Shown here one piece after another: positions 1 through 64,000 of a stretch of DNA of 64,000 nt. Position 1 is the first letter of the stretch. The number at the start of each line of letters is the position of its first letter. The stretch is from positions 68,138,001 to 68,202,000 of the forward strand of contig NC_042998.1 in assembly GCF_006345805.1 (NCBI RefSeq), given 5' to 3'. Source of the DNA: Octopus sinensis (Eukaryota). Made by a program: the position numbers and the translations under genes. Under the pieces are notes generated by a model. That model searched no databases. It saw only the letters and a program-made list of their open reading frames with translations, and was not told where the DNA came from.

Positions 1-524
1 GTATGTTTGTTCTTGCTCAAGCTCTCTTATGACTGTGTCAACATCTAACACGACTGAATTTGTGGTCTTCACTTTCCCTTTCTGGAAAGTGGCCTTGGCA
101 CACTTCTCAAGTCCAAACTCCATCCCGATGTCATCGCTGAATGATTTCACGGTGCGCAATAGGCCTTCAAGTTCATTATTGTCTTTACCATAAAGTTTTA
201 AGTCATCCATATAAAATAGATGGCTTATTTTTTTATTGGCAATTTTATACCCATACCCTGTTCTGTTTAATTCACTTGTAAGGGGTATTAGGGCTATGCA
301 GAATATTAAAGGTGAAAGTGAGTCACCTTGAAAAATTCCACAGTTGATGTTTATATTTTCTGAGGCAAGTACTCCATTAGAGTGGTATAATTGGAGATTC
401 GTATTCCACAACGACATATTGTGCTTCAGGAAGTTTGAAATCACAGGGGAAATTTTGAAGATGTCCAGCGATCTCAAGATCCATGGATGCGGTATACTGT
501 CGAAGGCCTTTTTATAGTCAATCC
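1..524 (-). mobile_element. 5'-truncated R4/Dong-type non-LTR retrotransposon, RT domain (continues out of window)
   Basis: Minus strand reads IDYKKAFDSIPHPWI...GIFQGDSLSPLIFC...ISHLFYMDDLKLYGK...DIGMEFGLEKCA. The 5' junction abuts (TAA)n. Confidence 0.85.
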
Positions 525-723
525 TTATTATTATTATTATTATTATTTATATTATTATTATTATTATCATTTATATTATTATTATTATTATTGCGTTTTT
601 GCTTTTTTGGGGGGATGATGACTTCAGCGAAAGTTAGATGCCACTTCTATCATTCCAAGAGCTCAAGCAGAGATTTCTTCATTGGAGTTATAGTTGTTGT
701 TGTTCTTGTTTGTTATTATTATC

Positions 724-940
724 AAGGCAGCGAGCTGGCAGAATCGTTAGCACGCCGGTCAAAATGCTTAGCAGCATTTCGTCTGCCTTTACGTTCTGAG
801 TTTAAATTCCACCGAGGTCTACTTTGCTTTTCATCATTTCGGGGTCGATAAAATATGTATCAATTAAACACTGGCGTCAATGTAACCGACTTAACTTCTC
901 CCACGAAATTACTGCCATTGTGTCAAAATTTGAAAACATT
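724..940 (+). mobile_element. tRNA-derived SINE family A
   Basis: Head GGCrGCGAGCTGGCAGAATCGTTAGC, B-box-like GAGTTYAAATTCC and core TTTCATCCTTTCGGGGTCGATAAA. More than 10 copies in the window. Confidence 0.85.
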
Positions 941-999
941 ACTAATTATTATTTTTATTATTACTATTATTATTATTATTATTATTATCATCATCATCG

Positions 1000-1118
1000 C
1001 CTTTGCACAGCCTCTAACGCTGGAGGTGTTAGCTGTTCACTACCAGTGAACTCAGGTAACACATATTTTCCAAGCGCCTTTCGGAGTATTCGAGCGCTTC
1101 CAAGCAGTGCTGTTTTCT
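1000..1118 (-). mobile_element. 3' end of an R4/Dong-type LINE
   Basis: KTALLGSARILRKALGK plus short 3' UTR running into (TGA/TAA)n. Closely similar to 52157-52290. Confidence 0.75.
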
Positions 1119-1335
1119 TATTTTTTACTGCCCACAAGGGGTTAAACACAGAGGGGACAAACAAGGACAGACAAACGGATTAAGTCGATTATATCGACCC
1201 CACTGTTACATATTTAATCGACCCCGAAAGGATGAAAGGCTAAGTCGGCCTCTGTGGGATTTGAACTCAGAAGGTAACGGCAGACGAAATACTGCTAAGC
1301 ATTTCGCCCGGCGTACTAACGATTCTGCTAGTTCT
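1119..1335 (-). mobile_element. SINE family A (variant tail), inverted relative to 724-940
   Basis: Reverse complement of the family A head and core, with the ttaatccgtttgtctgtccttg tail also seen at 28375 and 39963. Confidence 0.8.
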
Positions 1336-1451
1336 TGTTTTCTGCAAATGCTCCACCCTTATTGCAGCCCCTATACTGTTCTCAGGGCATTTTTTTTTAG
1401 TTATAGTTGTTGTTGTTATCAAGGCGGCGAACTGGCAGAATCGTTAACACG

Positions 1452-1527
<76 letters not shown>

Positions 1528-1959
1528 AAGTTTTCTCCATTTTCTCTCTAATTTATTTGGATTTCCTCTTTTTGATTAATTAGCTCCCATTATGTGGGCA
1601 AAACAACATGAAGACTAATAACTAATAACGAGATGCTGCTATAAAACAACTAATTAAAGAACAACAACAAAAATAAAATGAAAAAACAATCTAAACTAAT
1701 ATGTCTGCCTCATAGAAAAATGAATTATAGAAAATATTCTAACTTGGAAAATTCTCCCTGTTTGCTTTGTGTTTATTTTTAGTCTTTTGTTTCGCGTTAC
1801 GGCTTCGTAACGAGAAAGAGAGAGGCGGATATTCTGTGGCTGTTATTATATCAAAAGAGCGAAATTGCTATTAATCACTTATATAATAAATCGCTTTTGT
1901 TACTTTTTTATTAATGTAACATATTGATGATGGTAATAATAATAACAATAATAATAATG

Positions 1960-2009
<50 letters not shown>

Positions 2010-2044
2010 ATTAATAATAATAATAATACCGACGATGTTGGTAA

Positions 2045-2078
<34 letters not shown>

Positions 2079-2279
2079 AGTGTTGTAACTGTGTACGTGC
2101 GAGTGTTATTTACTTATTTATTAGCTGGTAGCTAATAAACAAAACTAACGAGTTATCTCTAAATTGGATATCTGTCTGAATTACCAACTGAATATCGGAG
2201 AATCAGCTGCCTTTAACAGGTTGTTTGCTGTCAACTACAATATCGTAGTGGATAGCTTCTGGCTAATTGAAAACATCGG

Positions 2280-2419
<140 letters not shown>

Positions 2420-2554
2420 CATATATAAATATACATATATGTATATATATATAGAGAGAGAGAAAGAAAAAAGATAAATATATACACGTGTATATATATA
2501 TATATATACGCATCCATGTTTATAAGTATATTATGTATGCATATATATAAATAA

Positions 2555-2609
<55 letters not shown>

Positions 2610-2823
2610 CAAATACATATATATGCCTGTATAGATATGTGTGTGTGTGTTTACATGTATGTATGTACGTATACATATTCATAGATGCATACATATACAC
2701 ATACATACACACACACACATATATATGTTTATAAACATATATGAATATATGAATGTTTATGTTTATGTATCTTTTGAATATATAAAAAGAGAAACATTGA
2801 TAGATAGATAGATAGATAGATAG

Positions 2824-2880
<57 letters not shown>

Positions 2881-3371
2881 TACATATTACCTCTTTAGGT
2901 ACAATTTCCTGCTGATTAAGTATAGAGAGGATGCGCTTTAATTGGATTGTCGACTCCCATTTCTATCTGAATCGTTAAAATATAAAGAAAAACTGTTCGT
3001 CTCTGCAAATTATTATGTTCATTAATATATATGTTCATAAATATTTTTCCCCACTTTCAACAAACACCTCATTTGTTCCTATATAACCACATATACAAAA
3101 CAGTTGCCATTACTCCTAAGATGTTGTGAGCCCAGTTGCCATTTTGAAATCTATTCACGAAAGCAATATTTTCCAATATTTTTCGATATCTCATAGCAAT
3201 GTTTAAAAAGTTGCGTTACTTCCAAGAATTCCCAATCAAGGCCGTTAGCTTTAAAACACATTGCCATGAATATATTCTTCAACATAATTAATACTTATTG
3301 TTTGAAGAATTTTCCAGAGAGAACATGAGTCTTCTCTAATTTGAGTTTGCCTCAGAATGAGAGAGAGAGTG

Positions 3372-3425
<54 letters not shown>

Positions 3426-3719
3426 TGTGTGTGTCTGTGTGTCTGTGTGTAGGTATAGCTGTGTGGGTAAACTAGTTCGTTTTGTAGCCAAGTAATCACA
3501 AGTTCAGTACCAATACAAGACACATTAGGCGACTTCTATACTACCCACGTGAGTAAATTTGGTAGACGGAAACTGTGCAGAAGCCCTCATGCTTATATGT
3601 GTGTGGTGGGTGGTGTACCGTCGAGCAGAATATTCCTCGTTATGGTCTTTAACTGGTGGTAGTTGCAGCAGTAATAGCAGTAGTAGTAGAAGTTGTAGTA
3701 GTACTAGTAGTAGAAGTTA

Positions 3720-6478
3720 TAGATGTTATACTTCACTGAATTGGTAGCGAGAGCCTGATCTTGTGCAGCAATGATCAGGCTTTCGGTGGTACGCTTCAAA
3801 TCACCTCGCTCAAACCATGTCCAAGATACTCTATTATCTTTAACGCCTTGTGTATTCCTTTCAAACTACCCATGCATTCTCATTTCATGAAGATCTTTTT
3901 TCTTCTCCTCAGCTCTTTGGTTAAACTCTTCCTTGCCCGTCACTTCATCTGCATTTACACCCATATCTTTCGCGGCATATTGCAGCAGGTCTTCATCACT
4001 ATTTATCAAATACTCGGCAAGCGTTCTCTTTTCACTCCTTATACAATGGCCTATATTAATCAGTCCTCTGCCACCATTCTTTCTTTTTATATACAATCTG
4101 TATATGTTTGCTTTAGGGCGTAGCTCTCCATGCAGAGTCATCAACTTTCTAGTCTTTCTATCCAGTGTTGATATTTTCTCCTTAGTCCATTTGAGGATGG
4201 ACGCACTATATCTGACCACTGCAACTGCTCAGATATTCATTGCGGTAATCAAATTTTGGCATTCGGGTTGGATTTCAACACCATCTTCACCCTTTTTTGA
4301 TATGCCTCGTTGACCTTCACTTTCATTTCCCTGTGTAGACGCCATCCACCTTCAAAATCCCTAAATATTTATACCCACTATCGTTGGGTTCAGCCATGGT
4401 CTCTCCATCAGGAGAGACCATAGGTGAACCCAACGATTATTATCCCTCTTTTCATATTAAGTACTGAGCATTTGGTTATCCCAAATTCCATATCGATGTC
4501 CCTACCACATTTATGAACTGTTTTGGTTCAGTAATTTATGTTTTTCAGATTTCCTAAACAATTTCAGATCATCCATAAACAGAAGATGACTCAATGATGG
4601 GCCTTTCTGTCCACATTGGTAACCCATCTTAACTTTCCTGAGTGTCATTTTTATAGGTATTAGTGCAATTACAAAAGTAACGGAGATAACGAGTCACCTT
4701 TGAAGATTCCCCTTTTAATATTCACTTCTCCAAGGAATACATTACTTGAGTACAATTCGGTTTTCCACTCTTTCATGCTACGCATCAGAAAATTTGTGAT
4801 GTTGTCAGCAACACCAAACATATGCAGGCATTCAACGATCCAAGAATGTAGCATATCATATGCCTTCTTAAAGTCAATCCAAGCCATATACATGTTTCAT
4901 AATGTTTTTTACAATTCCTCAAAACTGTTTTATCGATGACCAGGTGATCCTTGGTACACTAAGAACTCTTCCTACATCCTTTTTGTTCCCTTTGTAATAT
5001 TTCTTCCTGTGCCAGGAAAGTGTATGCGTTTGCCGCACATTACAAGTGCTGTCCTCCCAGTCATCATCCACGTGGGGACTGTACCTTTTCTGGACATACT
5101 CATTCAATTGGACTGCTAGTCTTTCATGCACCGCGTGACATCTCTTCAGCCAGAAGCCATGAATCCCATCTGGTCCGGGGGCTTTCCAGTTAGGCACTTT
5201 ACCCACTTGTTCTTTTACATCACTCGTGCTTATGACGAAATTCCTTTATTTCTTTCCTCCTTGTAATTCTGTCTTGATAGTTCCTATCCACATTGGATCC
5301 CTTTTATGCACCACATTGTTTCCCCATAATCCGCTCCAGAACTTCTTGCCTTGATTTGCATCAGGAGCAACATTTTCCCTATTGTCTCCTTCTAATGTTC
5401 GGGAGAATTGCTTCGGGTTATTTTTGAACAATCTGTTCTCCTCGAACTGCTTATTTCTGTTCGCAAACCATCTTATGTTCTGGCTTTTTGCCATGATCCT
5501 CTGTTTTAACTGCTCTATTACTGCTTCAAACCCGTTCTTCCGTATTATATATTTCTTATATTTCTTCTCTAATTTATATTTCTCTAATTTATATTCTATA
5601 ATTTATATTTCTCTAACTTATATTCTATAATTTATATTTCTCTAACTTATATTCTATAATTTATATTTCTCTAACTTATATTCTATAATTTATATTTCTC
5701 TAATTTATATCTATAATTTATATTTCTCTAACTTATATTCTATAATTTATATTTCTCTAACTTATATTCTATAATTTATATTTCTCTAATTTATATTCTA
5801 TAATTTATATTTCTCTAATTCATATTCTATAATTTATATTTCTCTAATTTATATTCTATAATTTATATTTCTCTAATTTATATTCTATAATTTATATTTC
5901 TTCTCTAATTTTTCTCTATCGGTCTTTTTCCTATTTTCCCAGTTTCCTCGTAACTATTGCTCATTTTTTCCTAGATCTTACCTTGATCGCATTATGCCCC
6001 TTTCAATGCGTCATTTCCACCATGATTCTTTTCCTCCACCATTTTTTGTTCTCTTAAGTTCTAATTTCTCCTCAACAATTAGCACAATAGCCTGAAGAAG
6101 ATTTCTTGTTTGTGTTATTTCCTCCGTCTGGATATAAGGTATCATAGTGTTTATCTTTAGTGTTACTGTATTTATCATACTCCTATCTACCCTTCTCATT
6201 TTCATGGAGATTTTTTTCTTCTGGAGAATTCATCAAGTCAGTGAGTCATCTTTGAATTTCCAGCGATTCATTATCTAGTTGTTTCATTTCCCCTGCATGT
6301 CCACCCACCACAGTATCAGGGTTCACTGTATAACGTTCCTGTTTCTCATCCTCAATAGCCTCATCACCATTCCCTTGTTCCTCCTGTCTACTCTTCTCCC
6401 TGCTTTCAACTCCTACCTTCATCCACTTATGTCTGTTTTTGTGCATTCCATAGATGCGATCTGTTGTGACTGCCCCTG
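3720..6478 (-). mobile_element. Decayed ~2.7-kb R4/Dong-type LINE with frameshifts
   Basis: Collinear fragments NWKAPGPDGIHGFWLK, MAWIDFKKAYD, GIFKGDSLSPLL, LDRKTRKLMTLHG...RLYIKRKNGGRGLI and MRMHG. The 5' end abuts (TAA)n at 6479. Confidence 0.88.
5566..5910. repeat. 29-bp minisatellite (about 12 units) inside the LINE
   Basis: Unit TAATTTATATTTCTC-TAAYTTATATTCTA, made of 15+14-nt subunits. Confidence 0.9.
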
Positions 6479-6515
6479 ATTATTATTATTATTATTATTA
6501 TCATTATTATTATTA

Positions 6516-6558
<43 letters not shown>

Positions 6559-6674
6559 TATTTATTTATTTATTTATTTGCCATATTCCCTGATGTTACT
6601 CAGGGTAGCAAATATGTTCATTATAAGTTACGCGGCATACGACACGTAGACAGACAGATAGATAATTAGATAGG

Positions 6675-6769
<95 letters not shown>

Positions 6770-8335
6770 ATAGATAGACAGACAGACAGACAGACAAATA
6801 GATAGATTTCTTATCGAGTCATAAAATACTTGTAAATATTTGCGTTTTAGAATTCGCCTTTGTAACTTTATTATAACTAAAAATGAAGAATAACTTTCCT
6901 CCATAATATTTTGGCTTGGATTTTGATGACATAATAAACTACTGCCAGTTGAAGTAATGTAAATATGTAAAGAACGGCTCACAGCATTTCTTTGGTAATG
7001 CTTCTAAACTAACAAACCGCATAACACATTTCGATTTCTTTTCTTTCATTTTTATATAATTTCCTGTCAAATGCAAAGAATGTCTATACCAAACAAGTAG
7101 TGATAATTCCAGCACTCTCTGCCATTTTCTTATACATGTCTATTAAATCAGATGCATTCGTCCATAGCATTCTTTTTCCATCTCTCTCTCTCTCTCTCTT
7201 TCTCTTTTCTCTTTCACTCTATACAAATAGCTAAAATGCTCTAAATTGACGTAGAAAATATATGTCTTCTAGTCACATTTGACCAATTTCATTTTCCACA
7301 ACGTACTCTCCGAGATGGAAAATGAAACATTTCGTACTTAATATAATGAGTTTCTATCTAATATGTTATATTTTTACTTAACTCGTAACATCAAAACGTC
7401 TGAATGGATTAATCGAGGCTTTTAGGACTGTAGCTCTGCTTCTAACTCTCCATTTTTCTCTTCAGTAAAACCGATAGTAAGTCTGTCTGAAACGCTCTGT
7501 ATGTGTTCTGTATTTATATCGTGCTTTACATGCAAACACGTGTGAAGATAGCGAAGAGTAAAATTGAAAAGCAAGCAGACGACGTCGGTGAGAAGTCTTA
7601 GATATTAACACAATGCCAATATTACTGCCAAATGAAACAATTCACAAACAGTAAGTGCTAGTTGCCAGAAAAAGGCCAGTTTAAATAAGCTGGCTCTATA
7701 GAAGGCGACGTGATATATTAATCAGAGAAAAGCAATTGGCAGACGATGTCTATCCAGTCGCAATGCTTTGCCACATATGCTGGCTGGCCCCCAAATAAAT
7801 GAACCATTTGACATTGTAAGAAATATATCACATTTTATTTCACAATGTTTTCAGACACACGGCAAATATAGGTTGTTCTTGACGTGCAAATATAGACGTT
7901 GTATAGCAGTCCTTGGGGGCATATTTTTGGTTCTAATTCTTGCTGGTAATGAATGATAAAAGAAAAATGAAAACAAAACAAGACCATGAACAGAATAGAA
8001 TATGTGAAAATGGTAAAGATTTCTATAGATATCTTTATCATTTTCACATATTTCATATAGAATTATTGCTATCGTTAATCTGATTATCGTTCTTTGTGTA
8101 GTAATTGTGTTACTGTTGTTGTCATTGTTGCTGTTGCTGCAGCTGCTGTTGCTGCTGCTGCTGCTGTTGCTATTGCAGTTGCTGCTGCTGCTATTGTTGT
8201 TGTTATAGTTGTTGTCGTCGTCGTTGTCGCTGTTTTGTTGCTGCTGTTGTTTTTGTTTTTGTTGTTGTTGTTGTTGTTGTTGTTTTTGTTGTTGTTGTTG
8301 TTGTTGTTGTCGTTGATGATGATGATGTTGTTGTT

Positions 8336-8580
8336 AAGGCAGCGAAATGGCAGAATCGTTAAGAAGCTGAATGAATACTTTGCAACATTTTCTCCCGGCT
8401 TTCTCGTCCCGGTTTCAAATTCCGCCGAGATCGTCTTTCATCGTTGCCTTTTCACCCCTTTTTTCCGGTTGATAAAATACGTAGCAGTCAAACACTCGGG
8501 GTAGGGGGGGGGGTCACTGTAAACGACAAACACCTCCCACCAAAATTCCAGACCTTGTGCCTATCGTGAAAAGAATTATT
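8336..8580 (+). mobile_element. SINE family A, diverged
   Basis: aaggcagcgaaatggcagaatcgtt...caaattccgccgag...ccttgtgcct. Confidence 0.75.
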
Positions 8581-9797
8581 GTTGGTTTAGTTGTTTTTAT
8601 TATTATGGAGGATATACATAAGATAGCTTTATGCTGTTTGAAAAACAACGGTGAGGATAAGAACACGAAGAAGAAGAAAGAGGAGGAGAAAAATGTGAGG
8701 CAAGGGGAAAATGGTGACCATCGTAATAATACTGATGCATTTCCTACTCAAATCATATTTTCGAAATGTTTTTGCTATTTGGCGCAGCAAGCCATGTAGC
8801 ATATCCTTGTACACCATTAAATTGAGTACTGCATACTAACTACATTCACTAGTTTAAGGCTGACGAATCTGCCTGACACGAGTTCTTGGTTAATAGTACC
8901 TTTGATGGTCCTTTCTTCTGGGTTATTAAACCCCAGCTAAAGAGGTATGGCCTCTCTGTGAGTGGAAGAAAAAATAGGAAGTAAAATTAGCAACAAACTT
9001 CAAATGCTACCCTTGGCAGGGGCCTATTGTTTAGTTCACATCATTCGGACAGTTTCTGCAGCCAAACACGTATCGTATGCGTCTGTACTCCTGAGAGTCA
9101 CGCTACACAAGTCAAGAGCTGGGTTTTGCAATCTGGATAACCTGGGATCCTCATACACCCTGTTCAGTCCTGTGCGCTAGAAACGGCACATCACAGACAC
9201 GAAAAGATAGATCAGGTTGCCACTGCACCCTAATGCTGTTGACCTGGTGGGTGGATGGGGTTGTGAGACTCTCGCTCAATCGACTCTTGTATTTTGGGTT
9301 TAGACTCACAGCGAGTACCATATCTTAAACTGGCGACTTATGCAAATTCCATCGATTTGTTTCAGGAGATAGACCAAAAACATGAATGATATTTCATTTT
9401 CGAAAGAGTGTATGCATGTATGTTAGTGTGTGAATAAAACAAAACAAAACATGAGAGATTGTTTCTAAGATAAAAATATCTAATTACATATCTTGTATGT
9501 AATTAATAAAATATCTTATAAATAATCAGTCATGTTTTGTTCTCGTTTCTAAATATACTCTGTGTAACACTTGGTATAAAACTACAATACACGAACAGAA
9601 ATACATATGAAGTTCTAAGTACTTGTTGCTTGTCCAAGGTTTAAATTGAACTAGGCGAACCTTTATTATGAGACTGACATACATACAGACAGTTAGACAG
9701 ATAGGTAGATAGATAGATAAATAGATAGATAGTTAGATAGGTAGATAGGTAGATAGAGAGATAGATAGACAGATAGATAGACAGACAGGCAGGCAGG

Positions 9798-9883
<86 letters not shown>

Positions 9884-9900
9884 TAGATAGATAGATAGAT

Positions 9901-11108
9901 ATGTTTCTTTATTAGCCACACAGGGCTGCACACAGATAGAACAAATTACGAGGTAGAGCTTTTCTTTTGAAGGTTTAAAAAAAAAAAAAAAGGAAGGGGG
10001 AGTTTCGATCAAAAGGGATCGTAAAAGGAGAGAAAGAGGACAAAAAAAGTGGGGTTAAAAAAAAAGGGGGAGAGGAAAAAAAAAAAATTGATCAATAGGG
10101 ATCGTTATCACAGAAATGTCAATATGAAGTGTAAAGGGGAGGACAGGTGAGGTTTACCCGTGGAAAGAAAAGCCTACGGAAAAGACCACGGTAACCTCGG
10201 TCAATGGAGTCACATGTTATATTTCTTTTTTTTTTTTGCAAATAAGCAACTCTCTGTTTTCAATTTCTGGGTTCAGAGGATCATGCTCAAGGTGGCTTCG
10301 TCATTCATACGTGCCATTCTTGCTACATTCACCCATCTTTTTTTAAAACATTCGCTAGACAAAACTTGCCTCTCTACTCTCACTTTCCTTTTCAAGTGGT
10401 ACTTGAAGAAGTTGATGAGAGATTGACCAGAGAGGAAAGTGTTTGTCTCCAATCATTTCAGACGCGTCCACCAGATACATTCTTTCGCCATAGCCACAAG
10501 GATGATGAAAATAGCTCTTCCTTCCCGTTTGAAGGAGGGAGGCGTGACAATATTGACGATAGACTCAGCTGATAAACCGACTCGTCCCACACGTGACAGC
10601 AGTTGTTCGACACAAGCCCACAGGTCGGAAATTGTTGGACACTGCACGAGTGCGTGCAGAGCGGTTTCGTCGCTCTGACCGCATCTCGGGCAGGTCGGCC
10701 CCGTGTTTCTCGAGCCGTGTCTGTAGAGCTTATCCCGAACGGGTAGCGCTTCTCGGTAGCACTGCCAGGCCAGGGATCTCTGGAAGTTGTCCATGGGCCC
10801 TGGCCCGCAAGTCGTCCTGAACAGGCGGGTCAGGTACTCCTCGTCGACGTCCAGGTTCGCCCCGAGCTCGTCGTCGTACGTCCCCTCCACTAAACCCCTA
10901 TAGAATGCTTTGGTTGTGTTGAAGTCACTCAAGGTCGACCCAGGACGGCAGAGTTGCTTGAGAGCAACGCGACACTCGCGGTGCCATTCGCCCTTCTTCG
11001 GCCTCTTTTTGATCCACGACTGCAGTTCGGTCATGGAGACGAGCTGCGGGAAAGCGTGCCTCACAAACGGCGACCACACCTGTTCACCGTCGTCTACATA
11101 GAGCCAGA
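9901..11108 (-). mobile_element. 5'-truncated Tx1/L1-clade LINE 3' end (zinc-binding C-terminal domain plus 3' UTR) within (GATA)n
   Basis: ORF 10453-11079 has SLAWQCYREALPVRDKL...CPRCGQSDETALHALVQCP...W, typical of the L1/Tx1 ORF2 C-terminus. The frame continues past one TGA to about 10275. AATAAA lies near the 3' end, and (GATA)n is on both sides. Confidence 0.85.
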
Positions 11109-11109
11109 G

Positions 11110-11171
<62 letters not shown>

Positions 11172-11195
11172 GTAGGTAGGTAGATAGATAGATAG

Positions 11196-11251
<56 letters not shown>

Positions 11252-11354
11252 CAGGCAGACAGGCAGGCAGGCAGACAGGCAGGCAGACAGGCAGAGAGAC
11301 AGGCAGACAGACAGACAGACAGACCGACAGACAGACAGATAAATAGATAAATAA

Positions 11355-11417
<63 letters not shown>

Positions 11418-11933
11418 TTAGTTAATCAGGCTGTAACATAGATCATCTTCTCATTTTTTCTTCGTATTGTTATTTTTTTATACACACTTTCAAAATGAAG
11501 ATGAGCAGGGGTGAATTAGAAATGCTTTCTAATTTCTTAATATTACTACGTATGTGAAAATTTACTTGAAGATCGTTACAAAATGTGAAAGTACTTGTAA
11601 AGATGTAAAAATACAAAAATAAAGCGTAGTAATCTGACTTTGTAGTCATTTGGCTTGGCAATCTGTTCATCTATGAACACTTCCACAAATGAGAACTCAC
11701 CTACCACCCATCCACCCTCTCTATCAATCTATCTATCTGTCTATCTATCTAAACTATAAAAGTGGTAGAACTGGGTACTGTAAGCTAAGCCAACACTTCC
11801 AATTTCTCAAGATCCCATTTCTCGTTGTGAATAACTGTACCATATTTTAGCTCTTTGTTACCGTTAAATATTAAAGTACAACGGTATCCACAGTGACAAG
11901 ATGATCCCTTTCATTCTTTCTTTCTCTGTTTCC

Positions 11934-11975
<42 letters not shown>

Positions 11976-12349
11976 CTTTCTCTCTCTCGCTCTCCCTGTA
12001 TACAGTGACGAAATGACGCTGATATCTGAGAGGTAGCTGATGAGGAAGTTTATTGGTTACGTTGTGCTAAATATGATTTCCCTCCTCATACTAATGCCTC
12101 TGCACTTTGTCACTGTCCTACTGAATTTGTTTTACTTTAAAAGTACAATGACGCTTTTTATATTATTTGCTACCTTGATAGAATATGTTATAACGTTTAG
12201 ATACAAGTTCTTATTGGAATATATTGTTTTGTAAATAGTTATATAATTTTAAAATCACAAAAGCTCTTATACCGCTGCTATGAAGCATATATATGTGTGC
12301 ATAATTATTCATATACATATGTGTGTATGTATGTATGTATGTATGTATG

Positions 12350-12383
<34 letters not shown>

Positions 12384-13569
12384 TGTATGTATGTATGTAT
12401 GTATGTATGTATGTATGTATGTATGTGTGTGTGTATTGATAGATGATATAAAATATTTGTGCATGTAAGCATGTGTGTGTGTATATTTGTGTTTAGTGAA
12501 CTAGAAAGATTGAAGATTACAGTCCAAGACAGGAACTAGAATATAACTAACTCCACCGCGTATCTCGTATCACGCATCTACTGATTTTTTAGGTGACTGT
12601 ACTGCCGATTATGGCAAGTAAACTGCGTTCATACCAATCTCAAAAATCAATACTTATAAAGTTTTACTGGACAAGCTAATATTATTATCTCACGTCATAT
12701 CACATGAGAAACTTAATAACTTGGGAGCCACTCGCCCACCAATGTCATTGAGGTCTGGCGTCCATAACAAGATAAATACTGATATGTGATATCAACCAAA
12801 TGATTACTACTAATACTTTACATTATCACTGTGTCTTGTAGCAGTCCCAGTTAATGGACTTTTGATTCATTTGGTACTTATCATTGAAATATCTTCAGAG
12901 TTTCTCAAAAGAGAGAGGATGTTGAACAATAAATAATAAAATATTTTATCGAGAGAAATACAAACTATTCTCTGTATAAAACTGTATACGGATCTACCAA
13001 CAGCACATCAGTCTAAGTTTTCCATCTCTATAAGGACACTGTAAACTGGAAGCATCTGAGTGCGAACTACTGATTAGATTATTGCAGGATTTTTTTTTTC
13101 AATTTAGTCAACTCTAAACCTCATGTGTATTTTCAATAAACACGACACTGTAATAATTGCCATAGAATATTGAAAAATCGAAGATAATACCTAATATTAG
13201 ATTACACCACCACCTTACTGTTGTGTGGGTGACTTGACAAATAATAGAATCACTGCGCATGATTGCGTAAACCAAAACGGAAATATCTTTTCTACATAAC
13301 CACTATAATTAACATTGGTAATTATAATAATGATAATAATCTCGATGATGAAAGATAATAGCCTTAATGATAATAGTAGTTTCTTGTATAATAATGATCA
13401 GGATTTCTTTTATAATAATAACAGTAATTTCTTTAAAATAGTAATGATGATGGTGTTGGTAGCAGCAGTGGTGATAGTGGTGGTAGATGAGATTTATTTT
13501 ATATAATAAAAGTTAGGATGATTATAATAATGATGGATTCACACGTCAAAGACGACGTATGGCCGTTCA

Positions 13570-13845
13570 GTTTTTACCGACGACCTGCACAAGTGATTCG
13601 TTTATTGTGATCAAATGTTTGTGCCGCACATTAGCTCACTTCTCTCCACCAAATCGACATTTCTTGAACAGGTGCATAGTGAGCCCCCCCCCCACACACA
13701 CACACACGACAAGAGTCGAAGCAATCGTAGAGCAACGTGAGAGGAAGTGCTTTGCTCAAGAACACAACACACTACTCGGTCTAAGAATCGATGTCACAAT
13801 CGCCAGTTCGGTAATGTAACACACTAACCACTGAGCCATGCGCCC
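13570..13845 (-). mobile_element. tRNA-derived SINE related to family C
   Basis: Minus-strand head GGGCGCATGGCTCAGTGGTTAG...TCGATTC...TTCTTGAGCAAAGCAC. Confidence 0.65.
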
Positions 13846-14770
13846 TCATTTAGTGAGAACAACAATAATGATGATGATGATGATCATGATGATGATCATG
13901 ATGATCATGATGATGATGAGGATGATGATGATGATGATGATGATGAAATCTGTCAGATAAACACTTTTGACGTAATACCATAGCAACATTTTCGACGGAA
14001 GTAAATGGTAACCTGCATTAAAAAAATGGTGGGTGGAATATTTCAACCTGATTTCAGAATATTCTTTCATCATATTCTTTCGAGTTAAAAATCTTTATGT
14101 ATTGATATCACTATTAAGTTGAGAATAATCTGATAGATAAACAACAATTTTATTTGAAATATTTGACAGCTAAAATAACATAGGAAAATAGTTTCATCAA
14201 CACATAAAGAATACAAAGTAAATTTCATTTCCTTTTTGTAAGTATTAATAAGCTTACCATTAATATTAATTTAGCAGGCTTCACATTCGGAATTAAAGAG
14301 TGTGCCTGAATTTAGTTTTATACCTAAGTGACTCGAAATAATTATTTTATGTATGAACTGCAATTAGCTGCTATCTGTTGTTTCCTTCCAGCAAATTCGT
14401 TGAAAGTTAATATGTCTACTAAATTGTGTGTATATATGTATATTAGTGCCTATGTGTATGCATGTATATATTTGTGTGTGCATTTATGTGTGTGTCTGTG
14501 TGTGTACGTATATCCATGAATTCATATATAGTACAAATATATATATGCGTGTATCTCTTCCCTCTTTCTCACTTTTTCTCATTACATATACATACACATA
14601 TACATACACCTACATATATATATACACATATATACATACACACACATGCACACTCACACACACATACATACATACAGACATGCATACATAGAAAGGCATA
14701 CAGATAGACAGACAGACAGAAAACAAATTAATAGATTAACTGGTAGATAGACAGATAGAAACATACGAAC

Positions 14771-14801
<31 letters not shown>

Positions 14802-15152
14802 CATACATACGTACATACATACATACATACATACATACATACATACATACATACATACGTACGTACATGTACATTTACGAAATACCTTAAAGATAAACTG
14901 GTAATCTGCATGAGAGAAAAACGGATTTAGCAAATATATGGTTTCAACTCCTAGAGGTTTCGATTTTTGTACACTCTTCTGGTTACAAAGACTGAAGCTG
15001 TTGTAGAAGTAGACTTTTATATTTCAATGCAAATAGCTAATTTGCATCTTCGTATATATTCGTATCTTTACTTACGTCTTTTCTGTGTATTCTTATTTTC
15101 GAATCTTTCTTTGCTTAAAATATATATATATATATATTTAGAAAACAAAATA

Positions 15153-15440
15153 TAACTAACTGTGAGATATTTGTTTATATACAATAATCTGCCTACCTGA
15201 ATTATAAAGATTATTCGAGTCTATGGAGACAAATTTTGTTAGAAAGATATAAGTAGTTAGCAGTGAGATGTTAGGTTATGTAAAGTAATCAGTCTCTCCG
15301 AATTTTAAAGATTATTTCAGACTATCGATACTAAATTTGTGAGAATAAAATAGGTAATTAGCTGTGAAGTATTAGTTTACATAGAGATCTGTCTGGATTT
15401 TAATGAGTATGCGAGACTACCAAAAGTTATTTTGTTAGTA
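15153..15440. repeat. Degenerate tandem repeat, period about 101 bp, about 3 units
   Basis: Related motifs (tgtgagatat / agtgagatgt / tgtgaagtat) at 15161, 15262 and 15363, each followed by an aattwtaaagattatt-like segment. Confidence 0.65.
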
Positions 15441-16099
15441 ATGTTATTGTTATAACCATATTAAATTCTTGAACTGAGCTTCATGGCCATATCGTCTCCT
15501 ATCGACTTTTTCACTCCTATCGACTTTGTCCTTCTACCATTGCTATGATGTTATATGTTGTAAGCTTTCGCTAACAAAACGACCAAAAGATGATTATGAA
15601 AGAAGCTTTTATATATTTCGTTGTTAGCCCTCATCTATCATAATCCTAAGTTTTCAAATGCATGAAATAACTAATTGGAAATATATAATTATAATACTAT
15701 ATATACATTTGGAAGAGCTTGATTCATGGAACCAAGTATATTTATTACTAGCCGTTCGTTTATAACAGACTAAATAGATCATGTTCGAATCTCTGGCCTT
15801 GCGCTTATGTTATTAATCATGAGGATGGACATACTCATGCTACTTGTACACTGTTACGTGGAATGAACCGTTGAGAGTTAGACACCTTTATTACGAAGAC
15901 TTGAACTAGTAACACTTGAAATGCTAAGCCTGATCCTTAACCTGAATATGATGTTTTAGAGGATAAAATAAGGTTGTGAGATTCTCGCTATACCCAAGAG
16001 CATAAGTTATAGCTAAGATGAATAATTAGACAGAAAAAGAGGACAACTAGAGTAGTATACATAATGAAGTATATATAATTATATATATATATATAAACA

Positions 16100-16368
16100 T
16101 AGATAAATTTAGATATGTTTCGACCAAAGATTGGTCCAGGCCATGTCTAACTTAATAGCATCACCTGATAGGATTATCTAAATCCTTTTTGAAGTTTTGT
16201 GGTGTCATGGTCCACTCGAGTAGGGAGTGTATCCAAGTATAGGTGGCTACTCTGGTATTCCTTGAAGAAATTTGTCCAGATTCCGCTTAAATTTGATGGG
16301 ATCCTTTTCCTGTTGATCAGTTTTGGGACAATGTTAAATAGGGCAGAGCTTGTTGAGGAAAAGAAATT

Positions 16369-16370
<2 letters not shown>
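16100..16370 (-). mobile_element. CR1/L2-group LINE 3' end
   Basis: ALFNIVPK...[13 protein letters not shown]-type C-terminus. Similar to 19205-19515 and ends at (TA)n. Confidence 0.6.
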
Positions 16371-16448
<78 letters not shown>

Positions 16449-16640
16449 ATATATGTATGCATGTACGTATAGATAGATAGATAGATAGACAGATAAACAT
16501 GCATATATATATATATATATATATGCGCATATATGTGTCTGTATAGATATATGTATACAGAAACACACGCACACACTCATATATATATATATACATGTAT
16601 ACATACACACACAGACACAACACATGCACACACGTGTATA

Positions 16641-16685
<45 letters not shown>

Positions 16686-17408
16686 CTAGATTATTTACTT
16701 ATATTCAAGCATGCATTGAAATGTGTATGTATGCGAATATGTGAGTGCCTGTAAGTGGATACACGACTGTTCATGTTTTATCGTATGATGGCGTGTGCAT
16801 ATGTGATTATCTCTATTTATATGTGTGTGTAATTATGCGTACATTTGTATGCGGATATATTCGTGATTGTATGTGAGTCTTTGTCTCTGTGTGTGTGAGA
16901 GAGAGATAGCGAGACTGTGTGTTTGTGTATATATATGCGTGTGCGTATGTGTGTGTTGTAAAAGAAAGGCTGTAGATATAGATTATTAGCTTGATATAAT
17001 TTTTCCTAAAAGCTCTCTCTGATCGCTTTATTTACGTTAGCTGATAAATTAAAACTAAACAACGACTGCTATCAGTGTTAGCCTAATACATCGCCACGAT
17101 AGCAATCTTATCAGCTATTTTCATCTTAATATATCAACTAATATAAACCGAACACTACCTGATATTCATCTCAACTACTCTCTTATTTGCAACATTACAA
17201 TGATGAAAGAAAAAAATGGTGCTACATAATTATACATAGAGATATGCGTGTGTCTATACTTGTGTTTGTGTGTTTGTGTGCAACACATTGATATATATAT
17301 TGATATATATATTGATATATCGATATATATGTATATATACACTCATTCATAGACACACATACGTAGATATATAAACCTATATATATGCTTATACCATATC
17401 TAAGTGTA

Positions 17409-17455
<47 letters not shown>

Positions 17456-17567
17456 CACACACACATACACAACATACTTTCATATATGCATATGTACATA
17501 CATGTACATACATACACACACACACAAACACACACATTCGCACACATGTGTATGTGTGTGTGTATGC

Positions 17568-17602
<35 letters not shown>

Positions 17603-17930
17603 CGTGTGTGTGAGTGTGTGTTAGATCGCATTGGATTAGACTTGATGAAACTAACAATAAACACCGTAAAAGTAATTTTTTATGATTGTTTAATGCAATA
17701 ATATGCGTTTATATATAGTTTCCACGAGCTACAGAATCCTATCTTCATTATCATCAGCAGCATCAGCATCACCAACATCATCAACATCATTATCATTAAA
17801 GCAATTAACTGCTCATCGCCAAAACCACCACCACCCCTCCACTACGGCCTTCATATGTTTTATGTAGAATTATTATTTCATTTATTGTATTATATCCTCT
17901 ATTAATAACTTCCATATTTTCTTTTGACAG

Positions 17931-18151
17931 AGCACAAGTTTTCTTTGTTCCGATCGTTTTGGCTGATTTGGGCCATGCTCTTTGGTGCATCAGTTAACAC
18001 AGACAATCCGCGAGGAGTCTCCAGTCGTTTTCTCGGCAACGTATGGGCACTTTTTGCGTTAGTCTTCCTTGCAAGTTATACAGCGAATCTAGCAGCCTTT
18101 ATGATTACAAAAGAGGAATTCTACGATTTGTCTGGCATTCAAGATTGGAGG
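17931..18151 (+). CDS. GRIN2: NMDA receptor GluN2/NR2-type subunit, exon encoding M2 pore loop, M3 and start of S2
   Basis: Acceptor cttttgacAG ends at 17930 and donor GTAAGT starts at 18152. Translation (E)[73 protein letters not shown] contains the iGlu[10 protein letters not shown] gate. Its GluN2-like context ([22 protein letters not shown]) is recognisable. Confidence 0.95.
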
Positions 18152-18249
18152 GTAAGTTTGGAGTTAGTCTTCTTTTACTGAGAAGTCTTACAAGCTTCTG
18201 TTCATTTACCATCGTTTTATCGTTTTCTTTTTTTTCACTTGTTACTTAC

Positions 18250-18597
18250 ATGAAGCTGCAGCCATCCTGGGGCTCCGCCACCAAGAATTTTAGTCGATCG
18301 AATCGTCTCAAGTACTTTTTTTTTGGAAACCTGGTTCTCATTTTATCGATTTCTCTAGCCAAACCGCTAGCTTACGGACACATAAATACACCAAAACCGG
18401 TTGTCAATCGGTGGTGGAGGACAAATACCGCCACAAAGACACACACACAAACGCACACAATGGGCCCCTTCCAGTTTCTGTCTACGAAATCCACTCACAA
18501 TGCTTTGGTCAACAAGAAGCTATAGATGAAGAAATTTGCCCACTGTGCCACGGAATGGGACTAAAGCAAACTTCTTACCACACAGCAAGCCTGTACC
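18250..18597 (-). mobile_element. tRNA-derived SINE family B
   Basis: Reverse complement of the GCTGTGTGGTAAG head, GAGTGGATTTGGTAGACGGAAACTG core and internal (GT)n. Confidence 0.7.
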
Positions 18598-18655
18598 TAT
18601 TCAAATTCGTACGAAAACGTGTTCCACCCCTCATACGACGTTACTTTTTAGCGTA

Positions 18656-18885
18656 CCGTAATCTCTCACCATATCGTGGTTCGCTTATCGCGGTTCACCT
18701 ATCGCGGTTTATTATTTAAGCTTACGTCGATTTCTCCGTGGTGTTGTTTTGCATTTATAAAATAAATATATATTAATTAAAAAAATAATAATATACAGTA
18801 CAGTACTATTTCTACTTCGCGAATTTCCACCTATCGTGGTGGGTGGGATTGAAATGTAATACCCGTGGTAGTCGAGGGATTACTG
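18656..18885. mobile_element. MITE, Tc1/mariner-pogo type
   Basis: Imperfect TIRs CCGTAATCTCTCACCATATCGTGG and (reverse complement) CAGTAATCCCTCGACTACCACGGG, flanked by TA on both sides; about 230 bp with no ORF. Confidence 0.7.
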
Positions 18886-19204
18886 TATACTCTTCCCAAA
18901 GTGGGTAATATCTGGAAATATGACAATTATAATTAAGCTTTTTACAAAATTTCGTGTTATTTGGACAAATTGTTCAAACGGATGTTAATTTTCGAAGATA
19001 AACATTTATTACATAAAAGCAAAATTAGATAAAAATATATTTTAACAGTCTTCCTTTAACTATTTTGTTCTTTACTCCCTCTCTTCCTCTTCCTTTTCCT
19101 CCTCTCCTTCCTCTTCCTCCTCCTCCTCCTTAGAGATTCACTGCGTGCGCGTGCTTATGCGTGTCAGCGCATGCGTTTACGTCTGCAGTTTTGGCAAAGA
19201 GGCC

Positions 19205-19515
19205 ATACATACAAACTTAGATAAACTTAGGTATGTTTCGTCCAAAGATTGCTCCAGGCCATGTCTAAACTTAATAGCACCACCTGATAGGATTATCTAA
19301 ATCCTTTTTCAGTCGAGTTTTGTGTTATCATGGTCCATTCCAGAAGCGAGTTCTTGTTGAGTGAGTTGTATCCAGGTATAGGTAGCTTATCTGGTATTCC
19401 TTGAAGAAATATGTTCAGATTCCGTTTAAAGGTGATGGGATCGTTTTCCTCTTTGATCTGTTTTGGAACAATGTTAAATAGGGCAGGGATTGTTGAGGAA
19501 AAAAATGTGTTGCAG
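19205..19515 (-). mobile_element. CR1/L2-group LINE 3' end, second copy
   Basis: [40 protein letters not shown]; same family as 16100-16370. Confidence 0.6.
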
Positions 19516-19663
19516 TGAATTTATATGTTACGATTCTGAATTGGGTAGCGGACGTATGGCCCGTGGTCCTAGCCTTAGAGATTCACTTTCTCTCACAGCA
19601 TGCCTGTGTGTATGCGTGTGTGTGCATGTGTTTACATCTAGAGGGAGACGCAGGGAGAGAGAG

Positions 19664-19712
<49 letters not shown>

Positions 19713-19842
19713 GAGAGAGAGAGAGAGAGAGAGAGAAGCATTACCAATGAAAATGCATAAACCTATGTAGAATGTGTACTCGACTGATGCTTATTTTGAA
19801 ACATGTTTATTAGTTATTAGTATCACCAGGCCAAAGCGAAAT

Positions 19843-19889
<47 letters not shown>

Positions 19890-20061
19890 TTGAAATTTAT
19901 AGAAAAACAAAAGACGAAGACAGGTGTATTAGTTTGACGCTCGGGAAAGATGAAAAAGCCTTTTTATGTTTCGAGCGTATGCTCTTCAGCAGAAAGGAAT
20001 AAGAGAAAATAAACTGAGAGAATTTAAAAAAGAAACTTGTAGATTTCAGTGGTTCTGTATG

Positions 20062-20121
<60 letters not shown>

Positions 20122-20361
20122 TGTGTGCACTCGTCTTGCACTTATATTAACTTTATCTGTATCTCTCTTTTACTCTCTCTCGCTCTCCACCTCCCCTTCT
20201 CGCTGTATGATATTAAAGTATGACTGGGGATACCAATCATCCAACCAGCCAACTAACACTTATATCGGCGCGGGTGTGCGTATGTGCGTGTGTGTGTCAA
20301 GTATATGCGTTCATCTTGTACCTTTTATTACTCCCTTTATACCATTCTTTTACTCTTGCCA

Positions 20362-20441
<80 letters not shown>

Positions 20442-20680
20442 GTATATATATAGCAATAATAAATCTCTGAGCGAGACGTAAACAGTAGCAGCACGGAAAC
20501 GTGAAGTATATTTGCCACGTAAATATGGCGGACCCATAGGAGATTATGCTACTGTTTATAGCCCCAGGAAGTCATCTCTTCCAGCTGCTAACGACACACA
20601 CACACACACACACACATATATACATACATACATACATACATACATACATACATACATACATACATACATACATACATACA

Positions 20681-20711
<31 letters not shown>

Positions 20712-20899
20712 GTCTATCTATCTCGATACCATGAACTTAGTGCCTAGAGAAACCAACAACCAACGGTATTTTGGTGCTGGAGCGTTATATTTCTTCATAT
20801 GAAGACATTATGACCGTTAATTAATTACAGTAAAGCGTTGGAAATACTTCTCTTCTAAAATAAAATGCAGCTTACTTATTCTCGTACCGTTATTTTCTT

Positions 20900-21245
20900 A
20901 GGCTCATTGCTCAGTGGTTAGAGAGTCTGGTTTCCAATCGTGAAGTTAAGAGTTCGATTCTTGTACTGAACTGTATGTTGTATTCTTGAGCAAGAGCCTT
21001 TTTTTTAATTTTTTGGTCACGTTGCTCCAGTTCACTCAGTTGTAGAAATTAGTTATGATGTTACTGATGCCAAGCTGTATTGGCCTTTGCCTTGGCCTTT
21101 CCCTTGGATAACATCGGTGACGTGGAGAGGGAAGCCTTGTATGCATGGGTGACTGATGGTTTCCACAAAAAAACCTTATCCGGACTATTGCCCCGGAAGG
21201 GAACTTTCTAGGTGCAATCCCATGGTCATTCGTAAGCGAAGTGGA
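20900..21245 (+). mobile_element. tRNA-derived SINE related to family C (different tail)
   Basis: A box TGCTCAGTGG, B box GAGTTCGATTC, then TTGAGCAAG...TTGCTCCAGTTCACTCAG. Confidence 0.7.
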
Positions 21246-21325
21246 TTTTTACTATTTCCTTAGTTAAACACGTACGGGATTCATATTTTGTACGTTTTCA
21301 CTTTCAATATTAAGATAAGGAATTG

Positions 21326-21515
21326 AAGGCGGCGAGTCGGCATGATCGTTAGCATGCCGCGAAAAATTCTTAGCGGTATTTCGTCCGTCTTTACGCTCTG
21401 TGTTCAAATCCTGCTGAGGTTGACTCTGCCTGTTACCTTTCAGGGTCAATAAGATAAGTAGCTTGAGCACCCTCCCTCAAAATTGCTGGCCTTGTACCAA
21501 GATTGAAATCAATAT
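21326..21515 (+). mobile_element. SINE family A with probable target-site duplication
   Basis: Family A head and core. tcaatattaagataaggaatt occurs both before (~21304) and after (~21509) the element. Confidence 0.8.
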
Positions 21516-21798
21516 TAAGATAAGGAATTATTCGGGGAAACTAGAGGGTCTCTCCCTCGCAACTTCATGTTTTGCAAAAAATCTTTTTGTTTCTATCAAA
21601 GTTAAAAATCACAAATAAAGGCAATTATTCTGCGAAAACTAGTGGTTTTCTGCATTATAAAAATTATAATGTAGTTTCCCAATTAATTTATAGGTAAGTT
21701 AGTAAGGTCTATTTCAAGACTGGATTTTTTTGAGGGAGAGATAAAGAACGTTTTTTAACTGTTGAAAACAAATCCCACTCACTCTCTCACTCTCTCTC

Positions 21799-21832
<34 letters not shown>

Positions 21833-23889
21833 TCTCTCTCCATTTATTTATCTATCTCCCTTTCTCCTTCTTTCTCTCTCTCCCCACCTATCTCTCTCTC
21901 TCCAATATCAATCCAAAAACACCATATCTCTTTCCTACCCACAATTTATCAGCTTAACCTAATCTTAACAGCTTCAATACTAATTCTATTATGACTGTTA
22001 TTATTTCATATAAGTAATGCTGCTATTCGTAACAGAATGATTCGTCGTCAATATTCAGTAGATATTGTTAGCGAAATTATTCAAGAGAAAAAAATATTTT
22101 TCCGTCGTAAAAATCGAAATTTTTCATTATAAAAGTTTCTCTCCTGGTGAAGCGAGACTTCAGCCTGATTTTTATTCTTCGATTAGTTTACGCATCTTTT
22201 CTTCTTAGAAGCTACTAATGAATGAAACCTTGAAGTTTTTATATCTCGTTTCCCCTCTGAAATACAAGGCTTTTTCGATTAGTTAGTCAAAACGTAACCA
22301 ATATTTAAATTATTCAAGAGAAAAATTATATTCCTTTCGTCTGTTTAAGATCAATGTGTAACTTTAAAAAATGACGGCTTTAAAGGAATAATTTAATATT
22401 GTACGTAATTTCAATCCAAGATTATTGCAAGTTTACATCTATGAAGTTGCTTATAAACTATAAAATAAAACTTTTGATTAAAAGTAAAAATTTCAGAACA
22501 TCCTATCTTCATTCATCTTTAATTATTAAAATGTGTTATCAATCGTTAAAAGAAGTATCTGCTAATGAGCTACAATAAGGGTGTAGATAAAATATTTGGA
22601 TTCTTAACTTTGAACTTGTAGATTCAAATTATGGTTGAGATGCTATACTTTTAACAAACTACCCATGTTCTTAAACTGAAATTGAGAGTGTATTCGCTTG
22701 AAACTTATATTTTTTAATGTAATATTGATTTCTGTAAATGAAATGATCATATTCTAGAACAATTTCAGTATTAGGTATAACTTGACTAAAAAATAAATTA
22801 CAGCCGTCACTTGCAAGCGAGTATCACTTGATAGCATGAACAACGCTTTCGCCTGTGCAATCGTGAGCAAGTATAAATGCATCGTGGCAAGTATAAATGC
22901 ATCTTTGATGTAGTGGAACATCGAGGTTGTTACAGATGGGCAGAAAGAAAGAAAGAGAATATACCAACAACAGGTTGTTGCTCATTTCCAGCTAAGCATA
23001 CCGGGTCGACGTAAAAGTAAAACATTTTCCCCGAAATGCAGACTTAATTCCATGATTCGAACGCACGGCTTCATGGTCGTACAATCAAAGACTCTAACCA
23101 CCAGACGACGCTTTGACTAACTAGTTTCAGAAGTTTTTTGCTTCAGAATGAAACGAAATATGGACAACTGGATAAGGTATTACAAGTGGATAAATATTTT
23201 AACTCTACCTTATTAAAGAACTCATTCAAAATTAATAAATCATTGACTTGATAAAGTATATAAAGAAATGGAGAGCGAACAATATTATTCCGTAATTCAT
23301 GTCATGTCCAACTGGTTGGATAATCGAAGCAATCTTGGTTATTACGTCTCCATGTGTCTGCATGTGTTTCCATTTGTTTCCAAGAAAAAAAAAATCAATA
23401 AGTCTCCGTATCCAATCGTTTGATTCAATGAAATATTCCCAAGATCAAAAAAACAAACTAAAAATAAATTTGAAAATCTTGAAAAGAAAATAAATGATGA
23501 AAGAGCTAAATAGTTTTCTAAAAACTGGCGAGACATTATTGAACTGTGAGGTTAAATAATGAACCACCTTTTATTCTAACATTGCAAAAGAGTCTAATTA
23601 GAAACATGGAAACACTATAATATTCCTGATTTACTCTGTTATTGCTGCTGTTGTTGTTATTGTTGTTACTATCGCTGCCATTATTCTTATTTCTATTGCT
23701 GTTATTAAATAGCAAAACCACTAAACTCAAAACTATTCACTCAGACTCAACTCAGCTGCAGAAGTACCAACTTTTCTTATTCGTTATCTGTATTTAACCA
23801 AAGGCGTGTTTGGATTCACGACTGTAAACTGACAACATATTTCTCATATTTACCAGCATTAACGCCCTTCACTTATAACAGTAAACCGG

Positions 23890-24680
23890 TTGTGTGCTAA
23901 GAAGTTTTCTTCCTAACCATATGGTTCTGGTTTCAGTCCGACTGCGTGACAACTCTGGCAAAAGTCTTCTACTATAGCTGACCAAAGCCTTATGAGTGGA
24001 TTTGATTCATAGAAACTGAAAGAAACCCGTCGTATATACAGATCTGTGTGTATTTTTGTGTCTGTGTTTGTCCCCGCCACCACCACTCGTGGTGACAACC
24101 AGTGTTGGCTTGTTTACATTCATGTAACTTAGTGGTTCGGCAAAAGAGACCGATAGAACAAGAAACCATACTTTAAAAAGATAAGTACTGGGGTCGATTC
24201 ATTCGACTAAAAATTCTTCAAGATTATGCTCCAGCATGGGCGCAATCTAATATATGTTGTCAGTTTACAGGCGCAGGAGTGGCTGTGTGGTAAATAGCTT
24301 GCTTACCAGCCACATGTTTCTGGTTCAGTACCACTGCATGGCACCTTGGGCAAGTGTCTTCTACTATAACCGCCGGCCAACCAAAGCCTTGTGAGTGGAT
24401 TTGGTAAACGGAAACTGAAAGAAGCCGGTCGTATATATGTATGTATATATATGAGTGTGTGTGTGTCTGTGTGTGTGTGTATGTGTGTTTGTCCCCCAAC
24501 CCCAACATCACTTGACAACCTGATATTGGTGTGCTTATGCGTCCCCGTAATTTAGTGGTTCTGCAAAAAAGACCGATAGAATAAGTACTAGGCTTACAAA
24601 GAATAATTCCTGGGATCGATTTTCTCGACTAAAGGCGGTGCTCCAGCATGGCCGCAGTCAAATGACTGAAATATGTCAAA
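23890..24680 (+). mobile_element. Two tandem SINE family B copies
   Basis: Copies at about 23890-24250 and 24268-24680 share the head, core, internal microsatellite and gctccagcatggccgcagtc tail. Confidence 0.85.
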
Positions 24681-24789
24681 GATAAACGATATCTTATGAG
24701 TGATAAAGATATCCAGCCTTTGTAGTCAAATATGAGATATACTCACCCTGGCTGTGCGTGGTTCTAGTCAACATGTTGAGATATATAGA

Positions 24790-25127
24790 CAGAGGGGCTA
24801 ACTGGTACTCCGTCGGTTACGACGGCAAGGGTTCCAAGTGATCCGATCAACGGAACTAGCTGTTCCTGAAATTAAGGTAGAAGTGGCTGAGCACTCCACA
24901 GACACGCGTACCCTTTCACGTAATTTTCAGGAAGATTCATCGTGTCACAGAATGTGACACGACTGGCCCTTTGAATTACAGGTACTACTCATTTTTGCCA
25001 GCTGAGCGAACTGCAGCAATGCGAAATAAAATGTCTTGCTCAAAAATATCATGTGCCGTCCCGAATCGAACTCACGACCTCGCGAACGTGAACCGAATAC
25101 ATTAACCACTTGGTCACGCGCCTTCGC
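24790..25127 (-). mobile_element. tRNA-derived SINE family C
   Basis: Minus-strand head GAAGGCGCGTGACCAAGTGGTT...GAGTTCGATTC followed by TTGAGCAAGACA. Similar copy at 33680-33952. Confidence 0.8.
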
Positions 25128-27937
25128 AGACAAAGTGGTTTTTACAGTGATGACGGTCGTAGATGTTAATGATAACTACGGCACAGTGATAACAGTTACA
25201 ATGTTTAAATTGTTGGTTATGTTGATTTTGTTGTAGTTCATATCATTTTTGTGGTTTCGTTGTTTATGTTATTGCGGTCAATCTTGATACTGATCTCGTT
25301 CATTATACATTTTTTTATCTACCTTGTTTATCTGTTTTTTAAAAATATTTTTGTTGTTTATGCTGTTGATTTTGCTATTATTTTAAAGTTATTTCTGCTC
25401 TTCTATATATGGTGTTCATCTCGTAGGTGCTCTTGCTGTCGTCCATAGTTTTCATAGTGTTGGTTTTGTTGTTGTTCACGATGTGGTTTATCTCGTAAAT
25501 GTTGTTATTGTTAGTGGTGCGGGATCATTACTGTCATGTCCGTTGCTAATTTTCTTACTGCTGCTACTTCTGCTGCTGGCGTTGTTGTTGTTGCTGTTGT
25601 TACTACTGCAGCTGCTGCTTTTGTTGCATTTGTTGCTGGTGTCGTTTTTCTTGCAGTTGTTCATTTTTTTTTGCTGTTACCATTGTTGTTGCTTTTGCTA
25701 CTCTTGTTGTTGTTATTGCTATTGTTGTTCTTACCGTCGTTATTGTTGCTGTTGCTGTTATAGCTATTCTTGTCGGTGTGGTTGTTGTGGCTGTAAGTAC
25801 AGTTGTTGTTTTTGTTATGCTTTATACACTCGGTTGAGTATTTATAACAACAAGTATAACGTAACGAAATATGAAGTGTGAAAAGGTATCACGGAATATT
25901 TCTTTCAAAATCGTGTCTGTTTCCGTTCTATGCACCACTTGCAATTATCGTTGCGTGGCTGGAAATATAAGCAAAAGAGGGTGGAAGAAAGGTAGGGATT
26001 TCATTAGCTTCTTTAGTCATACAAAACGCTTAAATATTTTAGGCGATAAAATAATAGTTGTTATAATGTTCAAACATTTCGTCTCTTAAATGCAGCACCA
26101 AAGTAAATGCGAAATAAACTACCTCAGAAAACCAGGAAAAACTAAAATTCAAACTCAGATTTTTGGGAAATTACTACCAGTTCGGTTTTGATCGAAGAGT
26201 TAATTGAACTATTTGATTTAATCAAACTACGTTCCTCATTGCTTAATTAATCTTATTTAGATTTTTTATTCTTTTTGAATCTAATATATTATCACTAGCT
26301 TGGCTATTGTTTCTTCATGTGGATGGTATCTCAAAGAAATATCTATCTCTCAGTAATTCTAGTTTTTACACCAACCATTGTACATTGTTGTACATAACAT
26401 AACGATTCTCCAATCGCTAATTTCACAAATAAGGTCACCTCTCAGCTTTACTGATGAGGTAGTATTATACTGAAATATCTTCGCAGCTATCTCCTACTAT
26501 TGTGGGAAAAGACTCGGGAGAAATTTTCCTCCTAGAAAACGTGTGAAAACATATATGGTTGTTAATGATGTTATCGGATCGTAAGACGCACGTGTTTCAA
26601 TGTTCTTTCGCATCGTCAGTGACAAACATCAAATTTCTCAGTCACAACTCAATTAGAATAATTCGCTCTTATATTAGAACAGCAAACGCTACGTTTGTTG
26701 ATGCGGGTAAAGCTTTGTCAAGGTAGAATTAAAAGTTGTACGAAGCAGTGTTAAATGAAACATATTCGTCTAAAGTCATAATTCACAAACTCGGGCGTGG
26801 ACAACGCTTCCACTGCGAAAATATTTTCGAGAGAAAACTCTTCTCCTCGCCAGCAATTTTTGAAAACTCATTTGGTTGTGACGGACATCATTGGGTTGAA
26901 TTCGTTGATATAGGCCGGTAAATGACAGATCTGGTGATCGTAGGTGAGACAAGAAAGAACGCAGAAACGTATGCATCCTACGATCCAATGACGCCATTCA
27001 AAGACTCACGTAATTTCTCAAATGTCATCTAGGGAAGGTCTTCTCACGCCCAAGTGTGCTCGATCGTATTAAATATGCCTTTATGTATATCGAATTGGGG
27101 ACTTTATGATTGCATGTCAACTTCGTAATCATTCGGCCATCCTGTGACTAGGTGGCTGGTATACACCATGTTTAAATAAAGACACAAATATATCTGATTT
27201 GTCGCTTAACAAATTTTTTTAGCAACTACACTAGAAAATTGCAACGAATGTCTATTGATCATTGCTGAGTGAAATAGGCCTTAATTGACTTCATAAGATA
27301 TACGTCACGTCACAAGCCATTGGTCAGAAATTAGAAATCAATTACGGAGAAAAATTAGTTACGAAATTACAAAAATATAAAAATAAGAAAAAATATAAAA
27401 GGCTGAAAAAAAAAGCAATTTTCCTTCGCATTCCTTCCTACAGAAATAACGTTTATATGTCATTTATGTGTTGGAAAAAATAAATACATTAAGCTATAAA
27501 TTCATTTTCAGGAAGAAAATATCAATCTTGAATTAATTATTTATATAAACGTTATTTGCTTTGCTTTTTACGCCAGAAAAAAATGGACAAAAATGGAAGG
27601 TATAATGAAATTAAGAAAGAATGTAACAATAGAAAATAAATATTTCCCGAAAAAATTTGGGTCGAAATTAGTTGTAAATCAGTGAAAAGAACACAAAAAT
27701 ATGTGAAGTATTACTAATCACCACTGTAAAAACATAAAAAAAAAAGAAAGCGAAGGAAAATGCTGGAAATTGAAGAGTGAATATATATGTGTGTTCTTGA
27801 TATATTTGTACTATTATTGATTGACTTAAAATCGATATCAAATGACTAGCTAAATCTTATTATTGTAGTTAATTGCTTATTAAAATAAAAGAAAACAAAA
27901 GAAGTCATTAATAATAGTATTACTATCATTATTATTA

Positions 27938-28915
27938 AGGTGGCGAGCTGGCAGTATCGTTAGCACGCTGGATGAAATGCTTCACGGTATTTTGTCTGCA
28001 GCTACGTTCTGCACGCTGGGCGAAATGCTTAGCGACATTTCGCCCGTCGTTACATTCTGAGTTCAAATTCTGCTGAGATTGACTTTGCTTTCATCCTTTC
28101 GGGGGTTGATAAAATAAGTACCAGTTGATTACTGGAATCCATTTAAGCGACCAAAAGCCTTCCCCAAAATTCAGGACTTGTGCCTTTAGTAGAAAGTATT
28201 ATTATAAAGGCGGTGTGCTGGCAGAATCGTTAGCACGCTGGGCGAAATGCTTAGCGGTAATTCGCCTGCCGCTACGTTCTGAGTTCAAATTCCACCGAGG
28301 TCGACTTTGCTTTTCATCCTTTCCCAGTCGATTAAATAAGTACCAGTTACACACTGGGTTCGATATAATCGACTTAATCCGTTTGTCTGTCCTTGTTTAT
28401 CCCCTCTGTGTGTAGCTCTTTGTGGGCAGTAAAGAAATACGAAATGTTAACACGCTGGACGAAATGCTTAGCGGTATTCCGCCCGTCGCTACGTTCTGAG
28501 TTCAAGTTCCACCGAGGTCGACTTTGCTTTTCATCCTTTCCGGGCCGATAAATTAAGTACCAGTGAAACTCTGGGGCCGATGTAATCGACTAGACCCACC
28601 CCCAAAAATTTCAGGCCTTGTGCCTAAAGTAAAAAAGATTATTATTGTTACTGATTATTGTTGGTGTCATTATAGTTGTTGTTGTTGTTGTTGTTGTAAA
28701 AGCGGCGAGATGGCAGAATCGTTAGCATGCTGGACGAAACGCTTAGTGGTATTTCACCCGTCGCTACGTTCTGAGTTCAAATTCCGCCGAGGTCGACTTT
28801 GCCTTTTATTCTTTCGAGGTCGATTAAATAAGTACCAGTGAAACACTGAGCTCGATATAATCGACTAATCCCCTTCCCAAAAATTTCAGGCCTTGTGCCA
28901 ATAATAGAAATGATT
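27938..28915 (+). mobile_element. Head-to-tail cluster of 4-5 SINE family A copies
   Basis: Family A starts recur at about 27938, 28010 (partial), 28208, 28445 and 28700. Confidence 0.88.
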
Positions 28916-28976
28916 ATAGTTGTTGTTGTTGTTTATGCTTACATTTTCATCTTTTTTATATATATTTCTTGTTCAG

Positions 28977-29137
28977 CTGATGAATCCACACGCTCTAAAG
29001 CCGCCATTCCGGTTCGCTACAACACCAAACGGAAGTACTGAAACTAACTTGAAAACGAACTACCCGAGTATGTATAGATATATGAGTAAGTTTAACCAGC
29101 GTGACGTCACAGAAGGAATATATGCTTTGAAGAAAAA
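28977..29137 (+). CDS. GRIN2: GluN2-type exon, first part of S2 ligand-binding segment
   Basis: Acceptor ttcttgttcAG, donor GTAAGC at 29138. LMNPHALKPPFRFATTPNGSTETNLKTNYPSMYRYMSKFNQRDVTEGIYALKK matches the GluN2 pattern PPFRFGTVPNGSTE..I..NYP.MH.YM. Phase 0 start fits the previous exon; the exon ends in phase 2. Confidence 0.95.
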
Positions 29138-30204
29138 GTAAGCCGTCATACTATTATCTAGAGTGTGTTAGTGAGGCAGTGAGGTGTCTGTTGTAATGCA
29201 TAACTTGGTTATATTAATTTATTCTTGGCAATGAATGTGGTGCTGTGTAAATGTGATTTCTCTGTTTCCGTGTTTGCGTAAACCCAATAAACTTCTCTGT
29301 TAGAGATGTCAGCCTATATGGGTTGCAATGTATAAATAAAGCTGGATCACTAAACATAGTCATGACAAATTGAAGAACTCCCCAACTGCTGATGGAACAC
29401 ATAAATCGAGATAAGGGAAGAACAATCGACTGCAGTCATAATTCTAAATGTGGTAAAATGATAAACAAATGGCAATTGAATTAAGCATAATGGCGATTAA
29501 GGTAGTGCGGGCTTAAAAATAGTAACCAGTGGAATTAACAATCAGTAACTGTATAGTGGAGCTGTTAAAAATAGCATAACTCAAACATACCATTATCATA
29601 GTCTTGATTCTTTTATTTCAGTCAGTGACCTGCAGCCATGCTGCAGCATCGTCTTCAATGTTTGGGTCAAACGAATCAGACAAACCGAACCCAGTACTTA
29701 GTCAATTTTTAAAGCCTCGTAATGATTCTCCCGGTTCCTTTTGACGAATCGCTATAAACATACACACACCACACTGATTATCAGTTACAATAGAGACCAA
29801 CACAACGATATGCACATATATATATATATAAAAGAGCGATAGTACAATTTAAAATACCATCGCTAGTGACAGCGAATACAAGCCGTACAGGCAACTTAAT
29901 AATAATTATATATATATATATATATAAGGATACTACATGAGAACCTGCATCGCTAAAAATAGGGAGAATTCACCAAAAAAAACACAAGACGAAGACAGGT
30001 GGTGTAGACAACAAAAAGATGTATTTGTATAACGCACGTGAAGTGGAAGAGTTTTTAACGTTTCGAGCCTACGCTCTTCCACAGAAAGGAACACAGAAAG
30101 AAACAAGGAGAGAAAATAAAGAATGTATAGTGACTACCGCGGAGTAAGCACATAAATGTGAAACAAGATGGAAATAAGTGTACTCAAATACCAGAGGTAG
30201 AGAA

Positions 30205-30372
30205 ATATGCTTTCATTAAAAGCAGCAGAAATATAACAAATGCTGCTACCCAGAGTTTCACGTTCCCGTTCGTCGGACAGTTTTTTTTATAACACAACTG
30301 TCTGACAAACGGGAACGTGGAACTTTGAGTAACGGCTTTTGTTATATTTCTTCTACTTCTAAATAAAGTATA
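30205..30372. repeat. Inverted repeat, ~75-bp arms, each with a hammerhead-like motif
   Basis: ...cagagtttcacgttcccgttcgtcggacagtt and aactgtctgacaaacgggaacgtggaactttgag...; (TA)n on the right. Confidence 0.8.
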
Positions 30373-30722
30373 TATATATATATATATATAAGGATAAGAT
30401 CGTGAATTTAAATATCGATCTTATCAAGTGTTGTGTGTATATATATATGTGTATTTATGTTACTTTCTGCGTATATTCCACTGCAGAGGCAAAGCATTTC
30501 TTATGCAAAGCCAGAAATCTGGGATCGGGAATTATCCAGCAATTTTTTGCTAGTTTATTTTGTCTTTTTGTCTTACCTCATGGTGTTGTATGAATATTTA
30601 ATGTGGTTTTAGAGTCAGGTTTTGGCTGCTATTTCCAGCGTGGCAGTATCTCTTAGATACCCTAAATTATAATGTTAATATATATATATATATACACATA
30701 CATACATACATACATACATACA

Positions 30723-30755
<33 letters not shown>

Positions 30756-31291
30756 TCACATACGTACGCATATATACGCATGTATATATCATTATTATTC
30801 ATATATTATTATTATTCATATATTATTATTATTATTATTATTATTATCTCGCTTTGGCGTAACAATACGAATATGCTGGTGTTAGAACTCAGTATAAATA
30901 TACTGGAGTACGAAGTGTCAGTCGAGTACAGAGCAGTAATAAGAAAGTAGAATAACAAAGGAATAATTAATTATGAAATGGACTTCATTAGCTTACAACT
31001 ATTTCTGCTATATGAGGCACCGCACTCATAGATGAATGCTTGTGTCACCCTATAGCTTAATACAGTAATACCTTCAATTTAGAGAACACTTAACATCAGT
31101 AAAATAGTGATTCCAACTCGTGGTTTAGCTTTTCCATTATTTGAATACTGTTTTTGTTTTTTGTTTTTTTACTTCAGACACCGTCCCCATTTTACCAACG
31201 CCTGTTCCCCATCTTTAAACAATATCTAGAAACGGCGTTATTTCTTCTTTTGCTTATCTCGCGTATATATTTCTTTCACAACAGCTTCGAG

Positions 31292-31810
31292 TGGAGGCGC
31301 AATGTTCCAGTGGTTAGGGCAGCGGACTCGCGGTTGTAAGAACGCGGTTTCGATTCCCAGACCGGGCATTGTGAGTGTTTATTGAGCAAAAACACCTAAG
31401 ATCCACGAGGCTCCGGTGGGAGGGTGGTGAACCCCGCTGTACTCTTTTACCACAACTTTTTTTCACTCTTTCTTCCTATTTCTGCCACAAAGCAGAGGAA
31501 CCGTGGTGTAACCCACTATGATGTAGTAAACTTTCAGACCCTAGTCTATATTGCGAATCCTCTGTACCCCAGGATGGTTCAGCTCTCCATCCGTTAAAAG
31601 CTACCGTTTACAGAATGAGGATAACAACGTAGCTTTTGCGCCCGTGCAACCGCCAGTCTATCGCGTGTGGTGGGTGGATCTTCAAGTTGCCACACGCATT
31701 CTTAGTAGCTTAGAGTAGGCTCGAATTAGAGATTATTCTTTGTGGCTAATGGCGTGAGTCCTGATTGGAAGAAGAAGAAGAAGAAGAAGAAGAAGAAGAA
31801 GAAGAAGAAG
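31292..31810 (+). mobile_element. tRNA-headed SINE-like element ending in (AAG)n
   Basis: Head TGGAGGCGCAATGTTCCAGTGGTTAG...GGTTTCGATTCC, a GC-richer body and an (AAG)n tail. It may be two adjacent elements. Confidence 0.6.
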
Positions 31811-32197
31811 GCAGCATCTCTTGCTCTCAACAAAGTCTCGCTGAATAATACTGTCTGTCATCCTCTCTTCTTCCTTTTTACACAACGCTTGATCAATCTT
31901 TTACGCACACACAAACGCACACACGCACACATACACACACACTGCCATTCAGTACAAATACATAGAATGTCAGACACATCGACCGTATTGATCTCATTTT
32001 ATGGAACCTAATCACTTTCCATCCTTCTATGACTAATTAATTAAAACAATACGTCCAATAAATATAACAGCATTATTCAGTCTACATGCATTATTACTAC
32101 ATTACGGATTTATATATCTGGATATTTATCTATATTATTCTTTCCGTCTCTCTAACACTATCATGATTTTTCCCAACAAATATATATTCTCTCTCTG

Positions 32198-32237
<40 letters not shown>

Positions 32238-32839
32238 CGCACACATGACGTAATATAAATACGAGCTGTATGACTATAAATGTCAAGATGTCAACTGAAT
32301 GTAATTTAGAAGGCCACATACTTAAAGTTAAGATAAAATTGCTTTCACTTACAGCTTCTTTAAATTATTTACTATCTCCGTTTTGTTAACAACCATTACT
32401 ATTTTATAAACTGTTTTATGGAGAATATTAAACGCGTCTGTGCAATAAGTTATTTTGCTTTTACATTTTCATTCACCTTTCGAAGAAACAACAACATTTT
32501 TTTTAAATTTTATGAGCCTTCCTCACTTCCTGTTCTCTTATTCTTTTTACTTTCACATAGTTAGATGCCTAGATAAATATGCCCTCACTTCAACACGCTG
32601 AAATATAAATGTCAGAAGCTATCTTTAATCACATCGTCACCATCCTCCTTCAAAATGTCAATAATAGACTTCCCCCACCACCACCACCACCACCACGTAC
32701 ACACCATTCAGTGCATGACATTACTACAGACGATATAATTTCTAGGACCTATTTTTCTCATTATGACCTCTACACTACTACAGACCCATAATGTACTCTA
32801 AAAAAACAGCGATTATTAAAGGAAGAAAGCGACGGACTA

Positions 32840-33275
32840 GTAGAATAAGTGGCGGCTGGACGTAATGCTTAGAGACATTTCTTCCGGTCGTACGTTCAAA
32901 TCCCGCTGAGCTCGACTTTGCGTTTCATTCTTTTCGGAGTCGCAACAGTAAATATCAGCTGCCCACTGGGGTCGATGTAATCGATACATCCCCTTCCTCC
33001 AAAATTTTAGGCTTTGTAATGCTTCACCAAAAACTCCCTCATTATATCAGAAATATTCTTTTCTACTCTAGGCACAAGGCCCGAAATGTTGGGGAAGTGG
33101 GTAGGCAGCCGATTAGTTCGATTCTAGTACGCAACTGGTACTTAATTTGTCGACCCCGACAGGATGGAAGGCAAAGTCGACCTCGGCGGAATTTGAACTC
33201 AGAACGTAACGGCAGACGTAATACCGCTATGCATTTCGCCCTGTGTGCTAAGGATTCTGCCAACTCGCCGCCTTC
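32840..33275. mobile_element. Tail-to-tail pair of SINE family A copies
   Basis: Diverged + copy at about 32840-33015 and well-preserved - copy at about 33066-33275. Confidence 0.8.
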
Positions 33276-33560
33276 TTCTAACAGAGATATTTTAAGGCCA
33301 AGATATAAGAAATGCCTCAGTTTGGCAAAATCGTTGGGGCTTTGTAGAAATACTTGGTGGTATTGGTTCCGTTCAAGTAAATTTTTCATCCCTTGGATGT
33401 CAATAAAGTAGTAATCAATTGCTGAGGTCGATATAATCGATACAGCCGCCCTCTCTCTCTCCTTTTCTCTCTCTCACTCTCTCCCTTTCCCTCCCTCTCC
33501 GACTTTCTTTTGCTCTCCATCTCTCTCTCTTTTTCTCTCTTCTTCCCTTCCTCTCCTTCT

Positions 33561-33660
33561 NNNNNNNNNNNNNNNNNNNNNNNNNNNNNNNNNNNNNNNN
33601 NNNNNNNNNNNNNNNNNNNNNNNNNNNNNNNNNNNNNNNNNNNNNNNNNNNNNNNNNNNN
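33561..33660. other. Assembly gap (100 N placeholder)
   Basis: Run of 100 N next to a CT-rich tract. Confidence 0.99.
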
Positions 33661-33679
33661 CGCCAATGATACACACACG

Positions 33680-33952
33680 GAGCACTCCGTCAGTTACGAC
33701 GACGAGGGTCCCAGATCATTCCACAGACACGTGCACCCTTAACGTAGTTCTCAGGGAGATTCAGTGTGATACAGAATGTGACAAGGCTTGCCCTTTGAAA
33801 TACAGGTACTACTCATTCTTGCCAGCTGGAAGAACTGAAGCAATGTGAAATAAAGTGTCTTGCTCAAGAACACAACGTATCGTCCAGGAATTGAACTTAC
33901 GACCTTACGATCGTGAGCGCCGAATACCCTGACTACTAAGCCACGCGCCTTC
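33680..33952 (-). mobile_element. SINE family C
   Basis: Same head and body as 24790-25127. Confidence 0.8.
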
Positions 33953-33972
33953 GTCATATATATATATCCATC

Positions 33973-34033
<61 letters not shown>

Positions 34034-34034
<1 letters not shown>

Positions 34035-34396
34035 TGTTTCTTTATTAGCCACACAGGGCTGCACACAGATAGAACAATTACAAGGTAGAGCTTTTCTTTT
34101 GAAGTTTAAAAAAAAAAAAGAAAGAAAACAGGAAGGGGGTTTCGATCAAAAGGGATCGTAAAAGGAGAGAAAGAGGACAAAAAAAGGGGGGTTAAAAAAA
34201 AAAAAGGGGAGAGGAAAAAAAAATTTGATCAATAGGGATCGTTATCACAGAAATGTCAATATGAAGTGTAAAGGGGAGGACAGGTGAGGTTACCCGTGAA
34301 AGAAAAGCCTACGGAAAAGACCACGTAACCTCGGTCAATGAGTCACATGTTTATTTCTTTTTTTTTTTTTTTTTTTTTGCAAATAAGCAACTCTCT

Positions 34397-34397
<1 letters not shown>
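34034..34397 (-). mobile_element. Second, shorter copy (3' UTR only) of the Tx1/L1-type element, within (GATA)n
   Basis: Near-identical to 9901-10257, with the same 3' junction and (GATA)n on both sides. Confidence 0.9.
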
Positions 34398-34486
<89 letters not shown>

Positions 34487-34681
34487 TTTATCATCACATA
34501 TCACATTGATATTTTTTTATGTATCACCCAAGGTCACCCATCTCTTAAAACGGTATCGCATATTCCAAATAAATTCGATGAAATCAAGACCCCCTATGAC
34601 TGGTGCAAACTTTATCAATCCTGGTAGAATTTAAACTCAAAACCACACACACCCACACACCACCACACACACACACATCAC

Positions 34682-34734
<53 letters not shown>

Positions 34735-34775
34735 ATATTATATATATATATGTATAATAATAATAATAAATAATA

Positions 34776-35224
34776 TGTTTACAATTACCAATAGTCAATG
34801 TAAAAACTCTGAGTTTCAGATGCCGAAGTGGAAATCCACAACACTATCTCTTCGGTTATCTGGCCATCTGAAAAACGCTATGAAAGAATACCGTTATATA
34901 AAGGGAAATTACTGTGTTGTAATTCTGCTACTTATATAAATTAAGATTAAAAGTTCATAGTAAACGCGTAAACATAGCTAGCCATGTTTACGTGTTTACT
35001 ATGAAGGCATTTGCCCAAGTGCCATGTTTACGTGTTTACTATGAACTTTTAATCTTAATTTATATAAGTAGCAGAATTATAACACAGTAATTTCCCTTTA
35101 TATAACGGTATTTCTTCATAGCGTTTTTCAGATGGCCAGATAACCGAAGAGATGGTATTGTGTATTTCCACTTCGGCATCTGAAACTCAGAGTTTTATCT
35201 TGACTATTGCGTAATTGTAACATA
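34776..35224. repeat. Inverted repeat, ~200-bp arms with a ~40-nt spacer, embedded in (TA)n
   Basis: 34776-34980 is the reverse complement of 35021-35224 with few mismatches. Confidence 0.92.
35139..35199 (+). ncRNA. Hammerhead-like motif with CCGAAGA core
   Basis: GATAA-CCGAAGA-GATG...CATC-T-GAA-ACTC-A-GAGT-T-TTATC: all three stems pair. An inverted copy is at 34801-34860. Confidence 0.6.
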
Positions 35225-35311
35225 TTATTTTATAGATAAATTTCCTCTATTTACATAATATTGAGGTCTCTTTCTTTTGTTATCTTAACGTTTTTACCTA
35301 TATATAATACG

Positions 35312-35381
<70 letters not shown>

Positions 35382-35532
35382 ATATATGACACACCGTATT
35401 CATTTCAACATCATTCGTTCCTGCTTGACCCGTGAATATGATTAATAACAACAAACGAGTACTTAGTTTGCCTACATGATTAATGGGGGACAAAGGTATA
35501 TATTACATCCTTACTTCTACCACTACTGCCAT

Positions 35533-35588
<56 letters not shown>

Positions 35589-35600
35589 TTATATTATCAA

Positions 35601-35654
<54 letters not shown>

Positions 35655-35747
35655 TGTTATTCATTCAGATTATATATTCCTTTCTCGTCACTCATGACTT
35701 TTTCTTTTTTTAAAGTTTCTTTTACGTTATATTTTCGATGCTTTATA

Positions 35748-35812
<65 letters not shown>

Positions 35813-35981
35813 TGATTTTTGCACTTTTTGAAATATTTTCTTTCTTCTTTTCCAATATTTATCGAAGTTTATTTTTCTTCTCTTATATGCCTCTACAGAA
35901 TTTTCGGATAACAATATAGAGATAATTGACTCCTCGCTAGGCTGCGAGTTTGTGTGTGTTTACGTATATACATGTATGTGT

Positions 35982-36027
<46 letters not shown>

Positions 36028-36264
36028 CTATATATATATGTGTGTGTGTGTGTTTGTGTGTGGATGTGTGTGTGTGTGCGTGTTTGTCTGTGTGAAGGTT
36101 GACTGAATGGCTAATGAAGCGAAATAGGTAGAATAAGATGAAACGAGATAGAATACAATATATGTGAAAAATTTTAATTATCGAATCTCCGAGGCCATAG
36201 TAAGAACGCACTAAAAATGCGCATAATACGAAACGCTAATGTTTGCATGCGTATATATACAGAG

Positions 36265-36353
<89 letters not shown>

Positions 36354-36439
36354 GAGATAGATAGATAGATAGATAGATAGAAGATAGATAGATAGATAGA
36401 TAGATAGAAAACTGTATGATACATATATATATATATAAT

Positions 36440-36520
<81 letters not shown>

Positions 36521-37099
36521 CATACATATATATACGGGGGGAGAATGACGGTCAGATATATATGTTTGTTCTCAGTGTGTATACACAAACATACACACAT
36601 TCACATACATATGCCTATGTGTGTGTGCGTGTGTGTGGGTGTGGGTGTGTATATACACGCGTACGTACGTGTGTATTTGTATGGTATAAAGACCCTGCTC
36701 TCGATTGCAGAAAATTAGTCTTCATAGAACTATGTAAGCATATATATGCAGTTACACATTTATATATGTTAACATACACGCGGAATTAACATAATTTATC
36801 CAACAACTTCATAAAATAATTATTTCATGTAAGATAATTATTTAATCTAAAATTGCTCCCGACATTAATTAAAGGTTCACATTATTGTTATACTCAACAG
36901 TAGAGAAAAAAAAAGACGGGACTTACAAATCTCTTATCAACAGTAGTTTGTGGTCATGGATATATTTGTAGGAAATGATGGGTTTTCAATAAAGCTATGG
37001 CTGGAAATGAACCGAACCCATTGAGAACTTCCGATTACCAGAGAAGTTGTATATTACATAACTATGATTGAATACTAATTTCAAAGCGCACAGCTTCTT

Positions 37100-37313
37100 T
37101 ACTTCTTTCAGTCATTAGACCATTAGACTGCGGCCAAATTTTTAGTCGACCGAATCGACCCCAGTCGCTTTTTTTTTTTTTTTTTTAAGCCTGGTACTTA
37201 ATCTATCGACGTCTTTTGCTGAACCGCTATATTACAAGACAGGAACAAACCAAAACTGGTGGTGTACAAACGCAGGCACAGACTCACCAAAACAGATGCG
37301 AGCACCCTCACAC

Positions 37314-37361
<48 letters not shown>

Positions 37362-37379
37362 ACACATACATACATACAT

Positions 37380-37411
<32 letters not shown>

Positions 37412-37952
37412 GGTGCAGGAGTGGCTATGTGGTAGGAAGCTTGTTTCCTAACCATACGGTTCCGGGTTCAGTCCCAATGCTTGGCACGTTGGGCAAATGC
37501 CTTCTACTATAGCCTTGGGCCGACCAAATCCTTGCCAGTGGATTTGGTAGACGGAAACTGAAAGAAGCCCGTCGTATATGTGTGTGTGTGTGTGTTTGTC
37601 CCCCACCACTGCTTGACAACTAATGCTGGTGTGTTTACGTCCCCATAATCTGGCGGTTCGGCAAAAGAGTCCGATAGAATATGTACTGAACTTACAAAGA
37701 GTAAGTCCTGGAGTTAATTAAAGACGAAATGACTGAAAGAAGTAAAAGAAAAAAAATTATATTTATATATATATATACATATACGCAACAGGCTTCTGTT
37801 AGTTTCCATCTACCAAATTCCTTCACAAGACTTTGGTCTTCCTGGGGCTAAAGTAGAAGACACTTACCCAAAGTCTCACGCAGTGGGAGTGAACCCGGAA
37901 CCATGTGATTGTGTGGTTGGGAAGCAAACTTCTTACCACACAGCCACACCTG
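37100..37952. mobile_element. Three SINE family B pieces in alternating orientation
   Basis: Minus-strand 3' half at about 37100-37300, full + copy at 37410-37745 and minus-strand 5' half at 37785-37952. Confidence 0.8.
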
Positions 37953-38446
37953 CACACACACACACAAACACACACACGTGCATCTGTGTGTATGATGTCT
38001 GTGTGTGTCTGTGTATGTGTGTGCGTCTGTGTGTGTGTGCATGTTCTCTGTGTGTCTGCGTTTCTGTGTATCTATGTGTGTTTGTGTTCATGTGTGTATT
38101 TTACTGACAGGTGAATACTTATCGAAAGCTGTGTCTTTTTTTTAATTCTTTTAATCCTATAAAATGACATTGCAGAGAGACGGTTTATTTTTTATCAAAA
38201 TCCATTAAGCCTCGCCTAAAAGCCTGCAACATGTTACAGATCCCTATAACCGATTTAGAAGAAAAGGAATGTAATATAGTTTTAACAGGGAACCTTGGTC
38301 ACAGGGATTGGTTCAACTTGAGCTAATCTTTTTTCTTTATTTTTACAGGATTCTATTTATATTTATATTTCTCTCCCTAAAACTGTAAGATGGAGGGGGA
38401 ATATTGTTGTCATTGTTGGGGTAGTTGTTGCTAATATTGATTATTA

Positions 38447-38788
38447 AGGCGGCGAGCTAGCAGAATCTTTAGCACGCCGGGTGAAATGCTTAGCGGTATT
38501 TCGTCTGCCACTCCGTTCTGAGTTCAAATTCCGCCGAGGTCGACTTTACCTTTTATACTCTCAGGATCGATAAAAATGAGTACCAGTTGATTACTAGGGT
38601 CGATGTAATCGACTTATTCCCCAAAGTTGCTGCCCATGTGTGTGGTAAGTAGCTTGCTTACGAACCACATGGTTCCGGGTTCAGTCCTACTGCGTGGCTC
38701 CTTGGGCAAGTGTCTTCTACTATAGCTTCTACTACAAAGCCTTGTGAGTGGATTTGGTTGACGGAAACTGAAAGAAGCACGTCGTATG

Positions 38789-38865
<77 letters not shown>

Positions 38866-39135
38866 GTTTGTGTGTCTGTGTTTGCCCCCCCCCCCAAAAA
38901 AAAACATCGCTTGACAACTGATGCTGGTGTGCTTACGTACCCGTAACTTAGCGGTTCGGCAAAAAAGAGACCGATAGAATAAGTACTAGGCTTACAATGA
39001 ATAAGTCCTGGGGTCGACTTTGCCTTTCATTCTTTAAAGGTCAATAAAATTAAGAATTAGTTGAACACTGGGGTTGATGTAATCGACTTACCCCTCTCCC
39101 GAAATTGCTGGCCTTGTGCCAAAATTTGAAGCCAT
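38447..39135 (+). mobile_element. Chimeric SINE stack: family A / family B / family A 3' half
   Basis: A at 38447-38630, B at 38635-39012, then a switch at the shared ggggtcga into an A 3' half. Confidence 0.8.
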
Positions 39136-39192
39136 TCTTGTTGTTTATATTATTTACATTCGACGGATATTTGTCCTCATCTTGTTTGTTGT

Positions 39193-39240
39193 TAACACAA
39201 CGTTTCAGCTGATATACCCTCCAGCCTTCATCAGGTGTCT
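39193..39240 (-). ncRNA. Type I hammerhead ribozyme motif (minimal stem III)
   Basis: Minus strand: GACAC-CTGATGA-aGGCTGG-agggtata-TCAGCT-GAA-ACGT-T-GTGTT. Stem I GACAC/GTGTT, intact core, stem II, palindromic stem III and a GUU cleavage triplet. Confidence 0.75.
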
Positions 39241-39500
39241 TGGGGAAATTTCGAACCTGGGTTTTCATTCCTAAAGTATTTTTCGATGTTATTATTATTA
39301 TTACTATAATTCAGGTCACTGCCTGGAATCGAACTCGGAATCTTGTGGTTAGTAGCCAGCGCTCTTAACCACTACGCCATATACCCCGTGGGCATATAAC
39401 ATCGAAAAATAATGTGCATAATTCCTCATCTCTTAAATATAGAACAGCATTGTTGTTGTTGTTGTTTAATATGTTTCTTTCTTCTACTTTTGTCTTTCAG

Positions 39501-39736
39501 GTGAAATGGAACGTCTCCAGAAATTCTGGTTAGCAGGAGCCTGTAAGAAGCGGGACCAAACTGGTGAATCTAGCAACTCTCTGGGAATTCTCAACTTTAC
39601 GTCTGCTTTCATTTTATTGGCTTGCGGCATGGCACTGGGCAGCATTCTATTGGTAGTTGAACATTTCTATTTCCGATTTGGACGGAAAACTTTACAGAAA
39701 TGGGATAAATGTGGTTGCTGCGGATTAGTGAGCTTG
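39501..39736 (+). CDS. GRIN2: GluN2-type exon, end of S2, M4 and juxtamembrane C-tail
   Basis: Acceptor tttgtctttcAG, donor GTAAGT at 39737. (G)EMERLQKFWLAGACKKRDQTGESSNSLGILNFTSAFILLACGMALGSILLVVEHFYFRFGRKTLQKWDKCGCCGLVSL contains WL.G.C and a hydrophobic M4 followed by EH. Confidence 0.95.
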
Positions 39737-39795
39737 GTAAGTAGATTATGTCATATATTACATTAGACTAGGCTATGTTATGTTATATCACATAT

Positions 39796-39997
39796 AAGGC
39801 GGTGAGCTGGCAGAAACGCTAGCACGCCGGGCGAAATGCTTAGCGGTATTTCGTCTGCCGTTACGTTCTGAGTTCAAATTCCGCCAAGGTCGACTTTGCT
39901 CTTCATCATTTCGGCATCGATAAATAAAGTACCAGTTACGCACTGGGGTCGATATAATCGACTTAATCCGTTTGTCTGTCCTTGTTTGTCCCCTCTG
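39796..39997 (+). mobile_element. SINE family A, 60 nt downstream of the M4 exon
   Basis: Near-consensus family A head and core. Confidence 0.85.
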
Positions 39998-40240
39998 TGA
40001 CTTCTTTGGATAACTTCCAGAAATTACTGACCTGGCAGCGCCACTCAGAAGACACTCCTGGTTCGAGATAAACTCTGTAGGTATGAAACTGTTCGAAATG
40101 CAAGCAAAGCAACAAAACCGTTCTATACTCATACAGTATCCAAACATCTCTGACTTGTAGAGCTATGTCGAACAGCTATTGTCCCCGGCGGGATTTGAAT
40201 TGTTGTTCTTGTTGGAAGGAATTTGAAAGCATTTATTTGC
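39998..40240 (+). mobile_element. Old diverged Tx1/L1-type fragment
   Basis: gataacttccagaaattactgacctggcag...gttcgagataaactctgtagg...ctctgacttgtagagctatgtcgaacagctattgtc aligns by eye to the DNFQRSLAWQ...VRDKLYR...SDLWACVEQLLS region of the element at 9901. Confidence 0.6.
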
Positions 40241-40954
40241 GAATCCAACTCCTTCATTATAGTCATACTTGAGCTCAAATGAGAGCCAATTGGCTACTGT
40301 GCTTAGCACAACCATCACTGCATGCACTCGTCCCCTCATCCTTCTGGAATATTTTTTTTTAAATACCAGTTATATAACGCAGTTGATTGAATCGACATCA
40401 CTGTGCAATACAAAAAAATACCATCACCTAATTTCTTAGCACGAAACCAATAATTAAATTTCCAAATTTCATTACACGGAAAATAATTTCGTTTTTAAAC
40501 TTTAACATTTCAATTTGGTGAATTATTGAAATACTCATGTGTAGGGGGAGTAGTCTGTGTATGTATTTAAAATACATTAAATGCTTTAATATGTTTACCT
40601 TCCTTAGTATGTATATATACTCGTATGTGCATTTCTTTCTCTCATTCCCCTCTTTGTCCTCCTATCAAAATGTGATTGCCTGAATGTATCTGTGTATAGG
40701 TATGTACAAGTATGTGTTTGAGTGTCTGGTTGTAAGTTTAGGATGGTATACATTTATGTATGTGTATGCGTTTCGATGTATTTCTTAAGTCTTTGTATTA
40801 TCGGCGTGTATCTGTTTATGTGAGACCGTGTGAGCGTCTCTTACTCGTTGTCTTACCATGTCTCAGAGTAGGATAAGTGAGCGTATCTACGAACATATTT
40901 ACATGTGTGTTTTGTCTACGATCTTCTGCTTCTCTCTTTTCTGCACGTTTGATA

Positions 40955-41011
<57 letters not shown>

Positions 41012-41044
41012 CCATGTTGGACCGCTGAAAACTAACACCCTTCT

Positions 41045-41132
<88 letters not shown>

Positions 41133-41428
41133 ATTCCTCCTATTCATTTCTGCTGAAGAGCGTAGGCTCGAAACGTAAAATACTTTTTCATTTTCCCGAG
41201 TATTAAACTAATACACTTGCTTGTCGTTCATACACCTGCCTTCGTCTTTTGTTTTTCCATAAGTCGTTTTTAGGTTATGATTTCTTTAGGTAGACACTTA
41301 AACACTAGGGCCTCTTAATACCAAATTGGTGCAGTATAATAGTATCCTAAGTCGTAAATTTGAAAGTGGTATATGCAGTAGCTACTCATGTACATTCATT
41401 AACTTGCATAAGTCAATATGAGCGACAT

Positions 41429-41645
41429 TAAGGCAGTGAGCTGGCAGAAACGCTTACACGCCGGGCGAAATGCATCGCAGTATCTCGTCTGTCTTTACGT
41501 TCTGCGGTCTAATTCTGCCGTGGTCGACTTTGCCTTTCATTCTTTCGGGATCAATAAATTAAGTACCAGTTGCGTGCTGGGGTCGATCTGATCAACTGAC
41601 CCTCTTCCCCAAAATTCCGAGCCTTGTGCCTAGACTAGAAAGGAA
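41429..41645 (+). mobile_element. SINE family A with probable target-site duplication
   Basis: Family A sequence; aatatgagcgacatt occurs on both sides (~41415 and ~41645). Confidence 0.8.
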
Positions 41646-41714
41646 TATGAGCGACATTTGTAGGTCCATGTATAATTATATGCACACGTACACACATACT
41701 CATAAAGGAATGTA

Positions 41715-42053
41715 CCGTATATGATGGCCCCTCAGACACACCTTTCTTACCCAAAAATGGTTTTAAAAATCCCCCTGCATCCAATGCACTCAATGTACGC
41801 TCAAAACTCGTTCAAAATGGTATTTATGTTTACAAATCGTGTGCTGCCATTTATTGATGAACAATCGCCTACGGTATGTTTATATCGAATGTGGATGCAA
41901 TAAACTGCTTATAATTACCGGTAATAACATAAAGTTATAGAGGTATGTGGAGGAATTAAAACATTATCTTAGTGGTAATTTATTTTACAAAAGTATAGCC
42001 TAGGCTAGGGTGCGTCCTATGCATTCGAGCGTGTTATAGGCCATCAAATACGG
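41715..42053. mobile_element. MITE, pogo-like
   Basis: TIRs CCGTATATGATGGCC and (reverse complement) CCGTATTTGATGGCC with TA target duplication; about 340 bp. Confidence 0.75.
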
Positions 42054-42451
42054 TATATACCACTTTACTACACAAACGTGAGTCTCTTTCTTTACTTTTC
42101 ATGCGAATGTGTGAACACCAAATGTAGGGCTGGTTGCGTGCATATGCCTACTCCAAGAACCTAAATTGAAGTATCTGTAGAGCCTTCTACAAACCTTCGT
42201 TCATTGTACCATAAATCGATTGGGTTAAGAATATATGGGACAATATGCTTTGGTATATTTGCGGATGTATCTGCTTTTTGTATGCTTACGTTTACCTACG
42301 CATATACGTACAATTATATGCGCGTATGTATAATCATATGTATGTTGGTATATATATATGTGTGTGCGTATGTGTGGGTGTTGTATCCGTACCTTATTTG
42401 AATTTTAAAACGTTATGTATGCACATGACTATATATGTGTGTGTGTATTCG

Positions 42452-42505
<54 letters not shown>

Positions 42506-43106
42506 TGTGTGTGAGTATGCACGAATGTATATATACATATATATGTATATATACATGCATGTATGTATACATGACATATACACGTATATACCTAGGTATG
42601 TGTATGTACGTACCTGTCGATAAAAGTATGTATTATAAGACATACACGTACGTGTGAACTTATGAATGTATATACGTGTGTATGTGTATGCATGTATATG
42701 GATGTATGTTAGTATTCCTGTATATATGTGTGTATGCATGTATGTATGTATGTATGTACGTGTGTATGTATGTATGTATGTATGTATGTATGTATGTATG
42801 TATGTATGTATGTATGTATGTATGTATGCATGTACATAAGTATACATGCATGCATATATGTATTTGAGTTAATATATTAAGTGCATGTATGTTTGTATGA
42901 ATTCATTATAATTCAATACCAAATATTGTAATTGTCTATGTTGGAGATGTTTCAAAATATTTTCAGATGTCATGCACCTTCATGAATTATTAATCACAAA
43001 TTCTCATAAAGCAATTTCTGATTTATTCTCTAATACTAACAAACACGATAATAATAATAATGTTAATAGTAATAATAATAACAATAATAAGAATAGTAAT
43101 GATAAA

Positions 43107-43157
<51 letters not shown>

Positions 43158-43158
<1 letters not shown>

Positions 43159-43712
43159 GCCCTGATGCAGTACCAGGCAGTGGCTCTCATGGCTTCTGAT
43201 CTTAACTGACTGGAAGTGTTATCATGTACATTGTTTTGTCTTGGTATAAAAGATGGGCTACAGCAAATATTCTGCTCAATACCACAGGTTTGCTTGTCAG
43301 TTGTTTGACCTTAACCAGTTGAGCATGTCCCTTAGTGGCTGACGATATGTGCATCTCTGATCACGAGCAGAAGTAGTGGGGGAGCATCATGGCCATGTGT
43401 TGAGAGGGATTCTTTGGAGTTTGAATGGTTCACCTCTGGAAACATAGGTGTTTCGTTCAACATCCTAAAGCAACCCTTATTCAGGGACCGTTTGAGCAGG
43501 ATGGGCTACTCAACCTGAAGAAAATTCTAACTGGGCCCCACCTGCAAGGTCATGTGTTGTTTATCTTGATATGAGATCACCATGTCGCGCACATATGGTT
43601 GTGATGCATGTGCCTGGTGTACCTTTATCAGACGGGTAGTCATGATGGGTATATTGGGCTTCGTATATTTTACCCCAGTGTCACTTTGATGGCATGAACT
43701 GCTCTCTCACTC

Positions 43713-43713
<1 letters not shown>
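43158..43713 (+). mobile_element. ~560-bp non-coding interspersed element (family D), full-length, between (TAA)n tracts
   Basis: Four copies in the window. This one starts TGCCCTGATGCAGTACC and ends CTCTCTCACTCA-(ATA)n. Confidence 0.85.
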
Positions 43714-43744
<31 letters not shown>

Positions 43745-43756
43745 TATCCCTATTTT

Positions 43757-43950
43757 CATGGGAGTATTGGGTTCAATACCACCCAATCTGAAAATAAACG
43801 TCTGAAAACCCTTAGAAATACCCTACAATCTGAATGTATTGCAAAAGTCAGCACCCATACTGCGTAAAGTACTGCCTGTCTGAGGTCCTTGTTGTGACTT
43901 GACAAACAGTTGAAACCCCCGGTAGACACAATATTTTCAGTCAACAACTT
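43757..43950 (+). mobile_element. 3' end fragment of an R4/Dong-type LINE
   Basis: GVLGSIPPNL...YNLNVLQKSA...ILRKVL resembles the C-terminus of the other R4/Dong fragments. (TAA)n and (TTA)n lie nearby. Confidence 0.55.
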
Positions 43951-44006
43951 CACGATATTGTATACTATGCGACGTCTATAATTATTATTATTATTATTAT
44001 TATTAT

Positions 44007-44482
44007 TGAGGGAGAGAGCAGTGCATGTCATCAAAGTGACACAGGGGTAAAATATACAAAGCCCAGCATACCCATCATGACTACCCGTCTGATAAGGGTA
44101 CACCAGGCACATGCATCACAACCATATGTGGGCGACATGGTGATCTCATATCAAGATAAACAGCACATGACCTTGCAGGTGGGGCCCAGTAAGAATTTTC
44201 TTCTGGTTGAGTAGCCCATCCCGCTCAAAAGGTCCCTGAATAAGGGTTGTTTAAGGATGTTGAAAGAACCACCTATGTTTCCAGAGGTGAATTATTCAAA
44301 CCCCAAAGAATCCTTCTCAACACATGGCTATGATGCTCCCCCACTACTTCTGCTCGTGATCAGAGATGCACATATCGTCAGCCACTAAGGGACATGCTCA
44401 ACTGGTTAAGGTCAAACAACTGACAAGCAAATCTGTGGTATTGAGCAGAATATTTGCTGTAGCCCATCTTTTATACCAAGAC
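44007..44482 (-). mobile_element. Family D copy, 5'-truncated, inverted relative to 43158-43713
   Basis: Reverse complement of about 43238-43713 with scattered substitutions; (TTA)n on both sides. Confidence 0.88.
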
Positions 44483-44502
44483 TATTATTATTATTATTAT
44501 TA

Positions 44503-45040
44503 TGGCGGATTCGGAGACTAGCAAAATCATCAGGGATTTCCCATTCCAAATAGAGCAGGTGCTTGAGCATAACAGACCGGAGCTAGTGGTGGTCAATAAA
44601 GTGCACCACATATGTTACATAGTTGGTGTTGCATGCCCCTTTGACCCACGAATAGTCAAGAAGGAAGGCGAATAAATAAATACAACCTTCTTAAGTACAA
44701 AATAGCCCGGCTATGGGAAATGAAGAATATGAAGGTAGTGCCAATTATTGTTGTATCCTTGGGAACAGTATCAGGTATGGCGCTGAAATCCTGAAGTGGA
44801 CAGACAAAGAGCTAAAGCAGATGGACAGTTAGTGAGGAAAGCTCCTGACGGTGCATGGAGCCCATCATCTATGTGCAGACACCGACGGCCTATACACGAA
44901 GAGAGAAAATGGAGGAAGGGGACCGATATGTATGTAAGACTGCATGCGTATCGTACTCGAGAGCTTAGTGAGTTACCTGGGCCAAAGTAAGGAAACCTTG
45001 CTAGTAACAGTTAGGAACGAGGGAGTATTTAGAGCAGAGT
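44503..45040 (+). mobile_element. Rearranged R4/Dong-type fragment (RLE endonuclease segment followed by post-RT segment)
   Basis: EHNRPELVVVNKVHHICYIVGVACPFD...IARLWEMKNMKVVPIIVVSLGTV is followed by RYGAEILKWTDKELKQMD...LYTKRENGGRG. Confidence 0.7.
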
Positions 45041-46608
45041 AAAGTTTAAAAGATACTTTCTTAGTCATTTTTTCCCTACCTTTTCATTCTCTGACAAATA
45101 CAAATATGAATTGGTAGAATCATTAGATTACCATACAAAATGCCATACGTTATTATTGTTCCTGTCTCTTGTGTTCTGAGTTCATTCCTCACTGAGGCCA
45201 ACTTTGCTCTCAACTTTCCAGAATCGATAAATTAATTATTCATCTAAGTATGGAGATATGTCGGAATCGATAGTTCTTCTGACGGGTCTTGTATTTGTTG
45301 CAACTCTATGCGTTCTGTATAAGAATATTTCCGGGATTCCACTGTCTTGAAAATCCCGGGGAATATACCAAAAAATTCAATAGGAAATTCACAGACATAT
45401 TCTCTTTCCTGAAAGTTTCCTGCTGCATGTCATAAAAGCTAATTATCAATTGCAGGACTGTTTCGAAGTGCTTGGGTGTTCCAACTAGCATTCTTTTATT
45501 CCATTTGAAGAGCGTTTACGAAGACATCTTCTCAGACAGCAGTACAATTGAAATAGACATTCCTCACACGAACAAAATCGACCAACATGATATAATCTTC
45601 TTTATGAAAAACAGACCGAATCTACAGAAGAAACGGTATTGAAATTAGTCGCTATTGATGGATTTTTCCATGAATGCTATCGTTAAAATTGCTTTTTTTA
45701 GAAAAGCTATTTGAGATAAACGTTTGGTTATGGCACAGAATTATTCTCATTTAACTCAGATGAATCAACGTCAATATGATTTGAAAAATATTGTGATTAG
45801 TGAACTGAAATATAGACGAACACTGAAATATTCAGGAGTTCTTTAAAGGAATATAGATGATTGCGTAATCGCAGATATTTCAATGCAAATGTACATTCAT
45901 CTGATAAATTCTGAAATTTAGAAATAATCCAGATTTATGCACGTTTATCTGTTGAGAAAAAAATTGAACTTTTCGAAAGAAAAGTTTCTGAATTCGACCT
46001 TGCTGGTTTAGTTATAACTAGTGGTAAACATCATGGTTTAATTTGGCATAAATTGAAAGTATTAATTGCTTCGCACACACTCTCCTTGATCTGGTTGTTT
46101 TTTTGGGGAGGGGTGTTGTACTGTTTACAAGGAAACTTAATTGAATTTTGATGAAGCTAGTAAGCTAATGGCCTTTGGAATGATGGTAACGAGTCTGAAG
46201 GTACTTTCAAGTATGATGATGAAAACAGATTTTCCTTTTAAAGTTAGTAATGCGATCAATAATTGCGGCAAAACTCCTTATATTTGGTAGTTTATTACAG
46301 TTGCATAACGAAATACGTTGTCCCTACCGGCAGTTAATGCTTTCGTTATTTATGTTTATTGTCTGTTCTATAATATCCAACCATTTGATCCTATACCCAG
46401 CGCACGGGAACTCCAACACTGCCAGCGATAGGTATAGAGGAAGGAAAAGCTTGTAAATAGCTGCTGTATGTTTGGTTATTTTTGGTTTATGCACTCACAC
46501 ACACGTTAATGCTTGAAATGAAATACATTCACTCACATTCTGTTTCTTATATAAACATTTTACTGATGTGGTCTCTCAAAAGTGTCCTTGTTCCTTTCTT
46601 TTTGTTAG

Positions 46609-46772
46609 AGTATGGGAAAATCATTGACATTTGAACAATCAGTGAGAGAAGCGATAGAAAGGAGCAGACGGCACCGATGCAAAGATCCACTCTGTGAAAC
46701 ATCGTTGTGGAAGGCACGACACGAATTAGACCTTGCTCTTCTTAAAATCGAAAAACTTCACTTGCAGCTAAC
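46609..46772 (+). CDS. GRIN2: GluN2-type exon, proximal cytoplasmic tail (not in the ORF track)
   Basis: Pyrimidine tract ttcctttctttttgttAG ends at 46608; donor GTAAGT at 46773. [54 protein letters not shown](T) is open. Phase 0 in and phase 2 out fit both neighbouring exons. Confidence 0.88.
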
Positions 46773-47099
46773 GTAAGTATCTTACATTGTTTCAATGACG
46801 TTGCAGTATTCCCAAAGCATTTCGATGCCCGGTGAGTAATAAGAAGGAAGGAAGTTATTTTCAGCTGAAAGGGTTGGCTCGAAAGCTCATATGACCCATA
46901 AAATGGTGTTACATGAGGCTGGTATAGATGAAAATGCACGAATATCGATGTTTCACTTCAATCTTATTGTTGTTGTTTTTGTTATTGTTATTGCTTACAA
47001 TTGATTTTCACTTCATTTGGTTTAATTTTCATAGCTTTAAAATCCTCATCGTCATCATTATCATTAGCAACATCTTCATCAGCATCATTATTATTATTA

Positions 47100-47175
<76 letters not shown>

Positions 47176-47176
<1 letters not shown>

Positions 47177-47442
47177 GAGTGAGATAGCAGTCCATGCCAT
47201 CAGACACAGGGGTAAAATATACGAAGCCCAGTATACCCATCATGACTACCCGTCTGATAAGGGTACACCAGGAACATGCATTACAACCATATGTGCGCGA
47301 CATGGTGATCTCATGTCAAGATAAACAGCACATGATCTTGCAGGTGGGGCCCAGTTAGAATTTTCATCAGGCCATGTGGCCCATCCCGCTCAAAAGGTCC
47401 CTGAATAAGGGTTGTTTAAGGATGTTGAACGAATCACCCATG
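47176..47442 (-). mobile_element. Family D 3' half fused to an R4/Dong fragment
   Basis: Matches 44007-44278. It adjoins the RLE-coding sequence directly at 47443. Confidence 0.85.
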
Positions 47443-48135
47443 GAATCATAATTTTCGGTTTCTTCTTTCACAATTCCAAGTGCTCCTACAATCACTGGTA
47501 TTGTAACTGTCTTGAGATGCCAAATCTTTTCGATTTCGATTAGCAAATTCTTTTACCGAGATATTATGGTCACAGGGTATGCTCATGTCAATCAATAAAC
47601 AGACTTTATTGCTTTTGTCTTTCACAACAATATCTAGTTTATTTGCCTTGATGGTCCGATCTATACATACTGGGAAGACCCAAAGAATAGTTACATTTTC
47701 TCCCTCAGTTACAACCTCAGAGTGGTGTTTGTACCATTTGTCAGCAGTTTTGATTTTATAATGCCGACACATTATCCAATATAGATATTTGCCAACTCTT
47801 TCGTGTCTTGATTTGTACTCTACAGGTGATAAAACTTTACATCAAGAGATTAGGTGGTCGACTGTTTTTATCCCTTTGTTGCAGTATTGGCACTTTGGAT
47901 CTATACTATTTTTCATCACATTGGCTTGATAGTTCCGGGTCAATAAGTTGTGATCTTGGGCAGTCAAGATAAAGCCTTCACTCTCTGCCTTTAGCCCTGA
48001 GCTCCGTAGCCACTGATGGGTGTGCTTCTGGCCTACATCAGCTTCTTTGCTACAGGTCACATATTTGCCATGCAGATGATTTTGTTCCCACCTATCAGCC
48101 AAATGTTCAAGCGCATTATCTTTGCTATTAATTTC
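47443..48135 (-). mobile_element. R4/Dong-type LINE C-terminal fragment (CCHC knuckle + RLE)
   Basis: LHGKY...QWLRSSGLKAESEGFILTAQD...CQYCNKGIKTVDHLIS; ILWVFPVCIDRTIKANKLDIVVKD...CLLIDMSIP; IPVIVGALG. Confidence 0.85.
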
Positions 48136-48171
48136 TTATTCTCTTTCTTCTTCTTCTTCTTCTTCTTCTTC

Positions 48172-48226
<55 letters not shown>

Positions 48227-48258
48227 TTATTATTATGATGATGATGAGGAGGAGGAGG

Positions 48259-48478
48259 CAATACGACGGGCGCGATGCGATTATAATAGATGTTTTATTG
48301 GTTGAACGATATTTCGATAGTTTATCCTGTCTTTGTGAAGCTCAAAAGGAAAAGTGGTACATAGAAATACGAAATTATAGAAATTCAAATACAAAATCTG
48401 AACGAGGCAACCAGCGTTCCCAGGTTGATGGAATGACATCATCAATCTTCAGTTTTCAAGTTTACAGCTGGTATAAAG

Positions 48479-48553
<75 letters not shown>

Positions 48554-51091
48554 GAAAATAAAGAAAAAAGAAAAAAACAAGAAAGTTGTTTCGGAAAAGA
48601 TCGATGGGTCATACTTTCGCGGTCCGTATGATGAAATTCTCCTACCATTTTATTCATGTATTCAGAACGTTATGTCAATAACTCACAAACGCATTTCTCC
48701 TCATGCATTTTGAGTACTGAATGTGTAGCAGATTGAGAATATTTTCTGAGAATATGCACTTTCAAGTCTTTTTCAAAATTGCAGCCGTTTGATCTAAAAT
48801 GTTCGGCAAGTTCTGTCGAAATACTATTATTGTGCCTGACGTCATATCTCTTGCCCATTGAATCTTCTGTTTAATTGTTCTGTTGTACAACCAACATAAA
48901 TCAAGTTCCCATCGTTATCACTCCATTGTCTAGCTAATAATGATTCTATTGTTATTAAAATGGCAGATAAGGGAGGCGACATTGTGATTATGGACAAATG
49001 TGAGTATATTTCGGTTTGTGAAGAAGTTTTAAGCGACAAAACGTCATATGAAGAATTACCTGTTGATCCAAACCCCAATTACAGAGAAGAATTTGATAAA
49101 ATAATTCTGGATATGAAGTAAAATAATGTCATTAATAAGACCGAATCCAGAATTTTACGGTCACAAAGAACACCTATATCTTATGGTCTCCCCAAAATAC
49201 ACAAAACGTTCGAAAGATTTCCTCCAATGCACCCAATTTGCAGCGGATATGAATGTTGCACATTCAAAATTTCGGAGTGGCTAGACAACTTTCTACGGTC
49301 TGTCGCAAAAAAATCAAGTTCCTATATTCAGGATACCTTTGATTTTGTGTCTAAAATCAACAACTTTTTTAAGCACCGAAGCCATGTTGAAAACTGTTTT
49401 TGGTAACCATGGATGTTTCTTTCTTATATCCCAATATTGACCACGATGAAGGGGTAGAAGCATGCATGGATGCCTTCGAAAAGCGGTCAAACAAAAGTAT
49501 TCCATCAAATTTTCTCTGTAGATTATTGAGGTTTGTGTTACAAAGTAACACAATGAAATTTGGACAAAAGTTTTACCACCATATGAAGGGTTGCGCCATG
49601 GTTACACTCATGGCAATTAATTTTGCTAATGTCTTGATGACAAAATTCGAGACACAGTCACTGAAGACATTCAAATCCTTACATGGTCATGAACCAGTAC
49701 TCTGGTTACAGTTCATTGATGAAGTCTTTTTTGTATGGGAAAGATCCAGGATAGTTTAATTGACTTCTTACATTTCTGTGAGCGTTACACTAAAATCTAT
49801 GGCTTTAAGTCTAGCATAAAAGCTGCGTCTAGTTTTTCAAACACTATCGTTGAATTTTTGGACACAAAAGTTAAGCTTTCTGGAGGCAGAATAGTTATTT
49901 TGCAAGTCACGTCATCCTATATTTACCTCCACCGCCACTCTGATCATCCACATCATTTAATTCGGTCAAATCTGAAATCCTAATTTTTGAGGATAAAACG
50001 GATTTGTACTGACATAAGGGATTACTAGAATCATGCAAATATTTTTGTATACCATTATGTCAAACGCGGTTACGATGAATCACGATTAAAGGAAATTGCA
50101 AATGACATAGCTAAGATTAGCAAAGAAAGTCAAACTTTCACACATAATTTTAGCAAAGTAAATTATGTGACAGAATTCCCTTGGTGATTAACTGTCACCG
50201 AAATTGCGCTGGCATTTACAAGATGTTGCATGAAAGTTAGCAGCAAGTTGCGGGAAAATATCCTCGCTTCAAGCATATATTCCCTCAGCCGCCTATTGTA
50301 GCCTTTAGACGAAATAAAAATATAAGAGAACTATTAACCCCAACTTTTGACTCCAAGAAAACTAACATTGGAGTTTCTGCACGCTATACCTTGAAAAACA
50401 GTCGCAAGAGATGTAAGCCCTGTTCATTGTGCTGATTTTGTCAGGAATCATAACAGAAATGTTATGACTTATACGGAATGTGGGACGTGTAGAGATTTCC
50501 ATTTGGAGTACGCAGCAGAATGCACCAAACACAACTTGGTTTATGTTGGTTGTACAACTGAACAATTAGACAAAAGGTTCAATGGTCACAGATTCAACGT
50601 CAGGCAAAATAACAGTAGTTCGACAGAACTTGCCGAACATTTCGTTTCAAACGGCCGCAATTTTGAAAAAGACTTGAAAGTGCCTATTCTCAGAAAATAT
50701 TCTCAATCTGCTACGTTCTCAGTCCTCAAAATGCATGAGAAGAAATATACTTGGGAGTTAACATCACGCTCTAGAGGGATAAATAAAATGACAGAATATC
50801 ATCATACTTACACAAAACTTTGATTAAATATTCTGCTTTTTTCTGTTCTTTTCTTTTATCTCTTTTTTTCTCCTTTTTACCAGTTGTAAATTTTAAAATG
50901 TTTACATTTTCTGATTGTGTCATTCCATCAATGTGGGAACGCTGGTTGCCTCGTTCAAACTTTGCATTTGAATTTCTACAATTTTGAATTTCTATATATC
51001 ACTTTTCATTTTGAACTCGACAAGAGCTAGCTGTCGAAATATCGTTCAACCTATAAAACATCTATGGCAATCGCATCGCCCTCTTCGTATT
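48259..51091 (+). mobile_element. Decayed Penelope-like element (RT + GIY-YIG) preceded by an inverted copy of its own 3' end
   Basis: Plus strand: IVIKMADKGGDIVIMD (~48945), LVTMDVSFLYPNI, GCAM...NFANVLM, WLQFIDEVFFVW, EFLDT, PPIVAFRRNKNI and NLVYVGCTTEQLDKRFNGHR...LAEHF. 48259-48907 is the reverse complement of about 50534-51091, with a (GAAA)n expansion. Confidence 0.92.
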
Positions 51092-51144
51092 GTCTATTTA
51101 CCTTTGTGACGAATTACGTCAATCCTTTTCAAATATTATTTTAA

Positions 51145-51180
<36 letters not shown>

Positions 51181-51224
51181 TATTATTATTATTATTATTA
51201 TTATTATCATCATTATTATTATTT

Positions 51225-51718
51225 AGTGCATGCCATCAAGGTGACACTAGGGTAAAACATACGAAGCCCATCATGACTACCCATCCGATAAGGGTACACC
51301 AGGCACATGCATCACAACTATAAGTGCAGGACATGGTGATTTCATATCAAGATAAAAAGTGCATGACCTTGCAGGTGGGGCCCAGTCAGAATTTTTTTCA
51401 GGCTGAGTAGACTATCCCGCTCAAAAGGTCCCTATTTCCAGAGATGAATTTTCCAAGCTCCAAAGAATTCCTCTCAACACATGGCTATGATGCTCCTCCG
51501 CTACTTCTGCTCGTGAGTAGAGATGCGCATATCGTCAGCCACTAAGGGAAGTGCTCAGCTGGTTAAGATCAAACAACTGACAAGTAAATCTGTGGTATTG
51601 AGCCGAATATTTACTGTAGCTTTCTTTTATACCAAGACAAAAGAATGTACGTGATAACACTTCCAATCAGTTACGATCAGAAGCCATGAGAGCCACTGCT
51701 TGGTACTGCATCAGGGCA
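51225..51718 (-). mobile_element. Family D copy, near full-length, more diverged
   Basis: Same 5' terminus (ggtactgcatcagggca) as the 43158 copy; small internal deletions; (TTA)n flanks. Confidence 0.85.
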
Positions 51719-51779
51719 CTATTATAATCATTATTATTATTCATATACACAATAGATTATACTGTTAGAAAAGAAAAGA

Positions 51780-51995
51780 TCTTAACATCGGGCTACAGCA
51801 CTTTAATTTAGATGCCAAGAACCCTCCTAAGTATCTTAGCTGTCCCTAATAACAATGTTTTCTGGAACCATACTAAACTGGGTTTTGTGCTTATTTCCTT
51901 TATCCATCTGTTTAAATCTTTAGGGATAGTTCTCAATGCGCCTATAACTACAGGTATATATTTTACCCGCACTTTCCATAGTCTCTGTGTAATTC
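51780..51995 (-). mobile_element. 3' end of an R4/Dong-type LINE
   Basis: LWKVRVKYIPVVIGALRTIPKDLNRWI...FQKTLLLGTAKILRRVLGI*. Confidence 0.7.
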
Positions 51996-52088
51996 AATGG
52001 CTAGGTACTTTGCTTATTCTTATTCTTATTCTTCTTATTCTTATTCTTATTCTTCTTCTTATTATTATTATTATTATCATTATTATTA

Positions 52089-52155
<67 letters not shown>

Positions 52156-52156
52156 G

Positions 52157-52520
52157 CCTTTGCACAGCTACTAACGCTGGAGATGCACTACAGTGTCACC
52201 TGTTCACTACCAGTGAACTAAGGTAACACCTCTAAGTTTTCGAGTACCCTTCGGACTATTCGAGCAGTTCCAAGCAGTGCTGTTTTCTGCAAGTACTCCA
52301 TCCTTATTACTGCCCCAATTTGTTCCACGTACTTCTCGAAATTTTTGCTCACTGTTCCCAGGGCTCCGACAATTATTAGTACTACTGCTACCTTTTTCAT
52401 CGACTACAATTGCTTAACTTCCCAAGCTAATCTATCATATCTCTCAACTTTTCTTTCTTCCTTATCGCATACCTTGTTGTCAGTAGGGCATGCTATATCT
52501 ATGATCCAGCATAGTTTGTT
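52157..52520 (-). mobile_element. 3' end of an R4/Dong-type LINE (RLE domain) between (TAA)n tracts
   Basis: KPDVVLIEKENKLCWIIDIACPTD...VLIIVGALGTVSKNFEKYVEQIG...LQKTALLGTARIVRRVLE. The 3' UTR runs into (TAA)n. Confidence 0.85.
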
Positions 52521-53942
52521 TTCTTTCTCAATTAAAACTACGTCCGGCTTCATATTCTCTTATTATTATTCAGTTGTCTTCTTTTATCACATGCTTTCAC
52601 TGCAATGCCGAGCGCAGTTATGTCTGCCTTGGGTATTCAAAAGACTGTTATGTCTGACTTTGGTTTTCAAAACCAAATTCGGCCTTCTGTAATACTCCTG
52701 AGAGAATATTTTCTTCACTTGATAAGGTTATCTTCATAGAGTTTCTTTATTTGTCTTTCCGTCATTTTCTTCATTTACGTTTTTCCAATATGCCCAAACA
52801 CATGTATCCTTCTTTCTCTCCTGCCGCGAAGGCAACTTCACCCTATCCTCGTGTTGGACTTTACCTATTTTTTAGAATCAACACTCATCACTTTTTCAGT
52901 CCAGACTGCATTCTAATGTCTACGCTAAAGCAATGCACTGTTTGAATCAGTGAGTCTATTTTGAAATACTATTATAAAAATATGTTTATGTAGTGTTGGT
53001 AATAGTGAAAATAGTGTAGAAACAAAGCAATAATCTAAAAGGACTTGTCAGTCAGCCTTATGACCCCAGCGGACAAAATGGAAAAGTCGCTACTCTGGAG
53101 AATGGCCACTAGCAGACAGCCATCTCTATCCCAACAGCAGAGGGCAGAAATATGGCTCGGGGGCCAAGACCACCGGAGATTTCTACTGCTTTAGACTCGA
53201 TCACAAACCAGTCAGAGAGCGGCCGATTCCTTGACAGTTTTCCCTTCTCGGCCTGATGAGCAGCGAAGCCTTGATTGGTAGCAGTGAACTAAGCTGCTTT
53301 TCATTGTTCCTAAAGAATTTCAGGTAGTCCATAAAAAGTTGACCTGAAAGCAATTGAGACTAGCGCCACTTGAGAAGTAAAAATAATCTCAAGGTTCCGT
53401 TAGTCACACTCCCGAAGCATTGATCGGCCCGGGGCTGTAGTAGAAGACACCAACCCAAATGCTGCGCGGTTGGACTAAAATCAAAACCACTTCATTGCGA
53501 AGCGTGCATCTTAACCACACAGCCATACCTGCTCCTACATCTAACAAATAACAAGCACTTGAATCTAACTCTAAATCTAAGTCTAATTAAGAAACAATTG
53601 TTTTTGTTCTTGTTAATGTTTTCGCTATTCTTTAGAACATAAATATATTATTGCTACATTTATGTTATGACATTTCTTCTATTGAAAATGCTTCACATTG
53701 TCAGTGGTGTAATTTTATTTAAAATATAAGTCTTCACTTTTGTAGTCTCCATTGGAGCTAATAACTTTAGGAAAGACAAAATGTCACATTAGCCTCCTTC
53801 CTCCTATTCCTAAAATGCAGAACGTTTGAAATGAGTTAAAAATCCAATATTAATTAAAATTTACCATTTGACAGTGTATTGATTTTTTGTCTTGTATGGC
53901 TTTTGGCCTTCTATAATTTTTTTTTATATCTTGTTATTTTAG

Positions 53943-54333
53943 ATCGTGCGGAATTACTCCGGAGCCTGGTGCCGTTTGGAAATTGCAATCAGACTGCTAC
54001 AATCCCTGTGCACGCGAAACGAAGAAAGCCATTAAATTCAAAGAAGACAACGATAATGAGGATTCTCCGATGAAGAAAGGCTATAAATGTGAACTAATGG
54101 AACCAGTTTCGGTTCCGGTGCTGTTGTCAGATCCTGCTGATGATCAAACTAACACAACACAGCTATCAACGGGCACGCCCCATTTAAACAAACAGGTTTT
54201 CAGGCGCTCGCCAAGTTATACGACAGCCATGTCTGTAGACGAAGAACCAAAACCTCAGGCGGGTAAAACAAGATATCATAATGGAAATTATTACATTGAA
54301 GTTGACAACCGAGAAATTGAAAGTGTCCTTTAA
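53943..54333 (+). CDS. GRIN2: GluN2-type terminal coding exon ending in PDZ-binding motif ESVL*
   Basis: Acceptor cttgttattttAG at 53941-53942. Joining AC|A gives T-SCGITPEPGAVWKLQSDCYNPCARETKK...RRSPSYTTAMSV...EVDNREIESVL, with stop TAA at 54331-54333. The frame matches the ORF at 53983. Confidence 0.88.
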
Positions 54334-54382
54334 AATAACGATTTCGTTAAGGGGGAAAAAGAAAAGGAACATTTTTAACGAT

Positions 54383-54388
54383 AATAAA
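54383..54388 (+). promoter_or_regulatory. First AATAAA after the stop codon (candidate proximal polyadenylation signal)
   Basis: AATAAA 50 nt after the stop, with a second at about 54569. The motif is common by chance in such AT-rich DNA. Confidence 0.25.
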
Positions 54389-55070
54389 TACATAAGGAAA
54401 TATGCCCAGGACATTAAAATGGCGAAAGTGATAAAGATATGAATATAATTCAAATTAACAAATGAATAGCAGCGAAAATTATTTCGGGAATGAGAAAAAA
54501 AAAGCAAAATGATATTCACTTTGTTATTTTATAAAAATGAGTACTGGAATTTTATTTGAGGAAAAAATAATAAAAATAATAGGAAACAGGATTGACCTAA
54601 GACAGAGTAAAAGATTTTTAATATGGATGCGAAAATGTGACTGGGAAATACATAACATATAAACTAACAAGACTGAATATCATGTTAATGCCAAAATTAA
54701 AGAAAAACAGAAAAAAATACTGTCAATCAATCTTTGATGAATGTATCATACAAATTATCTGTGTGACATGGTAACATAAGAATATGAAGATAATGAAGAT
54801 GATGGAGAAGGAGATAGAAAAAATATTCATTTCATTTTATTTTTACGGTCTAATCTTTTCCACAAAGACAACGATATCAGAAAAGAAACTTCTCATAACT
54901 GCGAAATACTTTACACGAAGATTTTCTTCAATGTTTTCATTTTTTGTTGTTGTTTTTTGGGGTATTTTTTTCTATGTCTTCATGACAGTATTTTCTACAT
55001 TCGGAAATTGATCTTCTAGAAAATACGGAACTGTATTATTAAAAAGTATACATACACACACACACATATG

Positions 55071-55103
<33 letters not shown>

Positions 55104-55127
55104 ATATATATATATGTATATATATAA

Positions 55128-55183
<56 letters not shown>

Positions 55184-55533
55184 GTATTTACGTATGAATC
55201 TACAGTCACATATCTATGTATATATAGATAGATATATGACCATGTCTACTCCTTATGCAGAGTCTGACCACCTCTTGTACCTACACACACACCACACACA
55301 AAACACATATATATTCTATCTATCTATATATATATATATATTATATATATATATATAATATATATATATATTTACATGTATATATATATGCATACATGCA
55401 TATGTACGTATATGTATATATACACAAATATTATAATTAACATATATATTTTTATATATACATATATGCATTACATGTACACATATATATCATATATATT
55501 GACATACGTATATAATGTATATATAATGATATT

Positions 55534-55566
<33 letters not shown>

Positions 55567-56280
55567 ATGTATATAAATATACATATAGATACGTGTATAT
55601 ATATATAGTCATATACATTGATGTATATAAATATATATATACATACATGTATTATATATACACATGTATATCTAAATACATATATATTAACAAATATATA
55701 TACATATAGATATGCATATATGCACTGATATATCTATATACGTATGCATATCTATATACATATGTATACATATATATATATGCTTATCTCTGTACATATG
55801 TATGTGTGTGTGTTTATATACTAAGTATATAGATATGTGTGTATACATGTTTATATAAACATACACTTATATATACATATATATAGATATATATATATAT
55901 GTATGTGTGTATGTGTGTGTATATATATATATATACATATATCTTTATATACATATACATATATGCATATATGTACATTGGTATAAAACAAAAAAAAAGA
56001 CAGTTTTCAAAGTCTATAGTTTCTAAAAAGAACGACGAAATGAAATACCACTGATAATTTCAGGTCCCATGGAAAAAAATATATCTTTCAAACAGTTGTA
56101 TGAATAATGTATATAGGACTCGAACATATACACATAAGCATTGGATTGTTTTTGTTGGTTTCTTTTTCTTGTTATGCTGATTTTGACGTTTTACATTTGG
56201 TTTTTGGTTTCCAAAGAATATTATTTGTTCATTATTATTTTTCTTTTGGAGTGAAGTTGCCAAGCATTTATTTTTTCCTT

Positions 56281-56305
56281 ATCATTATTATTATTACACT
56301 TATTA

Positions 56306-56344
<39 letters not shown>

Positions 56345-56481
56345 GCATTATTATTATTATTATTACATTATTACCATTATAAATATTATTATTATCATTA
56401 TTATTATTATTATTATTATTATCATTATTATTATTATTTTTATCATTATCATTATTATTTTTATCATTATTATTATCATCG

Positions 56482-56512
<31 letters not shown>

Positions 56513-56715
56513 CATTATTATTATTATTATTACTATTATTATTATTATTATTATTATCATTATTAAAATTATTATTATTATTATTATCATCATCATCGTC
56601 ATTATTACTATTATTATCATTATTATTATTATTATTATTATCATTATTATTATTATTATTATTATTATCATTATTATTATTATTTTTGTCATTATCATTA
56701 TTATTATTATCATTG

Positions 56716-56753
<38 letters not shown>

Positions 56754-56784
56754 ATTATTATTATCATTATTATTATTATGATCA

Positions 56785-56816
<32 letters not shown>

Positions 56817-56870
56817 TATTATTATTATTATTATTATTGTTATTGTTGTTAATATTATTATTATTATTTT
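56281..56870. repeat. Long imperfect (ATT/ATC)n microsatellite; representative of dozens of (TA)n, (GATA)n, (TATG)n, (GT)n and (TAA)n tracts
   Basis: Direct reading of the sequence. Confidence 0.95.
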
Positions 56871-58971
56871 TCAATATTTCAGTTTTAAGTTTTGCAATTA
56901 TAGAAAGTACCATACGTTATAATCATTTATGCCCACAGTGCCGTACACATACATATGCAAATCTTATACGGTTTATCATGTCCTATATCGTTTATAAACT
57001 CTCACGCATGCACATCTAATGTATATCTATGATATCTATATGTAATTGCGTATGTAAGCTTTACATACACACACATATACACATTTATATATACATATAT
57101 ATATATACATATATATATATGCATATGTATTTGTATATATACATTAATATCAAAATATATACAGTTATATAAGTATATATATATATATGTATGTATATGC
57201 ATATATATACACACACATATATATATATATATATGTATATAAATATATATATATATATATACATGTGTGTGTGTGTATAATACATATATATATTACATAT
57301 ATGTATAATACATATATGTATGATACATATATGTACATTAAAGGAAATAAACACCACTAATGTATGTACGTATGCATGTAAGTTCATATGTGTATGTATG
57401 CATGTATATTCACATTGGTTGAGTTTTCGAATGTATTGTTGTTGACATTATAATATATATAATATATAACATAATATATATATATATACGCCAAACATTA
57501 TTATCTGATTTCCATATTATATTATCTCAAGCTTTATTCTATCAACGTATCAATTTATTCTCGTTTGTTTGTTGTTTTTGTTTTTATCTTTTTGGGTTCT
57601 TATTATTTGTTGAATTGTTTATTTTATTGATTTTATTTTTATTATTTTTTTGCTGACATGGAGGATTTCAATGATATACTGCGTTATTAATCCATATCTA
57701 TCCATAATAACTTCTTGAGCTGAAAAATGTAATTTGGCAGGCACATGTTAAGACACCTATATGCTTATATACTCAAAATATGTACATGTGTACTCTCACA
57801 TACAAACACGTTCAGACGTATTTTCTGCATTCATAAATTCATACATACATGTATTCGTACACAAGTACTTACGTTCAGACATACAAGCTTTCATGAATAT
57901 ACGCATGCACACATGCTTAGATACATGCATACACATATATATGTATACATACGTATATGTATGATTACTTACAAACATACTCGCTTTCATGCATACCTTC
58001 ATAAATAGATTCCTGAATGCATACATACATGCATACGAACGTACATTAAAACATGCATACAGATGCATACATGCATGCATACATACATACATAAAATGAG
58101 CCAGACAGAAAGACTGGTTGAATGAAGCAATTTCTTATTAAAAGGAAATCACCCACGAATAGATTTTCAGAATTAAATCGGGAATTAATTTGTTAATTGA
58201 TTAATTAATTAATTACATTTAAGAAACAGAAAATACTTATTTCTTTTCATATAATTTTTTTATTTCATATTTTGTTAATTTAATAGAATAGGGATTTCGA
58301 AAGCGATGTTAACCATGCTAGCTATGGTTAGTAAGGCTACGAATTTGCGGCTCATAATATTTCTACCAACTCAGTACAGTTCCGTTCTTCGATACTCGAA
58401 TGTCATCTTAAAGAATTAACCATAGAGTCACTGCAATATTTTATAGCGTTGGAATCGAAGCTTGAAGGAAAGCGTTGGCGTTATTTGAGATGAAATCGTC
58501 AGCTTTTTTTTTAAGTAATAAAAAGTATATTATCACCATTTATAAGAAACACGTACAAATATATAATCATATATAATAATTTAGAACAATTTCGAAATTA
58601 ATAGTTTTGTCTAACACCAAAGTATGTGTGCAGTTTAACAATCTTCATTATCTGAAATCATTTTCATTATTAATGATTTCAAAAGTTGGGAAAAACTCAT
58701 GTTGTTTATTGCAATTTGTTTTTAGTTTTACTGTAAGCTTAATTTACAAACAAATCGATGCTAAGAACTTAATCTTGGATCATTAAATTTATCAGAAATA
58801 TGGACAACCTACATATTTTTTAAACCCAGCTAATCATTCGAAGTTTTCTCTTTTAATATATACTATTATGAAGATATACCTGAGAATATTTGAGCGTATG
58901 GAGTAAGTCTGAGTGTGCGTGCGCACGTGAGAAATAGAGAGAGAGTGTGCGCGCGTGTGTGTGTGTGTGTT

Positions 58972-59017
<46 letters not shown>

Positions 59018-60673
59018 TGTGTGTGTTTGTGTGGATTTATATAGATTCGAATAAAGCAGGGTGATTGAAAAGAAAGATCGCAGAATCAGTATCGTGCACT
59101 ACCATTCATCAATGAAAGAGCTTCATATTCATATGAAAATTTTAATCTGCATTGGGTCTTTTCACTTATATCCAAACGCGAAAGAAAAGAAAGCTTTCTA
59201 CCTCGAAATAAGCTGAATAATTTGAATATTTAAAATCATCAGTTATGTTATTTAATATTCATATCGACCAAAGATATAAATAATGTTAACGATATTAGTA
59301 ATCTAATGATAAGAGCCGATATTTCATCCATTCTTAAATACAGTCTTTCATTCAAAGAAGCCCAGAATAAACAAAAGCGTTAAACGAAACGGTGACCTCT
59401 TTCCAGAATAAGCCACCTAGCCAAAATTGAATGCAAATAATTGAAAGCTCATTTAAGACGAAAAATTCAACAAAATAGAGTTCATGATAACAGAAGAAAA
59501 ATAATAACGAGGAAGACAATATCTTTTCTTCCCTATTTCTTTCACATTCTTATTGTTACACCATACTTTGAAGTTCCAAAACTATAAGAAATAGCAACGA
59601 CTATTTCATCAGGAGGAGGAGCTGGTGACTGTTTTCTAAACAAATAACAAAATGGAGGATCCATTTATCGAAGTTTTTCTTTCCTTTTTCATTTTTTTCC
59701 CTCTTTTTATTCCATTTATGAAGACATAATTCTATGAAATTAAATTGTTATATGCTGCCGAAATTTTGATAATCTTTCTGATTACATACAATTTGATTTC
59801 AATGTCTACGATGAAAGCCTTTTGCAGCAGCAGACATGTTGAGGTGGGTGGCGGAGTATGTCAGTAGTATTACTTTGTTAAGAAAATACTATAACACAGT
59901 TCATTGAATGTTTACATTCACTAGTCATCAGATACCTCTATATTGATTTAAAATCTCTCTAAAATAGAAATTGAGATAATGCATACAAAATTGCCGACAG
60001 CTAACGAGTTATCAATTATGATGGCTTGGAAGATTGGTGTGTCAAAAATACTCTATATAAATGTCGTTTATACCCAATTTAAATATTTCTAGGCCAGGTG
60101 AAATTTCTGTTCTTTTTTTTTTCCAATATATATTCTATGTTAAGTATGTATGCTTGCTAATTTCATTATTTGTTGCCATCGTGTTTATCATTTCTATAAA
60201 ATATTGTATTCTAATCCAAGTGATAATACCAACCCTGCATTAAAGGATTACCATAAATCGAGTAAAATTAGTGTGAAGAGGTTTATAATTAACTACCTGA
60301 ATTATATAAACAATTCATACAAGTACACACATAATTATATACTCTTAAGGAATATATACACTTAAGCATATGTACATATGACTACAGTTGAAGCCATATA
60401 TATACGACTAGAGTTACATAACTACATAAACACACACACATATATATATAAATGTGCTTGCATATATGTATATATATGCATGTGTATATATATATATATA
60501 TAATATATATATATTATATATATATATATGCATATATATATATGTATGTAAATATATATGTATATATGTACATATATATGCATGTACATTTGTATAAGTA
60601 TATATATGTATATATATGTATATATATATATTTATATGCATGTACATATGTATATATGTATATGTGTGTAATG

Positions 60674-60744
<71 letters not shown>

Positions 60745-61411
60745 CATATATATGTATGTATGCATGTGTGTATGCATGTATGCAAGAATACAGGTATTCT
60801 TGCATGCAGTGGATTAATAAAATGCAACTTCAGGGTTCCCCAACACGAAAATTTCATCGTATCATTGAATATAAGGGGCTCGTAATTCTGTAATTATTTT
60901 AAAGTTTTTCGTCTTAATACGGTTTGGTGGTGTTTCCTGAAAATGTTATTCCATTATTACACTAATATTGAAAACCATATCTCAGAGTACTAGACAAAGA
61001 AACTCCGAATAATTTACAAGACTACCATCGACCACTAATACATTTTTTATAACTTCTTCAATAATTCTAGCTTTAGAATGAATTGTCATGATTACACATA
61101 TAAAAGAACAGCTTGCAACACGCTAGAGAAAACTGTGATTCAGGCAAACAAAAAGTTCGGTTCGGCATAGGCTGAGCCGGTTCTCATTTCAAAAAATACA
61201 TTAACATCATATTTCATTGGTCTTTTCCGTACATGTATGGCCATGGAGCTATGTAACAAATCAGCTTAAGGGCATTAATACAAGAGGACGCCAAACCATG
61301 GTCCAATCCCGTAAAAGAAGCCATACTATATTACATTATACTTAGAAGCCTTAACGAACTATTCTGCACCTTTTAAATTGCGAAAGTATAACAATGCAAT
61401 ATGTATATATG

Positions 61412-61455
<44 letters not shown>

Positions 61456-61840
61456 TATATATATGTAAATATATATGAAAATACATATATATGTATATAT
61501 ATATATACATATATATATGTATATGCATATACATATATGTACATATATGTGAATATATATTTGTGTGTGTGTGTGATATACATATATATGCATGTATGTG
61601 TATGTATGTATATATACATATGAATATGCATACACACATATTTCTATATATGTATAAATACATATATACATTTATATATATTTATATTTACTTATATGTA
61701 TTTGTATATGTGCAATATATGTTGTGTTTTTATGCATATTGTATATTATATGCAGGTTATATATAATATATATCCACATCATATATATTTGTCCGTGTAT
61801 ATGTATAATGCACACACTCACTTAAACAAACACACACATG

Positions 61841-61899
<59 letters not shown>

Positions 61900-62305
61900 A
61901 TGAAAACTGCAGAGTAATCTTATCAGTACAAGCTGAAATCCTTAATCTACGCCGAGATTCCGAACTTGACAAAACTTCTGGATACTGGAACGGTAACATG
62001 AACTTTTCTACGACGAATAAACATGTAGAATGCTTGACTGTCCGTGATTATGAAAAGATTCCGCACATCAAAGCATCTTGAAATGGTTAAATCGTGCGTG
62101 TGTGTATGCGTTTCTGTGTTTGTGTGTGTGTGTGCATGTGTGTGTGTATGTGTGTGTGTCCTTGTTACTGAAGTAAGCTGAGGACAATTTCATGTCGTAA
62201 ATTGTGCAGTCAGTTTATAACTGGCGCCATACTGCGAATTCTATACTATATAAGATCATAAATATCTCTTCATTTTCATGTTGTCTTCTTACATACATGC
62301 ATACT

Positions 62306-62376
<71 letters not shown>

Positions 62377-62904
62377 CTTGAACTATGTGCAAAATCAAAT
62401 CCACTCATCCATACAATGTTCACTGCTAATTCAACTTTAGGGTCATGATTTGTGCTACAAGCGATACGACAATTTCTGGTGATCGTTAATTTTGTCAGAT
62501 TTTCCCGCCTTCTAACGGTGATCGTACATCAACTAGCATCGAATCAAATACATGTACACAGACAGGAAAAAGCGGAGATGTGTGCAATCAAATGGATTAT
62601 TCAATAAATAATTATATACATTCATATACGAAGACCTATATAAAGTCACTCTTATTAATATGGTTGTGTGTGTTTTTGCTGTTCGTGTACAGATCAAGTG
62701 AGACTCAAATCACTTTCGCTCACAATTCTTTTCATATTCTGACAGTGACGAAAACGGTAAAAAAATAACCGATTCTTCCTCATTTACAATTAGGAAAGGC
62801 TTGGAGGGAATAGTGTACCATTCTTTCCTGATAATTAAAAGACATTGTGGGTGAGAGAATATGCACACAGCAACATCATCAACAACAACAACAAAAACAA
62901 AAAT

Positions 62905-62992
<88 letters not shown>

Positions 62993-63101
62993 TTAATAAT
63001 GACAGCAACGCAAGTAAAATGACAAATATATACTGATGTATTCGCCCATACACACAGATTTAAGTAACCAAATGCATACATATATATATTATACATATAT
63101 A

Positions 63102-63156
<55 letters not shown>

Positions 63157-63481
63157 TATGGAATCATAAATATGCACGCATATATATGGATATATATACG
63201 AGTGTCTGTGTATTTATGTATACATTAATGTTTGTTTTATGCATATGTATGTATATATATACACACAAACACACACATACGTACATATACTCGTATATAT
63301 ATGTGTCTGTATACAAACAGATTTACGTATATTGGTACATAGATATATACGAATATAAGTCGTTTTCAGTTCCCAGTGGTTCGGCCCATCTTTTTTTCAG
63401 TCAATTGATTAAGTTTAGTTGCTTTAAATGCAGCATAATTATTATAAAAATAATATATAATTAAAGTTATTATTTAAAAGG

Positions 63482-63547
<66 letters not shown>

Positions 63548-63653
63548 TAATATATATATATTATATATTTATATAATATAAATACATATATACATATATA
63601 CATCTATATATATATACATATATATATTATATATATATTATGTATATATATAT

Positions 63654-63701
<48 letters not shown>

Positions 63702-63705
63702 TATA

Positions 63706-63750
<45 letters not shown>

Positions 63751-63940
63751 TCTAACTTTATTAGAGTTGCTCAACACCTTTAATTAGAGCATTATATCCT
63801 GACAGTAAGTTAAGCTCTTTTCATGAGGCTATCTTTCGAAAGTTTAACGAAGGCCACCAGCCGAAACCTTGTAGTTATTGTCAACTTCCTTTTATACACA
63901 CGCACATGTACATACAAACACACACACACACACACACACC

Positions 63941-63985
<45 letters not shown>

Positions 63986-64000
63986 ATATATATATATATA

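Follow-up and report, generated by a model that had tools for sequence, protein, structure and literature searches.

The insertion described here lies in a stretch of 64,000 nucleotides from Octopus sinensis (assembly GCF_006345805.1, contig NC_042998.1, positions 68,138,001 to 68,202,000), which we call the window and to which all coordinates refer. An exon encoding the M4 region of a GluN2-like NMDA receptor gene occupies 39501..39736 on the plus strand, as placed by protein matches and an acceptor AG; 76 of 106 candidates matched it at E<=1e-8, and the named ones are mostly molluscan NMDA 2A/2B-like proteins. These matches support the earlier placement of the element antisense to the receptor gene, in the intron before the M4 exon, and the insertion ends 55 nt before that exon. 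We claim no effect of the insertion on the host receptor gene. Other abundant tRNA-SINE-like repeats lie at 38445-38620, 39796-39999, 39012-39156 and 38639-39021, and in many more places in the window.

Compared with family copies, the sequence at 39147..39445 is a solo pseudo-LTR of a Penelope-like element (PLE), with two arms inverted head to head, and this copy is decayed. It is flanked by a 13-bp target-site duplication (39133..39145 on the left, with one mismatch to the right copy at 39448..39460), and its left end was placed by eye, accurate to a few bases. The main arm, on the minus strand, runs from the head to a short end. It comprises a tRNA-like head (39314..39386, position +1 at 39386) that contains an A box (39369..39379) and a B box (39325..39336) and is a putative internal promoter for RNA polymerase III (Pol III); a (TAA)n spacer (about 39289..39311) in the 5' UTR, whose length differs widely between family copies; and the start of a PLE open reading frame (ORF), placed by frame comparison, with an ATG at 39268 and about 40 codons (39147..39268). 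Within this ORF start sits a minimal type I hammerhead ribozyme (39194..39239), and the segment terminates at a 'short' reverse transcriptase (RT) start site. The second, inverted arm (39390..39445, plus strand) passes from the first 8 nt of the head into a 16-bp piece (39396-39411) and on to a 'long' end, which includes the PLE tail of about 35 nt. The arms meet in a near-palindrome (39380..39397) that spans the short leader just upstream of +1, and the ORF-to-head junction of autonomous copies carries the same short palindrome.

Direct reading bears out the preliminary description in its placing of both boxes on the minus strand, the spacer, the type I hammerhead and the inverted 16-bp segment (39277-39292, recurring at 39396-39411). 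That repeat had been taken to bracket the head; its positions were right, but it is the relic of the second inverted arm. Other parts need revision: the element, put at about 250 nt, is longer than that and has two arms (39147-39445), and what was described as an A-rich tail codes for protein, being where the PLE ORF begins; the same frame runs on in another copy (L218).

The spacing of the head is tRNA-like, with the B-box core at +53. The type-2 promoter consensus is TRGCNNARYGG for the A box and GTTCRANNC for the B box, and both window boxes agree with it. Aligned with tRNAs of the same genome, heads of the family scored z 6.8-8.7 over shuffles (7.2 for the window copy), and the best matches were Arg-TCT or Ala-TGC, from a sample limited to 15 tRNAs of eight types. 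The family thus carries a tRNA-derived head with A and B boxes, as tRNA-derived SINEs do. ARAGORN called no tRNA in the window or in any of 30 family copies, and Rfam returned nothing at its gathering score in the whole window and neither a hammerhead nor a tRNA at E<=10 in 38400-40200. Both are silent because minimal hammerheads and SINE heads score below these models. Folding of two copies of the head gave no cloverleaf in either.

The hammerhead has helices I and II of 5 bp each, a bulged base between positions 9 and 10.1 and a palindromic 15-16 strand, and its predicted cut (GUU) falls between 39199 and 39198. Minimal hammerheads of PLEs are characterized, in the part of that paper available to us, by a base between 9 and 10.1, a G10.1-C11.1 pair and a palindromic 15.2-16.2 strand (PMC4209133), and the family fits this feature list. 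The window copy has G-U, not G-C, at pair 10.1-11.1, which is GC in 13, GU in 6 and unpaired in 6 of 25 family rows. Stem covariation, proposed earlier as a check, was examined in 11 pairs and revealed no compensatory change, with 90.4% of cells paired, not above shuffles; copies that decay neutrally should behave in this way, and the result speaks neither for nor against the fold. When two hammerhead copies were folded, helices I and II formed the best fold in one (z -2.15) and not in the window copy (z -0.57). Frame comparison places the hammerhead within the first codons of the PLE ORF, and the peptide that it encodes is kept at the N-terminus (amino acids 18-35) of the homologous protein P0003, which is 56% identical to the frame of copy L202 and is the only one of 22 long homologs in which a pattern search found the peptide. 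Judged by eye, the N-terminus of the homolog P0120 perhaps keeps it too. Dual coding therefore reaches beyond the window family.

Searching the same genome with the element gave 3,357 candidates, the best 40 of which were scored; all 40 span head to tail, the 39 others at 82-94% identity. Head and hammerhead co-occur in many copies, as had been anticipated, and are not together at this locus only. Exact 17-19-mer matches in the genome numbered 1,626 for the head junction, 9,734 for the hammerhead (17-mer) and 12,175 for the tail, and reversed-k-mer controls gave none. As the exact hammerhead 17-mer is held by 12 of 30 tail-anchored copies, its 9,734 matches imply about 24,000 hammerhead arms genome-wide, which is probably an underestimate. 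Part of the family sequence is present in sequencing runs of six organisms, with no RNA run among the matches listed for the family. Near-identical insertions with shared flanks at L034, L041, L042 and L043, on different contigs, are duplicated or redundant assembly.

The end of an RT-endonuclease frame was found upstream in two copies. Thirty ORF-end loci were fetched, of 40 scored from 2,503 candidates, and 28 of these lead into the head about 60 nt past the coding end (25 of 27 after four near-identical loci are merged); contigs joining ORF end to head were recovered in each of four sequencing runs examined, from four organisms. Chance nesting of head and hammerhead is ruled out by these loci and by the genome-wide co-occurrence. 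The unit immediately precedes the ORF at L240, L218 and L219, and the frame from the ATG at 39268 goes on for 390 amino acids in L218, at 48.5% identity to amino acids 18-393 of P0003. The order is head, (TAA)n, ATG, hammerhead, RT-endonuclease ORF, about 60 nt and the next head, in a unit of about 2.9 kb. The L202 frame of 551 amino acids has 1,665 homologs at E<=1e-20, and those listed carry PF00078 (RT) and PF26215, with PF01541 (GIY-YIG) also in 3 of 120 listed. This decayed frame itself has no Pfam match; P0003 and P0001 match RVT_1, and endonuclease-like motifs were recognized in the ORF by eye. As it is the longest unbroken frame among 150 scored, the family looks old. At L240 (oriented positions 480-860), an ORF end, head, hammerhead and next ORF follow one another in direct tandem, which means that some templates exceeded one unit in length.

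We are all but certain that we are dealing with the pseudo-LTR of an autonomous PLE. As in endonuclease-containing PLEs, a single ORF that encodes an RT and, C-terminally, a GIY-YIG endonuclease is linked to the repeat, and the pseudo-LTR follows the ORF and, in tandems, also precedes it, including the ORF start. Inverted arms, an optional tail of 30-40 nt at one end, a short target duplication and the PLE type of minimal hammerhead (with the G-U pair in the window copy) complete the likeness, and the general structure of PLEs agrees with this anatomy in the part of the published account available (PMC8557442). The linker in L202 is short and, by eye only, has no cysteine cluster, unlike the zinc-finger-like linker of Neptune/Nematis.

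Hammerhead copies were collected by exact patterns, and matches taken in order along one contig (C1) gave a positional sample of 85 loci and 96 arms, five duplicate loci being left out. Copies had been expected to be often tandem or inverted; inserts with both orientations are indeed common (48 of 85), but same-strand repeats are few (5 of 85). A non-LTR retrozyme was considered and rejected on this rarity and because, of 30 tail-anchored copies, just one begins close to the predicted cut site; tandem direct repeats with monomers bounded by that site, the retrozyme hallmark, were not found.

The preliminary description had read the unit as a separate non-autonomous SINE or retrozyme. Head and PLE-type hammerhead do travel together, in high copy and moved by a Penelope RT, but separateness does not hold, as the head belongs to the autonomous PLE and has no private variants. 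Thus, a tRNA-SINE or retrozyme lineage that borrows a Penelope RT appears very unlikely to us. Of the 85 inserts, 34 are short copies and 14 are linked to an ORF, short copies could also template more short copies, and the SINE-like hammerhead repeats of schistosomes, reported as Pol III-transcribed in the part of a review available (PMC6765202), provide a precedent. However, such a SINE should have a head that is absent from its partner element, and the head was found at 28 of the 30 ORF-end loci, the whole unit being part of the autonomous element. Additionally, when 67 heads linked to an ORF were compared with 94 others, in a set that pools biased and unbiased loci, variant frequencies were similar at all seven diagnostic sites (P 0.12-1.0); each of the two linked haplotypes is seen in the two classes, on few rows. 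The scarcity of tandem repeats also counts against a separate lineage.

The ends of copies bear on how they were made. Among 38 two-ended inserts, 35 combine a long end with a short one, and a target duplication score of at least 8 occurs in 21, against 2.8% of 600 mixed pairs. Of 36 position-sampled arms that reach the 5' edge of the head, 23 stop at -12..+6 of +1 and 13 continue into the ORF, so that 5' ends have a density of 0.047 per nt at the edge, but 0.005 within the body of the head and 0.0018 upstream (for the excess over the local rate, P ~1e-15). These rates exclude the (TAA)n interval, where 22 of the 96 arms end, some perhaps through a chaining limit. Automatic junction classes labelled several rows wrongly as autonomous, and counts from those classes were not used. 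The pile-up recurs in single-orientation inserts (10 of 17, P 5e-7) and, by eye, in a second sample (17 of 28 arms). Several arms begin exactly at +1 and many retain 5-9 nt of leader.

We lean towards an autonomous PLE with a Pol III-type head, two-site priming and cDNAs joined at the leader as the best explanation. Pol III would start a few bases upstream of tRNA position +1, and the PLE protein, probably as a dimer, would nick both target strands. Two cDNAs would then be primed within the ORF start, at sites some 35 nt from each other, and each would run off the 5' end of the RNA at the head, where the two could join at the leader palindrome or at microhomologies. The expected outcome would be inserts arranged head to head, in which a long end is paired with a short one and the duplication measures 8-14 bp. 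For the hammerhead, cutting is predicted to require a dimer or the assistance of protein, and the ribozyme would not be needed for producing head-to-head copies.

The same pile-up could arise in an ordinary truncated PLE whose inert head was captured long ago from a tRNA-SINE and which depends on Pol II or host read-through, copies ending at the head since its GC-rich palindrome favours stalling, self-priming or cDNA joining. We consider this unlikely. Palindromes at 5' ends and self-priming have been described for rotifer PLEs in the part of that report available (PMC3846280), many octopus junctions are centred on the palindrome, and the RNA-seq signal is only read-through-like. Since PLEs are known to have 5' palindromes and inverted junctions, a joining hotspot may account for some of the pile-up. 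Against an inert head, the 10 of 17 single-orientation inserts stop at the edge too, many with no leader palindrome remaining, and the 1,731 nt of ORF contain eight other palindromes of at least 5 bp (some overlapping, AT-richer), yet the 13 upstream ends are scattered. Such a head also leaves the intact A/B spacing and the absence of T4 runs unexplained. Processing of a longer Pol II transcript, with RNase P cutting a tRNA-like fold at +1 to yield short templates, would suit the arms that start exactly at +1, but it is contradicted by the many arms that keep 5-9 nt of leader and by a head that forms no cloverleaf (two of two copies; ARAGORN 0 of 30), and we give it almost no credence.

Returning to the Pol III-type head, the sense strand has no T4 run over the whole unit when column-majority positions are read. 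In the ORF of about 820 codons, none occurs where 2.8 (own codon use, P 0.034), 4.4 (P 0.004) or 5.1 (P 0.003) would be expected, a test that covers one sequence of about 2.8 kb. T4 runs number 2.7 per kb in eighteen LINE-like frames that were chosen by hand and have the same T content, and some A-rich LINE frames also have few; a second hammerhead repeat family, with an A box plus B box in 0 of 30 copies, abounds in T runs. A search based on P0003 returned no recognizable head-less PLE ORF as a control. In three RNA-seq runs (one study, one organism), no pile of starts or ends was seen at the head or cut site, strands were equal and 76-79% of reads ran into unlike sequence. Read depth rises twofold at the boundary of the head; this mirrors the ends of the copies in the genome, and we do not count it as promoter evidence. 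For circular RNA, the lack of ends at the cut site weighs little because this library type would likely miss such ends. None of the full-length copies among 30 RT-N-terminal loci starts exactly at the head, and L240 runs past it.

Taken from sequence features, Pol III transcription from the head is what we infer, and the short templates were somewhat probably made by Pol III. It is a bolder and doubtful proposition that the tRNA-derived head in the upstream pseudo-LTR might drive the whole RT-endonuclease message of about 2.9 kb by Pol III, through a body purged of T4 terminators, and that the same promoter might make a short, telomerase-RNA-like template copied tens of thousands of times.

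The closest known systems include PLEs of the Penelope/Poseidon clade such as the anole Poseidon element PAc, in which two RT starts, extension of both strands and the use of uncut RNA as template were seen in vitro, the ORF begins in the hammerhead and the two RT starts define the tail (PMC11167929). The octopus element shares with it an RT followed by a GIY-YIG-type endonuclease, an ORF start in the pseudo-LTR, a hammerhead over the first codons, two 3' ends with a 30-40-nt tail between them and, by analogy with PAc in vitro, a presumed uncut RNA template. The difference lies at the promoter position, where the octopus element has an A/B-box head and, in the part of that paper available, a pseudo-LTR promoter is assumed for PAc and no tRNA head is reported (PMC11167929). 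The octopus body free of T4 runs is a further feature to set against PAc. Rotifer Penelope elements likewise have inverted and solo pseudo-LTRs, palindromes at pseudo-LTR 5' ends, inverted junctions, an ORF start in the pseudo-LTR and short target duplications (8-10 bp), but their predicted promoter is of the TATA/Inr, Pol II type and the accessible text reports no tRNA head (PMC3846280), in contrast to the tRNA-type head in octopus.

Among non-autonomous systems, the Sm-alpha/Sj-alpha repeats of schistosomes also are short repeats in which a Pol III-type promoter precedes a hammerhead, but they are described as tandem, non-coding and freed by cleavage (PMC6765202), whereas in octopus the unit forms an autonomous PLE's terminal repeat together with its ORF start, and occurs mostly as inverted pairs. 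TRIMp3 elements (Cassandra, Helenus, Ajax) similarly have the promoter of a small-RNA gene inside a terminal repeat; all are non-autonomous LTR elements of at most 1.3 kb, unlike the autonomous unit of about 2.9 kb here, and the 2024 paper, in the part available, argues that their autonomous partners must use Pol II (PMC10886601). Metazoan non-LTR retrozymes resemble the family in carrying a type I hammerhead in a repeat of about 300 nt, and they differ in being tandem direct repeats that give rise to circular RNAs (PMC7229834); octopus tandems are 5 of 85, and starts lie off the cut site.

In the papers reached by our literature search, in the parts available and with Repbase and Dfam outside its scope, we found no autonomous PLE with a tRNA or Pol III head. 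Octopus SINEs were reportedly described by Ohshima and Okada in 1994. In the part of the literature available, OR2 is listed as a CORE SINE. A 2026 octopus repeat annotation includes 30 recently active Penelope families, with hammerheads unmentioned in the main text as available to us (PMC13282606), and its supplements may hold the window family. What is unusual is the tRNA-type head in the promoter position of a PLE, the PLE pseudo-LTR architecture itself being already known.

SINE-type Pol III heads are usually taken as the mark of short non-coding parasites. When a PLE carries such a head within its terminal repeat, the boundary between SINEs and autonomous elements becomes blurred, and a route opens for SINE-like repeats to arise in cis. 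In practice, about 24,000 arms may carry wrong SINE labels in annotation. Promoters and transcript ends of PLEs are poorly known. The octopus element provides a candidate promoter whose boxes can be mutated and whose start site is indicated by the ends of many copies, which makes Pol III-driven expression, cap-independent translation and two-ended priming directly testable.

Several further observations concern the spacer and a second repeat. At L024, L055, L068, L071 and others, the (TAA)n spacer has grown into long microsatellites, and the family may seed (TAA)n tracts genome-wide. At L053, L073 and L075, another non-LTR element lies directly at the spacer, downstream of the tract, which suggests that it targets (TAA)n. 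A second family of minimal-hammerhead repeats has two copies in the window, at 41147-41260 (plus strand) and 19995-19880 (minus strand), and 265 exact 22-mer matches genome-wide. It is T-rich with many T runs, and an A box plus B box was found upstream in none of 30 copies. One locus has a weak PLE-like RT match, and this family is probably the pseudo-LTR of another PLE clade; its copies usually end at (TA)n microsatellites.
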